Of a DNA stretch of 64,000 nucleotides, positions 1 through 64,000 are shown piece by piece. Origin of the DNA: an uncultured cyanobacterium (GTDB taxonomy: Bacteria; Cyanobacteriota; Cyanobacteriia; PCC-9006; JAAUQQ01); the NCBI GenBank assembly GCA_963718615.1, contig OY970368.1, positions 3,744,001 to 3,808,000 of the forward strand, given 5' to 3'. The notes under the pieces were generated by a model. The model was not told the origin of the DNA. It did no database searches and was given only the letters and a program-made list of their open reading frames with translations. A program made the position numbers and the translations under genes. Numbering within the stretch: the first letter of the stretch is position 1; each line of letters begins with the position of its first letter.

Positions 1-1
1 T

Positions 2-163
2 TTGGATGCTTTACATGTGGCTTCAGCAGAAGCAGCAGGCTGCGATTATTTGCTGACTTGCGATCGCCGCTTGATCAATCGCTGCCAGAGTTTGACGTTG
101 CGAGTAATAAATCCAACTGATTTTGTTGTGGAGGTGGATGATGACGATTCAAGTATTGAATGA
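2..163 (+). CDS. PIN-domain (VapC-like) toxin, 3' part truncated by window edge
   Basis: Manual translation LDALHVASAEAAGCDYLLTCDRRL...INPTDF, which carries the PIN C-terminal DALH/LTxD motifs; stop TGA at 161-163. Confidence 0.8.
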   Translation: MDALHVASAEAAGCDYLLTCDRRLINRCQSLTLRVINPTDFVVEVDDDDSSIE

Positions 164-395
164 GCAACAGGTGATTCATGAGGCGTTGCAGGTTTTGATG
201 GCAAATCTGGATCTATCTAAGGTGATTCGGTTTTGGGCGGCTTCTGGATTGGGGCAGGGAGATTATCTTCAGATTAGGATGCAGCTTTTCGCGGGGGAGT
301 CTGTGGATAGTCTTTATGACAAGATGATGGCGTTTGAGCAGCAGATTCAAGAGTTCTCGGAGGAATCGCCCTCTGCAAAAGTCTCCAGCTCCTAA
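138..395 (+). CDS. Small hypothetical protein, probable partner/antitoxin of the PIN toxin
   Basis: ORF MMTIQVLNEQQVIHEAL...GQGDYL... overlaps the PIN gene stop, a typical TA layout. Confidence 0.6.
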   Translation: MMTIQVLNEQQVIHEALQVLMANLDLSKVIRFWAASGLGQGDYLQIRMQLFAGESVDSLYDKMMAFEQQIQEFSEESPSAKVSSS

Positions 396-454
396 GTTTG
401 CAACACGTACCCCAAATCGACGAGCCAGACTGCGCTACGCTCGGGGCTACTCAT
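392..454 (-). pseudogene. Truncated MazF/PemK toxin N-terminus
   Basis: Minus strand reads MSSPERSAVWLVDLGYVLQT*, resembling the RGEVWLVDLG start of MazF-type toxins; ATG overlaps the end of ORF 447-698. Confidence 0.65.
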
Positions 455-698
455 AGCTGGCCTCTTCTTCGTCGAGGGTTAAGAAAAGTTCTTCGGCATT
501 GAGGACCAAATCCTCATCGGTCAGGGGAGGAAATTCAAGGTGGATGAGCCGTCTCAGGATCTCCAGCGCAACCTGGATTTGCTCACTGTCAGGCAATCCG
601 TCAAAGTTGCTGAGGATCTGTTGAGCGAGGGCTGTCTTAGCGATGTCACTCAATATAGCGCTTATCCGTCCCATCGTCATAGGACAGATACTCTTCAA
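447..698 (-). CDS. Small acidic hypothetical protein, probable antitoxin (true start possibly TTG at 653)
   Basis: Acidic C-terminus PPLTDEDLVLNAEELFLTLDEEE; directly coupled to the MazF remnant. Confidence 0.6.
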   Translation of the reverse strand: MKSICPMTMGRISAILSDIAKTALAQQILSNFDGLPDSEQIQVALEILRRLIHLEFPPLTDEDLVLNAEELFLTLDEEEASYE

Positions 699-743
699 AA
701 TTCATGGAGGTGGTAGAAGCATCTATCATTTACGATGTCTCCG

Positions 744-1331
744 TTATTGACCAGAGATAAGAACTTCAGCCGCTGTCAAATGCCAGTTTGGGAATGCTGG
801 AGACATCATCACATCACCATTCTGAAACTCTGTGTAATCGTAAGATTGCCCGACCAGACAACCCACCCGAATCACACCTCTCATCGGATCAGTAATCCAG
901 TATTCAGCAATACCTCGCTTTGCATACTCCGCTGGCTTCTGCTCATAATCGCGCTTGTAATTATCCGAAAATTTATCTCCTGGGCTCACGACCTCAATGA
1001 CCAGTACCGGATTCGGGTCATAACGCTTGAGGCAGGCTTCTGAACGACCCGATATTGCCCCTGCCGATGCCTCAGAATGCACAATCAAATCCGGGTCACG
1101 CGCCGTCACATACCGGCTCTCCACCTCAATTTTTTCCTTAATCCCCAGGCGGTCGTAGTCCACAAGCTGGAGAAACGCCTGAATCAGAAACAACGCAATC
1201 TTGATATTGGCTCGACTCTCCGCACCCATCTCCACCAATACCCCATCCACTAATTCATAGCGCCGATCGGTTCCATCGTCGTAGCTCAGGAACTCCTCAA
1301 GGCTCATGCGTTGCTCTGTTGCGGCTGTCAT
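744..1331 (-). CDS. Uma2 family (PD-(D/E)XK) endonuclease
   Basis: RYELVDG, RDPDL, LVIEVVSPG, YAKRGIAEYWITDP motifs. Confidence 0.92.
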   Translation of the reverse strand: MTAATEQRMSLEEFLSYDDGTDRRYELVDGVLVEMGAESRANIKIALFLIQAFLQLVDYDRLGIKEKIEVESRYVTARDPDLIVHSEASAGAISGRSEACLKRYDPNPVLVIEVVSPGDKFSDNYKRDYEQKPAEYAKRGIAEYWITDPMRGVIRVGCLVGQSYDYTEFQNGDVMMSPAFPNWHLTAAEVLISGQ

Positions 1332-1422
1332 AGCGATCGCCTCATGCCCAGTGATTACGTACAGCGCCCTATGACTCCATCATAACCAACTGGGCTGAGC
1401 GCCGTGACAAAATAGAAAAGAA

Positions 1423-4017
1423 CTAAACCACCACAAAATTCACCAGTTTCCCCGGCACCACAATCACCTTCTTCACCGTCTTGCCCTCAATAAACTTCTG
1501 CGCCACATCTGACTCCCGCGCCAACTGCTCTAGCGTTGCCTTATCGGAACTCGCAGGCACCTGAAGGGTTCCCCGAGTTTTGCCCATAATCTGGATAACC
1601 AAAGTAATCTCATCCGCAACTAATGCCTGGGGATCAAACTGTGGCCAAGCCTCTAAGTGAATCGAAGATTCATGGCCCAAGCCATGCCAGAGATCTTCTG
1701 CGAGGTGAGGCGAGAACGGAGCCAACAGCTTCAGCAACGTTTCCACCCCTTCGTTGTAGATCGCACTGTCGGCAATCTCCTTGGCATCGCCTAGGGCGTT
1801 GTTCAGCTTCATCAGCTCCGACACCGCCGTATTGAACTGGTAGTCATCCTCCAGATCCTCGGTGATCGCCTGAATTGCTATGTGGATGGCGCGACGCAAT
1901 TCTTTTTCGGGTTTAGTTAGGGCATCGGCTGCGGACGAACGGCTGTTCGTCCCTACGGGGGGGGCTGTGTTTTCGGCGTGAGCCGTCGCCGTGCGCCAGA
2001 CGCGGTTCAAAAACCGGAATTGGCCTTCCACGTCGGCATCATCCCACTCCAGATCCTTCTCCGGCGGAGCCTTGAACAAAATGAACATACGCGCCGTGTC
2101 TGCCCCATACTTGTCCACCACATCGCCGGGTGCAACGCCGTTGAACTTGGACTTGGACATTTTTTCGTAGGTGGTCACCAGCGCTTCACCGGTTTCCGGA
2201 TCAACTGGATTGTTCACGTCCGCCAAGTCCTCCGGGGCGAGGTATTTGCCGGTGGTCGGGTTCTTGTAGGCCATGGCTTGGACCATGCCTTGGGTCAGCA
2301 ACTTTTTGAAGGGTTCGTCGAAGTTGAGTAGACCGCGATCGCGCAACACCTTCGTAAAGAATCGCGAATACAACAAATGCAAAATCGCGTGCTCAATCCC
2401 TCCCACATACTGGTCCACCGGCAACCAGTCATTCACCTTCTCCGGGGAAAAAACCTGCTCCTCATTGCCCGCATCGGGATAGCGCAGGAAGTACCAAGAC
2501 GAATCCAAAAACGTATCCATCGTGTCCGTCTCCCGCTGAGCAGGCTTGCCACAACTCGGACAGGGTACATTAATCCAGTCCTCCATTTTCGACAGCGGTG
2601 ACGCTCCCTTGCCCGTGAATTCTACGTTCTGGGGCAGTTGCACCGGCAAATCCCCATCGGGCACCGGCACCGCACCGCAGTCCTCACAGTGGATAATCGG
2701 AATCGGCGCACCCCAGTAACGTTGGCGGGAGACGAGCCAGTCGCGCAGGCGGTAGTTAGTGGTGCCGTGGCCGATCTGCTTTTCTTCGAGGTAGGCGATC
2801 GCCACCCCCACAGACTGACCTTTCCCCTTCCCCGCCTTGACGCCGTCCAACGGCCCCGAATTCACCATCACCCCATCACCGGGATAGGCTTCGGTCATGG
2901 TTTCGCTATCGAGGCTTGCCCCGTCCGGCTGCACCACGGCTTTGATCGGCAGCTCAAACTTACGGGCAAAGTCAAAGTCCCGCTGGTCGTGGGCGGGTAC
3001 GGCCATGATCGCGCCCGTGCCGTAGTCCATCATCACGTAGTCTGCGGTCCAGATGGGGATTTTGGCATCGTTGACCGGGTTAATGGCATAGCTGCCGGTC
3101 CAGACGCCGGTTTTTTCACGGCCTTCTGCCGTGCGATCGATCGTGCTCATGTTGGCGGCGGCTTTTTGGTAGGTGGCGATCGCCTTTTTCTGCGTTTTCG
3201 TCGTCAGCTTGTCAATCAACGGATGCTCCGGCGAAATCACCATAAACGTCGCCCCCCAAAGGGTATCGGGGCGAGTTGTATAAACCACCAAATCATCCCC
3301 AGCCTCCGTATGAAACGTTACCTGGGCTCCGGTAGACTTGCCAATCCAGTTGGCCTGCATGGTTTTGACGCGATCGGGCCAGCCGTCGAGCTGGTCCAAA
3401 TCCTTGAGCAACTGGTCCGCATAGTCGGTGATCTTAAAGAACCACTGCTTCAGCAACTTACGTTCCACCTTGGCACCGGAGCGCCAGGAGCGGCCTTCGC
3501 TGTCTACCTGCTCATTGGCCAAGACGGTTTGATCGATGGGGTCCCAGTTTACCGCTGCTTCCTTTTGGTAGGCCAAGCCCGCTTCGAAGAACTGTAGGAA
3601 AATCCACTGGGTCCAGCGGTAGTAATTGGGCAGGCAGGTGGCGACTTCGCGGTCCCAGTCGTAGGAGAGGCCCAGGGCTCGCAATTGGTCGCGCATTTGG
3701 TCAATATTTTTCAGTGTCCAATCCGCTGGGGGCACGCCTCGTTGAATGGCGGCGTTCTCTGCCGGTAAACCAAAGGCATCCCAGCCCATGGGGTGCAGTA
3801 CGCGGAAGCCCTGCATCCGCCGCACGCGGGCAATCACGTCGGTAATCGTGTAGTTGCGCACATGGCCCATGTGCAGGTTGCCGGAGGGGTACGGGAACAT
3901 GGAGAGGGCATAGTATTTGGGCTTTTCTGAGTCTTCAGAGGTCTGGTCTAGACCTTGGTCGGCCCATGCGGCTTGCCATTTTTTCTCGATGTCGGCTGGG
4001 TTGTAACGAGACTCCAC
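1423..4017 (-). CDS. leuS: Leucine--tRNA ligase
   Basis: [13 protein letters not shown] (HIGH-like), [17 protein letters not shown]; likely GTG start at 4017 after a GGGAG RBS. Confidence 0.98.
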
Positions 4018-4268
4018 GAAACCTACTCCCGCTGGATAACTGGATAAATATTCAATGCGATACACGATTGTAGGCTGATGCCGGGGCGATCGCCCATCAT
4101 CTCATGAGATTGAGAAGGGGAATTGGTGAGGGGGCCAGGTTTTGCTACACAGAAACGAATATATGGGGTGGGAATTCTCAGGATTCGGCAGCGTGAATTT
4201 TTTATGAATAACACTAACGGCTCGTTCGGATAGTCCTGATATGAGTCAGTTAGGAGATACAAGTTCTC

Positions 4269-4607
4269 ATGCACTACTATTCAAGAGTTCTCAAAAACTA
4301 CGCTGTCTTCGAAGGCCGTGCTCGTCGAAAAGAATACTGGATGTTTGTGCTATTCAATCTCTTGATTAGCTTCGCTCTACGGTTTCTCGAGCACATCTTG
4401 GGGGGTGCAACCGCAACAGACCAGAGTGTACTGAGCACAATCTATCAGCTTGCTGTCTTATTGCCCAGTCTGGCTGTTGGAGTTCGACGGATGCACGATG
4501 TCAACCGCAGTGGTTGGTGGCTCTTAGTCCCGATAGCCAACTTCATTTTCTCGATCACTGAAGGAGACCTTGGCGATAACAAGTACGGGACAGATCCGAA
4601 GCGATAG
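4269..4607 (+). CDS. DUF805 membrane protein
   Basis: FEGRARRKEYW, AVGVRRMHDVNRSGWW, NKYG motifs. Confidence 0.9.
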   Translation: MHYYSRVLKNYAVFEGRARRKEYWMFVLFNLLISFALRFLEHILGGATATDQSVLSTIYQLAVLLPSLAVGVRRMHDVNRSGWWLLVPIANFIFSITEGDLGDNKYGTDPKR

Positions 4608-4930
4608 GTTGAGATCTTAGGTTGCTTGGCGAGATTGGCGATCGAATTGGCCGAACTGCCAAATGTTGCCTATGGAAATTGTCCCCTGGAGGATGGGTTG
4701 ATCGGCATCGATCCAATGATCCAGCGCGTTGTCTTCGCGTCATAGGATAAATATAACGTCGCATCTGGTACAGGTAGCTGCGCCAACCCTGGCCCCGCTA
4801 CCAAGGCCAACCCACCCAGTCCAAGCGCCATAGCACCGCTTAATTCCATTAGCTGTACCCAGACTCAATAAACTCCTCGATCGTATCCCCCCCCATGCTC
4901 CCCAGCAAAACTGCACAAATCTTACAAGAG

Positions 4931-5227
4931 CTACTGCTCTATGAACAAAGCCTCTAAATCTCGATACCCACTCACAACCCGCAACACCTCAATTCCATCT
5001 ACCAAAGGGACATAAAAAACAATGTAGTCCGCAACCACAAATCCCCGCAAACCTTGTCTCAACCGCTCATACCGCTTCCCCATATTTGGAAATTGGGCAA
5101 CTAGCCTACACTTCTTGCGAATCACATCGAACAACTCACTCGCAGCATCAGGATTCTCCATCGCGATAGAATCACACACAGTCGTCAAATCCTGTACAGC
5201 CAGTGGCGAGAAACGATAGATGCCCAT
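4931..5227 (-). CDS. ParE/RelE family toxin
   Basis: SPLAVQDL...FPNMG...LRGF...YIVFY...IEVLRVVSGYRDL. Confidence 0.88.
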   Translation of the reverse strand: MGIYRFSPLAVQDLTTVCDSIAMENPDAASELFDVIRKKCRLVAQFPNMGKRYERLRQGLRGFVVADYIVFYVPLVDGIEVLRVVSGYRDLEALFIEQ

Positions 5228-5235
5228 ACAAAAGC

Positions 5236-5565
5236 CTAAACCTGATGCTGCTCCGCCGCAATCCGAGCAATCCGAGTTTGGAGTGCCTCAAAAACCACTT
5301 CCCCATCTACTCCTTGGCCCGCCTCCAACTCAGCCGCTCCCGCCGAAATCATGCCCCGTAACTCTTGCAAGCGCCGCTCCTGATCCGCCACCCACGGCAA
5401 CACTTCCGTCACAACTGCACTCGGCGTAGAAACCTGTTTCTGCGCCAAAATTACCAGTAATTGCGCAATAAACTGCTGTAACTCAGGGACCGAAAACTCA
5501 TCCATCGCCCGCACGAGATCCGTCGGAGATAGCTGAACCTCTAGTTGAAGCGTTGTCATCACCAT
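5236..5565 (-). CDS. ParD-like antitoxin with atypical N-terminus
   Basis: C-terminus RLQELRGMISAGAAELEAGQGVDGEVVF resembles ParD; 8 nt upstream of parE; AGGAGA RBS before ATG 5565. Confidence 0.7.
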   Translation of the reverse strand: MVMTTLQLEVQLSPTDLVRAMDEFSVPELQQFIAQLLVILAQKQVSTPSAVVTEVLPWVADQERRLQELRGMISAGAAELEAGQGVDGEVVFEALQTRIARIAAEQHQV

Positions 5566-5743
5566 TCTCCTAAACACATACTTCCTCCAGTTTACATGCA
5601 TATAACTGGCAACACACTCCAGGATCAGAGGCTAAAGCCCTGACTGTCGTCGTGAATCTTGATCGACCCCTCCCACATAGTCTGTAGAAACTACAATAGA
5701 CCCGCCCGATCTAGCCGTCATCGCAGACCGTGAATTGGCCGAA

Positions 5744-6609
5744 ATGATCACTCCAACTGCCTCTCCTCATCCCTATCGCGGACGCCTTGCCCCAACCCCC
5801 TCCGGCCATTTGCATTTGGGCCATGGGTGTACCTTTTGGCTTGCCCAGCAGCGGGCGATCGCCGCCCAAGGCCACCTCATCCTCCGCATCGAAGACCTCG
5901 ACCAAGCCCGCTGTAAGCCCCATTACCAACAGGACCTGATCGAAGATTTACAATGGCTAGGGTTGCAATGGCAAGAAGGCCCAGACCTAGGAGGACCTCA
6001 CCATCCTTATAATCAACAACAAAGATTGTTGACTTACCAACAGACTTGGCAGCAGCTCAATCAAGCCCGTGCCATTTATCCCAGTCCCCACTCCCGCCGG
6101 GACGTTGCCCATGCCCTAAGTGCCCCCCATGAGGGCGATCGCGAAATCCTGTTCCCCCCCAGCTTCGCCCCTCAGATTGGCCCTTTGCAGAACAACCCGG
6201 CAGCGTCAACTGGCGTTTTCAGGTTCCCGATGGCGTCGTTATTCGCTTTCAAGACCAACGCCTCGGCGACGTTGCCTTTACCGCTGGCGTAGATTTTGGA
6301 GACTTCATCGTGTGGCGCAAAGACGGGTTTCCCAGCTACGAACTCGCCGTCGTGGCCGATGACCATGCCATGGCCATTTCTGAGGTCGTACGGGGCGAAG
6401 ATCTGCTGCTCTCCACCGCCAAACAGATCTTGCTCTATCAAACCCTCGGCTGGCCTTGTCCGGCGTTTTACCATTGCCCCCTCCTGCGAGATGCCCAAGG
6501 CAAACGCTTGGCGAAACGCGATCGATCCACAGCCCTGTGGACTTTAAGACAACAGGGCGTTTCGCCTGCAACTCTCCTGCAAGGGTTCCTCGATTCATAC
6601 CTGTTCTAG
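5744..6609 (+). pseudogene. gluQ: Glutamyl-Q tRNA(Asp) synthetase, split by a 1-nt frameshift in the C7 run at 6154-6160 (real, or a sequencing error)
   Basis: N-part GRLAPTPSGHLHLGH and LRIEDLD; adding one C restores ...PPQLRPSDW...VNWRFQVPD...FGDFIVWRKDG...YELAVVADD...VVRGEDLL...RLAKRD. Confidence 0.88.
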
Positions 6610-6662
6610 GGAAATTCAGACGCTATGCTGGATGCTGAATCTATTGAACTCCGTGTATTCTT

Positions 6663-7409
6663 TTGGCTTCTTTGCAACGACTGGTGATCACCCCGGATCA
6701 ACTCCAGGGCGATCGCCTCATCCTCACCTCTGAACAGCAACATTATCTGCGGCGGGTGCTGCGGTTGAAGGGGGGCGATCGCTTTTTGGCGACCACGGGG
6801 CAGGGCAACCTGTGGCTGGCTCAGTTGCCCCTGGCTGACCCAACCGGGGAAGCACACCTGCTCGAACAACGTTCTGGCCCCCCACCCCTGCCGGTCGAGA
6901 TTTACCTGCTGGCGGCACTGCCCAAAACCGGATTTGACGAGGTGGTTCGTCAGGCGACAGAATTGGGGGTCGGACAAATTATGCCGGTCATCAGCGAACG
7001 GACGCTGCTCAAGCCCAGTCCCCAAAAATTGGAGCGCTGGCGACGGATTGCCCAGGAGGCCACAGAACAATGTGAGCGAGCCGAGGTTCCTGCAATTGCA
7101 GACCCGCTGTCTTGGGTGCAGGTGCTGACCCAGCCTGTCATCACAGAGATTCCGGTCACGGGGCGGTTTCTCTGCGCCGCCCGAGGAGCCTCGGCCCCGC
7201 TCTGGCAGACGGTACAGAGGAGTCACAAGGCTCAAAATTCAAGGATTGCGCTGGCAGTGGGTCCCGAGGGGGGCTGGACTCCAGGGGAGATAGAAACTGC
7301 CATTGCCCACCAGTTTCAGCCCGTTTCCCTTGGCTCTACCATTCTGCGCGCCGTGACGGCCCCCTTGGCGGCGATCGCGCTGATTCAGGCGGTTTATAGT
7401 AAAAGCTAA
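6663..7409 (+). CDS. rsmE: 16S rRNA m3U1498 methyltransferase
   Basis: HYLRRVLRL, EATEQCER, VGPEGGWT, SLGSTILRAVTA. Confidence 0.95.
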   Translation: MASLQRLVITPDQLQGDRLILTSEQQHYLRRVLRLKGGDRFLATTGQGNLWLAQLPLADPTGEAHLLEQRSGPPPLPVEIYLLAALPKTGFDEVVRQATELGVGQIMPVISERTLLKPSPQKLERWRRIAQEATEQCERAEVPAIADPLSWVQVLTQPVITEIPVTGRFLCAARGASAPLWQTVQRSHKAQNSRIALAVGPEGGWTPGEIETAIAHQFQPVSLGSTILRAVTAPLAAIALIQAVYSKS

Positions 7410-7439
7410 CGGGTGCGTTTACTGATTTTTTAGGTCACT

Positions 7440-8552
7440 ATGCTGGAACCCATTGCCCAGGCGTTGGAGCGCCAAGACTATCGAACGGCGGCTCAGTTGC
7501 TCAAACCGCTGATTCAGCAAAATCCCAAGGATCCTTGGGTGCAGTTTTATGTGGCGAGGGTCCATGAAGGGACGAACCAGGCCGAAAAAGCGGAGACCCT
7601 CTATCGCAAATTGCTCAAGGTTTCGACCAACCCCAAACTGATTAAGCAGGCGCGGGAAGGGCTGCTGCGCCTTGAAGCCCGTGAACGGGAGGCCCGCCAG
7701 CGGGCGATCGCCCAAGCCACCACAGATTCCCAGCGCACGGGCCTAGGGGGATTAATCCTCGAACCCTTATCGAATGAGGCTAAAACAGCGGTGGTGCCAG
7801 CCTTTGCGCGACTGATGCAGCTAGAGGCTTACACCGCCCGATTGCTGTTACCCAGTCGCAATTGGCGCTTCTATCGCACGGGCAAAATTGGCGAATTGGA
7901 GGTGTATGCGCAATCGCTGCGGGAGATTGGCGTTCCGGCCTTTTGTGTCGCCCTCGCAGATGTCGCTCGGATTCCAGTGATTCAGGCGCGGGATCTAAAG
8001 CGTTTGGGCGATCGCTGGGTCATTCCCCAGTTGGCCTCGGAAACCGCAGCCAATTTTGAGTTTTTTCCTCGGGAGGTGCGAGCCTGTGTAGAGGGAGCAT
8101 TGCCCTGGTTTGAGTCGGTGATCGATCGTGGTCCCTCCTCTAAAACGCCCATCGTCCGAAAGGAGCAGGTGAAGGACTATACGAAAATGTTGGATCTACA
8201 TCTGTCTGCACAGGTGATTGTACGGTTCTGCGATCGCACCTATCACTATCCCCGCGATCCCGATTCGCTGGATTCTCGCTATGCCACGACGCCTCAGTTG
8301 TGGAGCCAATTTAAGCAGTCGATCCAGCCGCAGGTGCCGGAAATTGTGGGGAGCGATCGCTTTGTGAGCTTTGCGGATACGGTCTTGGAACAAGAGGAGT
8401 TTCTGCGCCAAATTTCAGCCCAGATTGAACTCTCCACGGCGGATGCTTTGATTTCCCGCGACGATGCGCCGCCTTGGCACCAAGCCTTTCACCTGTACAG
8501 TAGTTGCTTTACAATCAAAGACGGTTTTTGCGATCGCCCCTATGCCCCTTGA
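7440..8552 (+). CDS. N-terminal TPR-containing cyanobacterial hypothetical protein
   Basis: N-terminal TPR-like helices (ALERQDYRTAAQLLK...WVQFYVARVHE...AETLYRKLL). Confidence 0.7.
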   Translation: MLEPIAQALERQDYRTAAQLLKPLIQQNPKDPWVQFYVARVHEGTNQAEKAETLYRKLLKVSTNPKLIKQAREGLLRLEAREREARQRAIAQATTDSQRTGLGGLILEPLSNEAKTAVVPAFARLMQLEAYTARLLLPSRNWRFYRTGKIGELEVYAQSLREIGVPAFCVALADVARIPVIQARDLKRLGDRWVIPQLASETAANFEFFPREVRACVEGALPWFESVIDRGPSSKTPIVRKEQVKDYTKMLDLHLSAQVIVRFCDRTYHYPRDPDSLDSRYATTPQLWSQFKQSIQPQVPEIVGSDRFVSFADTVLEQEEFLRQISAQIELSTADALISRDDAPPWHQAFHLYSSCFTIKDGFCDRPYAP

Positions 8553-9261
8553 TACTTGGTTTCCCCTTGCGATTTACTACGAAGATTTACCGGAGGCCCG
8601 TCAGCATAAAGCAGCCTTGATCGATGCGGTTTTGCAGCTTGAAGCGGATGGCCATGAGCCGCGCAACTTTCCCGAAATGGCTTGGACGGGGGATTTGCAC
8701 GGGGTAGAGCGCATCCATCGAGATCCCCGGTTTTCCTGGGTGATTGAACAGGTAGAGGCCCATACGCTGAACTATCTAGATCAGCTTGGGGTCGATTTAG
8801 AAAAGATTGAGCTGTATATTCAACGGGGCTGGCCCGTGATCTCTCGCCATCAGCAGGAGGTGGGAGCCCATTGTCATAATACTTCGCATATTAGCGCAGT
8901 GTATTACCTTTCAGTGCCCAATTCCGGGAGTGATGAATCGGGTTGTTTAGTGTTTTTTGATCATGCCCGTCCCAATGAAGTTAGCCCCGGTTTAGGAAGC
9001 GAGAATACCGATATTATTGCCACCTGGAATGAGCTGAATCAGGATCAAGCCATGTATGAACCTGTAGAGGGACGACTGTTGCTCTTTCCCTCGAAGCAAC
9101 GCCATGCCGTGACGCTCAACCATACAGAGATTCCTCGGATTTCCCTGTCCTTTGATATTGTCATGACGGCGATCGCAGGAGAAGTAGCGGGTTCCTACGA
9201 ATTCCTCACTCCACCCCCGAGTCAATGGCAGCAGTTTGGTCAGTTACGTCAGCTGGGTTGA
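8542..9261 (+). CDS. Putative 2OG-Fe(II) oxygenase (TIGR02466-like)
   Basis: AHCHNTSHISAVYYL, LLLFPSKQRHAV, RISLSFD; start MPLDTWFP overlaps the upstream stop. Confidence 0.8.
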   Translation: MPLDTWFPLAIYYEDLPEARQHKAALIDAVLQLEADGHEPRNFPEMAWTGDLHGVERIHRDPRFSWVIEQVEAHTLNYLDQLGVDLEKIELYIQRGWPVISRHQQEVGAHCHNTSHISAVYYLSVPNSGSDESGCLVFFDHARPNEVSPGLGSENTDIIATWNELNQDQAMYEPVEGRLLLFPSKQRHAVTLNHTEIPRISLSFDIVMTAIAGEVAGSYEFLTPPPSQWQQFGQLRQLG

Positions 9262-9270
9262 GGGGATTGA

Positions 9271-11223
9271 TTAACTTTCAGCAATTTCTGAGAGCGCCAG
9301 CCACCGCTCGGTTCCGGTTTCAATGGCTTCCGTGAGTTCAGCAAGTCTAGCGGATAGTTTTTCCAGGTCCGTGAAGCCGGAAGGTGGATTTTGATAGAGG
9401 ACTTTTTCCAAGGCTTCTTTCTCCGCTTCCATGGCTGGAATTTGGGTTTCTAATTGTTCCAACTCCCGTTTTTCCTTGTAGGAGAGCCGTCGGGGGCGAT
9501 CGCCAGAACCGCTGCTAGCTTTGGCCTTACTAGAGGATGCAGCCGCTTCAGGCTTGGCGGCTTCAGAGACGACTTTAATTTCCTCTTTTTCCTTTTCTTC
9601 GTTCTGCTTATAATCCAAATAAACCGAATAGTTGCCGGGATATTGGCGAATCTTGCCACCGGGTTCCAGGGCGAAAATTGAATCGACGGTGCGATCGAGA
9701 AAATAGCGATCGTGCGACACCGTAATCACACAACCGTTAAAATCTTCCAAGTAGTCCTCTAAAATCGAGAGGGTTTGCACGTCCAAATCATTGGTGGGTT
9801 CATCCAAAATCAACACATTGGGCGCACCCATCAACACCCGCAGCAAAAACAATCGCCGTCGCTCTCCTCCAGACAGCTTGGCCAAGGGGGCATACTGTTG
9901 ACTGGGCGGAAACAAAAATCGCTCCAGCATTTGCGACGCTGTAATAGTGCTGCCGTCAGCGGTTTTGACCAGCTCCGCGACTTCCTTAATGTAGTCAATC
10001 ACCCGCTGATTTTCATCCGCTGCTTCCAGCAAATCATTGGAGTACTGATCAAAGTAACCCATGTGGATCGTTGCGCCAATTTCTACCTTGCCCCCGTCGG
10101 GTTCTAGTCGCCCCGTAATGATATCCATCAACGTCGATTTCCCCGCACCATTGCTGCCAATGATGCCAATTCGATCCATGGGGCTAAAGGAATGGGTGAA
10201 ATTGTCGATGAGGAGGCGATCGCCATAGCCCTTACTCACCCCCTCCAGCTCAATCACCTTTTTGCCAATTCGTCGCCCCACCGTCGAGATTTCCACCTTA
10301 CCCACGGCTGCCTTAAACTCACGATTACGCATTTCCTCAATGCGTTGAATCCGTGCTTTCTGCTTGGTGCTGCGGGCCTTAGGACCCCGCTTCAGCCATT
10401 CCAACTCCCGCCGCAACACGCCTCGATGCTTTTGCTGGGTGCTGGCAGCAGATTCTTCCAGTTCCGCCTTTTTTTGCAAATAGTAGGAGTAGTTGCCTTC
10501 AAAACTGCTCAGATCGCCCCGGTCTAGCTCCAAAATGCGGTTGGTAACGCGATCGAGAAAATAGCGATCGTGGGTAATCAGCAACAGTGCGCCACTATAG
10601 CGATTCAAATAACTCTGCAACCACTCCACCGACAGCGCATCCAGATGGTTAGTGGGCTCATCCATTAACAGTACTTCGGGCTCCGCCAGCAGCGCCGTTG
10701 CCAGAGCAATGCGCTTGCGATAGCCCCCAGACAGGGAACCAATCCGCGCCTCAAAATCCTCGATGCCCAGCTTCGTCAAGACAATCTTGGCCTTTGCCTC
10801 CAGATTCCAAGCCCCAATGGCGTCCATGCGTTCCGTCAGCCGCGATAGCTCTGCCAAGAGCACCTCGGTCTTGGTCTCGGTCGATTTGTGCGCCTGGGCC
10901 AACTGATGGGACACCGCTTCATAGGCTTTAACCAATTCCATCTGCTCGCCGCTATCGGCAAAAACCTGCTCCAAAACAGTTTTGCCTTCGTCTAAATCCG
11001 GTTCCTGGGGTAAATAGACAATGCGCACAGAGGGATTAACCAGGCGATCGCCCGCATCCACCGGCTCCAACCCCGCAATAATTTTGAGCAGCGTCGATTT
11101 GCCCGAACCATTTGTACCGATCAGACCAATCCGGTCTTGGTGGCCGAGGCTAAAGCTGACATCATTCAAAATCGGCTTAATGCCAAAGTCCTTGGAAACG
11201 GATTGCAGCGTGAAAATGCTCAT
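9271..11223 (-). CDS. ABC-F family ATP-binding protein (Uup-like)
   Basis: Two ABC domains (GTNGSGKS, GSNGAGKS, LSGG, DEPTN), no TM helices, C-terminal coiled coil (LSYKEKRELE). Confidence 0.93.
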   Translation of the reverse strand: MSIFTLQSVSKDFGIKPILNDVSFSLGHQDRIGLIGTNGSGKSTLLKIIAGLEPVDAGDRLVNPSVRIVYLPQEPDLDEGKTVLEQVFADSGEQMELVKAYEAVSHQLAQAHKSTETKTEVLLAELSRLTERMDAIGAWNLEAKAKIVLTKLGIEDFEARIGSLSGGYRKRIALATALLAEPEVLLMDEPTNHLDALSVEWLQSYLNRYSGALLLITHDRYFLDRVTNRILELDRGDLSSFEGNYSYYLQKKAELEESAASTQQKHRGVLRRELEWLKRGPKARSTKQKARIQRIEEMRNREFKAAVGKVEISTVGRRIGKKVIELEGVSKGYGDRLLIDNFTHSFSPMDRIGIIGSNGAGKSTLMDIITGRLEPDGGKVEIGATIHMGYFDQYSNDLLEAADENQRVIDYIKEVAELVKTADGSTITASQMLERFLFPPSQQYAPLAKLSGGERRRLFLLRVLMGAPNVLILDEPTNDLDVQTLSILEDYLEDFNGCVITVSHDRYFLDRTVDSIFALEPGGKIRQYPGNYSVYLDYKQNEEKEKEEIKVVSEAAKPEAAASSSKAKASSGSGDRPRRLSYKEKRELEQLETQIPAMEAEKEALEKVLYQNPPSGFTDLEKLSARLAELTEAIETGTERWLALSEIAES

Positions 11224-11419
11224 GGAAGCGGATGACAAAGGCAGCACGTACCGTTTAAGCTTAGCGCCATCGGCCCGTCTCTCGTCATTTTCCATGGGGT
11301 CACGGGGGCAAACGCGATAGACAGAGCGATCGCCATTCGTCCTCCGTATATATACGCATTTTTCTGTATAACTTGTGAGGGGTCTGCACCCTCATCCCAT
11401 TCCTTAGGACGTCAATTAA

Positions 11420-11535
11420 GATAGGACTCAAGTAACCCCGACATCAGGGCAAGCTCGGTCCTAACCCCGCCGAGTTTCCAGCATTGAAGGAAGACATGGC
11501 GACCCACCTAGGTGCTTTAGGGTCGCCATTTTTTT
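11420..11535 (+). ncRNA. Candidate small RNA, possibly PsrR1-like (5' end uncertain)
   Basis: Non-coding; internal hairpin CTCGGT...CCGAG preceded by GACATCAG, followed by a strong terminator with no upstream + strand CDS. Confidence 0.5.
11496..11535 (+). terminator. Rho-independent terminator
   Basis: Stem ATGGCGACCC / GGGTCGCCAT followed by a T-run. Confidence 0.85.
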
Positions 11536-11706
11536 ATGCATTGACGCCTATAGACCCAAAGTCTCGCGTCGAAACAATAATTTTTTCATCGTTTTCCATC
11601 ATTCTTGGCCTCCAGACTGGAATTTCGGTGTGATTCTTTTCTAGGCTAGGACACAGCGGTCCTCCATCGCTGCACGCTTTCTGTCCTCGTCTTTTGTCCT
11701 GCTGCC

Positions 11707-12600
11707 ATGGCCTCTCCCCTTCAAACTCGCGAACAGCAGACGGGCTGGCTGCTGGTTTTTCCAGCGCTGCTGCTGCTGTTCCTGGTCTTTGCCTATCCCA
11801 TTGGTCGAGCCTGCTGGCAAAGCCTGTTCACCCGCAATCTCGGCACGGAACTAGAGCCTGTCTTTTCAGGGTTGAGCAATTACGTTCGTATGGTGCAAGA
11901 CGGACGCTTTTGGCAAAGCCTGGGGAATACGACGGTGTTTACCGTTATTTCTGTGGGGATTGAGCTGATTTTGGGGATGGCGATCGCCTTGATTCTCAAT
12001 CATCCCTTTCGCGGTCGTGGCCTCGTGCGCACGATTGCAATTCTCCCTTGGGCCTTGCCCACAGCCCTGATCGCCTTGGGTTGGGCCTGGATTTTTAATG
12101 ACCAATTTGGCATCGTCAACGATATTTTGTTGCGCCTCGGGCTGATTGACACCGGGATCGCTTGGTTAGGCAGTCCTGGACTGGCCATGGTGGCGCTGAT
12201 TGTGGCGGATGTTTGGAAAACAACGCCCTTTATTAGTATTTTGCTCCTGGCGGGGCTGCAGTCAATTTCGGGTGATTTGTACGAAGCCCATTCCCTAGAA
12301 GGCGCAACCCCTTGGCAAAGCTTTCGTCAAATTACGTTGCCCCTTTTATTGCCGCAAATTTTGATTGCCTCGTTGTTTCGATTCGCCCAGTCCTTTGGGA
12401 TTTTTGACCTCGTTGCCGTCATGACTGGCGGTGGCCCCGGTGGGGCCACGGAAACCGTCTCCCTGTATGTCTATGCCACCGTCATGCGCTATTTAGACTT
12501 TGGCTATGGTGCGGCCTTGGTAGTGGTGACGTTTGTTTTATTGATTGCGACGGTGGGAGTCTCCTCCCTCTTGCTCCGGCGTCTCCGAGTCCAAGCCTAA
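11707..12600 (+). CDS. Carbohydrate ABC transporter permease
   Basis: TM helices; EAA-like loop LYEAHSLEGATPWQSFRQITLPLL. Confidence 0.92.
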   Translation: MASPLQTREQQTGWLLVFPALLLLFLVFAYPIGRACWQSLFTRNLGTELEPVFSGLSNYVRMVQDGRFWQSLGNTTVFTVISVGIELILGMAIALILNHPFRGRGLVRTIAILPWALPTALIALGWAWIFNDQFGIVNDILLRLGLIDTGIAWLGSPGLAMVALIVADVWKTTPFISILLLAGLQSISGDLYEAHSLEGATPWQSFRQITLPLLLPQILIASLFRFAQSFGIFDLVAVMTGGGPGGATETVSLYVYATVMRYLDFGYGAALVVVTFVLLIATVGVSSLLLRRLRVQA

Positions 12601-12610
12601 TTTGATTTTC

Positions 12611-13510
12611 ATGAGTTCTACTACACCCGCCCCTAGACCCCCCTCAACCCCATCCCCTGCATCAACGCCAGCAAAATTCCGCTGGGGCAGCCTTTTCTTT
12701 GGCCTTGCCGTGGCGTTTGTCATCCTGTTTTGTCTTGCTCCCATCCTCTGGCAGGTCCTGACGTCGTTTAAGACCAATGCGGCGATTTCAGCCGTTCCCA
12801 ATGTTTACTTTCCCAGCCCCAGCCAGTTAACGCTGCAAAATTACGTGGCGCTATTTACGAGACGACCGTTTTTGAATTACATCCTCAATAGTGCGATCGT
12901 CTCCGTCATTTCTACGGTTTTGGCCCTGGCGATCGGTTCACCGGCGGCCTATGCCCTGGCCCGACTCAAGCTTCCCGGCGAGCAGATTATTCTGGGTGGC
13001 GTACTGATTGTCACGCTCTTTCCCTACATTTTGCTGTTTTTGGGGCTGCTGGAAATTATTCAAAAACTCCACCTTGCCAATAACTATCTCGCCCTGATCA
13101 TTCCCTACACCGCCATCAATTTGCCCCTGACGATTCTGGTCATGCGCAGCTTCTTTCAGCAGTTGCCCAAGGACCTCGAAGATGCGGCCAAGGTCGATGG
13201 CTACAACATTTGGCAAAGCCTCACCCAAATCGTTCTTCCCATGACCCTGCCAGCCCTGGTCACCACTGGGATTTTGGCCTTTATCTTTGCCTGGAACGAG
13301 TTCATTTTTGCCCTCACGTTTATTACCCGCGAAGACCTCAAAACCATTCCCGTTGCCTCCTCTCAACTGGGCGGTGCCTCTGCCTTTGAAATTCCCTTTG
13401 GGCCGATCGCTGCCGCCACGGTTATTGGTACCTTACCCCTCGTTTTACTAGTGTTGTTCTTCCAAAAACGCATTGTTCAAGGTCTTACCGCTGGAGCCGT
13501 TAAAGGATAA
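12611..13510 (+). CDS. Carbohydrate ABC transporter permease
   Basis: LEDAAKVDG EAA loop, FIFAWNEF, GLTAGAVKG. Confidence 0.92.
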   Translation: MSSTTPAPRPPSTPSPASTPAKFRWGSLFFGLAVAFVILFCLAPILWQVLTSFKTNAAISAVPNVYFPSPSQLTLQNYVALFTRRPFLNYILNSAIVSVISTVLALAIGSPAAYALARLKLPGEQIILGGVLIVTLFPYILLFLGLLEIIQKLHLANNYLALIIPYTAINLPLTILVMRSFFQQLPKDLEDAAKVDGYNIWQSLTQIVLPMTLPALVTTGILAFIFAWNEFIFALTFITREDLKTIPVASSQLGGASAFEIPFGPIAAATVIGTLPLVLLVLFFQKRIVQGLTAGAVKG

Positions 13511-13515
13511 TTCCT

Positions 13516-14634
13516 ATGTCTACCCTCGAACTCAAAAATCTTCGCAAAGCCTATACCAGCACCGTCATTCCGGTTAAGGATGTGAGCCTTACGGTCGAAG
13601 ATGGTGAATTTCTCACGCTCCTGGGTCCTTCCGGCTGCGGTAAATCAACGATTTTGCGCTTAATTGCGGGGCTAGAACCACCCAGCGAGGGGGAGATTGT
13701 GATTAATGGGCAGAATGTCAATCGGTTGAGTCCGGGCGATCGCAACATCGCCATGGTGTTCCAAAGCTATGCCCTCTACCCCCACATGACCGTCTATCAA
13801 AATATTGCCTCGGGTCTCAAACTGCGGAAAATTCCCGCAGCCCAAATTCGCCAGCGGATCGCCACTGTCTCCGACTTTTTGGGCCTCAATGATCTCATGG
13901 ACCGTAAACCCGGTCAGCTATCGGGGGGGCAGCGCCAGCGGGTGGCCGTGGCTCGGGCGCTGGTGCGGGAGCCGGATCTGTTTTTGCTCGATGAACCGTT
14001 GAGTAATCTAGATGCCCTGTTACGGGAGCAGGTACGGGCGGAGCTCAAGCAACTGTTTTCTAGTCAAAATGTGCCCGTGGTTTATGTCACCCACGACCAA
14101 ACGGAAGCGATGACACTGTCCACCCGAGTTGCGGTGCTCAATGGGGGTGAATTGCAGCAACTGGATACGCCCCAGCAAATTTATAGCCACCCCGCTAATC
14201 AGTTTGTGGCTGGGTTTATTGGCAGTCCTCAAATGAACTTTTTGACCTTGCCCAGCCAAGGTCCCTACGCTCTTTTAGGTGAAACTAAAATTCCGATGCC
14301 GGATTCGATCAATGTAAAAACGAATTTGGTCACCTTGGGAATTCGCCCAGAAAACGTGATGTTGCCTCAGGAGTTGGCTCAGGATTTGGCCCAGAATTTG
14401 GCCCAGAATTTAGCCCAGGTTTCGACGATTCGGGGCGAGGTCTTTTTAGTCGAAAACCTAGGCATGTCGAAGCTAGTGAGTGTGCGATTGGGGGGATTTG
14501 GTCATCAGGCCATGACGTTACGGGGACTCTTGCCAGTTGAGCATCAGTATTTGATTGGCGAAGCCCTGGAATTAGCCTTGCCTCACAAATCACTCCATTG
14601 GTTTAGTCCAGAATCAGGCTTATCTTTGGTCTAG
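13516..14634 (+). CDS. Carbohydrate ABC transporter ATP-binding subunit (MalK-like)
   Basis: GPSGCGKST, VFQSYALYPHM, LSGGQRQR, DEPLSNLD. Confidence 0.95.
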   Translation: MSTLELKNLRKAYTSTVIPVKDVSLTVEDGEFLTLLGPSGCGKSTILRLIAGLEPPSEGEIVINGQNVNRLSPGDRNIAMVFQSYALYPHMTVYQNIASGLKLRKIPAAQIRQRIATVSDFLGLNDLMDRKPGQLSGGQRQRVAVARALVREPDLFLLDEPLSNLDALLREQVRAELKQLFSSQNVPVVYVTHDQTEAMTLSTRVAVLNGGELQQLDTPQQIYSHPANQFVAGFIGSPQMNFLTLPSQGPYALLGETKIPMPDSINVKTNLVTLGIRPENVMLPQELAQDLAQNLAQNLAQVSTIRGEVFLVENLGMSKLVSVRLGGFGHQAMTLRGLLPVEHQYLIGEALELALPHKSLHWFSPESGLSLV

Positions 14635-14671
14635 GCAAGGCTCTCTCCCTCATACCGAACGCCATGGGACA

Positions 14672-15898
14672 CTATCTCAATGGGACACTATAACGACGCA
14701 TGGCATTTTCCACCGCCGCCTGCTGGTCCCGCCGCGTAATCCATTTGTGGTAGGTGCGCGTGTGAATCGCCACGGAGTGACCCATCATCTTGGCTGCGAC
14801 CGTATCGGGAATGCCAAAGTGAATCGTTCGCACCGCCCAAGCATGGCGCAAGTCGTAGGGCGAAAACGGAATCCCATAGCGTTTAAACTGGCGCGTGACC
14901 TGTTGGCCGATCCGCTGAAGCGTGGTTTGACTCAAATCCGTTTGGACCGGCGGCAAGATGACCTGACGAAGATTAAAGCGATCGACCCATTCCGGATAAA
15001 ACGGCCAAACCTCATGCTCCCCGGTTTTGGTGGTTTCTAAAACTTCGAGGGTGTCTCGTCCACTGGCAATTTCGTAGTCAGATGGCTGAGCTTTGAGCTG
15101 TGAAGATTTGAGCTGTGAATAATTGCAAAAAAATACCTCATGGTTGCGCAGCCCATAGGTCGCCATCACCCCATAGACAAATCGCCAGGTCGGATTGGGA
15201 ATCAGTTCGTAGGCCGCCAAAATCTCATCGTCGCTGGGCAAATCCCGTCGTTTGACCTTGCTAGGGCTATAGGTGCCGCCCCGATGTTTAAAGCTCTCGG
15301 GTAGCTCCAGCTTCAGAAACTCCGCCAAGGCCACCAATGCCGTACCGCAAATTTGGCGGCTGCGACTTTGTCGTCCAAAGGATTCAATGGTGGTTTCCAT
15401 GGCTTCAACCAGGGTGAGCTTAGGGCTGGCCTGGGCGATCGCCTCCAGTTTCTTCAAATAGGGCGCATAGGCTCCCTCCCAGGTACTCTGAGCCGACGCC
15501 AACGCCGCCTGACGCTCGGGCTGTTGAAAAAAATAGCGTTCAAAGTCCCGCATTTGTTGCCTGAGGGACTCCGCATCCAGCCGCTCTCGTCCGCGCCACA
15601 CCTGGTACTGCTCCCAGTCAAAACTTTCGGTAATGAGCTGGGCAGCCACCACCTTGGCCTCTCGCTCCGCCTGCTTCAGCCCCCCAGCGGTGAGCGGCAG
15701 CTTGAGGCTAATGCGCTGCTGGTGGGGTTTGGTTTTGGTGCTGCCCGGTTTCGGCGGCAGCGTGCCGCGCAGGGCTAGATGCTGGCCGCGAATCTCAATT
15801 TGGAGCCCCAACTGACCGAGCTTGAGGCGTTGGTTGACCTGGGCCAATTGGGCATCAAGACGAGGGGGGGCGGAGGGCTTAGACATGGGGGACACCAT
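14672..15898 (-). CDS. Tyrosine recombinase/site-specific integrase (cyanobacterial type)
   Basis: YGLRNHE, TKTG, YDLRHAWA, MGHS...HTRTY catalytic residues; N-terminal LRGTLPPKP domain. Confidence 0.88.
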   Translation of the reverse strand: MVSPMSKPSAPPRLDAQLAQVNQRLKLGQLGLQIEIRGQHLALRGTLPPKPGSTKTKPHQQRISLKLPLTAGGLKQAEREAKVVAAQLITESFDWEQYQVWRGRERLDAESLRQQMRDFERYFFQQPERQAALASAQSTWEGAYAPYLKKLEAIAQASPKLTLVEAMETTIESFGRQSRSRQICGTALVALAEFLKLELPESFKHRGGTYSPSKVKRRDLPSDDEILAAYELIPNPTWRFVYGVMATYGLRNHEVFFCNYSQLKSSQLKAQPSDYEIASGRDTLEVLETTKTGEHEVWPFYPEWVDRFNLRQVILPPVQTDLSQTTLQRIGQQVTRQFKRYGIPFSPYDLRHAWAVRTIHFGIPDTVAAKMMGHSVAIHTRTYHKWITRRDQQAAVENAMRRYSVPLR

Positions 15899-16184
15899 CA
15901 GCGGACTACTTCTGAGGTAAGAGATTGGCGCGATCGCTACCGCAAGTTCCAAAGAACTGTGATAGAACGTAATGTAATGAAATAAATATTGTCATCTTCA
16001 TTCATTATCTGAGCTGAAAGACGGTAAAAACCGACCAGACGCGCCTGTATTGGATTGCATTGGACTGTATTAGGTTGTATCAGAAGGCGATCGCGAGATT
16101 TTCGTAGGTCAGACTGATTGACCGGAACCTTATATTGTTAACATCAGTGAACAAGCTGAGGACGCTGGAGTCGAAAAAAGCGGT

Positions 16185-17348
16185 ATGGGCAGAGTAGGGG
16201 TTTTACTCTTAAATCTCGGTGGGCCAGAGAAGCTGGAGGACGTGCGTCCTTTCCTGTTCAATCTGTTCGCCGATCCAGAGATCATTCGGCTGCCATCGCC
16301 GCTGTTACAGAAGCCATTAGCTTGGCTGATCTCATCGTTGCGTGCGAAAAAGTCTCAAGAAGGCTACAAGCAGATCGGAGGCGGTTCGCCTTTGCGCCGT
16401 ATTACCGAGGAGCAGGCCAAAGCACTCAAGGCCAAGCTCCAAGAGCGGGGCGTCGATGCAAATATCTACATCGGTATGCGCTACTGGTATCCGTTCACAG
16501 AGGAAGCGGTGGACGCGATCAAGCGAGACCAGGTCGAAAAGCTAGTGGTGTTGCCGCTATATCCGCAGTTTTCCATTAGTACCAGTGGGTCCAGCTTCCG
16601 GCTGTTGGAGCGGATCCAGGTGGATGACCCGGAGTTTGCCAAAATCGACTATACGGTGGTGCCGTCTTGGTATCACCGACCAGGATATTTGGGGGCGATC
16701 GCCAGTCAAATTGCCCACCAGCTCGACCAGCTGCCTCAGCCCCAGGAGGCCCACATTTTCTTCAGCGCCCACGGGGTACCGGTGAGCTACGTCGAAGAAG
16801 CCGGGGATCCCTACCAAAAGGAAATGGAGGACTGCGTTGCTAAAATTATGCAGACCCTCGGTCGCTCCAATCCCTACACCTTGGCCTACCAAAGCCGGGT
16901 CGGCCCGATTGAGTGGCTCCAGCCCTATACCGAAGATGCCATCCGTCAACTGGCGGAGCAGCAGGTAAAAGACTTGGTGGTGGTGCCGATTAGCTTTGTC
17001 TCGGAGCATATCGAAACCCTAGAGGAAATCGATATGGAATATCGGGAATTGGCCGAAGAAGCGGGCATTCACGGTTTTCATCGAGTCCCTGCCCTAGATA
17101 CAAACCCAGCCTTTATCGAGGACTTGGCAACGCTGGTGCAGGAATCCCTCAGTGGACCGCAAATTAAACTCAAGGATGTTTTCCATCCCCCGGAGCGGAC
17201 CAAGCTTTATCCGCCGGAGCGCTGGGAATGGGGCCTAACTACGGCGGCAGAGGTTTGGAATGGTCGTTTGGCGATGCTTGGATTTCTTGCCATTTTGATC
17301 GAGATTGTCAGTGGCCGAGGGCTTTTGCATACCGTCGGTCTGCTCTAG
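16185..17348 (+). CDS. hemH: Ferrochelatase with C-terminal CAB/HLIP domain
   Basis: [31 protein letters not shown]; C-terminal [12 protein letters not shown]. Confidence 0.97.
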
Positions 17349-17396
17349 ATTGAGCCCTTTCCAGTACATCTCCAGTCCCTTTCTAGTCCATCGGGA

Positions 17397-18113
17397 TCAC
17401 CAATCTAGATCGTCTTCCATCTCATCCCAATCGTCGCTGGATCGGGGGGGTTTTTGGGATGGGGAGCGATTTTGAGCGCGATCGCGACTGTCCTGAGCGG
17501 AGGGTTCATACTGAACGGCTCGCTCCGCCTCCCGATAGCGCACCTCACGGGCGACGGGCTCAGACCGGTAATCGGGTTCACCCTCATCCATCTCATCAGC
17601 CTGATCATTACCCTGATCATTGACCCCGTAGCGGCGGTCATCCCCCGGAGGCTGAATCACCCGATAGTCAGCATCATAAACACTTTCGAGATCCACAGGA
17701 GGAGCATAGGGGCGGGATCGGGGTCGGTCTTCAATCGGTTCGGGCAGAGGATCTTCTCGGTAGGTCTCTCGCTCAAAGTCTCGATAGTCATCCCGTTCAA
17801 ACGCCTGTCCGGGTGAACCATAGGTCGCTGCTGGATAGTCATCGACCACGGCAAAGTCCTCTGGCCCAAACTCCGATCGCCGATAGCGCCGTTCGGCTGC
17901 GGCTCCCCGGCGCGCCGCCAGCCGAAATAGAATCACAAACCATAAACCCGTTGCAACGCCTGCCAGCAAGGCTCCCAGCATCCAAATCGCCAGGGGGAGG
18001 GTGATGGACTGCATTCCCAAAAAGGTGAGGGCAATGGATGGGGTGTTGCTGAGGAGGAGGGTGGCGATCGCACCCAGTAGGGCCAGCAACAGGAAAATGA
18101 CAAAGGAACGCAT
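17397..18113 (-). CDS. LapA-like membrane protein with acidic disordered tail
   Basis: Two N-terminal TM segments, conserved-looking VYDADYRVI, DDW C-terminus. Confidence 0.65.
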   Translation of the reverse strand: MRSFVIFLLLALLGAIATLLLSNTPSIALTFLGMQSITLPLAIWMLGALLAGVATGLWFVILFRLAARRGAAAERRYRRSEFGPEDFAVVDDYPAATYGSPGQAFERDDYRDFERETYREDPLPEPIEDRPRSRPYAPPVDLESVYDADYRVIQPPGDDRRYGVNDQGNDQADEMDEGEPDYRSEPVAREVRYREAERAVQYEPSAQDSRDRAQNRSPSQKPPRSSDDWDEMEDDLDW

Positions 18114-18269
18114 AGGGATGAGGATAGGGGGATGGGCGATCGACGGGAGGAATCGGCCTAATTAAGAGCTTTCCTATTCTATAATCAGACTTTTACTCCT
18201 GAACCTGCCCATCTGAAGTAACAATAGGACGATTGAAGCTTCACGGATAATAGGTTATTTTGATAACAG

Positions 18270-18597
18270 ATGAGAATTGTAGAATATGAATCCTTAAGAT
18301 GGCTCCGTACCTTTTCTTAAGTGGATTTCTGAGCTCGATAGACAAGCAAAAGCAAAAGTACTGGTAGCCAAGGCTCGTCTTGAGCTGGGCAACATGTCTA
18401 ACATCAAGTGGTTTGATGGACTGGGGGAGCTTAAAATCAATTGGGGTCCAGGCTATCGAATTTATTTGATTCAGGATGGAGACGAACTCATTATTTTGCT
18501 AGGAGAAGGAACAAAGAAATCTTAGTCTAAGGATATCGGCAAAGCAAAGCAACTAAAGATTGAGTATAAGGTGAGAAAGCAAACTGGAGAACTTTAG
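18270..18597 (+). pseudogene. HigB/RelE-like addiction-module killer toxin pseudogene
   Basis: MRIVEYESL / +1 frameshift near 18296 / DGSVPFLKW...RLELGN...ELKINWGPGYRIY...LLGEGTKKS*SKDI; premature TAG at 18523-18525. Confidence 0.85.
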
Positions 18598-18606
18598 TCA
18601 AGTAGT

Positions 18607-19017
18607 ATGCAATTTCTAAATCTTGTATTCTCATTTTATTTAAAACTTATACAGTCAAAGGCTAAAACAAACAATGAGGTTCTGATGAAAGAAACTGAAA
18701 CAACCGGAGGGGAGCTTGTGGCCGCCGATCCAGAGCTGGCTACAACACTTTTAAATGAAGCGCTTAATTTGATTGCATCCGGAGAACCTGATACGGCTCG
18801 CCTACTGCTCCGTGATGTGGTAAATGGCCTGATGGGCCTAGATATTCTTGCAGAAAAGACCAAGATTGACAGCGATCGCCTGCGCAAAGTTCTCAGTCCA
18901 GAAGGAAGCACAACGTTACAAGAGCTTTCGTTGATTTTTACGGCTGTGCGAACTTATGTTGATCTGAAAATTTTGAATGCAGCTATAGGTCGTTTTGCAA
19001 GCTCTAATGTCATTTAA
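18607..19017 (+). CDS. Addiction-module antidote-like HTH protein (start possibly ATG 18685)
   Basis: DPELATTLLNEA...GEPDTARLLLRDVVN...LAEKT...LRKVLSPEG; directly follows the toxin remnant. Confidence 0.75.
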   Translation: MQFLNLVFSFYLKLIQSKAKTNNEVLMKETETTGGELVAADPELATTLLNEALNLIASGEPDTARLLLRDVVNGLMGLDILAEKTKIDSDRLRKVLSPEGSTTLQELSLIFTAVRTYVDLKILNAAIGRFASSNVI

Positions 19018-20036
19018 AGGCCAGATAACACCAGTTTGCCAATGGTATCGCCTGCTTCTAATTTGGCATGAGCCCGCGCTAAATTCGTGGGGTTCAAGGG
19101 TCCTAAATGCTCCGTCAACGTTGTGCGAATTGTACCGCGATCGGCTAGGTCTGCAATTTGATTGAGTAAGTCATGTTGCGATTCCATATCCTCTGTTTCA
19201 TACATCGCCTTAGTAAACATAAACTCCCAGGCAAACGTCGCGCTTTTGTTTTTGAGTAAATCCAGATTGAGGGGGTCTTTATTGCCCACAATCGAGCAAA
19301 TCTGTCCCTGGGGTTTGATGCAATCCGCCAGGTTTTGCCAATGCTGATCGGTGCTGCCACAACAAAAGATGTAATCGACCCAGGGAAGCTGCAATTTGCG
19401 GAGCTGCTCGGCGAGGGGTTCATGGTGGTTAATGCATTCGTCAGCCCCCAGACGTTTGCACCAGGCGATCGTCTCGGGACGGGAAGCCGTGGCAATCACC
19501 TGAAGCCCTGCAACTTGTTTCGCCAACTGAATCGCAATGGATCCTACACCGCCTGCTCCGTTGATGATCAACAGCCAGCGGTTCCGCTGCTCAGGGGTTT
19601 TGTTCGGTTCAATCCGCAATCGCTCAAACAACGCTTCCCAGGCTGTAATGCTGGTCAGGGGTAACGCCGCCGCCTGCTCAAAGCTTAAACTTTCCGGTTT
19701 ACGACCGACAATGCGTTCATCCACGAGCTGTAGCTCAGCATTGCAGCCGGGGCGAGTCACGCTGCCCGCATAGAACACTGCATCCCCCACCTGAAACAGC
19801 AAAGTTGAGGGACCAACCGCTTCCACGATACCAGCGGCATCCCAGCCGAGAATACGAGGAATCTCCTGAAGCGCTCGCAGGGACGATCGCACCTTATAGT
19901 CAATGGGATTTACCGCCACCGCCTTCACCCGGACCCGCAGTTCTCGGCCTTGGGGCTCGGGAATCTCCACCTCAAACTCGGAGAAACAATCGGGGTCAGG
20001 GGTAGGTCGGGATTGGTAAACGCCAAGGGCTTTCAT
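19014..20036 (-). CDS. Zinc-binding alcohol dehydrogenase/quinone reductase family protein
   Basis: AVNPIDYKVR, LGWDAAG, GAGGVGSIAIQLA, FAWEFMFT. Confidence 0.92.
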   Translation of the reverse strand: MKALGVYQSRPTPDPDCFSEFEVEIPEPQGRELRVRVKAVAVNPIDYKVRSSLRALQEIPRILGWDAAGIVEAVGPSTLLFQVGDAVFYAGSVTRPGCNAELQLVDERIVGRKPESLSFEQAAALPLTSITAWEALFERLRIEPNKTPEQRNRWLLIINGAGGVGSIAIQLAKQVAGLQVIATASRPETIAWCKRLGADECINHHEPLAEQLRKLQLPWVDYIFCCGSTDQHWQNLADCIKPQGQICSIVGNKDPLNLDLLKNKSATFAWEFMFTKAMYETEDMESQHDLLNQIADLADRGTIRTTLTEHLGPLNPTNLARAHAKLEAGDTIGKLVLSGL

Positions 20037-20076
20037 GGTCAGGGAGGGGCGATCGCCCCATGGAAAGGCTAAAGAA

Positions 20077-20931
20077 CTACTCAAATCCTACCGGAGAGCG
20101 GTCCGACAGGGGGAAAGGAACGGCAAGACGGCGGATGAGGGCTACGTCTACCCAGGGATGGGGCCAAGGATGGGGCCAAGGATGGGGCCAATCTTCGAGC
20201 CCAAGGCCAGCAGCGGTTCCTCCGAGGATTTTGCAGGGGCGATCGCCCTCTCCCAAATGGTTCACGACTAAGACCGCAGCGGCAAAATCCTCATGTTGGG
20301 TATAGCCATTCACGGTAATCAGCGTCGTCAAACCGGCGGCGCGGGCCGCTTGTAGGCCGGGTTTGGAATCTTCGATGGCGAGACAGGCGGCGGCGGGTAA
20401 ATCGAGTTGCTGAAGAACGTATTGATAAATATCCGGGGCAGGCTTTTTGGCGGGAACAATGTCGCCAGCGGCAATGACTTCAAACCACTGGGCTGCATCG
20501 GGGGCGAGGGTATGGATGAGGGCGAGGGCGTTGGGGAGGGCGCTGGTGGTAGCGATCGCCAATCGTATCCCCGCTGCGCGACAGTCCTGCAAGAGTCGCA
20601 ACACACCGGGACGGGGTGGAATGTCACCTTGGTCAATGCGTTGCTGATAGAACTGGGTTTTGGATTGGTGCAGTTGGCGGATGAAGGCGTCGAGTGCGGG
20701 AGCCTCGGGGTCGAGCCCTGGAGGAAGGGAGGGCTGAGCGCTGTGGATATAGTGACGGATGCGCTCTTTGCCACCGCCAATAGCGAGCAGTTGACCGTAG
20801 CGACTTTCGGACCAAACCCAGTCGAGCCCCGCTGCGGCGAAGGCTTGATTAAAGGCAACGCGGTGGCCATCCCGTTCGTTGTCGGCGAGGGTACCATCCA
20901 CATCGAAGATCAGGGCCTGGGGGAAGTTCAT
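20077..20931 (-). CDS. cbbY: HAD hydrolase, CbbY-like
   Basis: FDVDGTLAD.ERDGHRVAFN, GGGKER, KKPAPDIY, IEDS. Confidence 0.85.
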   Translation of the reverse strand: MNFPQALIFDVDGTLADNERDGHRVAFNQAFAAAGLDWVWSESRYGQLLAIGGGKERIRHYIHSAQPSLPPGLDPEAPALDAFIRQLHQSKTQFYQQRIDQGDIPPRPGVLRLLQDCRAAGIRLAIATTSALPNALALIHTLAPDAAQWFEVIAAGDIVPAKKPAPDIYQYVLQQLDLPAAACLAIEDSKPGLQAARAAGLTTLITVNGYTQHEDFAAAVLVVNHLGEGDRPCKILGGTAAGLGLEDWPHPWPHPWPHPWVDVALIRRLAVPFPLSDRSPVGFE

Positions 20932-21030
20932 GGTGCAAGGGCGGTCTAGTTCAAAGTTTTATATTAGGGATTTTTCGTTAAGATGAGGGCGGTTTGTACA
21001 AGTTCAATCCTTATCGTCCCCAGCAGCCCC

Positions 21031-21684
21031 ATGACCCTTAGCTTTGCAGCTCCCGATCAGGTGATTGCCCGTCTCCAGTGGCGTTATGCGGTCAAGCAGT
21101 TTGACCCGACCCAGAAAATTCCCGATGGCCTTTGGGATGCGATCGAAGCGGCTTTGGTCTTAAGCCCTTCTTCATTTGGTCTACAACCCTGGAAATTTTT
21201 TGTGATTCGCAATGCTGAATTGCGGAATCAGTTGCTGCCCCATTCTTCCAATCAAACCCAGGTGGTGGATGCGTCTCATTTGGTGGTGTTGGCGGTGAAA
21301 CAAAATTTGGGTGCTGGGGATGTCGATCGCTATATCCAATCCATAGCTCAAATTCGCCAGACCCCCATCGAGGCGTTGGAAGACTTTGGCAATTTAATGA
21401 AGGGCTTTTTGGCGGACCCCCAACGGGATACGGATGCCTGGGCCAGACGCCAGGTTTATATTGCCCTGGGTCAGTTGCTGACGACAGCGGCGATGCTGGG
21501 GGTGGATGCTTGTCCGATGGAGGGCTTTACGCCTGCGAAATACGATGAAATCCTAGGGCTCGATCAGATGGGCTATGCCTCGCTGGTGATTTGTCCCGTG
21601 GGCTATCGGGCGGCGGATGATCCCTATGCGTCTTTGGCGAAGGTGCGGTTTGCGCGGGGGGAGATGGTGCAGCATCTAGGGTAG
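21031..21684 (+). CDS. Nitroreductase family NAD(P)H oxidoreductase
   Basis: WRYAVKQFD, SPSSFGLQPW, DACPMEGF, KVRF. Confidence 0.92.
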   Translation: MTLSFAAPDQVIARLQWRYAVKQFDPTQKIPDGLWDAIEAALVLSPSSFGLQPWKFFVIRNAELRNQLLPHSSNQTQVVDASHLVVLAVKQNLGAGDVDRYIQSIAQIRQTPIEALEDFGNLMKGFLADPQRDTDAWARRQVYIALGQLLTTAAMLGVDACPMEGFTPAKYDEILGLDQMGYASLVICPVGYRAADDPYASLAKVRFARGEMVQHLG

Positions 21685-21828
21685 GCGTAAAGGGGTAAAC
21701 ACATGATTTATCCCTCTAGAGCTCTTTTCAGCAGTTGTCTGCACTGATTGCCAATGTATTGCTTGCAGCCTGATATTTCTGAAGTTTTCCCGTAAAATTG
21801 CGGAAGTATTTGCCTCACAGGAGCAGCA

Positions 21829-24800
21829 ATGGTCGGTAATGTCGGGAAATCATGGCTGCGGGCTAAAATGCCTTTGTCTGTAGGCTTAGGGCTAGCAGCA
21901 ACGTTGCTGGAAGGGCAGATTGGATTCGCTCAGGTTCAAAGCGACGGCTCCCTAGGGACGTTGGTTAATAATTCACTCACGGAGGCTTGCTTGGGGGTCT
22001 GTACGGTCACGGGGGGGGCTAATCCTCAAAATGGACCCAACCTCTTCCAGAGTTTTCGACAGTTTTCATTGGCTGGGGGTGATACGACGCAGTTTGTGGT
22101 CGAGCCCACAACGCAAAATCTGCTGGTGCGGGTAACGGGCCTTGGGGCTGATTTTGTTTCTAATATCAATGGCACGATCCAGGCGGTAGACGGTGGGTTG
22201 ATGCAAAGCCAACCGGTGAATTTATTTTTTATCAATCCTAATGGCATCGTGTTTGGACCGGCCTCAAAGTTGGAGATGGGAGGCTCGGTTTTAGCTACAA
22301 CGGCGGAGCGAATGCAGTTTGCGGATGGGGCGGTGTTTTCGGCAGGGCAGGTGGCCCAGGGAGCGCCGCTGTTGACGGTGAGTTCGCCGATGGGATTACA
22401 GATGGGGGCGCAAGCGGGGGATGTGCGGCTGGAGGCGGTGGATTGGTTGGGGGGCGATCGCAATCTAGTCGGGTTCACGTACAAAAACCTGGCCTTGGTC
22501 GGTGGCAAGGTGGATATCGAGAATGGACAGATTTGGGGGTTGGGTGGAGAGGTGGCGATCGCGGCGATCGCCCCCTTCGGCAACGTCAACCTGGACCTCG
22601 ACGGTAGACTGTCTCTCCCAGATAGCGCCCAACGTAGCAATGTCGCCATCCAGAACTCCCGAATCATCCTCCTTGGGGATGGGGAAAGAGACTTGGAGGT
22701 AACCGCTCAACGCATTGATCTCAATGGCGTAACTTTCATCACAGGCCGCTTTTCAGGCATTGCAGTCCCTGAGAATCCGCTGGATGCGATTCGGCTGGAT
22801 GCGTCAGAGGCGATCGTCCTAGTTGCCAATTCTGTGGTGAGCGATACGACCTTAGAAGGCAATGCCCCCTCGGGAGGAATCCGAGTGATAACAGGCTTTT
22901 TGGACCTGCAGGGGGGTAGTCAAATCTTGACGAGTAATGTGAGTTCGGGCCAGCCTGGTGAAATCAGAATTACAGCCACGGAAGGGGTGCGGCTGCAAGG
23001 GCTTAGGGCAGATGGGCTGACATCCAGTAGCATTAGAAGCCTCTTTTCAGGCGCTGGCGGCAAATCTAGCAATATTGTGATTGGAACCTCCAAGTTGGAA
23101 GTTTTGGAGGGTGCCCAATTTTTTACACAGACGACGGGTGCAGGAGATGCGGGGGATATTCAAATTACGGCGAGTGATTCGATTGTGTTGCAGGGGCAGG
23201 GACGTGCCAATCTTCCCACCAGTATTGGCAGCCAAGTGGGTCGTGATGCGGAGGGGAACGGCGGCAATCTCAGCTTCAACACTGCAAGCCTAGAAGTCCT
23301 AGATGGGGCTCAGATTGGGTCACTGCTCTTTGGCAAAGGCCAGGCTGGAGATGTTGAAATCACCGCCGATCGCATTCTTGTACAAGGTGAAGCGTTGGAT
23401 GGGACTAGCGCCAGCTCGATTAGCACCGCCATCCAGCCCAGCGGCCAGGGGACCGGAAGCGATGTGCGTATCCGCACAGCCGTGCTGGAATTGCTGGATG
23501 GCGGGCAAATTTCGGCCTCTACGATTGGCATTGGCAATGCCGGGGCGGTGAACATTCGGGCGAGCAATTCCGTTCGTTTGCAGGGTGAGCTACTGGATGG
23601 TAGTAGCAACAGTGGGATTGGCAGCGATGTCCAAGTGGGCGCACAGGGGGCAGGGGGCGAAGTCTTGATCGAAACCCCACTGCTAGAGGTGTTGGATGGG
23701 GCTACCATTTCCGCTTCGACTTTTGGAGTAGGTAATGCAGGCCAGCTTAGAATTCGGACCGGTGCCTCTGCCGGTTTTGACCAAGCGGGGCGGGTTCGCG
23801 TCCAGGGAAGGAATCGGGCGAATGACAATTCCAGCCTGATTTCCAGTAGCGTTCAAGAAGCGGGGCGGGGGACAGGGGGAGAAGTAGAGATTGATACCGG
23901 GGTGCTAGAGGTCTTGGAGGGAGGACAAATTTCTGCATTTACCCAAGGGATTGGTGATGCGGGGAATTTGAAGATTCGGGCGAGCGATCGCATCCTCCTC
24001 CAGGGCAGCCGCGATCTAGCAACCCAGCAAACCACGATTTCAGCAAACGTCTCATCCGAGGCCCAAGGCAATGGGGGAAGCTTGCAGATCGATACCTCAA
24101 TTCTTGAGGTACTCGACGGTGGCCAGATCGGAGCAATCACCTTTGGCCAAGGCAATGCAGGCAATATCGAGATTACCGCTCGCAAGTCTGCGCGATTTGA
24201 TGGGATTAGCTTCGATGGATTTCCCAGCGGGGCCTTTAGTTCTGTCGAAGAAGCTGCGACAGGTCAGGGCGGAGATCTCGTTGTGGAAACACCAGTTTTG
24301 GAAGTGCTAACGGGTGCCGCATTGGGCGTGAGTACCTTTGGCCAGGGGGATGCGGGGACGATGCGGCTGAATGTCAGTGAGCGGATTTTGATCGCTGGGA
24401 GCGATCGCCTGGGTTTACCCTCGATTGCTGGTGGGTCTAATTCGCGGTTATCGACTGGAAAAGCGGGCAGCCTCCAAATCACGACCCCCCAACTCACTGT
24501 AACCGATGGCGGGGTTGTTGAGACAAGCACCTCGAATAGTCAGCCGGGTGGCGAGATCATCCTCGCCCTGGGTCGCCTAGACCTACTGAATGGCGGCCAA
24601 ATCGCCAATAATTCAGATGGTGGTTCTGGCCCTGCTGGCAGCATCCAGATCACCGCCACAGAGGGAATTACCATCGCTGGGACGGATCCAACCTTTGCCA
24701 ACCGGGCGCAGCTCGATAGCCGTATCTCACTGTTCTACTTGCCTGAGAGCACGATCGCTGTCCGCTCCACCGGTACCGGAGCCGCTGGGGATTTGGCTCT

Positions 24801-25602
24801 GAATACTCCAATTCTCATCCTGGGCGATCGCGGCCAACTCATCGCCGATTCCAACACAACCACTGGTGGCAACCTCAACCTCAACCTCGACCAAGCCTTG
24901 ATGATGGAAAAGGATAGCTTAATCAGTGCAACAGCCGGTCGTGCCCAAGGTTCTGGTAACGGGGGGAACATTACAATCAATGCTCCCTTTGTACTAAGTT
25001 TCCCCAACAACAATAGCGATATCCTTGCTAATGCCTTTAGTGGCACAGGAGGCAACATTACTATCGACTCGGAAGCCATTCTTAACTTTCAGTTGCAAAG
25101 CGAACCGAACATTGAAGCCTTGAGACGTAATCTCACCAACGATATCAGCGCCAGCTCCCAACTGGGCAATAGTGGCCTGCTCAACCTTGCTGGACTCAAT
25201 GTTGATCCGAGCCAAGGAACATCCCAGATTCGCCTATCCCCTCCGCTCACCAGCACCGTTGATCGAACCTGTTCCAACCAAACCATAGCAAACAATCGTT
25301 TTGTCCTGACTGGACGTAGCGGCCTACCACTCAGTCCCGACGATCCCCCCTCTCCTCTCTCGACACAGGTGGGATGGGTTCCATTACCCGGTTCTTTTAG
25401 CGTAACTCCAGTCTCTTCCGTATTGCCAGTTCTCACATCAGGATCTCACCCCGATCGCACGTCTCCCGTTGAGGCCGATCGCTGGCAACAAAATGCCATG
25501 GGCGAGGTCGTTCTTATGGATCAAGAGACTAAACCACTACCCACTTCACAGGTTAGCTGTGGGTTGCTGACGAAAATTGATCAAGACCTTGATTCTCGCT
25601 GA
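21829..25602 (+). CDS. Filamentous hemagglutinin family (TpsA-like) exoprotein
   Basis: Signal peptide, TPS motifs NLFQSF, SNINGTI, NLFFINPNGIVFG; internal repeats LEVLDGGQISASTxGxGNAG; C-terminal FVLTGRSGLP. Confidence 0.88.
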   Translation: MVGNVGKSWLRAKMPLSVGLGLAATLLEGQIGFAQVQSDGSLGTLVNNSLTEACLGVCTVTGGANPQNGPNLFQSFRQFSLAGGDTTQFVVEPTTQNLLVRVTGLGADFVSNINGTIQAVDGGLMQSQPVNLFFINPNGIVFGPASKLEMGGSVLATTAERMQFADGAVFSAGQVAQGAPLLTVSSPMGLQMGAQAGDVRLEAVDWLGGDRNLVGFTYKNLALVGGKVDIENGQIWGLGGEVAIAAIAPFGNVNLDLDGRLSLPDSAQRSNVAIQNSRIILLGDGERDLEVTAQRIDLNGVTFITGRFSGIAVPENPLDAIRLDASEAIVLVANSVVSDTTLEGNAPSGGIRVITGFLDLQGGSQILTSNVSSGQPGEIRITATEGVRLQGLRADGLTSSSIRSLFSGAGGKSSNIVIGTSKLEVLEGAQFFTQTTGAGDAGDIQITASDSIVLQGQGRANLPTSIGSQVGRDAEGNGGNLSFNTASLEVLDGAQIGSLLFGKGQAGDVEITADRILVQGEALDGTSASSISTAIQPSGQGTGSDVRIRTAVLELLDGGQISASTIGIGNAGAVNIRASNSVRLQGELLDGSSNSGIGSDVQVGAQGAGGEVLIETPLLEVLDGATISASTFGVGNAGQLRIRTGASAGFDQAGRVRVQGRNRANDNSSLISSSVQEAGRGTGGEVEIDTGVLEVLEGGQISAFTQGIGDAGNLKIRASDRILLQGSRDLATQQTTISANVSSEAQGNGGSLQIDTSILEVLDGGQIGAITFGQGNAGNIEITARKSARFDGISFDGFPSGAFSSVEEAATGQGGDLVVETPVLEVLTGAALGVSTFGQGDAGTMRLNVSERILIAGSDRLGLPSIAGGSNSRLSTGKAGSLQITTPQLTVTDGGVVETSTSNSQPGGEIILALGRLDLLNGGQIANNSDGGSGPAGSIQITATEGITIAGTDPTFANRAQLDSRISLFYLPESTIAVRSTGTGAAGDLALNTPILILGDRGQLIADSNTTTGGNLNLNLDQALMMEKDSLISATAGRAQGSGNGGNITINAPFVLSFPNNNSDILANAFSGTGGNITIDSEAILNFQLQSEPNIEALRRNLTNDISASSQLGNSGLLNLAGLNVDPSQGTSQIRLSPPLTSTVDRTCSNQTIANNRFVLTGRSGLPLSPDDPPSPLSTQVGWVPLPGSFSVTPVSSVLPVLTSGSHPDRTSPVEADRWQQNAMGEVVLMDQETKPLPTSQVSCGLLTKIDQDLDSR

Positions 25603-25616
25603 GGTGCATATTCAGT

Positions 25617-26189
25617 CTAAGCCAACAGCCAGCCAAATAATTCTTCCACCGTCAGCTCTAAACCCGACGCCCAATCGGGAACCGGCAGGCGATCGCCCGA
25701 CTGTTCAAAACTGCGCGATCGCCCATCCTGAGGCGAAGCCACCACCGACCTTTCCTCCGGGTCCAACAACCAGCCCATCTGACATCCATGGTCGAGACAA
25801 TGGAGGATATTCTTAGCGACCTTCTTGTAGTCTTGATTCGGCGACAAAATCTCGATCGTCCAGTCAGGAGCCCTCAGCACCGCATTGGCAATTTCACCAG
25901 ACTCATCTAAAGGAACATTCTTCTGTTGCAGCACCACAATATCTGGAACAACTGAGCGACCCCCAAACGTGCAGCGAAGCTCTGGAAACGCTTCAGCCGT
26001 TGCGGCAGGGAGGACAATGGATTCAATTTTATAAATGAGTCGTTTTTGGAGGCGGCTGTGTTTTCCCTGGGGCATGGGCTTCTGAATGATTTGACCATCA
26101 ATGTATTCGCTAGCAGGCTTTGTCTCTGGCATCTGCAAGAATGCTTCTAGGGACAGCGGTTTGATAGGAGTTTGTACCATTGAATCCAT
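25617..26189 (-). CDS. Uma2 family endonuclease
   Basis: PETKPASEYIDG, KPMPQGKHS, FPELRCTF, PDWTIEILSP. Confidence 0.92.
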   Translation of the reverse strand: MDSMVQTPIKPLSLEAFLQMPETKPASEYIDGQIIQKPMPQGKHSRLQKRLIYKIESIVLPAATAEAFPELRCTFGGRSVVPDIVVLQQKNVPLDESGEIANAVLRAPDWTIEILSPNQDYKKVAKNILHCLDHGCQMGWLLDPEERSVVASPQDGRSRSFEQSGDRLPVPDWASGLELTVEELFGWLLA

Positions 26190-26276
26190 CCTTCGTTCTT
26201 CAACACCCACCTTTACTATTACTATATCGTGGGACTGTGCCCAGTCGCCAAACAGTCGAGTCACCCCTATTGCCCC

Positions 26277-26903
26277 CTATTGTTGACTGAGATAGGCGAT
26301 CGCCTCCCGAATCCAATCCTCCACATCAGCATTTTTTGCCAGACTAGTTTGCTGACCAACCGTAGCGATCGCCTCCATAATCTCTCGACTGCTATACCCC
26401 AACGCCAACAGCGTCATTTCCACATCCTCCTGAATCTCAGACACCGGCCCTGCCCCCGGAGACGTCAGCAACCCCACCGATTCTCGCCATTCCGCCAGTT
26501 TGGCCCGCAACTCTAGAGAAATTCGCTCAGCAGTCTTTTTGCCGACGCCGGGAGCTTGGGATAGAAGCCGTACATTATTGGAGACGATCGCCTGGACCAG
26601 CTCCTTCAATTCCAATGTGTTGAGCAGTGCAATCCCCGACTGCGCCCCAATGCCGCTAACGCTAATCAGTTGCCGAAACAAGTCACGCTCCGCGATCGAG
26701 CCAAAGCCATAGAGCGTCCACTGGTCTTCCCGCACCTGGAGGTGGATAAACAGTTGACACTCCTGCCCCGCAGCGGGAATCTCGGGCATGAGGCGCGGCA
26801 CAATTTGGATTTCGTAGCCGACCCCGCTGACATTGAGCAACAAAATAACGCGATTATTGAGGCGCTGAACGCCTGCGACGGTGCCTTGGAGAAAACCGAT
26901 CAT
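26277..26903 (-). CDS. ruvA: Holliday junction branch migration protein RuvA
   Basis: MIGFLQG, GVGYEI, VREDQWTLYGF, HhH motifs VSGIG and PGVGKKTAERI. Confidence 0.96.
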   Translation of the reverse strand: MIGFLQGTVAGVQRLNNRVILLLNVSGVGYEIQIVPRLMPEIPAAGQECQLFIHLQVREDQWTLYGFGSIAERDLFRQLISVSGIGAQSGIALLNTLELKELVQAIVSNNVRLLSQAPGVGKKTAERISLELRAKLAEWRESVGLLTSPGAGPVSEIQEDVEMTLLALGYSSREIMEAIATVGQQTSLAKNADVEDWIREAIAYLSQQ

Positions 26904-26983
26904 AGAAATGGAGAACGCAAAGGAATAGTAGAGCTCAAAGTCATGATTTAAAATTGCGGTATTGTTTGCGATTGCCCCTTCCC

Positions 26984-27370
26984 ATGACCCAAGTCAAAAT
27001 CTACGGGCTAAAAGCCCAGCTCAACCCCATTAAAGCACAGCTTTCTGAAATCATTCACGCCTGTGTCGTCACAGCGCTTCAGTACCCGTCGGATAAACGC
27101 GCCCATCGTTTCTTTCCCCTTGAATCTGAGGATTTTTTCTATCCGGCTGGGCGGAGCGATCGCTATACAATCCTAGAATTTAGCATGTTTGAAGGTCGCA
27201 CCACCGCCGCTAAAAAACAACTGATTCGACTCCTGTTTGAGCAAGTTCAATCCTTAGGAATTACACCCCAGGATTTAGAAATTACTATTTTTGAAACACC
27301 TCAGCACAACTGGGGCTTTCGAGGCTTACCTGGCGATGAGCATGCCTTGAATTACAAGGTCAATGTCTAG
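26984..27370 (+). CDS. Tautomerase superfamily protein lacking N-terminal Pro
   Basis: MTQVKIYG...YPSDKRAHRF...MFEGRT..AKKQLI...ETPQHNWGFRG, a beta-alpha-beta pattern. Confidence 0.8.
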   Translation: MTQVKIYGLKAQLNPIKAQLSEIIHACVVTALQYPSDKRAHRFFPLESEDFFYPAGRSDRYTILEFSMFEGRTTAAKKQLIRLLFEQVQSLGITPQDLEITIFETPQHNWGFRGLPGDEHALNYKVNV

Positions 27371-27505
27371 GTCAATCACTGGCGGACCGTGAAACAAAGC
27401 AGGGAAGCTGTAAAGAAATATTGCAGGTTTTCTAAAAAATGCCATTTTGGCATCTTCTTCCATAACCCTTGTCCTTCAATAGGGTAGACCCTGGAGGAGA
27501 AGCTC

Positions 27506-27976
27506 ATGCAGCCTAATCTACCGATCGCCCTCTTCGAAAAAGTTAAAGAGTTTTTGGTTCGTTTGGTCAAAGATCAAGCCTTTGTCACCCAGCTTCAAGG
27601 CACCCCCCCCGATACCGTTCAGCAAACCCTAGAATCCCTCGGCTACAGCTTCACCAAAGAGGAGCTAGAATCCGCCACAATTGAAATTCTAGACCTGAAG
27701 GAACGGGGCGAATTTCACGAGCTGACTAGCGAAGAATTGACCGGTGCCGTAGGGGGACTCCTCCTGCGTTATCCAATCATTCAGCCCATGTATGGTGTGA
27801 TTATTGATCCGCCCATTGGCCGACGGCCCAGACCTCGTCCCTGGAAACCGCCCATCGATCCGACACCGGCTCCAGTTCCCATCGACCCAATTGTCCAGCC
27901 CATGTACGGTGTCGTGATTGAGCCGCCCATTGATATTCAGCCCATGTATGGCGTGATTATCGATACCTCGTTTTAG
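27506..27976 (+). CDS. Nif11-type leader RiPP precursor (PlpA-like) with three XYG cores
   Basis: Leader KEFLVRLVKD..F...GYSFTKEELE...ELTSEELTGAVGG (double Gly); core has QPMYGV three times; GGAGGAG RBS. Confidence 0.92.
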   Translation: MQPNLPIALFEKVKEFLVRLVKDQAFVTQLQGTPPDTVQQTLESLGYSFTKEELESATIEILDLKERGEFHELTSEELTGAVGGLLLRYPIIQPMYGVIIDPPIGRRPRPRPWKPPIDPTPAPVPIDPIVQPMYGVVIEPPIDIQPMYGVIIDTSF

Positions 27977-28028
27977 TCACCGCTGCATCAACTGAATCCT
28001 TACAATTCCATCAATGGAGTAATGCGCC

Positions 28029-29300
28029 ATGGCCTATCGTCGCGTCAGCTATGCCGTTTGGGAGATTACGCTCAAATGCAACTTAGCCTGTAGCCATTGT
28101 GGTTCGCGAGCGGGTCAGGCGCGTCACGACGAACTCTCCACCGAAGAAGCCCTCGATCTGGTTCGTCAGATGGCGGAGGTGGGGATCAAAGAGGTGACAC
28201 TCATTGGCGGTGAGGCGTTTTTGCGATCGGACTGGTTGCAGATCGCCGAGGCAATCAACCAAGCGGGCATGCGCTGCACGATGACGACCGGTGGATTTGG
28301 CATTTCCCTGGACTTGGCCCGACGAATGAAGGCGGCGGGGATTGCCACCGTTTCTGTTTCCATTGATGGCTTAGCAACTACCCACGATCGCCTGCGGGGT
28401 CGTCCCGGCTCCTGGGATTCGGCCTTTCGCACAATGGGCCATTTGCGCGAAGTGGGCATTCCCTTTGGCTGCAATACCCAGCTCAATCGTTGGTCTGCTC
28501 CGGAGTTTCCCCGGATTTACGAATGCATCCGCGATGCCGGAGCTAGAGCTTGGCAAATTCAGCTCACGGTTCCCATGGGCAATGCGGCAGACAATGCAGA
28601 GATGCTTCTGCAACCGGCTGAATTACTAGAGCTCTATCCCATGATTGCCGAAGTGGCGCGGCGGTCCCAGACGGAGGGGGTTCAACTCCAACCTGGTAAT
28701 AACATTGGCTACTACGGTCCCTACGAACGGCTCCTGCGGGGGCGGGGCAAACCTGATGATTGGGTGTTTTGGCAGGGTTGTGCGGCGGGTCTAGCGACAC
28801 TGGGGATTGAGGCCGATGGCGCGATTAAGGGCTGTCCTTCGTTGCCGACAGCGGCCTATACAGGGGGGAACATTCGCGATCGCAATCTCCGCAGCATCAT
28901 CGAAGAAACCGAAGAACTCCGGTTCAATCTGGGTGCAGGCACCCCCGAGGGTACAGCTCATCTTTGGGGCTTTTGCCAAACCTGTGAATACGCCGAACTT
29001 TGCCGAGGCGGCTGCACCTGGACATCCCATGTCTTTTTCAATCGCCGGGGCAATAATCCCTACTGCCACCACCGGGCATTGGCCCAGGCAGAGCAGGGCC
29101 TCCGCGAACGGGTTGTACCCAAAACCATTGCGCCGGGATTGCCCTTTGATAATGGGGAGTTTGCCATGGTCGAAGAGCCCCTAGAGGCCCCTTGGCCGGA
29201 AGCCGATGAATTACATTTTACGAGCGATCGCATCCAGTGGCCAGCAGGCTGGTTTGTCGAGCCGAAGGTAGACCCGAAAGTGGAAGCGATCGCCCAATAA
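28029..29300 (+). CDS. Radical SAM/SPASM peptide maturase, splicease (PlpX-like)
   Basis: CNLACSHC rSAM motif; SPASM cysteines CAAG...KGCPSL...CQTC..AELCRGGC...NNPYC; adjacent to the Nif11 XYG precursor. Confidence 0.9.
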   Translation: MAYRRVSYAVWEITLKCNLACSHCGSRAGQARHDELSTEEALDLVRQMAEVGIKEVTLIGGEAFLRSDWLQIAEAINQAGMRCTMTTGGFGISLDLARRMKAAGIATVSVSIDGLATTHDRLRGRPGSWDSAFRTMGHLREVGIPFGCNTQLNRWSAPEFPRIYECIRDAGARAWQIQLTVPMGNAADNAEMLLQPAELLELYPMIAEVARRSQTEGVQLQPGNNIGYYGPYERLLRGRGKPDDWVFWQGCAAGLATLGIEADGAIKGCPSLPTAAYTGGNIRDRNLRSIIEETEELRFNLGAGTPEGTAHLWGFCQTCEYAELCRGGCTWTSHVFFNRRGNNPYCHHRALAQAEQGLRERVVPKTIAPGLPFDNGEFAMVEEPLEAPWPEADELHFTSDRIQWPAGWFVEPKVDPKVEAIAQ

Positions 29301-29326
29301 ACAGAATTTCATTAACGCCCAACGCC

Positions 29327-29530
29327 ATGGCTACTGAAGAACCAGCGAATTCCAATCCCCCACTTTCCAATCCCCCGATGGAACAGATCCCATTACTGCC
29401 TCGCTCTGCTTGGAACAGCGAGATCACTCGGCTGAAGGTGTTGTTCAAAGCGAAGCAGGCACTCGATCGCGAGGAGAAAGCCTTTCTGAAACGTGGCGAT
29501 CGCCCAGAGGCTCCTCCCGATCATCGATAA
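29327..29530 (+). CDS. Small splicease accessory protein (PlpY-like)
   Basis: 67 aa, 26 nt after the rSAM stop; LLPRSAW...LKVLFKAKQALD resembles my recollection of the PlpY C-terminal LPRxxW...LIKAKQSL segment. Confidence 0.75.
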   Translation: MATEEPANSNPPLSNPPMEQIPLLPRSAWNSEITRLKVLFKAKQALDREEKAFLKRGDRPEAPPDHR

Positions 29531-30371
29531 TGGGCACTAAATCATATCCTTCAGGCACCCATTGCCAAAGCGATCGCAGCTCATCGGAGGAGGGGCGATC
29601 GCCCAATCCCAACTGGGCCAAAATCACCTGAATAATCACCTGATTAAAATGACTCGGAAACCGGAATTGCTCTTGGGCATGATCTAAAAAGAACGTTTTA
29701 CAATAATGCTGTAGGCTCTTTGTAAGATGAGAAATTTCCCAAAGTAAGGGCTTCACCTCAGTCAAACGGTGAGCATGCTCCCGGAGTAAGACCTGAGCCG
29801 CATTCTGAAAATGCACCCCTTCATCCTGCACCAGATATTGCCCTACGCGCTGCACCGCAGCTCCAAAATGGCAGTAATATTCTCGCAAATCTCGCCGATA
29901 GGAATACACTGAGCTGATTTCATCAAACATCAACGTGACCAAGATCGTGAATTCATCTTCGAGGACCCGTTCAATGGGCTGGGTTTCATGGACCCGAGCA
30001 TCGAAACAGCGGTTCATTTCCGCAAACTCTACCCCTGCAATACAACGGTAAGTCCGGCGCAATGCCTCGTAGTGCTTTGATTCATCCTCAAGCCAGAGTT
30101 CTAACATCTCCAAAAACGATGCTGACATTTCTGTTTTTCTAGCCCAAATGTAATCATAGAGAGCCTTAGCATCCCCTTCCGAATAAACATCTCTTGCTAA
30201 TAGCAACCGAAAATTTTCTAGCAATTGAGGCGAGGCTTGGTCAAAATACTTCGATGCAACCTCATGATCTAAACGGATTACATGATCCAGACTCCATTGA
30301 TTTTGCTTGGGTTGAGTACCGTTTAATCGTGAGGAGGTTAACTGCATAAACTCACCTAAATCTAGCTCCAT
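29445..30371 (-). CDS. Ferritin-like four-helix diiron-carboxylate protein
   Basis: Ligand pattern E (YSE) ... DESKH ... E (FDE) ... DEGVH. Confidence 0.72.
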   Translation of the reverse strand: MELDLGEFMQLTSSRLNGTQPKQNQWSLDHVIRLDHEVASKYFDQASPQLLENFRLLLARDVYSEGDAKALYDYIWARKTEMSASFLEMLELWLEDESKHYEALRRTYRCIAGVEFAEMNRCFDARVHETQPIERVLEDEFTILVTLMFDEISSVYSYRRDLREYYCHFGAAVQRVGQYLVQDEGVHFQNAAQVLLREHAHRLTEVKPLLWEISHLTKSLQHYCKTFFLDHAQEQFRFPSHFNQVIIQVILAQLGLGDRPSSDELRSLWQWVPEGYDLVPIIDDREEPLGDRHVSERLSPRDRVPASL

Positions 30372-30388
30372 CCTAATCAGAATTTGAC

Positions 30389-31738
30389 CTAATCAGAATC
30401 TGGAATATACAATCCGTCATTGGAGACGATGTGCGGAATAATTAAACAGTGTCGTCCCGTAATCCGAGAAGTATCACCTCTCAAAACAATGCCTGCTGGT
30501 TCATCATTAATCACCCAACTGCCCACCATGTAGTGATAGCCCCATGCCTGAGGCAATTCGATATATTCCTGATAAATATAGCCCTCCCCACCATAGCCCA
30601 TGGCATCGCGTTTCTCTAGGGCTCCAACCCCTGCTTCAATGGAAATTCCTACCCCTTCTAGTCCTAGTAAGGGCTTTTTCACATGCACATCGAGCATGAG
30701 TTTCGTCGCTTCCGGGGAAATATCACGGTCTAAGTAGGTTTCTAGAAGATAGGGGCGATAGTCCGAGTCTTTGAAGCAATCCCACATCAACGCCATCGCA
30801 CCTTTATTCGATAATATCTGTTTCCAAAGGGGCTCTAAAACCTTCATATCCCCCACTTCCAAGCGCTTTGCTAGAGCTTCCGTACAACCGGCATTGGCGA
30901 TATCATTTTGGATATCTGACCAGTCATACATCTTCCAGAGGACGGGGATGCGATCGTTCACATGATCCACAAAATAGCCCTCTTCATCCAATCCCAAACC
31001 CCGCTGAACGAGATCACCCTTATCATCTTCTAAGTCCTGCAAATAAACCACTTGTGTATAGATTTCTGAATCCACATCATCTTGCAGAATCTGAATCAAC
31101 TGCATCGCCATTTCTAGATCTTCTTCCAGATTTTCATCCACTAGAAATGAGATGCCGGTTTTCTTCAAATCATAGGATTCCGCAATCCAGCGCCATTGCC
31201 CTGCGGTCAGATCCCAAAATTCGTTAAACTGGCTAGCATCGCTAGGTAAGGGGTGCAAACCCTTTTGATAATTACGACGATAATCGACAAACCAATTCCA
31301 CTGATAGATGGTTTCAGCTCCCAGTAACGGCGTCTCACCATTGATTTCAATCAGCTTGATCGTTCCAGCTTCCGTTACAACCAGATCGAACCGGGTCATC
31401 AAAGTCAAATCTTCGACGGGTTCAACGCGATCCCAACTGTTTTTGATTGCGCTCCAATATTCAGGCCGAATCTTGAGCTGAGCCAAACGCTGATCAACAG
31501 AACCGGCCTCTTCTTCCGTAAAAAACCAATCCAAAAATGCAATGCACATTTCCCAAAGCTTTTCAGTGGCTTGGGCGATCGCCGTTTCCTCCCGAGTATC
31601 AAACTGAATCACAAAGGGCTGGGGTAAAGCCTCAACCCAATACTTTTGCTGAGCATCACTCAAGACATCGGCCTGATAAGCATTGTCCCGAATATGCTGT
31701 TTCCAGTTTTGCCGCCGCTGAATTTTTAGGGCTCTCAT
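30389..31738 (-). CDS. Glutathionylspermidine synthase family ATP-grasp protein (YgiC/YjfC-like)
   Basis: YWVE, TRFDL, KLIEINGETP, WKMYDW, EPLWKQILSNKG, KKPLLGLEG, YIYQEY, VGSW, LRGD..RITG. Confidence 0.88.
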   Translation of the reverse strand: MRALKIQRRQNWKQHIRDNAYQADVLSDAQQKYWVEALPQPFVIQFDTREETAIAQATEKLWEMCIAFLDWFFTEEEAGSVDQRLAQLKIRPEYWSAIKNSWDRVEPVEDLTLMTRFDLVVTEAGTIKLIEINGETPLLGAETIYQWNWFVDYRRNYQKGLHPLPSDASQFNEFWDLTAGQWRWIAESYDLKKTGISFLVDENLEEDLEMAMQLIQILQDDVDSEIYTQVVYLQDLEDDKGDLVQRGLGLDEEGYFVDHVNDRIPVLWKMYDWSDIQNDIANAGCTEALAKRLEVGDMKVLEPLWKQILSNKGAMALMWDCFKDSDYRPYLLETYLDRDISPEATKLMLDVHVKKPLLGLEGVGISIEAGVGALEKRDAMGYGGEGYIYQEYIELPQAWGYHYMVGSWVINDEPAGIVLRGDTSRITGRHCLIIPHIVSNDGLYIPDSD

Positions 31739-31743
31739 GCTGC

Positions 31744-32475
31744 TTATTTGCCCCCGCTGCCAGTGCTTTTATAGGTGGAGCCAAATCCCTGGCTACTGCG
31801 TCCTGAGATGGTTCCCCGAGCCGCAGTGCCCGTCGGACGTGGGGGGGCAAGCACGGTGGTGTGACGCGGTGCCGTCACTCGGCCTGGGGTGGTTTTTGAG
31901 ACCGTCTGGCCATGGGGCGTAACGACTTCGCCTGGGGTTGAACTGGCATAAACCGGGCGCGTCTCATAGACTCGGTGTTGGCTGCCCCCATAGTTGACGT
32001 AGACATAGCTGGGGGAGTGGTAGGGATAGAAATAGGTGCCCCCATATACCGGACGATAGCCTGAGCTAGAGCCGGTCGTTACCGATTCGCACTGCACGCC
32101 TTCGGCACGGCAATCTTGTTCTGTGCCATAGACAGGGGCTGTGCGTTCGTGCTCCTGCTGGGCTGCTAGCATTTGCGGGGCGCAGTCCTCAGCCTTCATG
32201 GTCGGCGGCGTGGGGGATTGCTTGAGGTCGCCTTTTTTCTGCGCTGCTAAGAGAACCTGATATTCTGCCTGTTGTTTTTTGACATCGGCTTCGCATTGCG
32301 GGGTGTTTTCGTAAAAGACGGCATCAACTTTTTCGTTGGCGCTTGGGCTGGGGCTGGAACCACAACTGGTTAACAGCAAGGCGGCGATCGCGGCGATGGC
32401 GATCGTCTGCTGGACGCGTTGCCGCTGAATGATGCGGAGCTCCAGGTCTTGCATGGGGGGTCTAGGCTGAGTCAT
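31744..32475 (-). CDS. YgiB/YjfM (DUF1190)-like lipoprotein
   Basis: Lipobox LTSC; HERTAPVYGTEQDC...C matches the DUF1190 pattern; Gly/Ser tail QGFGS...GSGGK; 5 nt upstream of the ATP-grasp gene. Confidence 0.8.
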   Translation of the reverse strand: MTQPRPPMQDLELRIIQRQRVQQTIAIAAIAALLLTSCGSSPSPSANEKVDAVFYENTPQCEADVKKQQAEYQVLLAAQKKGDLKQSPTPPTMKAEDCAPQMLAAQQEHERTAPVYGTEQDCRAEGVQCESVTTGSSSGYRPVYGGTYFYPYHSPSYVYVNYGGSQHRVYETRPVYASSTPGEVVTPHGQTVSKTTPGRVTAPRHTTVLAPPRPTGTAARGTISGRSSQGFGSTYKSTGSGGK

Positions 32476-32547
32476 TCCGGGGAGCAAGAAAGCAGTACAT
32501 GCTGGTTTATCATTCCCACTCTAGTGAAATTACGCGACTGTGGTAGT

Positions 32548-32589
32548 AGTGAGCTAAAAATTTAACTCAGTGGGCTAAAAATTTAACCA
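32548..32589. repeat. Tandem 21-bp direct repeat in a divergent promoter region
   Basis: AGTGAGCTAAAAATTTAACTC / AGTGGGCTAAAAATTTAACCA. Confidence 0.8.
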
Positions 32590-32687
32590 GAAGAAATTTG
32601 GGAAAGAAAGTCGGGAGGGACTGAAAGGGTGGTCTAGAATTAGCTTGGGATTTCTCCTTCCTCGCTCTCCATTACCGCCCCACGCCC

Positions 32688-33908
32688 ATGTCTCGTCCCT
32701 CTCTTAGCCTATGCATGATCATCAAAAATGAGGCCGAAGCGCTGCCCCGTTGTCTAGCCAGCGTTCAGGACCAAGTGGATGAGATGATTGTGCTCGATAC
32801 CGGCTCAACGGATGAGAGTGGGGCGATCGCCCGTTCCTTTGGAGCTCAGGTCTTTTCCTATACCTGGGCAGATGATTTTTCTGCGGCCCGCAACGTCAGC
32901 CTCAGCTACGCCCAGGGGGACTGGATTTTGGTTTTGGATGCCGATGAGATTCTGGTGCCCGAGGCCCTAGAAGCCCTGCGATCGCAATTGAGTCGGCCCG
33001 ATCTGTTGGTGATCAATCTGCTCCGCCAGGAAGTCGGCGCAGCCCAATCGCCCTACTCCTTAGTCTCCCGACTGTTCCGCCGTCATCCCGCCATCCAATT
33101 CAGCCGTCCCTACCATGCCCTGATCGACGATAGCGTTTTGGCGTTACAACAGCAGGAACCCCATTGGCAAATCCTGACAGTTTCTGACATCGTGATTCGT
33201 CACGAAGGCTATCAACCAGGGGCGATCGCCGCTCGACAAAAATTTGAGCGAGCCCAGTTGGCCATGGAACAATACCTGGCTACTCACCCTGACGACACCT
33301 ATGATGCGGGGAAATTAGGCGCACTTTACATCGAAATGGGCCATTGGCAACAGGGCATTGCGCTCCTAGAGCGGGGACTGGCCCAAGCCCAACAAATGCC
33401 TTGTCATACCGACCCCCACAACCGTTACGAGTTGCATTATCATCTGGCCCTCGCCCAAAGCCGCCTCGGCCAAACCGACGCTGCCGCCGACCATTATCAA
33501 CAGGCCCTTGAACAGCCCCTTTTGCCTATCCTCAAACTCGGGGCTTACAACAATCTGGCTCGTTTACTTCAAGCAGAGGGCTTTGGTGTCGCCGCCCTTG
33601 AGCTGTATGAAACCGCGATCGCCATCGATCCCCAGTTTGCCACCGGCTACTACAACCTCGGCATGCTCAAACGCCAACAGGGAGATTTGGCTGGGGCGAT
33701 CGCCGCCTACGAAACCGCCCTGCACCTCAACCCGGATAAGCCCGAAATCCATCAAAATCTGGGCGTTGCGCTGCTCCAGGCGGGGCTGATTGAGCGCAGC
33801 CATCAAGCCTTTGACCGGGCGATCGCCCTCTACGCCCACCAGTCCCCCGCCCAAGGCCAACAGCTCCAACAGCAGCTACTAAAATTGGGCTTTATCCCAA
33901 GTCCCTAG
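32688..33908 (+). CDS. Glycosyltransferase family 2 with TPR repeats
   Basis: LSLCMIIKNE, LDTGSTD, DFSAARN, LDADE; C-terminal TPRs (AYNNLA, YYNLG, HQNLG). Confidence 0.92.
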   Translation: MSRPSLSLCMIIKNEAEALPRCLASVQDQVDEMIVLDTGSTDESGAIARSFGAQVFSYTWADDFSAARNVSLSYAQGDWILVLDADEILVPEALEALRSQLSRPDLLVINLLRQEVGAAQSPYSLVSRLFRRHPAIQFSRPYHALIDDSVLALQQQEPHWQILTVSDIVIRHEGYQPGAIAARQKFERAQLAMEQYLATHPDDTYDAGKLGALYIEMGHWQQGIALLERGLAQAQQMPCHTDPHNRYELHYHLALAQSRLGQTDAAADHYQQALEQPLLPILKLGAYNNLARLLQAEGFGVAALELYETAIAIDPQFATGYYNLGMLKRQQGDLAGAIAAYETALHLNPDKPEIHQNLGVALLQAGLIERSHQAFDRAIALYAHQSPAQGQQLQQQLLKLGFIPSP

Positions 33909-36116
33909 GGGGTAATGGGTATGCTCCGCGAGCAAGGCCTCCGCTGCCTCCCGATTCAGCGGTTTGGCAAAGAAATATCCCTGAGCCGCCTCGCATTCCA
34001 TAGCGCGCAGCTGCGCCAATTGATGGGGCAACTCGACGCCCTCCGCAATCGTATCCATGCCCAAGTGATGGGCGAGGGTAATCACAGTTTGAGCAATTTC
34101 TCGCTGCTCCCCTGCAACCTGAATACGTTTGACAAAGGCTCGGTCAATCTTAAGGTGATCAATGGGGAACCGATGTAGGTAGCTCAAGGATGAATAGCCC
34201 GTGCCAAAATCATCGATACAAAGCTCAATACCTCGGGTTTTAAGCTGCTGAAGCACCTCAACAATGGCATCGCTATTGTCCATACAAATACTTTCGGTCA
34301 GTTCTAGCTGAAGCCCTTTGCCATTCCAGCCAGCCTGCATCAAAATGTCATCCAAGCGCAGCAGAAAATTAGGATCCTTCAACTGGGGCGTCGAAATGTT
34401 CACACTCATCTTTAAGTTTTGAGCAATCTCAAACTGCTCTCGCCACTGGATCAATTGTTCGTAGGCCGTTTTGAGCACCCATTCTCCCATGGGAATAATC
34501 AGACCTGTTTCCTCTGCAATGGGAATGAACTCAACCGGTGAAACAATGCCTCGATGAGGGTTAAACCAGCGCAGTAATGCTTCAAATCCTTGAATTCGGC
34601 CTGTACTGAGTGAAACAATCGGTTGATAATAAAGCTGAAATTCATCCCGCTCTAGGGCCTGATGCAATTCGCTTTCTAACTGAAGTTGCCCAGAGACACG
34701 GGTAAACATTCCCGGTTCAAAGAGCTCATAGGTCTTTTTCTCCTTCGCCTTGTTCGACTTCGCCGAATACATGGCGATATCTGCGTCACGCAGCAGATCT
34801 GCCCCTTTTTCATACCCAGTATGGCCCAGGGCAATGCCAATACTGGCGGTAATAAAGAGAGAATGCTCACCCAATTCAAAGGGAACTTTCAAGACTGACT
34901 CAATGCGATCAGCAACATGAATCGCCACATTCTGTGAGCCAATACCATTGAGCAAAACTACAAATTCGTCACCGCCTAATCGAGCGATCATATCCGAATC
35001 CCGAATCACGGTTTCTAGGCGACGGGCGATCGCCACCAAGAGCTGATCTCCTACCTGGTGACCCAAGCTATCATTGACCAATTTGAAGCGATTCAAATCG
35101 AGAAAGAGAACTGCAAACTTATGGAAGGGATTTTGGCGTGCCTTGGCCAAGGTAATATCCAATTGCTGCGTCAACATGGCCCGATTGGGCAGTTGGGTCA
35201 GGGCATCATGGCAGGCATTATGGCGTAACTCAGCTTCAACCGTTTTGCGCTGGGTCAAATCCATAAACTGACAGAGCAAATAGGTGGGGGAGTGAGCCCC
35301 TCCCCGCAACACCACTGCATGCAAGACGCCGTGGATATGCTTTCCAGCTCTCGTTTGACAAGCAACCTCCTGATGAAAATAATTTTTTTCACCCTTTACA
35401 GCAGCTTCATAGTGCCGTTCTAAAACCGGCCAATCTGCCTCGCGGACTAAATGACGCCAATGGTGGCCACACAACGCGCCTCCAGAATAATTGAGCAGTT
35501 GGGCTAGGGCAAAATTGCCTTCGACCCATTGCCCCGAACCATCCGTTACCACCATCCCAATAGGAGCCTGTTCAAACATTAACCGAAACTGAGATTCACT
35601 TTCCCGTAGGGCAATTTCTGTGCGTTTGCGTTCTTCGACCTCTGCCAGGAGCTGTTGGTTTAAAGCTTCAAGCTCCGCTGTGCGTTCCTGCACCCGCCGT
35701 TCTAATTCTCGATTGAGCTGATCCCGTTCGGCTTGAGCTTCCCGCAGGGCTAGGTGATTTTTAACCCGCGCCAGGGTTTCCTGGGTATCAAAGGGCTTGG
35801 TGATATAGTCTACTGCACCAACGGAAAACCCTTGAATTTTATTGACCGATTCGGCAAGGGCCGACATAAAGATAACCGGAACGTCACGAAATTCAGGCCG
35901 TCGCTTTAGCTGCTGACAGGTTGCAAACCCATCTAAGCCCGGCATATTGATATCTAATAGGATTAAATCTGGAACAATCAGCTCCAACGTTTCCAGCGCC
36001 ATGTCTCCGCTTTCTGCGATCGCAACCTGAAACCCTGTTTCACTTAATAAGTCAAAAAGGAGGTGAAGATTAGAAGGGTTGTCATCAACGACAAGGATAG
36101 TTTTTGGTGCACTCAT
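33879..36116 (-). CDS. REC-PAS-GGDEF-EAL diguanylate cyclase/phosphodiesterase
   Basis: ILVVDD/LLDINMP receiver, PAS, RLGGDEF, FEALLRW, DDFGTGYSS. Confidence 0.94.
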   Translation of the reverse strand: MSAPKTILVVDDNPSNLHLLFDLLSETGFQVAIAESGDMALETLELIVPDLILLDINMPGLDGFATCQQLKRRPEFRDVPVIFMSALAESVNKIQGFSVGAVDYITKPFDTQETLARVKNHLALREAQAERDQLNRELERRVQERTAELEALNQQLLAEVEERKRTEIALRESESQFRLMFEQAPIGMVVTDGSGQWVEGNFALAQLLNYSGGALCGHHWRHLVREADWPVLERHYEAAVKGEKNYFHQEVACQTRAGKHIHGVLHAVVLRGGAHSPTYLLCQFMDLTQRKTVEAELRHNACHDALTQLPNRAMLTQQLDITLAKARQNPFHKFAVLFLDLNRFKLVNDSLGHQVGDQLLVAIARRLETVIRDSDMIARLGGDEFVVLLNGIGSQNVAIHVADRIESVLKVPFELGEHSLFITASIGIALGHTGYEKGADLLRDADIAMYSAKSNKAKEKKTYELFEPGMFTRVSGQLQLESELHQALERDEFQLYYQPIVSLSTGRIQGFEALLRWFNPHRGIVSPVEFIPIAEETGLIIPMGEWVLKTAYEQLIQWREQFEIAQNLKMSVNISTPQLKDPNFLLRLDDILMQAGWNGKGLQLELTESICMDNSDAIVEVLQQLKTRGIELCIDDFGTGYSSLSYLHRFPIDHLKIDRAFVKRIQVAGEQREIAQTVITLAHHLGMDTIAEGVELPHQLAQLRAMECEAAQGYFFAKPLNREAAEALLAEHTHYPLGTWDKAQF

Positions 36117-36584
36117 AGAGGCCAGAAGCTACGCAGTAAAGTGCTAAATGGCGCACTTAGATAACAGCAAGAGACTGTTTTGGCCAGCGACTGTTGAGAT
36201 CACTGTTGAGATCTAAGTATTCATCGAACAATGCAATCATCCCGAGCCAGGCCCGCATTCTGGAGAAAGAAAGAACCTAGAAGCAAATCGTTTGGAACTC
36301 TCTGCAAACGCCAAGAATTCGTTGGGATTGCAGGCAAAGCAAACGCTTGCCGTTCTGGACTCACTGCTAGGTTCGCCGTCATCCTGATTGCGAAGGCGAA
36401 CAGGCTATTTTCAGTTAGCTTGCATCGCGCTTGGTTCTATTATGATGAGCGATCGCGCTGCTTACCTCCCGAGCAATGAGGAATTCAAAGGCCCGGTCTA
36501 TCTGTAAATTTCCGCTTACAACTCCCCTCAATCTCCGAGAATCCCGCAAAACTAACCGAAGAACTCTGCTCAGGGAGGAAGTCA

Positions 36585-37376
36585 ATGTCGATCGTACCCC
36601 AGGATCAAACTGGTACTCAAGCTGGTACTCAAACCGATGATCAGCCCAGCCAGGGCAAAGTCTATCTCCTGGGAGCAGGTCCAGGGGCGGTGGACTATCT
36701 GACGCAGCAGGGATTGGCCTGTCTAGAGCGTTGCGAGGTTTTGGTTTACGATGCCCTCAGTGATGAACGGTTGCGATCGCTGCTCCCATCCCCTTGCAGC
36801 CTGATCGATGTGGGCAAACGGGGGGGGCAAACCAGTACGCCCCAAGCGGAAATCAATCGCTGCTTGATTGACCATTGTCAAGCGGGTCGGCAGGTGGTTC
36901 GACTCAAGAGCGGTGACCCATTTATTTTTGGGCGGGCGGCGGCTGAAATCCAGGCGCTCAAAGCAGCGGGCTGTAGGTTTGAGGTGATTCCAGGGCTTTC
37001 TTCGGCGCTAGTCGCCCCGCTTTTGGCGGGAATTCCCCTGACGGATCCGGTGATGAGTGCGGGGTTTGGGGTGTTCACGGCCCATGATCTGGATGCCCTC
37101 AATTGGGAAGCGCTGGCCCAGTTACCGACCCTAGTCTTGCTCATGGGCGCAAGGCATTTGGGAGAAATCGTGCAGCGGCTGCGCCGTCAGGGGCGATCGC
37201 CCTATACTCCCATCGCCCTCATCCGCTGGGCCAGTCAGCCGGAGCAGGAAATCTGGACCGGAACCCTGAGTGATATTGAGGCGCGGGTCCAGGGGCGATC
37301 GCTCTCTCCCTGTGTCATGGTGATTGGCGAAGTGGTGGGTCTACGGGAGTTTTTGCGACCCAATCCGGTAGGCTGA
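36585..37376 (+). CDS. cobA: Uroporphyrinogen-III C-methyltransferase
   Basis: GAGPG, VYDAL, VGKRGG, RLKSGDPFIFGR. Confidence 0.93.
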   Translation: MSIVPQDQTGTQAGTQTDDQPSQGKVYLLGAGPGAVDYLTQQGLACLERCEVLVYDALSDERLRSLLPSPCSLIDVGKRGGQTSTPQAEINRCLIDHCQAGRQVVRLKSGDPFIFGRAAAEIQALKAAGCRFEVIPGLSSALVAPLLAGIPLTDPVMSAGFGVFTAHDLDALNWEALAQLPTLVLLMGARHLGEIVQRLRRQGRSPYTPIALIRWASQPEQEIWTGTLSDIEARVQGRSLSPCVMVIGEVVGLREFLRPNPVG

Positions 37377-37400
37377 AGGTCTGATTTTCCCCGACTGCCC

Positions 37401-38204
37401 ATGCTGCCCCTTGCCCATCGAACCCTGCTGATCACCCGCGCGGCCAGCCAAGTCAGTAGCTTTAGCGATTTGCTCCAGGCTCAAGGGGCAGAGGTGATTG
37501 AGATGCCAACGCTGGAAATTGGTCCCCCGTCTAGCTGGGCTGCTTTGGATGGGGCGATCGCCCGTCTAGCGGAGTTTGACTGGTTGATCCTGACCTCAGC
37601 CAATGGGGTGGAGTTCTTTTTTGAACGGCTTCAGACCCACCTCAGCCGATTGGCTGAGGGCAGTCCTGCAAATCTACGGGGACTCAAACTGGCAGTGGTC
37701 GGTAAAAAAACGGCGGCAGTCCTGCGCCAATACGGCTACCGTCCTGACTTTGTCCCCCCGGATTTCGTCGCAGATTCCCTAGTGGAGCATTTCCCAGACC
37801 CGTTGTCCGGTTTGAACCTGCTGTTTCCTCGGGTGGAAAGTGGTGGTCGCGATCTCTTAGTGAACGCCTTTCGCACCGCAGGCGCAAGGGTTGAGGAGGT
37901 TGCGGCCTATGAGTCGGGCTGTCCTCAGGTTGCAGATGCAGCGGCATTAGCCGCGTTGCAGTCAGGCTCCGTTGCGGCGATTACGTTTGCCAGTTCTAAA
38001 ACCGTTCGCCATTTTGTGCAGTTGCTTCAGGGAGGCTGGGGTGAGGCTTGGTTGAATGCCTTGACAGGGGTGGCGATCGCCTCCATTGGTCCCCAAACCT
38101 CAACAGAGTGCCGCCAGCAGTTTGGCCGGGTGGACATTGAAGCGACTGAATATACGCTGGAGGGATTGACAGCAGCGATTGTGGATTATTTTGCTAGCGT
38201 TTAG
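37401..38204 (+). CDS. hemD: Uroporphyrinogen-III synthase
   Basis: LITRA, DWLILTSANGV, VGKKTA, FASSKTV, SIGPQT. Confidence 0.92.
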   Translation: MLPLAHRTLLITRAASQVSSFSDLLQAQGAEVIEMPTLEIGPPSSWAALDGAIARLAEFDWLILTSANGVEFFFERLQTHLSRLAEGSPANLRGLKLAVVGKKTAAVLRQYGYRPDFVPPDFVADSLVEHFPDPLSGLNLLFPRVESGGRDLLVNAFRTAGARVEEVAAYESGCPQVADAAALAALQSGSVAAITFASSKTVRHFVQLLQGGWGEAWLNALTGVAIASIGPQTSTECRQQFGRVDIEATEYTLEGLTAAIVDYFASV

Positions 38205-38235
38205 ACTAGAAACAGCCTATACCCGGAACAAGACC

Positions 38236-38484
38236 ATGCATCAAATTCATTGCAAGGTTGAAGCTATTTGGGATGTAGAAGCTCAGGTCTGGATTGCAAC
38301 AAGCCCTGATATTCCAGGACTTGCCACCGAAGCAGATACGCTTGAAACATTGGCACAGAAGCTACGGAATATAGTCCCAGAGTTACTTCAGCTCAATCAA
38401 ATCTTGCCAGAACATTCGGTGGGTACAGTTGCGATTGAGCTCATTAGCCATAGACAAGAGCTAATTGAACTCAGTGCAGCCTAA
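38236..38484 (+). CDS. HicB-like antitoxin (DUF1902)
   Basis: WDVEAQVWIATSPDIPGLATEADT. Confidence 0.85.
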   Translation: MHQIHCKVEAIWDVEAQVWIATSPDIPGLATEADTLETLAQKLRNIVPELLQLNQILPEHSVGTVAIELISHRQELIELSAA

Positions 38485-38682
38485 ATGCCTCGCTCCTTCA
38501 CTCCGGAACTCAAGAAAATCCTTAAACAAGCAGGATGTACCTTTGATCGTAAGGGAAAGGGAGACCATGAGATTTGGTACAGTCCACTAACGAAACAGCG
38601 TTTTGTGGTTGACCAAGCGATTAAGTCACGACATACGGCCAATGCAGTCCTAAAACAAGCCGGTCTTCCCAAAGAATTTTAA
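38485..38682 (+). CDS. HicA family toxin
   Basis: RKGKGDHEIWYSP, HTANAVLKQAGL. Confidence 0.88.
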   Translation: MPRSFTPELKKILKQAGCTFDRKGKGDHEIWYSPLTKQRFVVDQAIKSRHTANAVLKQAGLPKEF

Positions 38683-38798
38683 GCACCGCTCAGTCTCTCA
38701 GGGGTCGCCCAGGGACTTGTTGACAATTCCTCATCAACCCAGGCCTAGCACACCGCTATCTTAGAAACGGTGAAAAACTTGCAGGAGGCAATTGGCCG

Positions 38799-39500
38799 AT
38801 GGAAACCTTGCAGCAACCCCTAGCTCAGCAGCGAATTGGGATCACAGGCGGCATCGCCACCGGCAAAAGTACCGTCGCAAACTACCTAGCCACGGTCCAT
38901 CAACTGCCGATTCTTGATGCCGATCGCTACGCCCGCGAAGCCGTTCAGCCCCGCTCCCTCATCCTTGCCCGCATTGCCGAACGCTATGGCCCCGAGGTCA
39001 TTTTGCCCGGTAAACGCCTCAATCGGAAACGTCTGGGCGAGATTGTCTTTAACGACGCCGCTGAACGCCAATGGCTTGAATCCCAAATTCATCCCTACGT
39101 CGAACAATGCTTTACCGATACCGTCGCAGCACTGCCCGATGAACCCATTCTGATTCTGGTCGTTCCCCTGTTGTACGAAGCCCATCTCGAAGATCGCGTC
39201 ACCGAGATCTGGGTCGTGACTTGCCCCCCGGAACAACAGCTCGAACGGCTGATGCAGCGCGATGGTCTCAGCCGCGACCAGGCGGAAGCCCGAATGCAGG
39301 CCCAAATGCCTTTGTCGGAGAAATGCGATCGCGCCGACGTCGTTTTGCAGAACACCACCACCCCTGAAGCCCTCCATCAGCAGATCGAGCACCAGGTTCA
39401 ACGGCTACGCGCCATGTTGGGGATGACCCTGGCGATCGCCTCCAATCCCCCCCCCTCAACCGACCCCCTCACAAGAGGAACTCGCCCCAACCGTCCCTAG
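38799..39500 (+). CDS. coaE: Dephospho-CoA kinase
   Basis: IGITGGIATGKST, LDAD, IHP, VPLLYE. Confidence 0.95.
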   Translation: METLQQPLAQQRIGITGGIATGKSTVANYLATVHQLPILDADRYAREAVQPRSLILARIAERYGPEVILPGKRLNRKRLGEIVFNDAAERQWLESQIHPYVEQCFTDTVAALPDEPILILVVPLLYEAHLEDRVTEIWVVTCPPEQQLERLMQRDGLSRDQAEARMQAQMPLSEKCDRADVVLQNTTTPEALHQQIEHQVQRLRAMLGMTLAIASNPPPSTDPLTRGTRPNRP

Positions 39501-39642
39501 GTTTGGGAGAAATCCGATCCCCGAAAAGTGCAAGGAAATGGGGTAAATTGAGCCTCGATAGTGCTCTGACAGTTCTCTGACAGTTCTCTGTACGTCCAGG
39601 CTTCAATCCACCCCATTCATCCGCTTTATTCACGGGCAGACC

Positions 39643-40206
39643 ATGGCCACATCACTCCAGCAGCTCGCCATTTATCTCGATCACAAGGGATGGAAATACC
39701 GTCTCGATGAAACGGAATGCCGCATCTACACCGGCGTGAAGGGAGAAAATTTTGAGCATCTCTTGATCATCATTGAGCTGGAGGAAGAAGGAGAGTTCTT
39801 TTCGGTGTATGCCCCCCAGGTGCTCTCGGATATCCAGGACCATATCCACAAGTCCGCTATCCTGCAAACCATGCTGAGCATTTCCTGGGAGACCAAAATG
39901 CTCCAGTGGGAATATGACCCCTCTGATGGTGAAATTCGCGCCATTATCGAATTTCCCCTAGAAGATGCGGCCATGACCGAGCGACAGTTTAACCGCTGTC
40001 TCCATGGTCTCGTCCAGCTCATCGACGAAATTATTCCCCGGCTGCGCCACGTCATGGATACCGGCTTTGACTCCATCGACGAAGATGAAGGGGAACGGCT
40101 GCTGCTGGCGCTGCAAACCGAGGCCCCAGGGTTATTGTCGGTTTTAGAACGGGCGATGGAAGCACGGAAACGGCGAGGGCGGCAATATCTCGAAGGGGAC
40201 ATGTAA
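39643..40206 (+). CDS. Conserved cyanobacterial hypothetical protein (YbjN/T3SS-chaperone-like fold)
   Basis: SWETKMLQWEYDPSDGEIRAIIEFPLED; fold assignment is inference. Confidence 0.6.
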   Translation: MATSLQQLAIYLDHKGWKYRLDETECRIYTGVKGENFEHLLIIIELEEEGEFFSVYAPQVLSDIQDHIHKSAILQTMLSISWETKMLQWEYDPSDGEIRAIIEFPLEDAAMTERQFNRCLHGLVQLIDEIIPRLRHVMDTGFDSIDEDEGERLLLALQTEAPGLLSVLERAMEARKRRGRQYLEGDM

Positions 40207-40296
40207 TTTCGTTCTAGGGGGTATGCGATGATGGGTCTAAGGATGGGCCAAGGGTTGGCCTAGGCAGACGTCTTATTACTCAGGACATCGAAAGCT

Positions 40297-41148
40297 GTGA
40301 GGAAGCTCCTATTTCGGTTGATCATTGGCGGAATTTTTGCGCTTTTTGGCCTCTTTAGCTATTACGGCAATACCAACGTTAATCCTGTGACTGGCGAGAA
40401 ACAGCGGGTCCAGCTCAGTCCTCAACAGGAGGTCGTTCTGGGTCTTCAAGCTCGCGAAGAGATGGCGGCCCAGCATGGTGGTTTGTACCCCGACGCGACA
40501 CTTCAGCGGTACGTGGATGAGGTGGGCAAACGGGTGGTCGAGCAGTCATCCGCCAAGGATGCGCCCTATCCCTTTGAATTTCATTTGCTGCGTGACCCGC
40601 AAACGATTAATGCCTTTGCACTTCCCGGTGGCCAGGTGTTTTTGACGGCGGCCCTGCTCAATCAATTGGACACAGAGGCCCAACTGGCCGGAGTCCTGGG
40701 CCACGAAGCCGGTCATGTCATCGGTCGCCACGGGGCCGAGCATATGGCCAAACAGCAGTTAGGGGTATCCCTGGTGAATGCGGTGGGCATTGCCACGAGT
40801 GATGAATATGGTAATGGTCGCAATGCAGCGGCGATCGCCCAAGCGGTCAACCAGTTGGTCAGTTTAAAGTATGGTCGGGAAGACGAACTGGAGAGCGATC
40901 GCCTCGGTCTGCAATTTCTCATCGAAGCAGGCTACGACCCGCGCGGCATTGTCGAACTGATGGAGATTCTCAATGCCAGTCGCAGCAGCGGTGCACCCCC
41001 AGAATTTTTGAGCACCCACCCCAACCCAGGCAACCGCTCGGAAACCTTAACAGCGCTGATTGCTCAGGTCTTTCCCGATGGCATTCCCGGCAATCTCGAA
41101 GATGGAGCCGCCCGGTTTAGCCAAATTGTCCGACCCCGCTTACGTTAG
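40297..41148 (+). CDS. M48 family metallopeptidase
   Basis: NAFALPGG, HEAGH, ELESD, FLSTHP. Confidence 0.92.
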   Translation: MRKLLFRLIIGGIFALFGLFSYYGNTNVNPVTGEKQRVQLSPQQEVVLGLQAREEMAAQHGGLYPDATLQRYVDEVGKRVVEQSSAKDAPYPFEFHLLRDPQTINAFALPGGQVFLTAALLNQLDTEAQLAGVLGHEAGHVIGRHGAEHMAKQQLGVSLVNAVGIATSDEYGNGRNAAAIAQAVNQLVSLKYGREDELESDRLGLQFLIEAGYDPRGIVELMEILNASRSSGAPPEFLSTHPNPGNRSETLTALIAQVFPDGIPGNLEDGAARFSQIVRPRLR

Positions 41149-41159
41149 GAGCCGCTGGC

Positions 41160-41708
41160 ATGAATTTGACGATTCTCTACTGGGTGTTAATTGCCGCGAT
41201 GCTAATCGGGGTAGCAGGGGCCGTTCTACCGGGGATTCCGGGGCCGAGCCTAATCTTGGTGGCCATTTTGGTCTGGTGTATTGTGACGAAATTTGCGATC
41301 GCCGGTTGGCCTCTGATCGTCATCTTTGTTGCCCTGATTCTCAGTGCCGGGGTGGAGTGGTTTGCCGCCTACTGGGGCGCTCGTCAAGTCGGGGCTAGCA
41401 AATGGGGCCAAATAGGTTCGATTGTTGGCATGACGCTAGGCTTCTTTGGCCTCCTGCCTGCGCTGCCCCTGGGTGGGCCGCTGCTGGGTATTTTGTTTGG
41501 TGCCGTTTTGGGCGCTTTTCTGGGAGAGTTTATCCACCGCCGAGATCTAGGTTTTGTAGAACGGCTCCAGCTTTCGCTCAAGGTGAGTGTGGCGATCGCC
41601 GTCGGGTCCCTGGTGGGCAATTTGCTGGAGGTAGCCCTGGCCCTGGTGGCAGTTGGTATTTTTATCTGGACCACTTGGCCTCCCTTGGGCTTTGGCGCTT
41701 TAGGCTAG
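41160..41708 (+). CDS. DUF456 membrane protein
   Basis: GAVLPGIPG, GARQVGASKWG, GAFLGEF; hydrophobic throughout. Confidence 0.85.
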   Translation: MNLTILYWVLIAAMLIGVAGAVLPGIPGPSLILVAILVWCIVTKFAIAGWPLIVIFVALILSAGVEWFAAYWGARQVGASKWGQIGSIVGMTLGFFGLLPALPLGGPLLGILFGAVLGAFLGEFIHRRDLGFVERLQLSLKVSVAIAVGSLVGNLLEVALALVAVGIFIWTTWPPLGFGALG

Positions 41709-44700
41709 GGCCGCAGGCACCGTCAAGCTGGTGCGGGTCAGGTCAATCAGCGTTTCATAGGCAAACTGGTGGGCGAGCTGGGCAATGGCATCCCGGAGTC
41801 CCCGATGGGCTTCTGGCATTTCGTCCAGAACCTGAAAAATCACCTCCTGGTCCAATAAGGTCGTCGCCGCATTCAGGCGTTCAATCCAATCCCTCGACAT
41901 CACCCGCAGACTTTCCGCAGTCAAACTCGCCACCGGGCGGCGGCCCTCTCCTGAAGCCCCAAGGGAAGCCCCGAGCTGGGTGGAGTGAAGCGGTGCCTCC
42001 AAGGTCTGCTCCGCCCAGATCTGAAACCGAAAACAGGTGCGCTGCTCAGGTTGGGATTCCACCGCAATTGAGCCCCCCATGAGCTCCACCAATTTGCGGC
42101 TGATGGAAAGCCCCAAGCCGGTTCCGCCCGGTGCTCGGCGGCCCACCTCCGTTTGCTCAAATTCCTGAAAGAGCCGATCCAGTTCCGCTGGCGCAATCCC
42201 AGGACCCGTATCTTCGATCTCAAAACAAAGCGAGACCCAGCGTTCGTCGGTGCGATCGAGCGATCGCGCTTCCCCCGCAGACCGCACCCGCACCGTAATC
42301 GTCCCTTGCTCCGTGAATTTCACCGCATTGCCCAACAAATTCATCAAAACCTGCCTCAACTTCCCTTCATCGGCTTGGACATAGCGCGGCACTTGGGGAT
42401 CAAATTCCAGCTGAAACGTCAGACCCTTGAGGCGAATTTGTAAAAAGAAAATATCTTGCAGCGATCGCATCAACGCCTCCAAATCCACCGTTTGTAGCGC
42501 CAGCGTCGCCCGTCCCGCCTCCAGCTTAGCCATGGTCATCACATCTTCAATCAGCTTGAGCAAATGTTCACCGCTTTCGTTAATCGTGGTGAGCATACGG
42601 TGATGTTCCGGTTTCAAGGCCGTATCCTGGGCCATTAAGCGACTAAACCCTAAGATCGCCGTCAACGGGGTCCGCAGCTCATGGCCCAAGCTGGCAATAA
42701 ATTCTCCCTTCGAACGGCTAACCGCCTCCGCTTCGGCCTTGGCCTGCTCTAAATCCCGGCGCTGGCGCTGCTCGGTTTCCAGAAGCTGCGCCTGGGCCAA
42801 AGCCAATCCCACCTGATCCGCCAAGGCGGCCAGCAGGCTGATTTCCTCCGCTCGCCATTCTCGGAATCGATTGCATTGGTGCAGGGCAATCACCCCATTG
42901 GCCTGGTCTTTGTAGGACGTGCGCACAGCCAGTAGCGATTTCAGTTCAGTCCGTAGACAATAGACCCGCGCTTCATCGGAGAGGGGACGGGCATAGACAT
43001 TGGTTACGGCCACCACTTCATCGTGGGTTAAGAGCTGTTGGAGGTCTGGATTGCGCTCTAAGGGGAGTTCCGGACTCCCCAGCAGCATCTGACTGGCCCC
43101 CGCATATTCCGCCAACCGAATCACCTGGGGCTGAGGCTCTGGCTGATAGCAATGGATCACACAGCGACTCACCTGAAAGGCCATGCCGATGGCTTGAGCC
43201 GCCGCCTGAAACATCTCCTGGGGTTGTAAATTCTGGCGAATTTCGCGGGTGATTTGGGCCAAGAGGGTGGCTCGTTTGAGCTGATGTTCGAGCTGCATCT
43301 CCGCAATCCGGCGTTCTTGGATTTCCTGACGCAGATCTTGGGTGCGGGCTTCGACAATTTGCTCTAAGGATTGCTGGGTTCGCGCCTGGATGAGGGCGAT
43401 CGCCGCCTGTTGACCCAGCAATTCTAGATGTTGCTGATGGAGAGCCGTGAGGGTTTTGGGTCCCTGGGTTTCTAGATACAGAACCGCCACGGGATGGGCT
43501 CCGCCCAGGGGTAACGCCAAGACACTGGTTAACCGCTGCCGGCCCTGGGCCTGAGCCAGTTTTGCAGCGGGAATCAGCACTGGCGACTGACGCCGCAACA
43601 CCGTCTGGATTAACTTAAGGGAGAGCGATCGCGTCCAAGTTCCCGTGTCATCCGCTTCTAATCGTTCAAACATCAGCGTATCGGGTTGCTGCTGCACCTG
43701 ACGTTGGGCTTGGGCTTCAATGCGCCACACCGACTCCAAGCTCAGATCTCCCGGATAAGTCTCGGGGATATCCGAGGTCGGTACCAGCAAAACCAACCGT
43801 TGGGCCGGGGTGAGTTCTGCCGCAACCTGGAGCAAGGTTTTGACCAAAGCCTCCCAATCGGAAGCAGTGCTAAGTCGCTGGGCCGCTTGCAAAATCATCG
43901 CCAATGGATTTTGATGACCCCCTGGCATCAGCGAGAGGGGCTGTCGCCGCCGCCCTCCCGCACTCGGATCGGGCACCTGCAAAATTTCGGGATAGGTCTG
44001 AACCAGCGTCAGTGCCTTAGCCGTTGCTCCCCAGTTCTGGTAGGCCCGATGGGCTTGGCGGAGATAGGCCTGGGCCAACTGGCCTTTGTTCCACTGCCGA
44101 TAGAATCGAGCCGCTCGCTCACAGGCCAAAGCTAAATCTCGTCCCTGCCCTTGGGCTTCGGCGCTGGCGATCGCCCGGTCATAAAACTCGATCGCCTCGG
44201 TTTGCTGTCCCTGTATTCGCGCTTGCTCAGCCGCCACCAACTCCCACTGGGCCCCAAACGTCAGCGGTGCCTGTTCAGCCCAGGTCTGGAGCTGCACCTG
44301 ATAGCGATCGATTTTGAGCCAGGCATCCTGTCGCTGGACAGGCGAGAGGGTGTCGTAAAGATCTAGGAGAGTCAGGGCGCTGAGATAAACCAACGTCGCC
44401 TGGGGCAAAAGTCCCTTAATCGACGGCTGATGTTTCGTCGCTTGGGCCAAGGCCGCCAAGGCTGCACGGGGTTGCCCCCCCAACAATCGCAGCAGTCCCT
44501 GGGCTAAGGCATAGAAAAAACGCACTGGGGCGAGCTGATCCAGTTGGGCGTCCGAGTCCCCCGGTAACGTCGCCACCAGCGCCGACAGATCCGGCAGTTC
44601 CCACCAGGCGGTCATGGGCTGGGTCGGAATCAGCCGCTCTAGGGTCGTGGTTTGCAAAGCGGCGATCGCCCGTTGCAAAATCCGGTTAATTCCCCAGGGA

Positions 44701-47700
44701 AACGCCTGTTGCAGCATTTCCAACATGTCTTGGTAGCGCTCATAGTCCGCCGCCACCTCCGCCAAATCGATGCCGCTCCAAAACCGATAGCTACAGGCAT
44801 ACCAAGCCGCCTGGGCTGCGGTTTCTAGCTCCCCTTCCTCTAGGGAAACCTGAACCGCCTCCACTAGGGCCTCATGGACATCCACCAGGGAAACCTGCCA
44901 GACATAGACCTGGGCATAGACCCCTAGGAGCACCTGCCCCCGCATCTCCTGAACCTGGAGGCGGTTGATCATCCAAAGGGCCTGCTGGGCGATCGCCGGG
45001 TCCCGCCGCTGAATCGCCAGCAAACTATAGGCCACAGCTCCATATTGAGACACCCCAAACCGATGGGTGAGGTCAAGCATCGTTGCAGCCAGCGTCGGCA
45101 AATGCTGGGGGCGAGCCATGCCGCAGGCCAGGGGCAGCAGCGACAGCAGCCGCAAAACCAACAGGGTTTCCCGATTGGTCATAATCGGCAGTTGGGCCAG
45201 CAGCATTTGGGAGAGCGGCTCTACGGGCTCGGTGACCCACGGGGTTCCCACCTGCTCTAAAAAGGCAAAGGCGATCGCCAAGGCCTCTTCAAACTGACCG
45301 GCGGCAATCTTGAGCCGAATGCGAATTTCCTCCGCCTGGGCCTGGTCCCAGCCCGGTTGGGCATGGGTCACTACATTTTCCGCCAGACTCGCCGCCCGGT
45401 AAAAATTGGTATGGCGATATTCTGCCTCCGCTGCGGCCTCATGGAGGTTGAGCGTTAGGGCATAGTGCACCTCCCAAGCCCGCTCCGGCAACCATTCCAA
45501 ACCCCGCGTAAAATAGCGAATCGCTGCCGCCGGATCTTGGTTCATGCTGGCCCGTCGACCGGCCACCAAATTGAGCTGGGCCAACTGTGCCCGTCGTTGG
45601 GGATCTTGCACCGGATGCAAGGCGGGATCGAGCTGTTCGATGATTTCAAAAATCTGGGAATCTCGACCGGCGATCGATAAATTTCCCAAGAGCACCTGGG
45701 CGATCGCCCAATCCCGTCCAGGATGGTGAGGGCCTGGTAAGAGTAAACAGGCCGCTTGCTGGATGCGATCGTGAAAGAATCGATAGCCGGAGGCATCCTC
45801 TAGGCGCGACAGAAAGCCTTGGTGCAGCGCAGGCCAGAGGGCAATTTCAGTTTCCAGCAACCCCGGTTCTAGAAATTCCGCCCCACTCGGCTGAGCCGTT
45901 GAATGATAAAGACGCGCCAACTGATCCAGACGAAACTGGTTGCCCAAACAGGCCGCCAATTGCAACACCAACTGTGTTTCCTCCGGCAACGTCGCTAGAC
46001 GACGGGCCAAAAACTCAACAATGTCTTCTGCCTCGAAACTCATGGCCCGAGGATTAGAAAGACAGGACCATTGCTGGGCCAAGGGATCATAAACCAGCTC
46101 CCCCTGCTGATGTAAAGCCAACAAGAGCTGCCGTACAAAAAACGGATTGCCTTGGGTTTGTAGTTCTAGGCGCTCGATTAAATCCGCTGTCTCGGGCGAG
46201 GTGCCCCCCAAAATAGCCTCAATCCAAATCCGAAAATAGGTGGAGTTAAGGGGGTTCAAATTGAGGGTTTGCAAGCTCACCTGGGACTGGCGCAGCAGCT
46301 CTAGGGTATAGCAGAGGGCATGATTCGGACTGACTTCCCGTTCCCGATAAACGCCAATCACCAAAAGGGGCAGATTACTGCCTTGGATTAAAACCCGCTG
46401 CAAAAAGCGGAGCGAAGCAGGATCGGCCCAGTGAAGATCATCGAGAAAGAGAATCCAGGGTAGGTTGGGAACCGTGAGCGCCACTTGCTGCAACCAGCGC
46501 ACCAAAAAGGCGGGCAAGATATCGGGATCTACATCGGAGGCAGCGGAGTCTTGAATCACAGCGGCGATCGCCGCCTCAAATTCCGGATTATTAAATGCCC
46601 GCCGCATCCCTTGCAAAATCGCCTGCAAAGGAGAAGCTGCTTTAAATTGTTCAAACTTGCAGGTAATAAATTGGGGGGCTGAAGAAAGGGACCCATAGGC
46701 AGCAACGACCCTGTCTTGGGTCTGTAGATATTGCTGAACCGCCTCCACCAACGCCGTCTTGCCCGTTCCCGAGCCCCCCGTCAACAAAAAGAGCTCCGCC
46801 CCCTCCTGAGCCACCCGTCCATGGGCCTCCAACAGGAGTTGTATTTCATCATCCCGACCATAGATGCGGTTGGGCAAGACCAAAGGCCGTTCCGCAGACC
46901 GTTCCGCAATGGCATTTAATCCCAGCGATGAGGGCGGCACCGTCGTTTGTTCTGGATAAAGTTCGAGCAGATCCGCTGCCACCGCCGCCGCCGTCGGATA
47001 GCGATCGCCCCCTGGATCAAGCAACGCTTGCCAAATACGCCGAAACCGAGGCCGAAGCTGGATCGGTAAGCTCAGCTCTTGCTCCGTGCCCCAGGGAGAA
47101 CATGCTTCTAACCCTTGCAAAATTGCCCCGAGCCCCTGGAGATCCCGCTGCACCCAAAGGGCCGTATCTTCTCCCGGCGGCACCAAATGGGCCTGACCCC
47201 AATCCATCAGTTTGACTCGCCAAGGCTGGAGATCGACCCCTTGCAACTCAGCTCCAAAATCCTCGGACATTTCCGTTGGGGAGGGCCGGGTACCGGGGGC
47301 GGGGGCGGGGGGATGGAACCACACTGAGGACGATCGCAACTGTCCATGGAACAATCGGGCCTGGTGCACCGACTGGAGCCCTTGGGCCAACGCCAGGGCC
47401 AAGGCAATCGGCCAGCGGGGGTCGCGCTTCATGGCCTCGGCGGTTTGCTGCCACTTGTGGGACAAGCGTTCTGGATTCTGGCCTGCATTCTGGCCTGCAT
47501 TCTGGCCCTGTTCCGAGGCCAGCGGGATCAGCCCCTCATCCCTCAAATCTAACTGCCAGCGATCGCCTTTCCCTTCCAAAACCAACGGGCGAAACAGAAC
47601 CGGCAGGTCTAGGCTACGCATAATCACGTAGTCTTGACGTAGCCAAGCTTGATCCTGGAGATTTTCAGGTCTTCGGAGAATTTTAAGCAAACAGGGGCCT

Positions 47701-47789
47701 TGAGCGGATTGCGTTCGATAAATTTCACATCGATCATCCGCTTGCAGCCATTCGAGGGGATGAGCCCCAGGTGCAGTCATCTCCAACAT
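41700..47789 (-). CDS. Hybrid degenerate Ser/Thr kinase-AAA ATPase-GAF-GAF-histidine kinase
   Basis: IYGRDDE, GGSGTGKT, FLDDLHWAD, GNPFF, FFHDRIQQA, two GAFs, HELRTPL, NLLGNAVKFT, DTGPG, GTGLGL. Confidence 0.88.
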   Translation of the reverse strand: MLEMTAPGAHPLEWLQADDRCEIYRTQSAQGPCLLKILRRPENLQDQAWLRQDYVIMRSLDLPVLFRPLVLEGKGDRWQLDLRDEGLIPLASEQGQNAGQNAGQNPERLSHKWQQTAEAMKRDPRWPIALALALAQGLQSVHQARLFHGQLRSSSVWFHPPAPAPGTRPSPTEMSEDFGAELQGVDLQPWRVKLMDWGQAHLVPPGEDTALWVQRDLQGLGAILQGLEACSPWGTEQELSLPIQLRPRFRRIWQALLDPGGDRYPTAAAVAADLLELYPEQTTVPPSSLGLNAIAERSAERPLVLPNRIYGRDDEIQLLLEAHGRVAQEGAELFLLTGGSGTGKTALVEAVQQYLQTQDRVVAAYGSLSSAPQFITCKFEQFKAASPLQAILQGMRRAFNNPEFEAAIAAVIQDSAASDVDPDILPAFLVRWLQQVALTVPNLPWILFLDDLHWADPASLRFLQRVLIQGSNLPLLVIGVYREREVSPNHALCYTLELLRQSQVSLQTLNLNPLNSTYFRIWIEAILGGTSPETADLIERLELQTQGNPFFVRQLLLALHQQGELVYDPLAQQWSCLSNPRAMSFEAEDIVEFLARRLATLPEETQLVLQLAACLGNQFRLDQLARLYHSTAQPSGAEFLEPGLLETEIALWPALHQGFLSRLEDASGYRFFHDRIQQAACLLLPGPHHPGRDWAIAQVLLGNLSIAGRDSQIFEIIEQLDPALHPVQDPQRRAQLAQLNLVAGRRASMNQDPAAAIRYFTRGLEWLPERAWEVHYALTLNLHEAAAEAEYRHTNFYRAASLAENVVTHAQPGWDQAQAEEIRIRLKIAAGQFEEALAIAFAFLEQVGTPWVTEPVEPLSQMLLAQLPIMTNRETLLVLRLLSLLPLACGMARPQHLPTLAATMLDLTHRFGVSQYGAVAYSLLAIQRRDPAIAQQALWMINRLQVQEMRGQVLLGVYAQVYVWQVSLVDVHEALVEAVQVSLEEGELETAAQAAWYACSYRFWSGIDLAEVAADYERYQDMLEMLQQAFPWGINRILQRAIAALQTTTLERLIPTQPMTAWWELPDLSALVATLPGDSDAQLDQLAPVRFFYALAQGLLRLLGGQPRAALAALAQATKHQPSIKGLLPQATLVYLSALTLLDLYDTLSPVQRQDAWLKIDRYQVQLQTWAEQAPLTFGAQWELVAAEQARIQGQQTEAIEFYDRAIASAEAQGQGRDLALACERAARFYRQWNKGQLAQAYLRQAHRAYQNWGATAKALTLVQTYPEILQVPDPSAGGRRRQPLSLMPGGHQNPLAMILQAAQRLSTASDWEALVKTLLQVAAELTPAQRLVLLVPTSDIPETYPGDLSLESVWRIEAQAQRQVQQQPDTLMFERLEADDTGTWTRSLSLKLIQTVLRRQSPVLIPAAKLAQAQGRQRLTSVLALPLGGAHPVAVLYLETQGPKTLTALHQQHLELLGQQAAIALIQARTQQSLEQIVEARTQDLRQEIQERRIAEMQLEHQLKRATLLAQITREIRQNLQPQEMFQAAAQAIGMAFQVSRCVIHCYQPEPQPQVIRLAEYAGASQMLLGSPELPLERNPDLQQLLTHDEVVAVTNVYARPLSDEARVYCLRTELKSLLAVRTSYKDQANGVIALHQCNRFREWRAEEISLLAALADQVGLALAQAQLLETEQRQRRDLEQAKAEAEAVSRSKGEFIASLGHELRTPLTAILGFSRLMAQDTALKPEHHRMLTTINESGEHLLKLIEDVMTMAKLEAGRATLALQTVDLEALMRSLQDIFFLQIRLKGLTFQLEFDPQVPRYVQADEGKLRQVLMNLLGNAVKFTEQGTITVRVRSAGEARSLDRTDERWVSLCFEIEDTGPGIAPAELDRLFQEFEQTEVGRRAPGGTGLGLSISRKLVELMGGSIAVESQPEQRTCFRFQIWAEQTLEAPLHSTQLGASLGASGEGRRPVASLTAESLRVMSRDWIERLNAATTLLDQEVIFQVLDEMPEAHRGLRDAIAQLAHQFAYETLIDLTRTSLTVPAALA

Positions 47790-47994
47790 AAACTCACAAC
47801 CGCTGACAGAAAGCTTTCCGCGCGCTCTGTTTAGGTTGCCCAGGGGAGAGGGCGATCGCGCAATGAACTTTGATGACTGTTTTTATTGCATCCCATTGCA
47901 AAGTGATGAGCTTTACAAACAGGTCAGCCGCTGACCCAAAGGCTACCAGTAGTATCAAGGCAACGCTCTGCAATCCTCCCGGTAAAACTCCCCC

Positions 47995-49089
47995 ATGGGC
48001 CTCTCTTCTTCCCCCGGTCGTCGTATTGGAGTCCTGACCAGTGGCGGCGACTGTGCTGGCCTTAACGCCGCGATTCGTGCCATTGTTCATCGGGCCGTCA
48101 CCACCTATGAATGGGAAGTGGTCGGAATCGAACAGTCCACCCACGGCCTGAGTAGTCGTCCTGTCAAAGCCCATCCCCTGGACCTTAAAGCAGTCAGCCA
48201 TATCCTGACAGATGGAGGCACCATCCTAGGCACCGCCAACTATGGTAGTCCCTTTGCCTGTCCGCAATCCGATGGCAGTCTGGTGGATATTTCAGACCAG
48301 ATTTTGGCGGGCTATCAACAGCTAAATTTATCAGGCTTAATTGGCATTGGTGGCGACGGCAGCTTAGGTATTTTGCGCAAGCTCGCCCTCCTGGGGAATA
48401 TTCCCTTTGTGGGTATTCCCAAAACCATTGATAACGATGTGGGGATGACCGAGCGATCCATTGGATTTTCTACAGCGGTCAATATTGCCACCGAAGCGGT
48501 CGATCGTCTACACTTCACCGCCGCCAGTCACAGCCGCGTCATGATCTTGGAAGTGATGGGGCGAGATGCGGGACATATTGCCATTAGTGCAGGCATTGCG
48601 GGCGGAGCAGATGTGATCTTGATTCCGGAAATCCCCTACCAAATGGACAAAATTGCGGCGGCGCTGCGGCGAAATCATAACCAGGGCAAAAATTATTCCC
48701 TGGTGGTCGTGGCGGAAGCCGTGCGGAATGAACAGAATGAACTGGTGGTCTCTCACCATAGCCGAGGCCAAAACCGCCTAGGGGGAATTGGTGAAGTGAT
48801 GGCCGATCGCATCTTTGAACTCACTGGAGCCGAAACCCGCGTCACGGTGCTCGGGCATTTGCAGCGGGGCGGTACGCCGTCTCCCTTCGATCGCCTGACG
48901 GCATCAGCCTTTGGTGTTGCGGCGGTTGATCTCCTCGCCCAAGGCCGCTATGACCGGATGGTAACCTGGCAGAACCGGCAGGTAAAGGATGTATCCATTG
49001 AGGAAGCCATTGGCGAATATGGTGCAGTCGATCCCCAGGGCACCTTGGTCAAAACCGCGCGGGGGCTGGGAATCTGTCTTGGGGATTAG
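47995..49089 (+). CDS. pfkA: 6-phosphofructokinase (PfkA family)
   Basis: TSGGDCAG, GGTILGT, GGDGS, PKTIDND, EVMGR, LGHLQRGG. Confidence 0.95.
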   Translation: MGLSSSPGRRIGVLTSGGDCAGLNAAIRAIVHRAVTTYEWEVVGIEQSTHGLSSRPVKAHPLDLKAVSHILTDGGTILGTANYGSPFACPQSDGSLVDISDQILAGYQQLNLSGLIGIGGDGSLGILRKLALLGNIPFVGIPKTIDNDVGMTERSIGFSTAVNIATEAVDRLHFTAASHSRVMILEVMGRDAGHIAISAGIAGGADVILIPEIPYQMDKIAAALRRNHNQGKNYSLVVVAEAVRNEQNELVVSHHSRGQNRLGGIGEVMADRIFELTGAETRVTVLGHLQRGGTPSPFDRLTASAFGVAAVDLLAQGRYDRMVTWQNRQVKDVSIEEAIGEYGAVDPQGTLVKTARGLGICLGD

Positions 49090-49096
49090 GTTCCTG

Positions 49097-49630
49097 TTGA
49101 CTCCATCTGCGGGATGGTCTGGGGGATGGACGATAGGTTTAGTGCTGCTATTGTTGGCGCTGCTTTTAGGGGGGTGCGATCGCCCCCCAGAGCCTCCTCC
49201 AGATGCGGTAATCCCTGACCAAGGTGGCGTGACCCCAGCCCTCAACGACTATCTCCGGGAGCACAGTCTGGCTGAAGACAATTCCTTTGAGGTGGCCTAC
49301 GTCGAACTCAATCGGGACGCCCCTGCGGAGGCCCTGGTTTTGATGCAAGGGCTTGACTGGTGCAGTATTGGGGGGTGCACACTGCTGGTCTTTCGGGGTT
49401 TACCCGGTGGTTATTTTGAATTTCTCTCGCGCACCGACCATGTGCGCGAGCCCATCGTGGTCAGCGATCAATACACCCAAGGCTGGCGAGATTTGGTCGT
49501 GGGCACCCAAGTTCGCGATCGCCCCGAAGACGTCATCCTAGAATTTGCCACCTCTGGCTATCCCCCCACCGCGATCGCCGGTCAGGTCCTGCGGGGTCTC
49601 GCTACAGTTAAAGGGGAGCCAGTGTTTTGA
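49097..49630 (+). CDS. Putative lipoprotein (start uncertain)
   Basis: Hydrophobic stretch plus lipobox LGGC; WCSIGGCTLLV, GWRDLVV. Confidence 0.65.
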   Translation: MTPSAGWSGGWTIGLVLLLLALLLGGCDRPPEPPPDAVIPDQGGVTPALNDYLREHSLAEDNSFEVAYVELNRDAPAEALVLMQGLDWCSIGGCTLLVFRGLPGGYFEFLSRTDHVREPIVVSDQYTQGWRDLVVGTQVRDRPEDVILEFATSGYPPTAIAGQVLRGLATVKGEPVF

Positions 49631-50048
49631 GGCGATCGCGCACCGCCTCCACGGCCTCCCAGCACAGCCGCTCCCGCTGGGTATGGGCTGCCCCCAGGAG
49701 ATTTCCTTCAATGTCATAGACTTCTAAACAGCCTTCCCCTGGATCGAGCTGGGCATAGACCGCAAACGTGATATGTTCTCCCACCAGCAGCGTCGCACCA
49801 TAGAGGGAGTCTGCCCCAGCGGCAGCCAGGACATCTTGAGCCGCGTAGAAATCATAGGCAGCCAACATCTCTAAAGGCATCCCTTCTCGATTTTCCGACG
49901 CTTGCAGGTTGGGCATCGCGAAGGGTTCCAACGGCCCTCCCACCTGAAACAGCAGCAGGTCAGGGGCAGCCGCTTCATCTTGATCCGCAAAGAATTGTTG
50001 GAACTGAGCCTCGTAGGCTTGGCGAACAAAGTCTGTCAATTGAGTCAT
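49608..50048 (-). CDS. Hypothetical protein
   Basis: 146-aa ORF with plausible composition; no family recognised. Confidence 0.55.
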   Translation of the reverse strand: MTQLTDFVRQAYEAQFQQFFADQDEAAAPDLLLFQVGGPLEPFAMPNLQASENREGMPLEMLAAYDFYAAQDVLAAAGADSLYGATLLVGEHITFAVYAQLDPGEGCLEVYDIEGNLLGAAHTQRERLCWEAVEAVRDRLKTLAPL

Positions 50049-50225
50049 GGAATTCGGGAAATCCCAATGCAGTTTGAAATAAAGGATCCAACTAGAAAAT
50101 CGTCGAACGAGAAGATAGTCCGACTAGCAATCAGACCCGACCCCAAGGGCCAGCTTTCCCCAACCTAGCCCTTGGCTTCTACAAAACACAATGGCAATTT
50201 CCACAGGGTCTAGAGCTTGCCCCAT

Positions 50226-50981
50226 TCAGCAAGCTCCTTTTCGTTGCAAGACAGACCCAATCGTGAGCAGCAGGAGCCAGAGGTCATAGGCGCAAGTCCA
50301 GCGGTCTTGATAGCGTAGATCCAGGGCAACGATCGCCTCAAATTCGCTAATCTCAGAACGGCCTCGGGCTTGCCATTCCCCGGTAATTCCAGGTTTGACC
50401 CGCAACCGCTGCCAGTGATGGCGTTCGTAATGAATCACTTCATCCAGCATCGGCGGACGGGTTCCCACCAAGCTCATTTCCCCCCGGAGAACATTCCAAA
50501 ACTGGGGAAATTCATCTAGGCTCGTGCGCCGCAAAAAAGCGCCCACAGGGGTAATACGGGGATCGTCAGCATTCTTAAAGATGAGACCCTGAGCACAGTT
50601 GGGAACCTTCGCTTTCAGGCGATCGGCTCCAGCGACCATGGTTCTAAATTTCCAGATTCGGAAGGGTTTTCCATTGAGGCCACAGCGGATTTGGCTGTAG
50701 AAAATGGGGCCAGAACTATCCCAGGAAATGGCGATCGCCACAGGAATAAACATCAAGGCCACCAACCCCAACCCTAGCAACGCACCCAGAACATCGATCA
50801 AACGTTTACCCCAGCTTAGGGTTGAAGGATGGGGGGAACCAAACGCTCGGATAAACGCTTGGCCAACCCAGCTCTTCTCCGAGCCGCGCCGAGGCGACAA
50901 AAGATGTGGAGGGAGCAACGCAGCCCAGGAAGAGGTCGGCTGCGGACTAAAAGGAGAATTTGCCACAAGAACCTGGTGCAT
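50226..50981 (-). CDS. Bacterial sugar transferase (phosphoglycosyl transferase)
   Basis: [41 protein letters not shown]. Confidence 0.93.
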
Positions 50982-51496
50982 TCGTCCGAACTTGGATTAC
51001 TAACATCCTACAAATCGAAATTAATGCCTTTCCTAAAAACACGAAACACGGGTAACTTTTTAAGCTAAATGCAGGTTATGCGAACCTAAGTTAAAGTTTC
51101 TTTTTTATACAAACTAGGCAGAACAATACAGTCTATAGACTCTAAAAACTGACTCGATCTTCTACAAGAAGAATGAAATTTATCGAGCAGAAAATTGCTG
51201 CACCATGCCGATTGTTCTATGAAAATCGAGCACAGTTTGGACGAACGAAATCCGACCACTTTTTTATAGAATGCATCTCGATCATTCCCTAATTTTCATC
51301 AACATCACCAAATTCAACCCAAGTCTAACACTAAGACCCACTGTGACAGTCCATCTCTAGACGGAATCTTGACAGAACCTTGATATCTTGTTAGCCAAGA
51401 AAAACCTTAACCCCTTGACAAGGAAATCTAAAGCTGAGATTAAAGACCTCTTAACATCCACTTGCTAGTCTGCTTCCGACGGGTTAGGAAATTCCT

Positions 51497-52054
51497 TTGA
51501 ATACAATTTGGTTAACCGTACGCTTAGAGAGCTGGCACGGAATCCTGGCGGCACTCTTGTTGCTGGTGCTCGGGGATTTTATTTCAACTTTTCTCTATCA
51601 CGTTCCTGAGCATGTTTTCGGTAAGTTTCATAGCCTCGTTCATCACGGCAAAAATCGTAGTTTTATTCACTATGCTGTCCTCACCCGCAACCCAGTTGTG
51701 GTGCTAGATGGCTTTCTGGGGGCCTTGCCCTATTTCATTTTTATCCCCTGGCTCTGGCAACTTTCTCCCATCGGAACGCTGATTGGTTTGGCGCTGGGAG
51801 AATTTCATGTGGTGTGGCGACATATTACGGCGCTGGGGTGGATGACACCGGGCTGGGTGCAACGGTTGTGCACAGCCTGCTGGATCACGACGCCGGAACG
51901 TCACTGGATGCACCACGAGAACGCTAACCTAGCCTTTGGTGATATTTTTACGTTCTATGATGGACCGGCCCGCTGGTGGTTGCGATCGCTCCGCCTCCTC
52001 AAGCGGCGATATCGTCAGCAGCGACATGTTACAGCCTCCATTGGGCAGGTATAA
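51497..52054 (+). CDS. Sterol desaturase/fatty acid hydroxylase family protein
   Basis: His boxes YHVPEH, HSLVHH, HVVWRH, HWMHH. Confidence 0.8.
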   Translation: MNTIWLTVRLESWHGILAALLLLVLGDFISTFLYHVPEHVFGKFHSLVHHGKNRSFIHYAVLTRNPVVVLDGFLGALPYFIFIPWLWQLSPIGTLIGLALGEFHVVWRHITALGWMTPGWVQRLCTACWITTPERHWMHHENANLAFGDIFTFYDGPARWWLRSLRLLKRRYRQQRHVTASIGQV

Positions 52055-52087
52055 TCCAACGGATTGCCGCGATTAGCCCCTGCATCT

Positions 52088-52606
52088 ATGCGCTGGACTG
52101 AGAGAATTGAATCACTGAAAGCCGGACTCCTGGGGGCGATCGCCACAGGGACGGCTTTTGGTGTTTTGGAGGGAACCATGGCCCATCTGTTTCCCGGTGG
52201 CGTTGGCATTGGCGTAACAGCAGGATTGCCGCTGGTGCTGCGGTTGGGGATTGCGATCGCCTCAGGATTTCTCTTTGGGGTGACCTATCGCTACATTATT
52301 CGCCAGGATGACAGTACCCATTTAAAGTCCGGGGCGGTGTTGGCCTTTGGCCTGGTACGCGGCTTGGCCCAAGTGGAAGATCAGGGAGCGATAAGCCTCT
52401 CGGGGTTGAATGGCTCGGGGTTGAATGGCTCAGAGTTGAATGGCTTGGAATTAGCGGGGCTGGCGGGGCTGATGGATTGGCGACAGGGGGGGGCGATCGC
52501 GCTATTGCTGGGGGAAAGTTGGGTTTTGTTTGCGATCGCCCGATTAGTCCTAGACTTTAGCCTACGGCAGGGTTGGCTTCAGCCCTTTCAGGGGCTGTAC
52601 GATTAG
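52088..52606 (+). CDS. Conserved cyanobacterial membrane hypothetical protein
   Basis: ERIESLKAG, FLFGVTYRYIIR, HLKSGAVLAFGLVRGL. Confidence 0.7.
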   Translation: MRWTERIESLKAGLLGAIATGTAFGVLEGTMAHLFPGGVGIGVTAGLPLVLRLGIAIASGFLFGVTYRYIIRQDDSTHLKSGAVLAFGLVRGLAQVEDQGAISLSGLNGSGLNGSELNGLELAGLAGLMDWRQGGAIALLLGESWVLFAIARLVLDFSLRQGWLQPFQGLYD

Positions 52607-52648
52607 AGTCTTTTAGCAGTTCTTCACTAGCCGCAGTGGCTCAGACGC

Positions 52649-53620
52649 TCAGACGCTGATGGCGACTTTTCCTTGCACTTGGCGCTGTTCCAGATAGCGA
52701 ATGGCGGCGGGAACTTCACCCAGGGAATAGTAGCGGTCGATGCAGGGGGTAATTTTACCGGTTTCAATCAGAGCTTTTAACGTCATCAAATCCGCTGGGT
52801 TGGGTTTTGAGACCAAAGACTTGACACGACGTTGACTCTTCCGAGTCATCCAGGCTCCAAACAACATCGCTTGAAAAAGCCGCACCGTAGACCCTCCGAC
52901 CACGACGTAGGTCCCCTCCGGTGTCAAGGCAGGCAGAAAATCAGCGCAGGAACGATAGGCGGCAGTATCCAGAATCAGGTCATACTGCTGCCCCGTTTGG
53001 GTGCAGTCAACCTGGGTGGAATCAATGACGTGGTCTGCACCGAGCGATCGCACCCTTTCCACTTTCTGGGTCCTGCAAACGCCCGTCACCTCAGCCCCAA
53101 ACGCTTTCGCAATTTGCACTGCAAAGGAGCCCACCCCGCCAGCGGCACCGTGGATCAACACCTTTTGCCCAGACTGAATTTGCCCCAGATCCCGCAGGCC
53201 CTGGAGAGCTGCAAGGGCAGACACCGGAACCGTTGCCGCTTCCTCGAAGGTGAGGGTGGTTGGCTTATAGGCCAAGGCTTTTTCAGGTACAGAAACATAT
53301 TCGGCAAACGCCCCAAAACCCACTTCGGACAGGTCCCCAAAGACCTCATCGCCGGGTCGAAACTGTGTCACATCTTTCCCAACGGCTTCAACCCGTCCGG
53401 CCATATCAGTGCCAAGGATCTGGATTTTGGGTTTGAGCAATCCTCCGAAGATCAAACGAATGAGAAACGGTTCTCCCCGCATAAGATGCCAGTCACCGGC
53501 ATGGATGGCAGTCCCATGGACGCGCACCAGCACCTGATTATCCTGAACGACGGGTTGATCGACTTCCTCTAATCTCAAGACATCCGGCGGGCCATATTGG
53601 GTTTGGACAATAGCTTTCAT
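52649..53620 (-). CDS. NAD(P)-dependent alcohol dehydrogenase (MDR family)
   Basis: YGPPDVL, GAFAEY, GAAGGVGSFAVQ, GKVAI. Confidence 0.92.
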   Translation of the reverse strand: MKAIVQTQYGPPDVLRLEEVDQPVVQDNQVLVRVHGTAIHAGDWHLMRGEPFLIRLIFGGLLKPKIQILGTDMAGRVEAVGKDVTQFRPGDEVFGDLSEVGFGAFAEYVSVPEKALAYKPTTLTFEEAATVPVSALAALQGLRDLGQIQSGQKVLIHGAAGGVGSFAVQIAKAFGAEVTGVCRTQKVERVRSLGADHVIDSTQVDCTQTGQQYDLILDTAAYRSCADFLPALTPEGTYVVVGGSTVRLFQAMLFGAWMTRKSQRRVKSLVSKPNPADLMTLKALIETGKITPCIDRYYSLGEVPAAIRYLEQRQVQGKVAISV

Positions 53621-53713
53621 TGAATTGACTTTTCCAAATTCAACTTATCACCGTAAGCTTAGCAGTTGTGACAGCATCCTAGTCTCCTGGTTACCCGTGA
53701 AGGAATGCTGCAC

Positions 53714-53742
53714 AAAAAAAGGGACGAGCGCTTGCCCATCCC
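53714..53742 (-). terminator. Rho-independent terminator of glsF
   Basis: Minus strand GGGATGGGC-AAGC-GCTCGTCCC-TTTTTTT downstream of the glsF stop. Confidence 0.8.
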
Positions 53743-53810
53743 GATCGCAATTTATTCCAGGTTAGTTTAGACAGGTTAGTTCAGACGAGATCAGGCTAAT
53801 CGTTCAGCCC

Positions 53811-56800
53811 TTAAGCCGACGCCATCACCTTCGCCACCTCGGCATTGGCATAAGCTGATTCAGCTTCCGAAGGGGGAACCACCTGCCAGAACTGGGGCAA
53901 ATAGTTACTCCAGTTGGTTAGGATCTGCTTCGCCTTCAAGCTACCTGTATGGGCTGCATGCTGCGTGATCAACTCCTTGAGCTGCACCTCGCCTGCTGCT
54001 GTAATCACCCGCTGCACCTTGACAATTTCAGGATTCACCTTGGTTTGGAAGGAGCCATCCTCATCTAAGAAGTAGGCCAAACCGCCGGTCATCCCAGCCC
54101 CTACATTGCGACCCACTCGGCCTAGAACCACAATGGTGCCACCGGTCATGTATTCGCAACAGTGGTCGCCGGTTCCTTCTACAACCGCTTCGCCCTTGGA
54201 ATTTCGCACCGCAAAGCGCTCGCCGGCCCGACCATTGGCAAAGAGCTTACCCCCCGTGGCACCGTAGAGGCAGGTATTGCCGACGATGACGTTATCCGCT
54301 GCCGCGTAGCCTGCATCAACAAAGGGCTTGATGACGATTTCGCCGCCGTTCATCCCCTTGCCCACGTAGTCATTGGCCTCACCCACTAGGGTCAGGGTCA
54401 TGCCAGCCAAGTTGAAGGCACCAAAGCTTTGACCCGCAGCACCTGTAAACGTCAGGTCGAGTTTGCCTTGGAATCCAGTATTGCCATAGCGTTGGGCAAT
54501 GACCCCTGCGACGCGGGCACCTGTGGTTCGGTCAGTGTTGATGATTTTGTAGGTTTTGGCGATCGCCCCCTGTCCCCCAATTGCCGCCTGAATCTCCGCA
54601 TCCGCCAACAGGTCGTCATCCAACACCGGCCCGTTGCTGTGAACCCCCGGATGGGAGAGCCAGCTCCGGTTCGTTGTAGAATCGGGCATGTGAGTGGTCA
54701 TGCAATCAAGATTGAGCATCGCCGTTTTGCTGAGCTCTACCTCAGCACGGGGTACCAGCAGATCGGCGCGACCGATGATGTCTTCTAGGTTGTGATAGCC
54801 CAGGGTGGCGAGAAGTTGCCGGACTTCTTGACCAATAAACAGGAAGAAGTTGACCACGCGATCGGGAATGCCAGGGAAGCGTTTGCGTAGATCTTCCCGC
54901 TGGGTTGCGACCCCAACCGGGCAGGTGTTCATGTGACAGACGCGGGCCATGATGCAGCCTTCGGCGATCATCGCGATCGATCCAAAGCCAAATTCCTCTG
55001 CACCCATAAGCGCCCCCATCACTACGTCCCAGCCGGTTTTGAAACCGCCATCGACCCGCAGCAGGACGCGATCGCGCAGACCATTGGTCATCAACACTCG
55101 ATGGACTTCCGTCAGACCCAATTCCCAGGGACCCCCCGCATGTTTAATCGAGCTCAGCGGTGACGCACCGGTACCGCCATCGTGACCGGAAATCTGGATG
55201 ACATCGGCGTTCGCCTTGGCGACGCCAGCGGCGACGGTACCGATGCCAATTTCCGAGACGAGTTTGACTGAAACCGCTGCCTTGGGATTGATCTGGTGCA
55301 AATCAAAGATCAATTGGGCCAGATCTTCGATGGAGTAAATGTCGTGGTGGGGCGGCGGCGAAATCAGCGTGACACCGGGCTTAGAGTTGCGCAGGTAGGC
55401 AATGTAGTCGCTGACTTTAATGCCAGGAAGTTGCCCCCCTTCGCCGGGTTTGGCCCCTTGGGCGATTTTGATTTCTAGCTGTCGGGCACTCATCAGGTAT
55501 TCCGGCGTGACGCCAAACCGTCCCGAGGCAATTTGTTTAATCGCCGAGCTGGCGGTATCGCCTACTTTCAAGCCATTAAGGTGGGGCAGCGCGGGGGAGT
55601 GACCTTCGCTGTCTACGTCATGGAGCACTTGGAACCGCACCGGGTCCTCGCCGCCTTCGCCGGAGTTGGATTTGCCGCCGAGACGATTCATGGCGATCGC
55701 CAACACCTCATGGGCCTCCCGCGAGAGGGAACCGAGGGACATCCCGCCGGTACAGAAACGCTTGACAATATCCGCGACGGATTCGACTTCTTCTAGGGGA
55801 AGGGGGGGGCGATCGCTCTCAAACTCCAGCAAATCCCGCAGGGCCGTGGGTGTCCGACCTACCAAGTAATTCTTATAAATCTCGTAGTGGTCTGCATTAC
55901 TGGGGTTTTCCACCGCCTTGTGGAGCGCCTTGGCCATGGGGCCAGAGTTCATGTGATACTCGCCGCCTTTTTTGTACTGGACAAAGCCAAAGTTCTCCAG
56001 CTTTTTCTGCTCCAGTTCCGGGAAGGCGCGGGCGTGGAATTGCAGGGTTTCCTGGGCTAAGTCGGCGATGCTCAGTCCGCCCAGACGAGAGGCCGTCCCC
56101 CGGAAGCCCAGCTCTAGCAAATCAGGGCCAATGCCGATGGCCTCAAAAATCTGCGCCGCCTGATAGCTGGCCAAGAGTGAAATCCCCATTTTCGAGAGAA
56201 TCTTGAGCAAGCCCGCTTCGACGGATTTCTTGAAGTTGTATTGGGCACCTTCCAGCGTCGCAACCCCCAGGGTGCCGTTTTCCAGCGCCGTTTGGGTTTT
56301 CTTGCTGTGCCACCAGTGGCGAACACTTTCTAGGGCCAGATAAGGACAGACGGCGCTCGCACCGTAGCCAATCAAACAGGCAAAGTGATGGGTGCTCCAA
56401 GCCTGGGCCGTTTCGACCACGAGGGAGGTTTTCATCCGTAGCCCCTGCTGGATCAGATGGTGGTGGACTGCGCCAACGGCGAGCAGCGGGGGAATGTAGG
56501 TTTCGTCTGCGCCGACGCGGGTGTCGTGGCGATCGCTCAAAATCAAAATTTCCTGACCCGCTTTCACCGCCGCCACCGCCGAGGCACAGAGCGCTGCAAC
56601 GGCCTTTTGTAACCCAGCGGTCCCCTGGGTGAGGGTATAAATCGTCGACAGATTGGCCACCGCAAATCCAGACTGGCGGAGCTGAAGCAACTCTGCCTCG
56701 TTCAAAAACGGCGTCTCTAGCTTGAGCAACCGGGCATCTTCCGGTCCCATTTCCAGCAGATTATGCCGTCGGCCTAGGCTCATCTCCAAGGACATCACCA

Positions 56801-58466
56801 GACTTTCCCGCAGGGGGTCAATCGGTGGATTCGTCACCTGGGCAAACCGCTGTTTGAAATAGTCGTAGAGCAGACGCGGCTTCGTCGAGAGTACCGCCAG
56901 GGGAATGTCATCCCCCATGCAGAACGTCGGCTCCTTACCACTCTCCGCCATAGAATTAATCACCATGTCCACATCTTCAGCGGTAAAGCCAAAGGCGGTT
57001 TGTTGGCGCAGGAGTTCGGTTTCAGCCAGTTGGCGCTCTCCCGCAAATCCCTGAGTGACCAGACTCTTGCGTCCCAACCGCAGCCATTCCCCATAGGGCT
57101 GCGCCGCCGCCACCTGCTGTTTCACATCCCAATTGCGCAGGACTTGGCAAGTCGTCAGATCAAAGGCAATCATCTGCCCCGGTCCCAAACGACCCTTTTC
57201 GATGATTTCGCTATGGGGCAAATCGACGACCCCAGCCTCAGACCCCACGGAAATATAGCCATCGCGGGTAATGCTGTAGCGAGCCGGACGCAAACCATTG
57301 CGATCTAGCGTCGCCCCAACGATTTTGCCATCGCAGAACGACAGCAAGGCGGGACCATCCCAGGCCTCCTGTAGCCCACTGTAATACTCGTAAAAATCAG
57401 TGATTTCGGGGTAATTCGCTAAATCCGGCTGATTGCGAAACGCCTCAGGGACCAAAATCATCAACGACTCTACCGGACTCCGACCCGATCGCACCAAGAG
57501 TTCCAGGGAATTGTCTAGATTGGCCGAATCGCTACTCTCGGCATTGACGATGGGCAGCAATTCTTGAATGCGATCGCCCCAACAGGAATGGGCCAGATCC
57601 GCCTGCCGCGCCGTCATCCAGTTGATATTGCCCAGGAGCGTATTAATTTCACCGTTGTGCCCCAACAACCGCATGGGCTGAGCTAAGGGCCACTTGGGCA
57701 TCGTGTTCGTGCTAAAGCGACGGTGATAGACCGCATAGGCACTGGTGTAGTGGGGGTTCTGCAAATCCAGATAAAACTCGCCCAGGACCGCCGATCGCAC
57801 CATGCCCTTATAGACAATCGTGCGACTGGAGAAGGAGCAAAAATAGAAATCTTGCAAGAAGTCATCACAGCCGTCTGCGGGACAGCGATCGCGTGCGCCC
57901 TTCTCGATGTGCTTGCGCAGTTGATAGAGCGATCGCTCCAGCTCATCCCCCGTCACCCCCAACGCCGCTGCATCGACAATGACTTGCTCAATTTGGGGCA
58001 GGTTTTCACGGGCTTGAATGCCCAGGACTTCCGGGTTGGTGGGGAGCGATCGCCAACCCAACAGCGTCATCCCCAACGCCTGGACCTCATCCGCGACAAT
58101 TTGCTTCGCCAGGGCCATCGCTGCATCATCCTGGGGCAAAAAGACCATCCCAACCCCCACTGTTTCGGGGTTCAGCGTCACCCCCGCCGCCACCGCCCAA
58201 TCCCCCAGCAGCGTCCAGGGCAAGGCCGTCATAATCCCGGCCCCATCCCCCGAATCCTGATCCGCGCTACAGCCCCCCCGGTGTTCCATGCAAGACAGTG
58301 CAATCAGGGTTTTTTGCACCAGATCGTGGCTAGCACGGCCCTGCTGATCGGCAATAAATCCGACCCCGCAGGCATCCCGCTCTTCCACCAGCCACCGCTG
58401 ACCGCCATAGCCTGCTGCTGAACTCTTGTGATGAACCCGGCTGTCATTCATGCTTTTCTTCACCAT
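53811..58466 (-). CDS. glsF: Ferredoxin-dependent glutamate synthase
   Basis: ERDACGVGF (Ntn Cys), [45 protein letters not shown]; no gltD small-subunit gene adjacent. Confidence 0.95.
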
Positions 58467-59297
58467 GGGATGGTCCGAAACAATGTGATTTTCTAGGTAA
58501 TAAACCTTCTAGTCTTAGGTCTAGAAAGAAGCTAAAAAGGAACAAGAAGCCTATCGATTTTTTGGAAAAGCCAACGATGGGAGATCTTCTGAGATCTTTC
58601 TTAAAAAATCCACCCAAGGCTCAAACCAGCGATTAGGATACAAACGGTACTGAACCGGTCCTGAATGAGTACTGACTGAAATGAGTCAGCAATACGCCCC
58701 TCTTGAGTATTAAACTGGGCGCTCGACCTCACTGTAAGCTAGGCCAGTAAGCACTTCCGCATCAATCCCGACCGTTGAGGCCAAAAGCGGCGATACAAAA
58801 AACGACACAAAAGTGATGCCGTCGGGCGATCGCGGCAGCGCTGGCAACCCAAGAATCCAGTTGGTCAAACCAGTTGGGCAAAATATTAGCGATGGGCAAA
58901 TTGAGGATTTTAGATCTCTCTTTCAATCATAGACAAAACAACCTGAGCCGGGCTATTTTGCTTCAGGATTGACCTCGGACTCTAATATTTTTCAACGGGT
59001 TTTCGATTGACGTAAGGGAAAAAATCATATCGGAAATTCCTGCGGCTGACAATGCGGCAAAATCCCACGGAGATATCACAAAGCAATGGGGTGAATCCCG
59101 TGCCTAAGAACTTTCAGGGCTTGAGCGTCGTCATCCCGAAACAGCCCTCCGTAGCTTTGACATTGGCAATGGTACGAAACCCTACAGACAAGACTTTGAT
59201 TCGCCCCATAGAAGATTTCAGTCCAGTCGACTACATTGAACGCTCCTGCCAGGGGTCTCTGTCCAGGAATGCTCGTTTACCGCTAGTGAGATACCGT

Positions 59298-60962
59298 ATG
59301 GTGCGTTTTGGTTTTGGCATCGTTTCGGCGATCTTTGCAAGCCTCCCCTTAGCCGCTTGGGGGCAATCGCAACCCGATTCGGCTCCGGATTCCACTTTGT
59401 CTCCGTCTAATTCTTCGAGTCCTGACGCTTCTTCCCCGCCTGCCAAACCACCCCTGACCTTTCCGTTGCGACCCTTGACGCCAACCCCAGGCAGCAACAG
59501 CAATCAGGTGGTGGTCAATGGTATTCGCTTTGCGATTCCCTGGACCCAGGGAGGGAGCAAGTTCTGGGGCCTGAGCGACACGGGCATAGAACAGCTCGGC
59601 GGCATTGAATTACTCAACAGCGATGATCCAGCTATTCAGCCGATTATCTGGAAAAGTGGCCTATTTCAGGAAAATGGACTCTTTTTGGAGCTTCCGGCAG
59701 AGCAAACGGGCCAAGTTCGCTATCTCAATCTTCAGCCCCTCATCGATCAGGCCGGTTGGACCCTTCAGCGCCAGGGCAACCTGCTGCAAATTCAGACGCC
59801 CTCAATTTTGCACACCGTCAATCTTTTACCCGGTCATTCTCAGCGCCCGTCCTTTAGCCCTCGCCAAATTACCTGGGCTAAGGGCCTGCAATGGATCCAG
59901 AGCTATCAGCGGGTCGGTGGAGCCGAGTTTCCGGTCACACAAGTCCAGATCGACCTCCAGGAGCCAGGACTGCAACTTCGGCCTATTTGGTCAGATGAAG
60001 CCAATCTAGTGGGAATTAGCCGATTGGATGCCACGGTTGCACAGCAGGAGGCCGCCGTCGGGATTAATGGAGGCTTTTTTAATCGCAACAACAAAACACC
60101 GCTTGGGGCGATTCGTCGAGACGGAGAGTGGGTTTCCGGTCCAGTCCTCAACCGGGGGGTAATGGGATGGAATGCAGCAGGCCAAATCGTCATGGACCGG
60201 CTCATTTTGCAAGAAACCCTCACCACACCAACGGGAACCTTTGCAAGCATTGCCCTCAACAGCGGCTATGTCAAAGCCGGTTTTTCTCGGTACACACCGC
60301 TCTGGGGCAAGACCTATACGCCTTTGACAGACAATGAAGTGCTGATTTATGTCGAGACGGAGGGAGAGGGCGATCGCCTCGGTCGCGTCGTGGAACAACG
60401 TCTCACCGGCAAAGCCGGAACCGAAAGCTTCCCCATTTTGTCGAGCACCTTGTCCAGAACCCTCTCCCAGAGCGGTCAAGGCTATCTCCTCGTAGCCCGC
60501 TCCAATCGCACCGGAGCCGCCCAATTCCCCATAGGCACCACGGTTCAACTCAGCCAGCAGCTCTCTTCTAGCCATCTCAGCCGGTTTCCTGAAATTTTGG
60601 GAGCAGGTCCCCTTCTCCTCCAAAACCGACGGGTGGTTCTAGATGCCAAGGCCGAAGGCTTTAGTCCAGCGTTCATCCGTGAACAGGCCCCCCGCAGCGT
60701 TGCCGCAGTCTTTCCCAATGGACGTTTTTCCCTAATCACCGTTCATGAACGCATTGGAGGTAAAGGACCAACCTTGGCCGAGTTAGCTCGTCTTCTGCAA
60801 GCCATGGGAGCCGTACAGGCCCTCAATCTGGATGGGGGCAGCTCAACCCAACTGATTCTGGGAGGCCAAATGATCAATCGCCCTCCTAGCACTGCCGCAC
60901 GCGTTCACAACGGACTCGGTGTGTTCTTGCCCCAGACAGTCCCCTCCGAGGCTCTCCCGTAA
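59298..60962 (+). CDS. Phosphodiester glycosidase (NAGPA) family secreted protein
   Basis: Signal peptide; GINGGFF, GAGPLL, APRS, ALNLDGGSST. Confidence 0.88.
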   Translation: MVRFGFGIVSAIFASLPLAAWGQSQPDSAPDSTLSPSNSSSPDASSPPAKPPLTFPLRPLTPTPGSNSNQVVVNGIRFAIPWTQGGSKFWGLSDTGIEQLGGIELLNSDDPAIQPIIWKSGLFQENGLFLELPAEQTGQVRYLNLQPLIDQAGWTLQRQGNLLQIQTPSILHTVNLLPGHSQRPSFSPRQITWAKGLQWIQSYQRVGGAEFPVTQVQIDLQEPGLQLRPIWSDEANLVGISRLDATVAQQEAAVGINGGFFNRNNKTPLGAIRRDGEWVSGPVLNRGVMGWNAAGQIVMDRLILQETLTTPTGTFASIALNSGYVKAGFSRYTPLWGKTYTPLTDNEVLIYVETEGEGDRLGRVVEQRLTGKAGTESFPILSSTLSRTLSQSGQGYLLVARSNRTGAAQFPIGTTVQLSQQLSSSHLSRFPEILGAGPLLLQNRRVVLDAKAEGFSPAFIREQAPRSVAAVFPNGRFSLITVHERIGGKGPTLAELARLLQAMGAVQALNLDGGSSTQLILGGQMINRPPSTAARVHNGLGVFLPQTVPSEALP

Positions 60963-61224
60963 ACTGCTTAACGCCCAGGGGAGAGAAAACATTTCGGAAA
61001 ATTTAGATACTAGTTTTCACGGAATTGGGTTAAGAGTCCTTGAAGTGTTTGAGCAGTTTGGTAAAGAGTCAGTACAGTTAGGGGTTTTGCCGTTTCATCT
61101 CCCCATCAAGAAGGCCACAATAGCGGGGAAGCAGGTTGAGCCTGACGGCACCCACATCAGTCATCCCAAACCTGCTTTCTCACCTTTATTCTTGCTCATA
61201 CAGACCTTACTAAGGAGTCCTTCC

Positions 61225-61635
61225 GTGGTTCAAGCGCAAACCGTTCCGACCTCTCCCAAGCTGGTTCTCCCTGCTGTTGCACCGGGCACGATCGCAGCCA
61301 CCGAGCTGCGCCCCTGGGGCTCATTCACCATTTTGGAAGAAGGACGCGGCTATAAAATCAAGCGTATTGAAGTGAAGCCTGGACATCGCCTCAGCTTGCA
61401 AATGCATCACCACCGCAGCGAGCATTGGATTGTTGTCTCAGGGACCGCACGGGTCACCTGTGGCGATGAGAACAAGTTGCTGAGTAGCAACCAATCCACC
61501 TATGTTCCCGCTTGCACGCCCCATCGCCTTGAGAATCCAGGCGTTCTGCCCCTCATTCTGATCGAGGTCCAAAACGGAGAATATTTGGGGGAAGATGACA
61601 TCGTTCGCTATCAAGATGATTATTCTCGGGAGTAA
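61225..61635 (+). CDS. Cupin, phosphomannose isomerase type II C-terminal domain protein
   Basis: RPWG, LSLQMHHHRSEHW, HRLENPG, EVQNGEYLGEDDIVR; AAGGAG RBS before GTG. Confidence 0.9.
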   Translation: MVQAQTVPTSPKLVLPAVAPGTIAATELRPWGSFTILEEGRGYKIKRIEVKPGHRLSLQMHHHRSEHWIVVSGTARVTCGDENKLLSSNQSTYVPACTPHRLENPGVLPLILIEVQNGEYLGEDDIVRYQDDYSRE

Positions 61636-61864
61636 ATCCTCTTTAGCCCCTAGGGAAAAAGTTGAGCCATGAGTTGAGCCATGAGTTGATCCCTGGGGTG
61701 TTTTAGAAATCTTTCTGCCTTTTCTTGTCCACGAATCGGTTACAGTCCGTAGCCAACTCGTGGATTTTTAGGTTGATGAGGACATTGGTTTAGGCACGGT
61801 CCAGGCTTTATGATGCAAGGGCCTGATTGCTCTCTTACTCACCATAATCAACGCAAGAAACACC

Positions 61865-62257
61865 GTGGTCCAGGTTAGCCCAGCAGCTCAACAAGAATTA
61901 CTGCGCCTTTGCCGACGCAAGCTGGCGCAACGCGATGCTTCTCTCGATATTGCGATCGCCCCCGTTCGCTTGGCGATCGCCCCTGGAGGCTGCAAAGGTC
62001 ACCAATACCAACTCGACATCGGCGTCCAGCCTCAGCCCGAAGACCACGTCACGATTTACCAACCCTCTCCTAAAACATCTTCCTCTAGAAACTCATCTAA
62101 GACAGCACTACAAATTCTTGTACATCCCAAAGATTGGGACTGGCTAGAAACCGTTATTCTTGACTATAGTGAAGATCTGATGGGGGGCAACTTTCGATTC
62201 GTGAATGCCAAGCTGCCTGCGGCCTGTAGCTGTGGTCAGTCCTTTACGCTTCCCTAG
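61865..62257 (+). CDS. HesB/IscA family Fe-S cluster assembly accessory protein
   Basis: GGCKG, LDYSEDLMGGNFRF, CSCGQSF. Confidence 0.88.
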   Translation: MVQVSPAAQQELLRLCRRKLAQRDASLDIAIAPVRLAIAPGGCKGHQYQLDIGVQPQPEDHVTIYQPSPKTSSSRNSSKTALQILVHPKDWDWLETVILDYSEDLMGGNFRFVNAKLPAACSCGQSFTLP

Positions 62258-62417
62258 GAGAGCTTCCCCTAGGAGACTTCACCTCGATACCCCTCTATCC
62301 CAATCCCATTCCACAACAGGAACCGTTTCAGCAAATCATTGACAGATGAGCGCTTGATACGATACACCTAGAGATTGGAAATTTGAGCCAAAACGCCAGT
62401 TATTCTTACCCTAACCA

Positions 62418-62792
62418 ATGCCTACTATTCAGCAGCTCATTCGAGACGAGCGCCAAAGCCTAACTAAAAAGACCAAATCCCCAGCCCTGAAAAGTTGTCC
62501 TCAGCGTCGCGGAGTGTGTACTCGCGTTTACACAACGACGCCGAAGAAACCCAATTCAGCGCTTCGGAAAGTGGCGCGTGTCCGTTTGACCTCTGGATTT
62601 GAAGTCACTGCCTATATCCCTGGCATTGGTCATAATCTACAAGAACACTCTGTTGTGATGATTCGCGGGGGTCGGGTCAAGGATCTTCCTGGGGTTCGTT
62701 ACCATATTATTCGCGGCACACTTGACACCGCTGGCGTAAAGGATCGCCGTCAAGGTCGTTCGAAGTACGGGGCTAAACGGCCTAAACAATAG
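62418..62792 (+). CDS. rpsL: 30S ribosomal protein S12
   Basis: [31 protein letters not shown]. Confidence 0.99.
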
Positions 62793-63073
62793 GGGTTCGT
62801 CAGGCATTAATCCTTCGACACAAACCAGACGACGCAAACCAGACGTATCTGAGCCCCTCAGCCTATCGGGATCGGCAGTGTTGCACAACGCCATAGGCCG
62901 CTTCAGGAATCCCCCTCAAAGCTTTGATTGCAGCTCGATTACAGCTTTAGTGGGCAGGGCTTCTAGGGGATGGGTGCAGTGGGCGATCGCCCAAGCACAC
63001 CACCCTCATCAATGCTCTCCCACAGTCTGCCCAAAAACTCAACAATTGACTGTTACCTTAGGAACTTTTTGTT

Positions 63074-63544
63074 ATGTCTCGCCGTACCCGTGCACCCAAG
63101 CGACAGGTCCAACCCGATCCCGTCTACGGCAGCCGCCTTGCCAGCATGATTGTGGCTCGCCTTATGAAGAGCGGCAAGCGTTCGATCGCGTTTCATATTC
63201 TCTATGACGCCTTCAAACTGATTGAGGAACGGACAGGCGGCGAACCCGTAGAAATTTTTGAAAAAGCCGTTCGGAACGCAACCCCCCTCGTAGAAGTTCG
63301 AGCCCGTCGCGTAGGTGGTGCCACCTACCAAGTCCCCATGGAAGTGAGACCCGAACGGGGCACAGCGATGGCCCTACGTTGGTTAGTCCAGTTCTCCCGC
63401 CAGCGTCCCGGTAAAAGCATGGCGATCCGCCTAGCCAACGAACTCATGGATGCCGCCAATGAAACTGGTAACGCCATTCGCCGTCGCGAAGAAACTCACC
63501 GGATGGCAGAGGCCAACAAGGCATTTGCTCACTATCGTTACTAA
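63074..63544 (+). CDS. rpsG: 30S ribosomal protein S7
   Basis: [26 protein letters not shown]. Confidence 0.99.
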
Positions 63545-63673
63545 GGCCCCTGACCGAGACACCTTAAGACAGGGCACAATATTGGGCCTTTACCCCTATC
63601 GGTGTTCTCGGTCGTTCGCCCGCGTGTTGAGCTCATCTCGATAGGCTTAACCGCAACTTTGAAGGAGGAAGCT

Positions 63674-64000
63674 GTGGCACGTGAATTCCCGCTTGAAAGA
63701 GTCCGCAACATCGGTATTGCGGCGCATATAGATGCAGGCAAAACCACTACGACAGAGCGTATTCTGTTCTACTCCGGCGTTGTGCACAAAATTGGTGAAG
63801 TGCATGACGGTAATGCTGTGACCGATTGGATGGAGCAAGAACGCGAGCGAGGTATCACTATCACTGCAGCGGCCATCAGCACCTCCTGGAAACGCCGAGA
63901 TGCAGAGCAACCGACCGAAGCCCAAGCCGATGCTCTAGAGCATCGCATCAATATCATTGACACACCAGGACACGTTGATTTCACCATCGAAGTCGAGCGC
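63674..64000 (+). CDS. fusA: Elongation factor G, 5' part truncated by window edge
   Basis: GTG start after AGGAGG; [40 protein letters not shown]. Confidence 0.98.

Follow-up and report, generated by a model that had tools for sequence, protein, structure and literature searches.

A predicted type I spliceotide cassette with a three-site precursor in an uncultured cyanobacterium

The window (the whole stretch of DNA that was analysed, 64,000 nucleotides long) comes from a complete, single-contig genome of 6.1 Mb and carries three consecutive genes on the forward strand, here named A, X, and Y. Gene A encodes a precursor peptide, gene X a radical SAM/SPASM enzyme, and gene Y a small helper protein, whose final 86 bp overlap a convergent open reading frame (ORF) of 308 aa. 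The coordinates of the genes and of their sites are collected in Table 1.

Table 1. Genes and sequence features of the A-X-Y locus (positions in the window)
Feature	Position	Strand	Basis
Shine-Dalgarno-like GGAGGAG	27493..27499	+	6 nt 5' of A start; from sequence
A, precursor peptide gene, 156 aa	27506..27976	+	ORF; Pfam Nif11 match
A leader, residues 1-84, ending ...ELTGAVGG (double-glycine site)	27506..27757	+	
A core, residues 85-156 (72 aa, 18 Pro), three QPMYGV(I/V)I(D/E) units	27758..27973	+	
Predicted splice site 1, M95-Y96-G97	27788..27796	+	context fits family consensus Q-P/A-L/M-Y-G-V-V/I
Predicted splice site 2, M133-Y134-G135	27902..27910	+	translation
Predicted splice site 3, M147-Y148-G149	27944..27952	+	translation
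GGAG before X, Shine-Dalgarno-like	28016..28019	+	from sequence
X, radical SAM/SPASM enzyme, predicted tyramine splicease, 423 aa	28029..29300	+	TIGR04103, PF04055
X radical SAM cluster motif C17-x3-C21-x2-C24	28077..28100	+	invariant in 40 sequences
X SPASM-type cysteines C251, C269, C316, C319, C325, C329, C346	28779..29069	+	invariant columns, 40 homologues
Y, helper protein (PlpY-like putative activator), 67 aa	29327..29530	+	ORF, first ATG 29327
Conserved Y segment, residues 22-47 (PLLPRSAWNSEITRLKVLFKAKQALD)	29390..29467	+	40-sequence alignment

The locus was compared with the best 80 of 426 related loci in the genome collection, 78 of which are titled cyanobacteria and whose X proteins are 75 to 89% identical to the one described here. 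The nearest X among these best 80, with 89% identity, comes from a metagenome-assembled genome labelled 'Synechococcales'. ORFs similar to A were found by phmmer upstream of X in 77 of the 80 loci, in 97 copies and throughout on the strand of X, and a Y-like ORF (phmmer) follows directly downstream of X on the same strand in 79. The misses are a contig of only 1,425 bp (L025), a locus whose sequence breaks off 318 bp ahead of X (L012), and a precursor gene that is split (L083). The A-X-Y order thus recurs in 77 to 79 of the best 80 related loci, and the cassette is common. Two to four precursor genes are present in 15 of the 77 loci that have one, and this genome holds a single precursor gene.

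The leader of A matches the Pfam Nif11 domain (PF07862) with 26.1 bits, above the gathering score of 23.8, and the NCBIfam model TIGR03798 with 28.9 bits, slightly below the cut-off of 32.3. In the translation, the double glycine is formed by residues 83 and 84, confirming the Nif11 leader ending in GG that the sequence-only reading had described, and similar leader ends, of the form EL(V/A)GA(V/F)GG, recur in related precursors.

The same reading had placed MYG motifs at residues 95, 133, and 147 of A, and all three are found there in the translation. Their number is beyond chance, as three never occurred in 100,000 shuffled versions of the core. The three 12-residue core units show synonymous codon differences while the peptide is kept, and since the QPMYGV part of the repeats varies by synonymous changes only, purifying selection is indicated. 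The composition of the core is free of Cys. Tyr-Gly sites after the leader are a general feature of the related precursor ORFs, being present in 96 of 97 (one site in 29, two in 44, three in 20, and four in 3), so that 67 have at least two. The residue preceding the Tyr at the 189 sites is Leu in 86 cases and Met in 62, together 148 of 189. An X-Y-G splice motif, natively with Met or Leu ahead of the Tyr, has been defined for spliceotides (PMC10533398, PMC9811515), and MYG and LYG are the sites on which the PlpXY pair is reported to act in nature (PMC10533398). Published spliceases skip some Tyr-Gly sites, one example being the DYG site of RcsA, which is left unmodified by its splicease (PMC11626197), so the number of sites spliced in A is not necessarily all three. 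The computed monoisotopic mass of the core cut after G84 is 8132.44 Da, and it would fall to 7997.37, 7862.31, or 7727.24 Da with one, two, or all three sites spliced.

The best family match for X is the NCBIfam equivalog TIGR04103, named "nif11-class peptide radical SAM maturase 3", which it matches with 804.9 bits (cut-off 725) in an alignment spanning profile positions 1 to 408 of 412. We take TIGR04103 to be the PlpX family, including PlpX and PcpX; neither this identifier nor the name rSAM_nif11_3 occurs in the open papers that we searched. No other NCBIfam family passes its own cut-off. The next-best family is TIGR03913 (GDL-motif peptide-associated radical SAM/SPASM maturase), a related clade matched with 416.1 bits (E value of 1.4e-124) against a cut-off of 591.75; membership in this family was rejected on the score and because precursor A has no GDL motif. 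The sactipeptide, SCIFF-type, PQQ, SkfB, StsB, PqqE, and mycofactocin maturase families all stay below 165 bits. None of 14 control genomes scores over the TIGR04103 cut-off, and X is the sole copy of this type in its genome. The comparison with the nif11-class families, which had been proposed as a check, therefore favours the PlpX-like assignment, and X does not group with epimerases or with cyclophane- or thioether-forming enzymes.

The radical SAM/SPASM architecture assigned to X also stands, with 89.7 bits to Radical_SAM (PF04055) and invariant SPASM-type cysteines, though the Pfam SPASM model reaches 17.1 bits, below its cut-off of 21.5. The cysteine spacing is CX3CX2C followed by CX12GX4C...CX2CX5CX3C...C, and every Cys is invariant in 40 aligned homologues. 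We take the later cysteines to be a SPASM motif.

The 67-aa ORF downstream of X, which had been suggested to be a PlpY-like partner, holds up as an ORF, as a conserved neighbour of X, and in a complex prediction. An alignment of 40 Y sequences shows no variation at residues L24, P25, R26, W29, K43, L46, and D47. Searches of Pfam and NCBIfam gave no family match for Y, the PqqD models matched none of the 40 Y sequences at E values of 5 or less, and the PDB sequences, searched with a Y profile, gave no chain below an E value of 0.19 and no PqqD. A PqqD-like RRE is thus unsupported by the searches of Pfam and of the PDB sequences, and the published distant similarity to PqqD was not reproduced. 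The model of the X+Y complex scores 0.87, with 0.50 for the best control, and passed its controls; of 80 solved complexes, 58 reach the mark that it passed, as do 2 of 110 mismatched pairs. At least 90% of the contacts agree between runs, and the pLDDT of the partner is at least 66. In the modelled interface, residues 20 to 54 of Y lie against the SPASM half of X. The PDB sequences include no splicease, the best match for X being SkfB (E value of 3.2e-21), so the result is unlikely to reflect a memorised complex. The cyanobacterial X enzymes are described as dependent on a Y protein that attaches to X in the form of a helix and makes it active, and the in vitro reaction requires PcpY (PMC11414181). 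Y, encoded beside X and modelled as bound to it, is proposed to have the same activating role.

The genes around the cassette are unrelated to it by the measure of recurrence. Upstream of A lie genes for Uma2, RuvA, and a tautomerase-like protein, and downstream, on the opposite strand, the 308-aa ORF, a glutathionylspermidine-synthase-like gene, and a DUF1190 gene. Each of these six was found in 0 of the 80 related loci, and since they do not recur they were rejected as cluster members. A TPR/glycosyltransferase gene was also rejected, as its matches in 28 loci are taken as generic TPR similarity. The flank content bears out the earlier observation that no leader peptidase or transporter is encoded in the cluster, and this holds for the family, with a C39 domain within 4 kb in 1 of the 80 related loci and none near in the other 79. 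Double-glycine Nif11 leaders are typically processed by C39 peptidases. The genome search suggested for such enzymes returned four C39 peptidase-ABC transporters with the Q...CG catalytic Cys motif, all encoded elsewhere in the genome, near 0.19, 1.47, 2.22, and 5.19 Mb.

The prototypes of type I spliceotide pathways are PlpA1-3/PlpX/PlpY from Pleurocapsa sp. PCC 7319 and PcpA/PcpX/PcpY from Pleurocapsa sp. PCC 7327 (PMC11414181, PMC10533398, PMC9811515). Compared by their published descriptions, they resemble the present locus in the cyanobacterial host, the Nif11-type leader, the M-Y-G/L-Y-G sites, and the radical SAM/SPASM enzyme X, as well as in a small Y encoded beside X, modelled here to bind X via a helix, and in several sites per precursor, of which PcpA has two. 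The locus differs in coming from another lineage and in its core of three QPMYGV(I/V)I(D/E) units with Pro/Arg-rich spacers, and from PlpA1-3 also in its single precursor gene. The PlpA2 and PlpA3 tag peptides, as printed in PMC10533398, have no occurrence in the ORFs of the best 80 related loci, indicating that the characterised prototypes are not in the comparison set. The splicease-substrate pairs tested in published work number 27 by the count in PMC10849128, and this strain or a precursor nearly identical to A may already be among them.

The type II, or binary, pathways RhaX-RhaA, RcsX-RcsA, and RasX-RasA of Rheinheimera work without Y, whose role is played by a part of the leader (PMC11414181). 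The net reaction predicted at XYG is the same, MYG being spliced in RcsA, and the ketoamide is needed there for protease inhibition and antiviral activity (PMC11626197). In the published descriptions these systems are gammaproteobacterial, with short Cys-containing cores in loci that combine several biosynthetic gene clusters and include graspetides, whereas the locus described here has Y and a core without Cys. The conserved Y gene after X rules out membership in this group.

Taken as a whole, A-X-Y is very probably a self-contained three-gene spliceotide cassette of type I, the ternary, cyanobacterial kind. The spliceotide-type reading first made from the sequence gains support from the TIGR04103 match, the A-X-Y layout, and the L/M-Y-G sites, which fit the published type I pathways, with tyramine excision as the predicted chemistry. 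Gene content, the family of X, conserved synteny, conserved sites, and the modelled X-Y interface were established here; the chemistry of splicing, the dependence on Y, the removal of the leader, export, and bioactivity would follow the published homologues. A would be made as a 156-aa precursor, and X would be active only with the small protein Y bound. X is then expected to remove a tyramine equivalent (C8H9NO, 135.07 Da) at Tyr96, Tyr134, and/or Tyr148 and to rejoin the backbone. The leader would probably be cut after Gly84 by one C39-peptidase ABC exporter encoded elsewhere in the genome, releasing a peptide rich in proline, about 7.7 kDa in mass and carrying as many as three ketoamide warheads. 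It would likely inhibit serine or cysteine proteases, since ketoamide spliceotides are protease inhibitors whereas the unspliced peptides are inactive in this respect (PMC11626197). According to a 2022 review, no mature spliceotide had by then been obtained from a native host (PMC9811515), and cleavage of the leader and export are therefore assumed here. We put forward only tentatively, and regard as doubtful in its full detail, that the product is one 72-residue, proline-rich peptide of about 7.7 kDa in which three Met-derived ketoamides sit on rigid Pro/Arg-rich linkers, acting as a multivalent protease inhibitor, with one of the four unlinked C39-ABC exporters maturing it in trans. If this were true, multi-site cores would be how type I spliceotides usually occur in nature, given the two or more YG sites in 67 of 97 precursors.

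How far the product is freed is where a different outcome deserves the most attention. The spliced product may not be released as an exported core and may instead stay a leader-bearing intracellular protein of 17.5 kDa, or be cut between the repeats into short ketoamide peptides. The conserved double glycine that ends the leader, typical of C39-processed Nif11 leaders, and the four C39-ABC transporters with the Q...CG motif argue for release, and a conserved second cleavage motif between the repeats is not apparent. For retention speak the lack of a peptidase or exporter in the cassette, the near absence of C39 domains from the related loci (1 of 80 within 4 kb), the native mature spliceotides still unknown in 2022 (PMC9811515), and the leader-independence of PlpXY, which is described to act on whole proteins (PMC11414181, PMC10533398). 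On this balance we consider an unreleased or fragmented core rather unlikely. Improbable in our view is that the cassette, though intact, is unexpressed or decaying here, as a module inherited patchily or gained by horizontal transfer, and yields no product in nature. Its distribution is indeed patchy: 22 of the 401 genomes sampled from the phylum exceed the TIGR04103 cut-off, and a match is present in 1 of the 7 other genomes from its family and in none of 23 further relatives; one copy (in genome G400) is broken by three in-frame stops, and the six flanking genes are shared with none of the 80 related loci. The + strand between 26900 and 29900 showed no sigma-70-like promoter, and the promoter/terminator scan gave no + strand site and nothing above shuffles, but a consensus scan is weak evidence in cyanobacteria. 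The ORFs of A, X, and Y, however, are uninterrupted and complete, no catalytic cysteine or invariant Y residue has been lost, Shine-Dalgarno-like sequences precede A and X, and the purifying selection indicated for the QPMYGV part speaks against decay. A search of sequencing runs listed no RNA run, the best DNA runs containing 0.30 and 0.27 of the sampled words.

Another chemistry at the Tyr-Gly units, in which X would form a C-C or C-S cross-link, epimerise, or hydroxylate and leave no ketoamide, seems to us very hard to credit. SPASM enzymes perform many chemistries as a class, and X does match other radical SAM/SPASM maturase families at lower scores (TIGR03913 with 416 bits, the others below 165), but TIGR04103 alone is matched above its curated cut-off. 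The absence of Cys from the core excludes thioether formation, the conserved element is exactly the L/M-Y-G context in which splicing is reported (PMC10533398), and a Y partner is described as specific to the ternary splicease systems (PMC11414181).

The enzyme class, the helper protein, the motif, and the bioactivity of the products are already published, so the locus adds an uncharacterised precursor sequence to the predicted type I cassettes and no new principle. The question in the field to which it relates is the form and the release of the mature native type I spliceotide product. With a complete genome, one precursor, one splicease, and four candidate leader peptidases/exporters, this strain offers a clean case for it, and three almost identical MYG units within a single core might provide a natural test of the efficiency of multi-site splicing.

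Profile matches and gene order support the trio at 27506-29530 as an ordinary type I spliceotide cassette, intact and uncharacterised, with the membership based on the NCBIfam equivalog TIGR04103 and the gene architecture. The radical SAM enzyme X matches TIGR04103 ("nif11-class peptide radical SAM maturase 3"), which we take to be the model that covers PlpX, with 804.9 bits (E 1.1e-242, cut-off 725). Among the NCBIfam families it matches, this is the only one above its own cut-off; the second family, TIGR03913, reaches 416.1 bits, below its cut-off of 591.75, and all remaining rSAM/SPASM maturase families stay under 165 bits. Together with the A-X-Y gene order, this supports the sequence-only reading of a spliceotide-type cluster with a Nif11 precursor, an rSAM enzyme and a small Y protein.

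Genes of the predicted spliceotide cluster and further genes of the window
Feature	Position	Strand	Description
TPS-domain protein	21829-25602	+	1257 aa, repeat-rich
Tautomerase-superfamily gene	26954-27370	+	135 bp upstream of A
A, precursor	27506-27976	+	ORF, 156 aa
X	28029-29300	+	ORF, 423 aa
Y	29327-29530	+	ORF, 67 aa from first ATG
308-aa ORF	29445-30371	-	3' end overlaps that of Y by 86 bp
Glutathionylspermidine-synthase-like gene	30389-31738	-
DUF1190 gene	31744-32487	-

The three genes are separated by 52 nt (A-X) and 26 nt (X-Y), and the sequence reads GGAGGAG ahead of A and GGAG ahead of X. An alternative GTG start for Y at 29237 gives 97 aa and would overlap X, but the ATG is preferred because the homologues begin past the X stop. 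The tautomerase-superfamily gene (PF14552, 81.3 bits) lies upstream on the same strand.

X shows the Pfam Radical_SAM domain with 89.7 bits, while the Pfam SPASM model scores 17.1 bits, under its cut-off of 21.5. In an alignment of 40 homologues, C17, C21 and C24 (CX3CX2C) are invariant, as are C251, C269, C316, C319, C325, C329 and C346, which have the spacing of a SPASM motif. A search of PDB sequences gave no close solved structure, with the top match being SkfB (E 3.2e-21), and the accession TIGR04103 is not mentioned in the open literature searched.

The precursor A matches Pfam Nif11 with 26.1 bits (gathering score 23.8) and falls slightly below the cut-off of NCBIfam TIGR03798 (28.9 against 32.3 bits). 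In the translation, residues 83-84 are the GG of the leader, and M-Y-G stands at 95-97, 133-135 and 147-149, in exact agreement with the earlier reading. The core of 72 aa contains 18 Pro and no Cys, and has three QPMYGV(I/V)I(D/E) units, whose DNA differs at synonymous positions; when the core was shuffled 100,000 times, no shuffle had three MYG motifs.

One genome per prokaryotic species was scanned for relatives of X, and the best 80 of 426 related stretches, 75-89% identical to X, were compared. Their record titles name cyanobacterial taxa in 78 of the 80 cases and "uncultured bacterium" in the other two. When every six-frame ORF of the best 80 loci was searched by phmmer with the window proteins, A-like ORFs turned up in 77 (97 copies, with two to four copies in 15 loci) and a Y-like ORF in 79, all on the strand of X. 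The misses are a contig of 1,425 bp (L025), a locus whose sequence starts 318 bp ahead of X (L012) and a locus with a split precursor (L083). In L083 (positions 468-857) one ORF encodes the leader and another the core, and L014 (positions 62-262) holds a leaderless core fragment at the contig edge; X is intact in both.

Within the best 80 loci, 96 of the 97 precursor ORFs have YG sites past the leader (one site in 29, two in 44, three in 20 and four in 3), most frequently in the context QP(L/M)YGV(V/I). The residue before Tyr is Leu in 86 and Met in 62 of 189 sites. The PlpA2 and PlpA3 tag peptides, as printed, are absent from the best 80 loci. Each of the window flanks Uma2, RuvA, tautomerase-like, 308-aa ORF, GSP-synthase-like and DUF1190 was found in 0 of the best 80 loci; therefore, the unit is A-X-Y alone, in changing neighbourhoods.

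The cassette is common, but its distribution is patchy. Of 401 genomes sampled evenly across the phylum, 22 exceed the TIGR04103 cut-off. The source genome is one of them; it is complete in one contig of 6.10 Mb and has a single TIGR04103 gene and a single match to a Nif11 leader. One of 30 relatives carries the cassette, and it belongs to the seven of the same family. Another cyanobacterial genome (G400:C1:3140602-3141777) has a 773-bit TIGR04103 match that three in-frame stops interrupt (one each of TGA, TAG and TAA); this splicease gene appears to have decayed. In families f33, f35 and f38 of another, non-photosynthetic class of the phylum, there are X relatives that score 430-635 bits and so miss the TIGR04103 cut-off; these may represent further types of splicease or related maturases.

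The Y protein has no match in Pfam or NCBIfam. Its alignment has variable termini and the invariant residues L24, P25, R26, W29, K43, L46 and D47 within the consensus PLLPRSAWNSQL-YLK-LLKAKQALD. Modelled with X from custom alignments of 40 rows each, the complex scores 0.87 against 0.50 for the best control; 58 of 80 solved complexes reach that mark, as do 2 of 110 mismatched pairs. At least 90% of contacts agree between runs, and the partner pLDDT is at least 66. The confident interface involves the conserved segment of Y (residues 20-54) and residues 229-258, 288-326 and 348 in the SPASM half of X. The model supports binding of Y to X; by sequence, no such complex was found among solved structures. 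The distant similarity to PqqD, remarked on in print for Y proteins, was not reproduced for these Y by sequence methods.

X proteins such as PlpX are described to cut a tyramine equivalent out of XYG motifs, with the small Y protein, required in cyanobacterial pathways, binding and activating X rather than being a classical recognition element, and with binary systems outside cyanobacteria working without Y (PMC11414181). Type I systems are reported to use Nif11-type precursors, and their native mature products were given as still unknown in 2022 (PMC9811515, PMC10849128). All sequence-level features of these ternary systems are present in the window locus. By analogy with the published prototypes, X and Y would splice A at one or more of its YG sites, and we infer leader removal, export and bioactivity of the spliced peptide. 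Spliced Rheinheimera peptides are described as antiviral and as inhibitors of elastase, chymotrypsin and cathepsin B, whereas the unspliced forms were neither; one DYG site was left unmodified (PMC11626197). The window trio or a near relative might be among the 27 splicease-substrate pairs tested in a 2022 study (number from PMC10849128). None of the listed sequencing runs is an RNA run containing the stretch.

The cluster encodes no leader peptidase or transporter, as had been read from the sequence, and a cassette without its own peptidase or exporter is the rule for the family: of the best 80 related loci, 1 has a C39 domain within 4 kb and 5 have an ABC-transporter-like ORF of any kind. 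A genome search for C39 peptidase-ABC transporters found five Peptidase_C39 matches elsewhere in the source genome. Four are ABC transporters, 714-1087 aa long, in which the Q...CG catalytic motif is preserved, and the remaining one, an HlyB-type protein of 1037 aa, lacks it; none of the five reaches the cut-off of TIGR03796. The four transporters are candidate exporters and leader peptidases for A. The locus is mainly of value as a clean system in which to look for the native mature product, having a single precursor, a single enzyme and four candidate exporters. Beside a C39-ABC transporter of the source genome (L092, G000:C1:190000-196500), a small minus-strand ORF at about locus position 4969 has a leader ending in ENAQGG, followed by a Gly/Ser/Ala-rich core; this double-glycine peptide is probably the own substrate of the adjoining transporter.

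The 308-aa ORF, convergent with Y, has no Pfam or NCBIfam match even at E up to 1. It contains two E-x-x-H motifs (WLEDESKHY and VQDEGVHF), and the ESM-Atlas clusters nearest to it are acyl-ACP desaturase / AurF-like diiron proteins (score 0.94), which is no more than a lead. Ahead of it on the same strand, the glutathionylspermidine-synthase-like gene (PF03738, 211.6 bits) is paired with the DUF1190 gene, an arrangement that resembles E. coli ygiB-ygiC. The 1257-aa protein carries a TPS secretion domain at its N-terminus (PF05860, 122.1 bits) and would be a two-partner-secretion, filamentous-haemagglutinin-like exoprotein.
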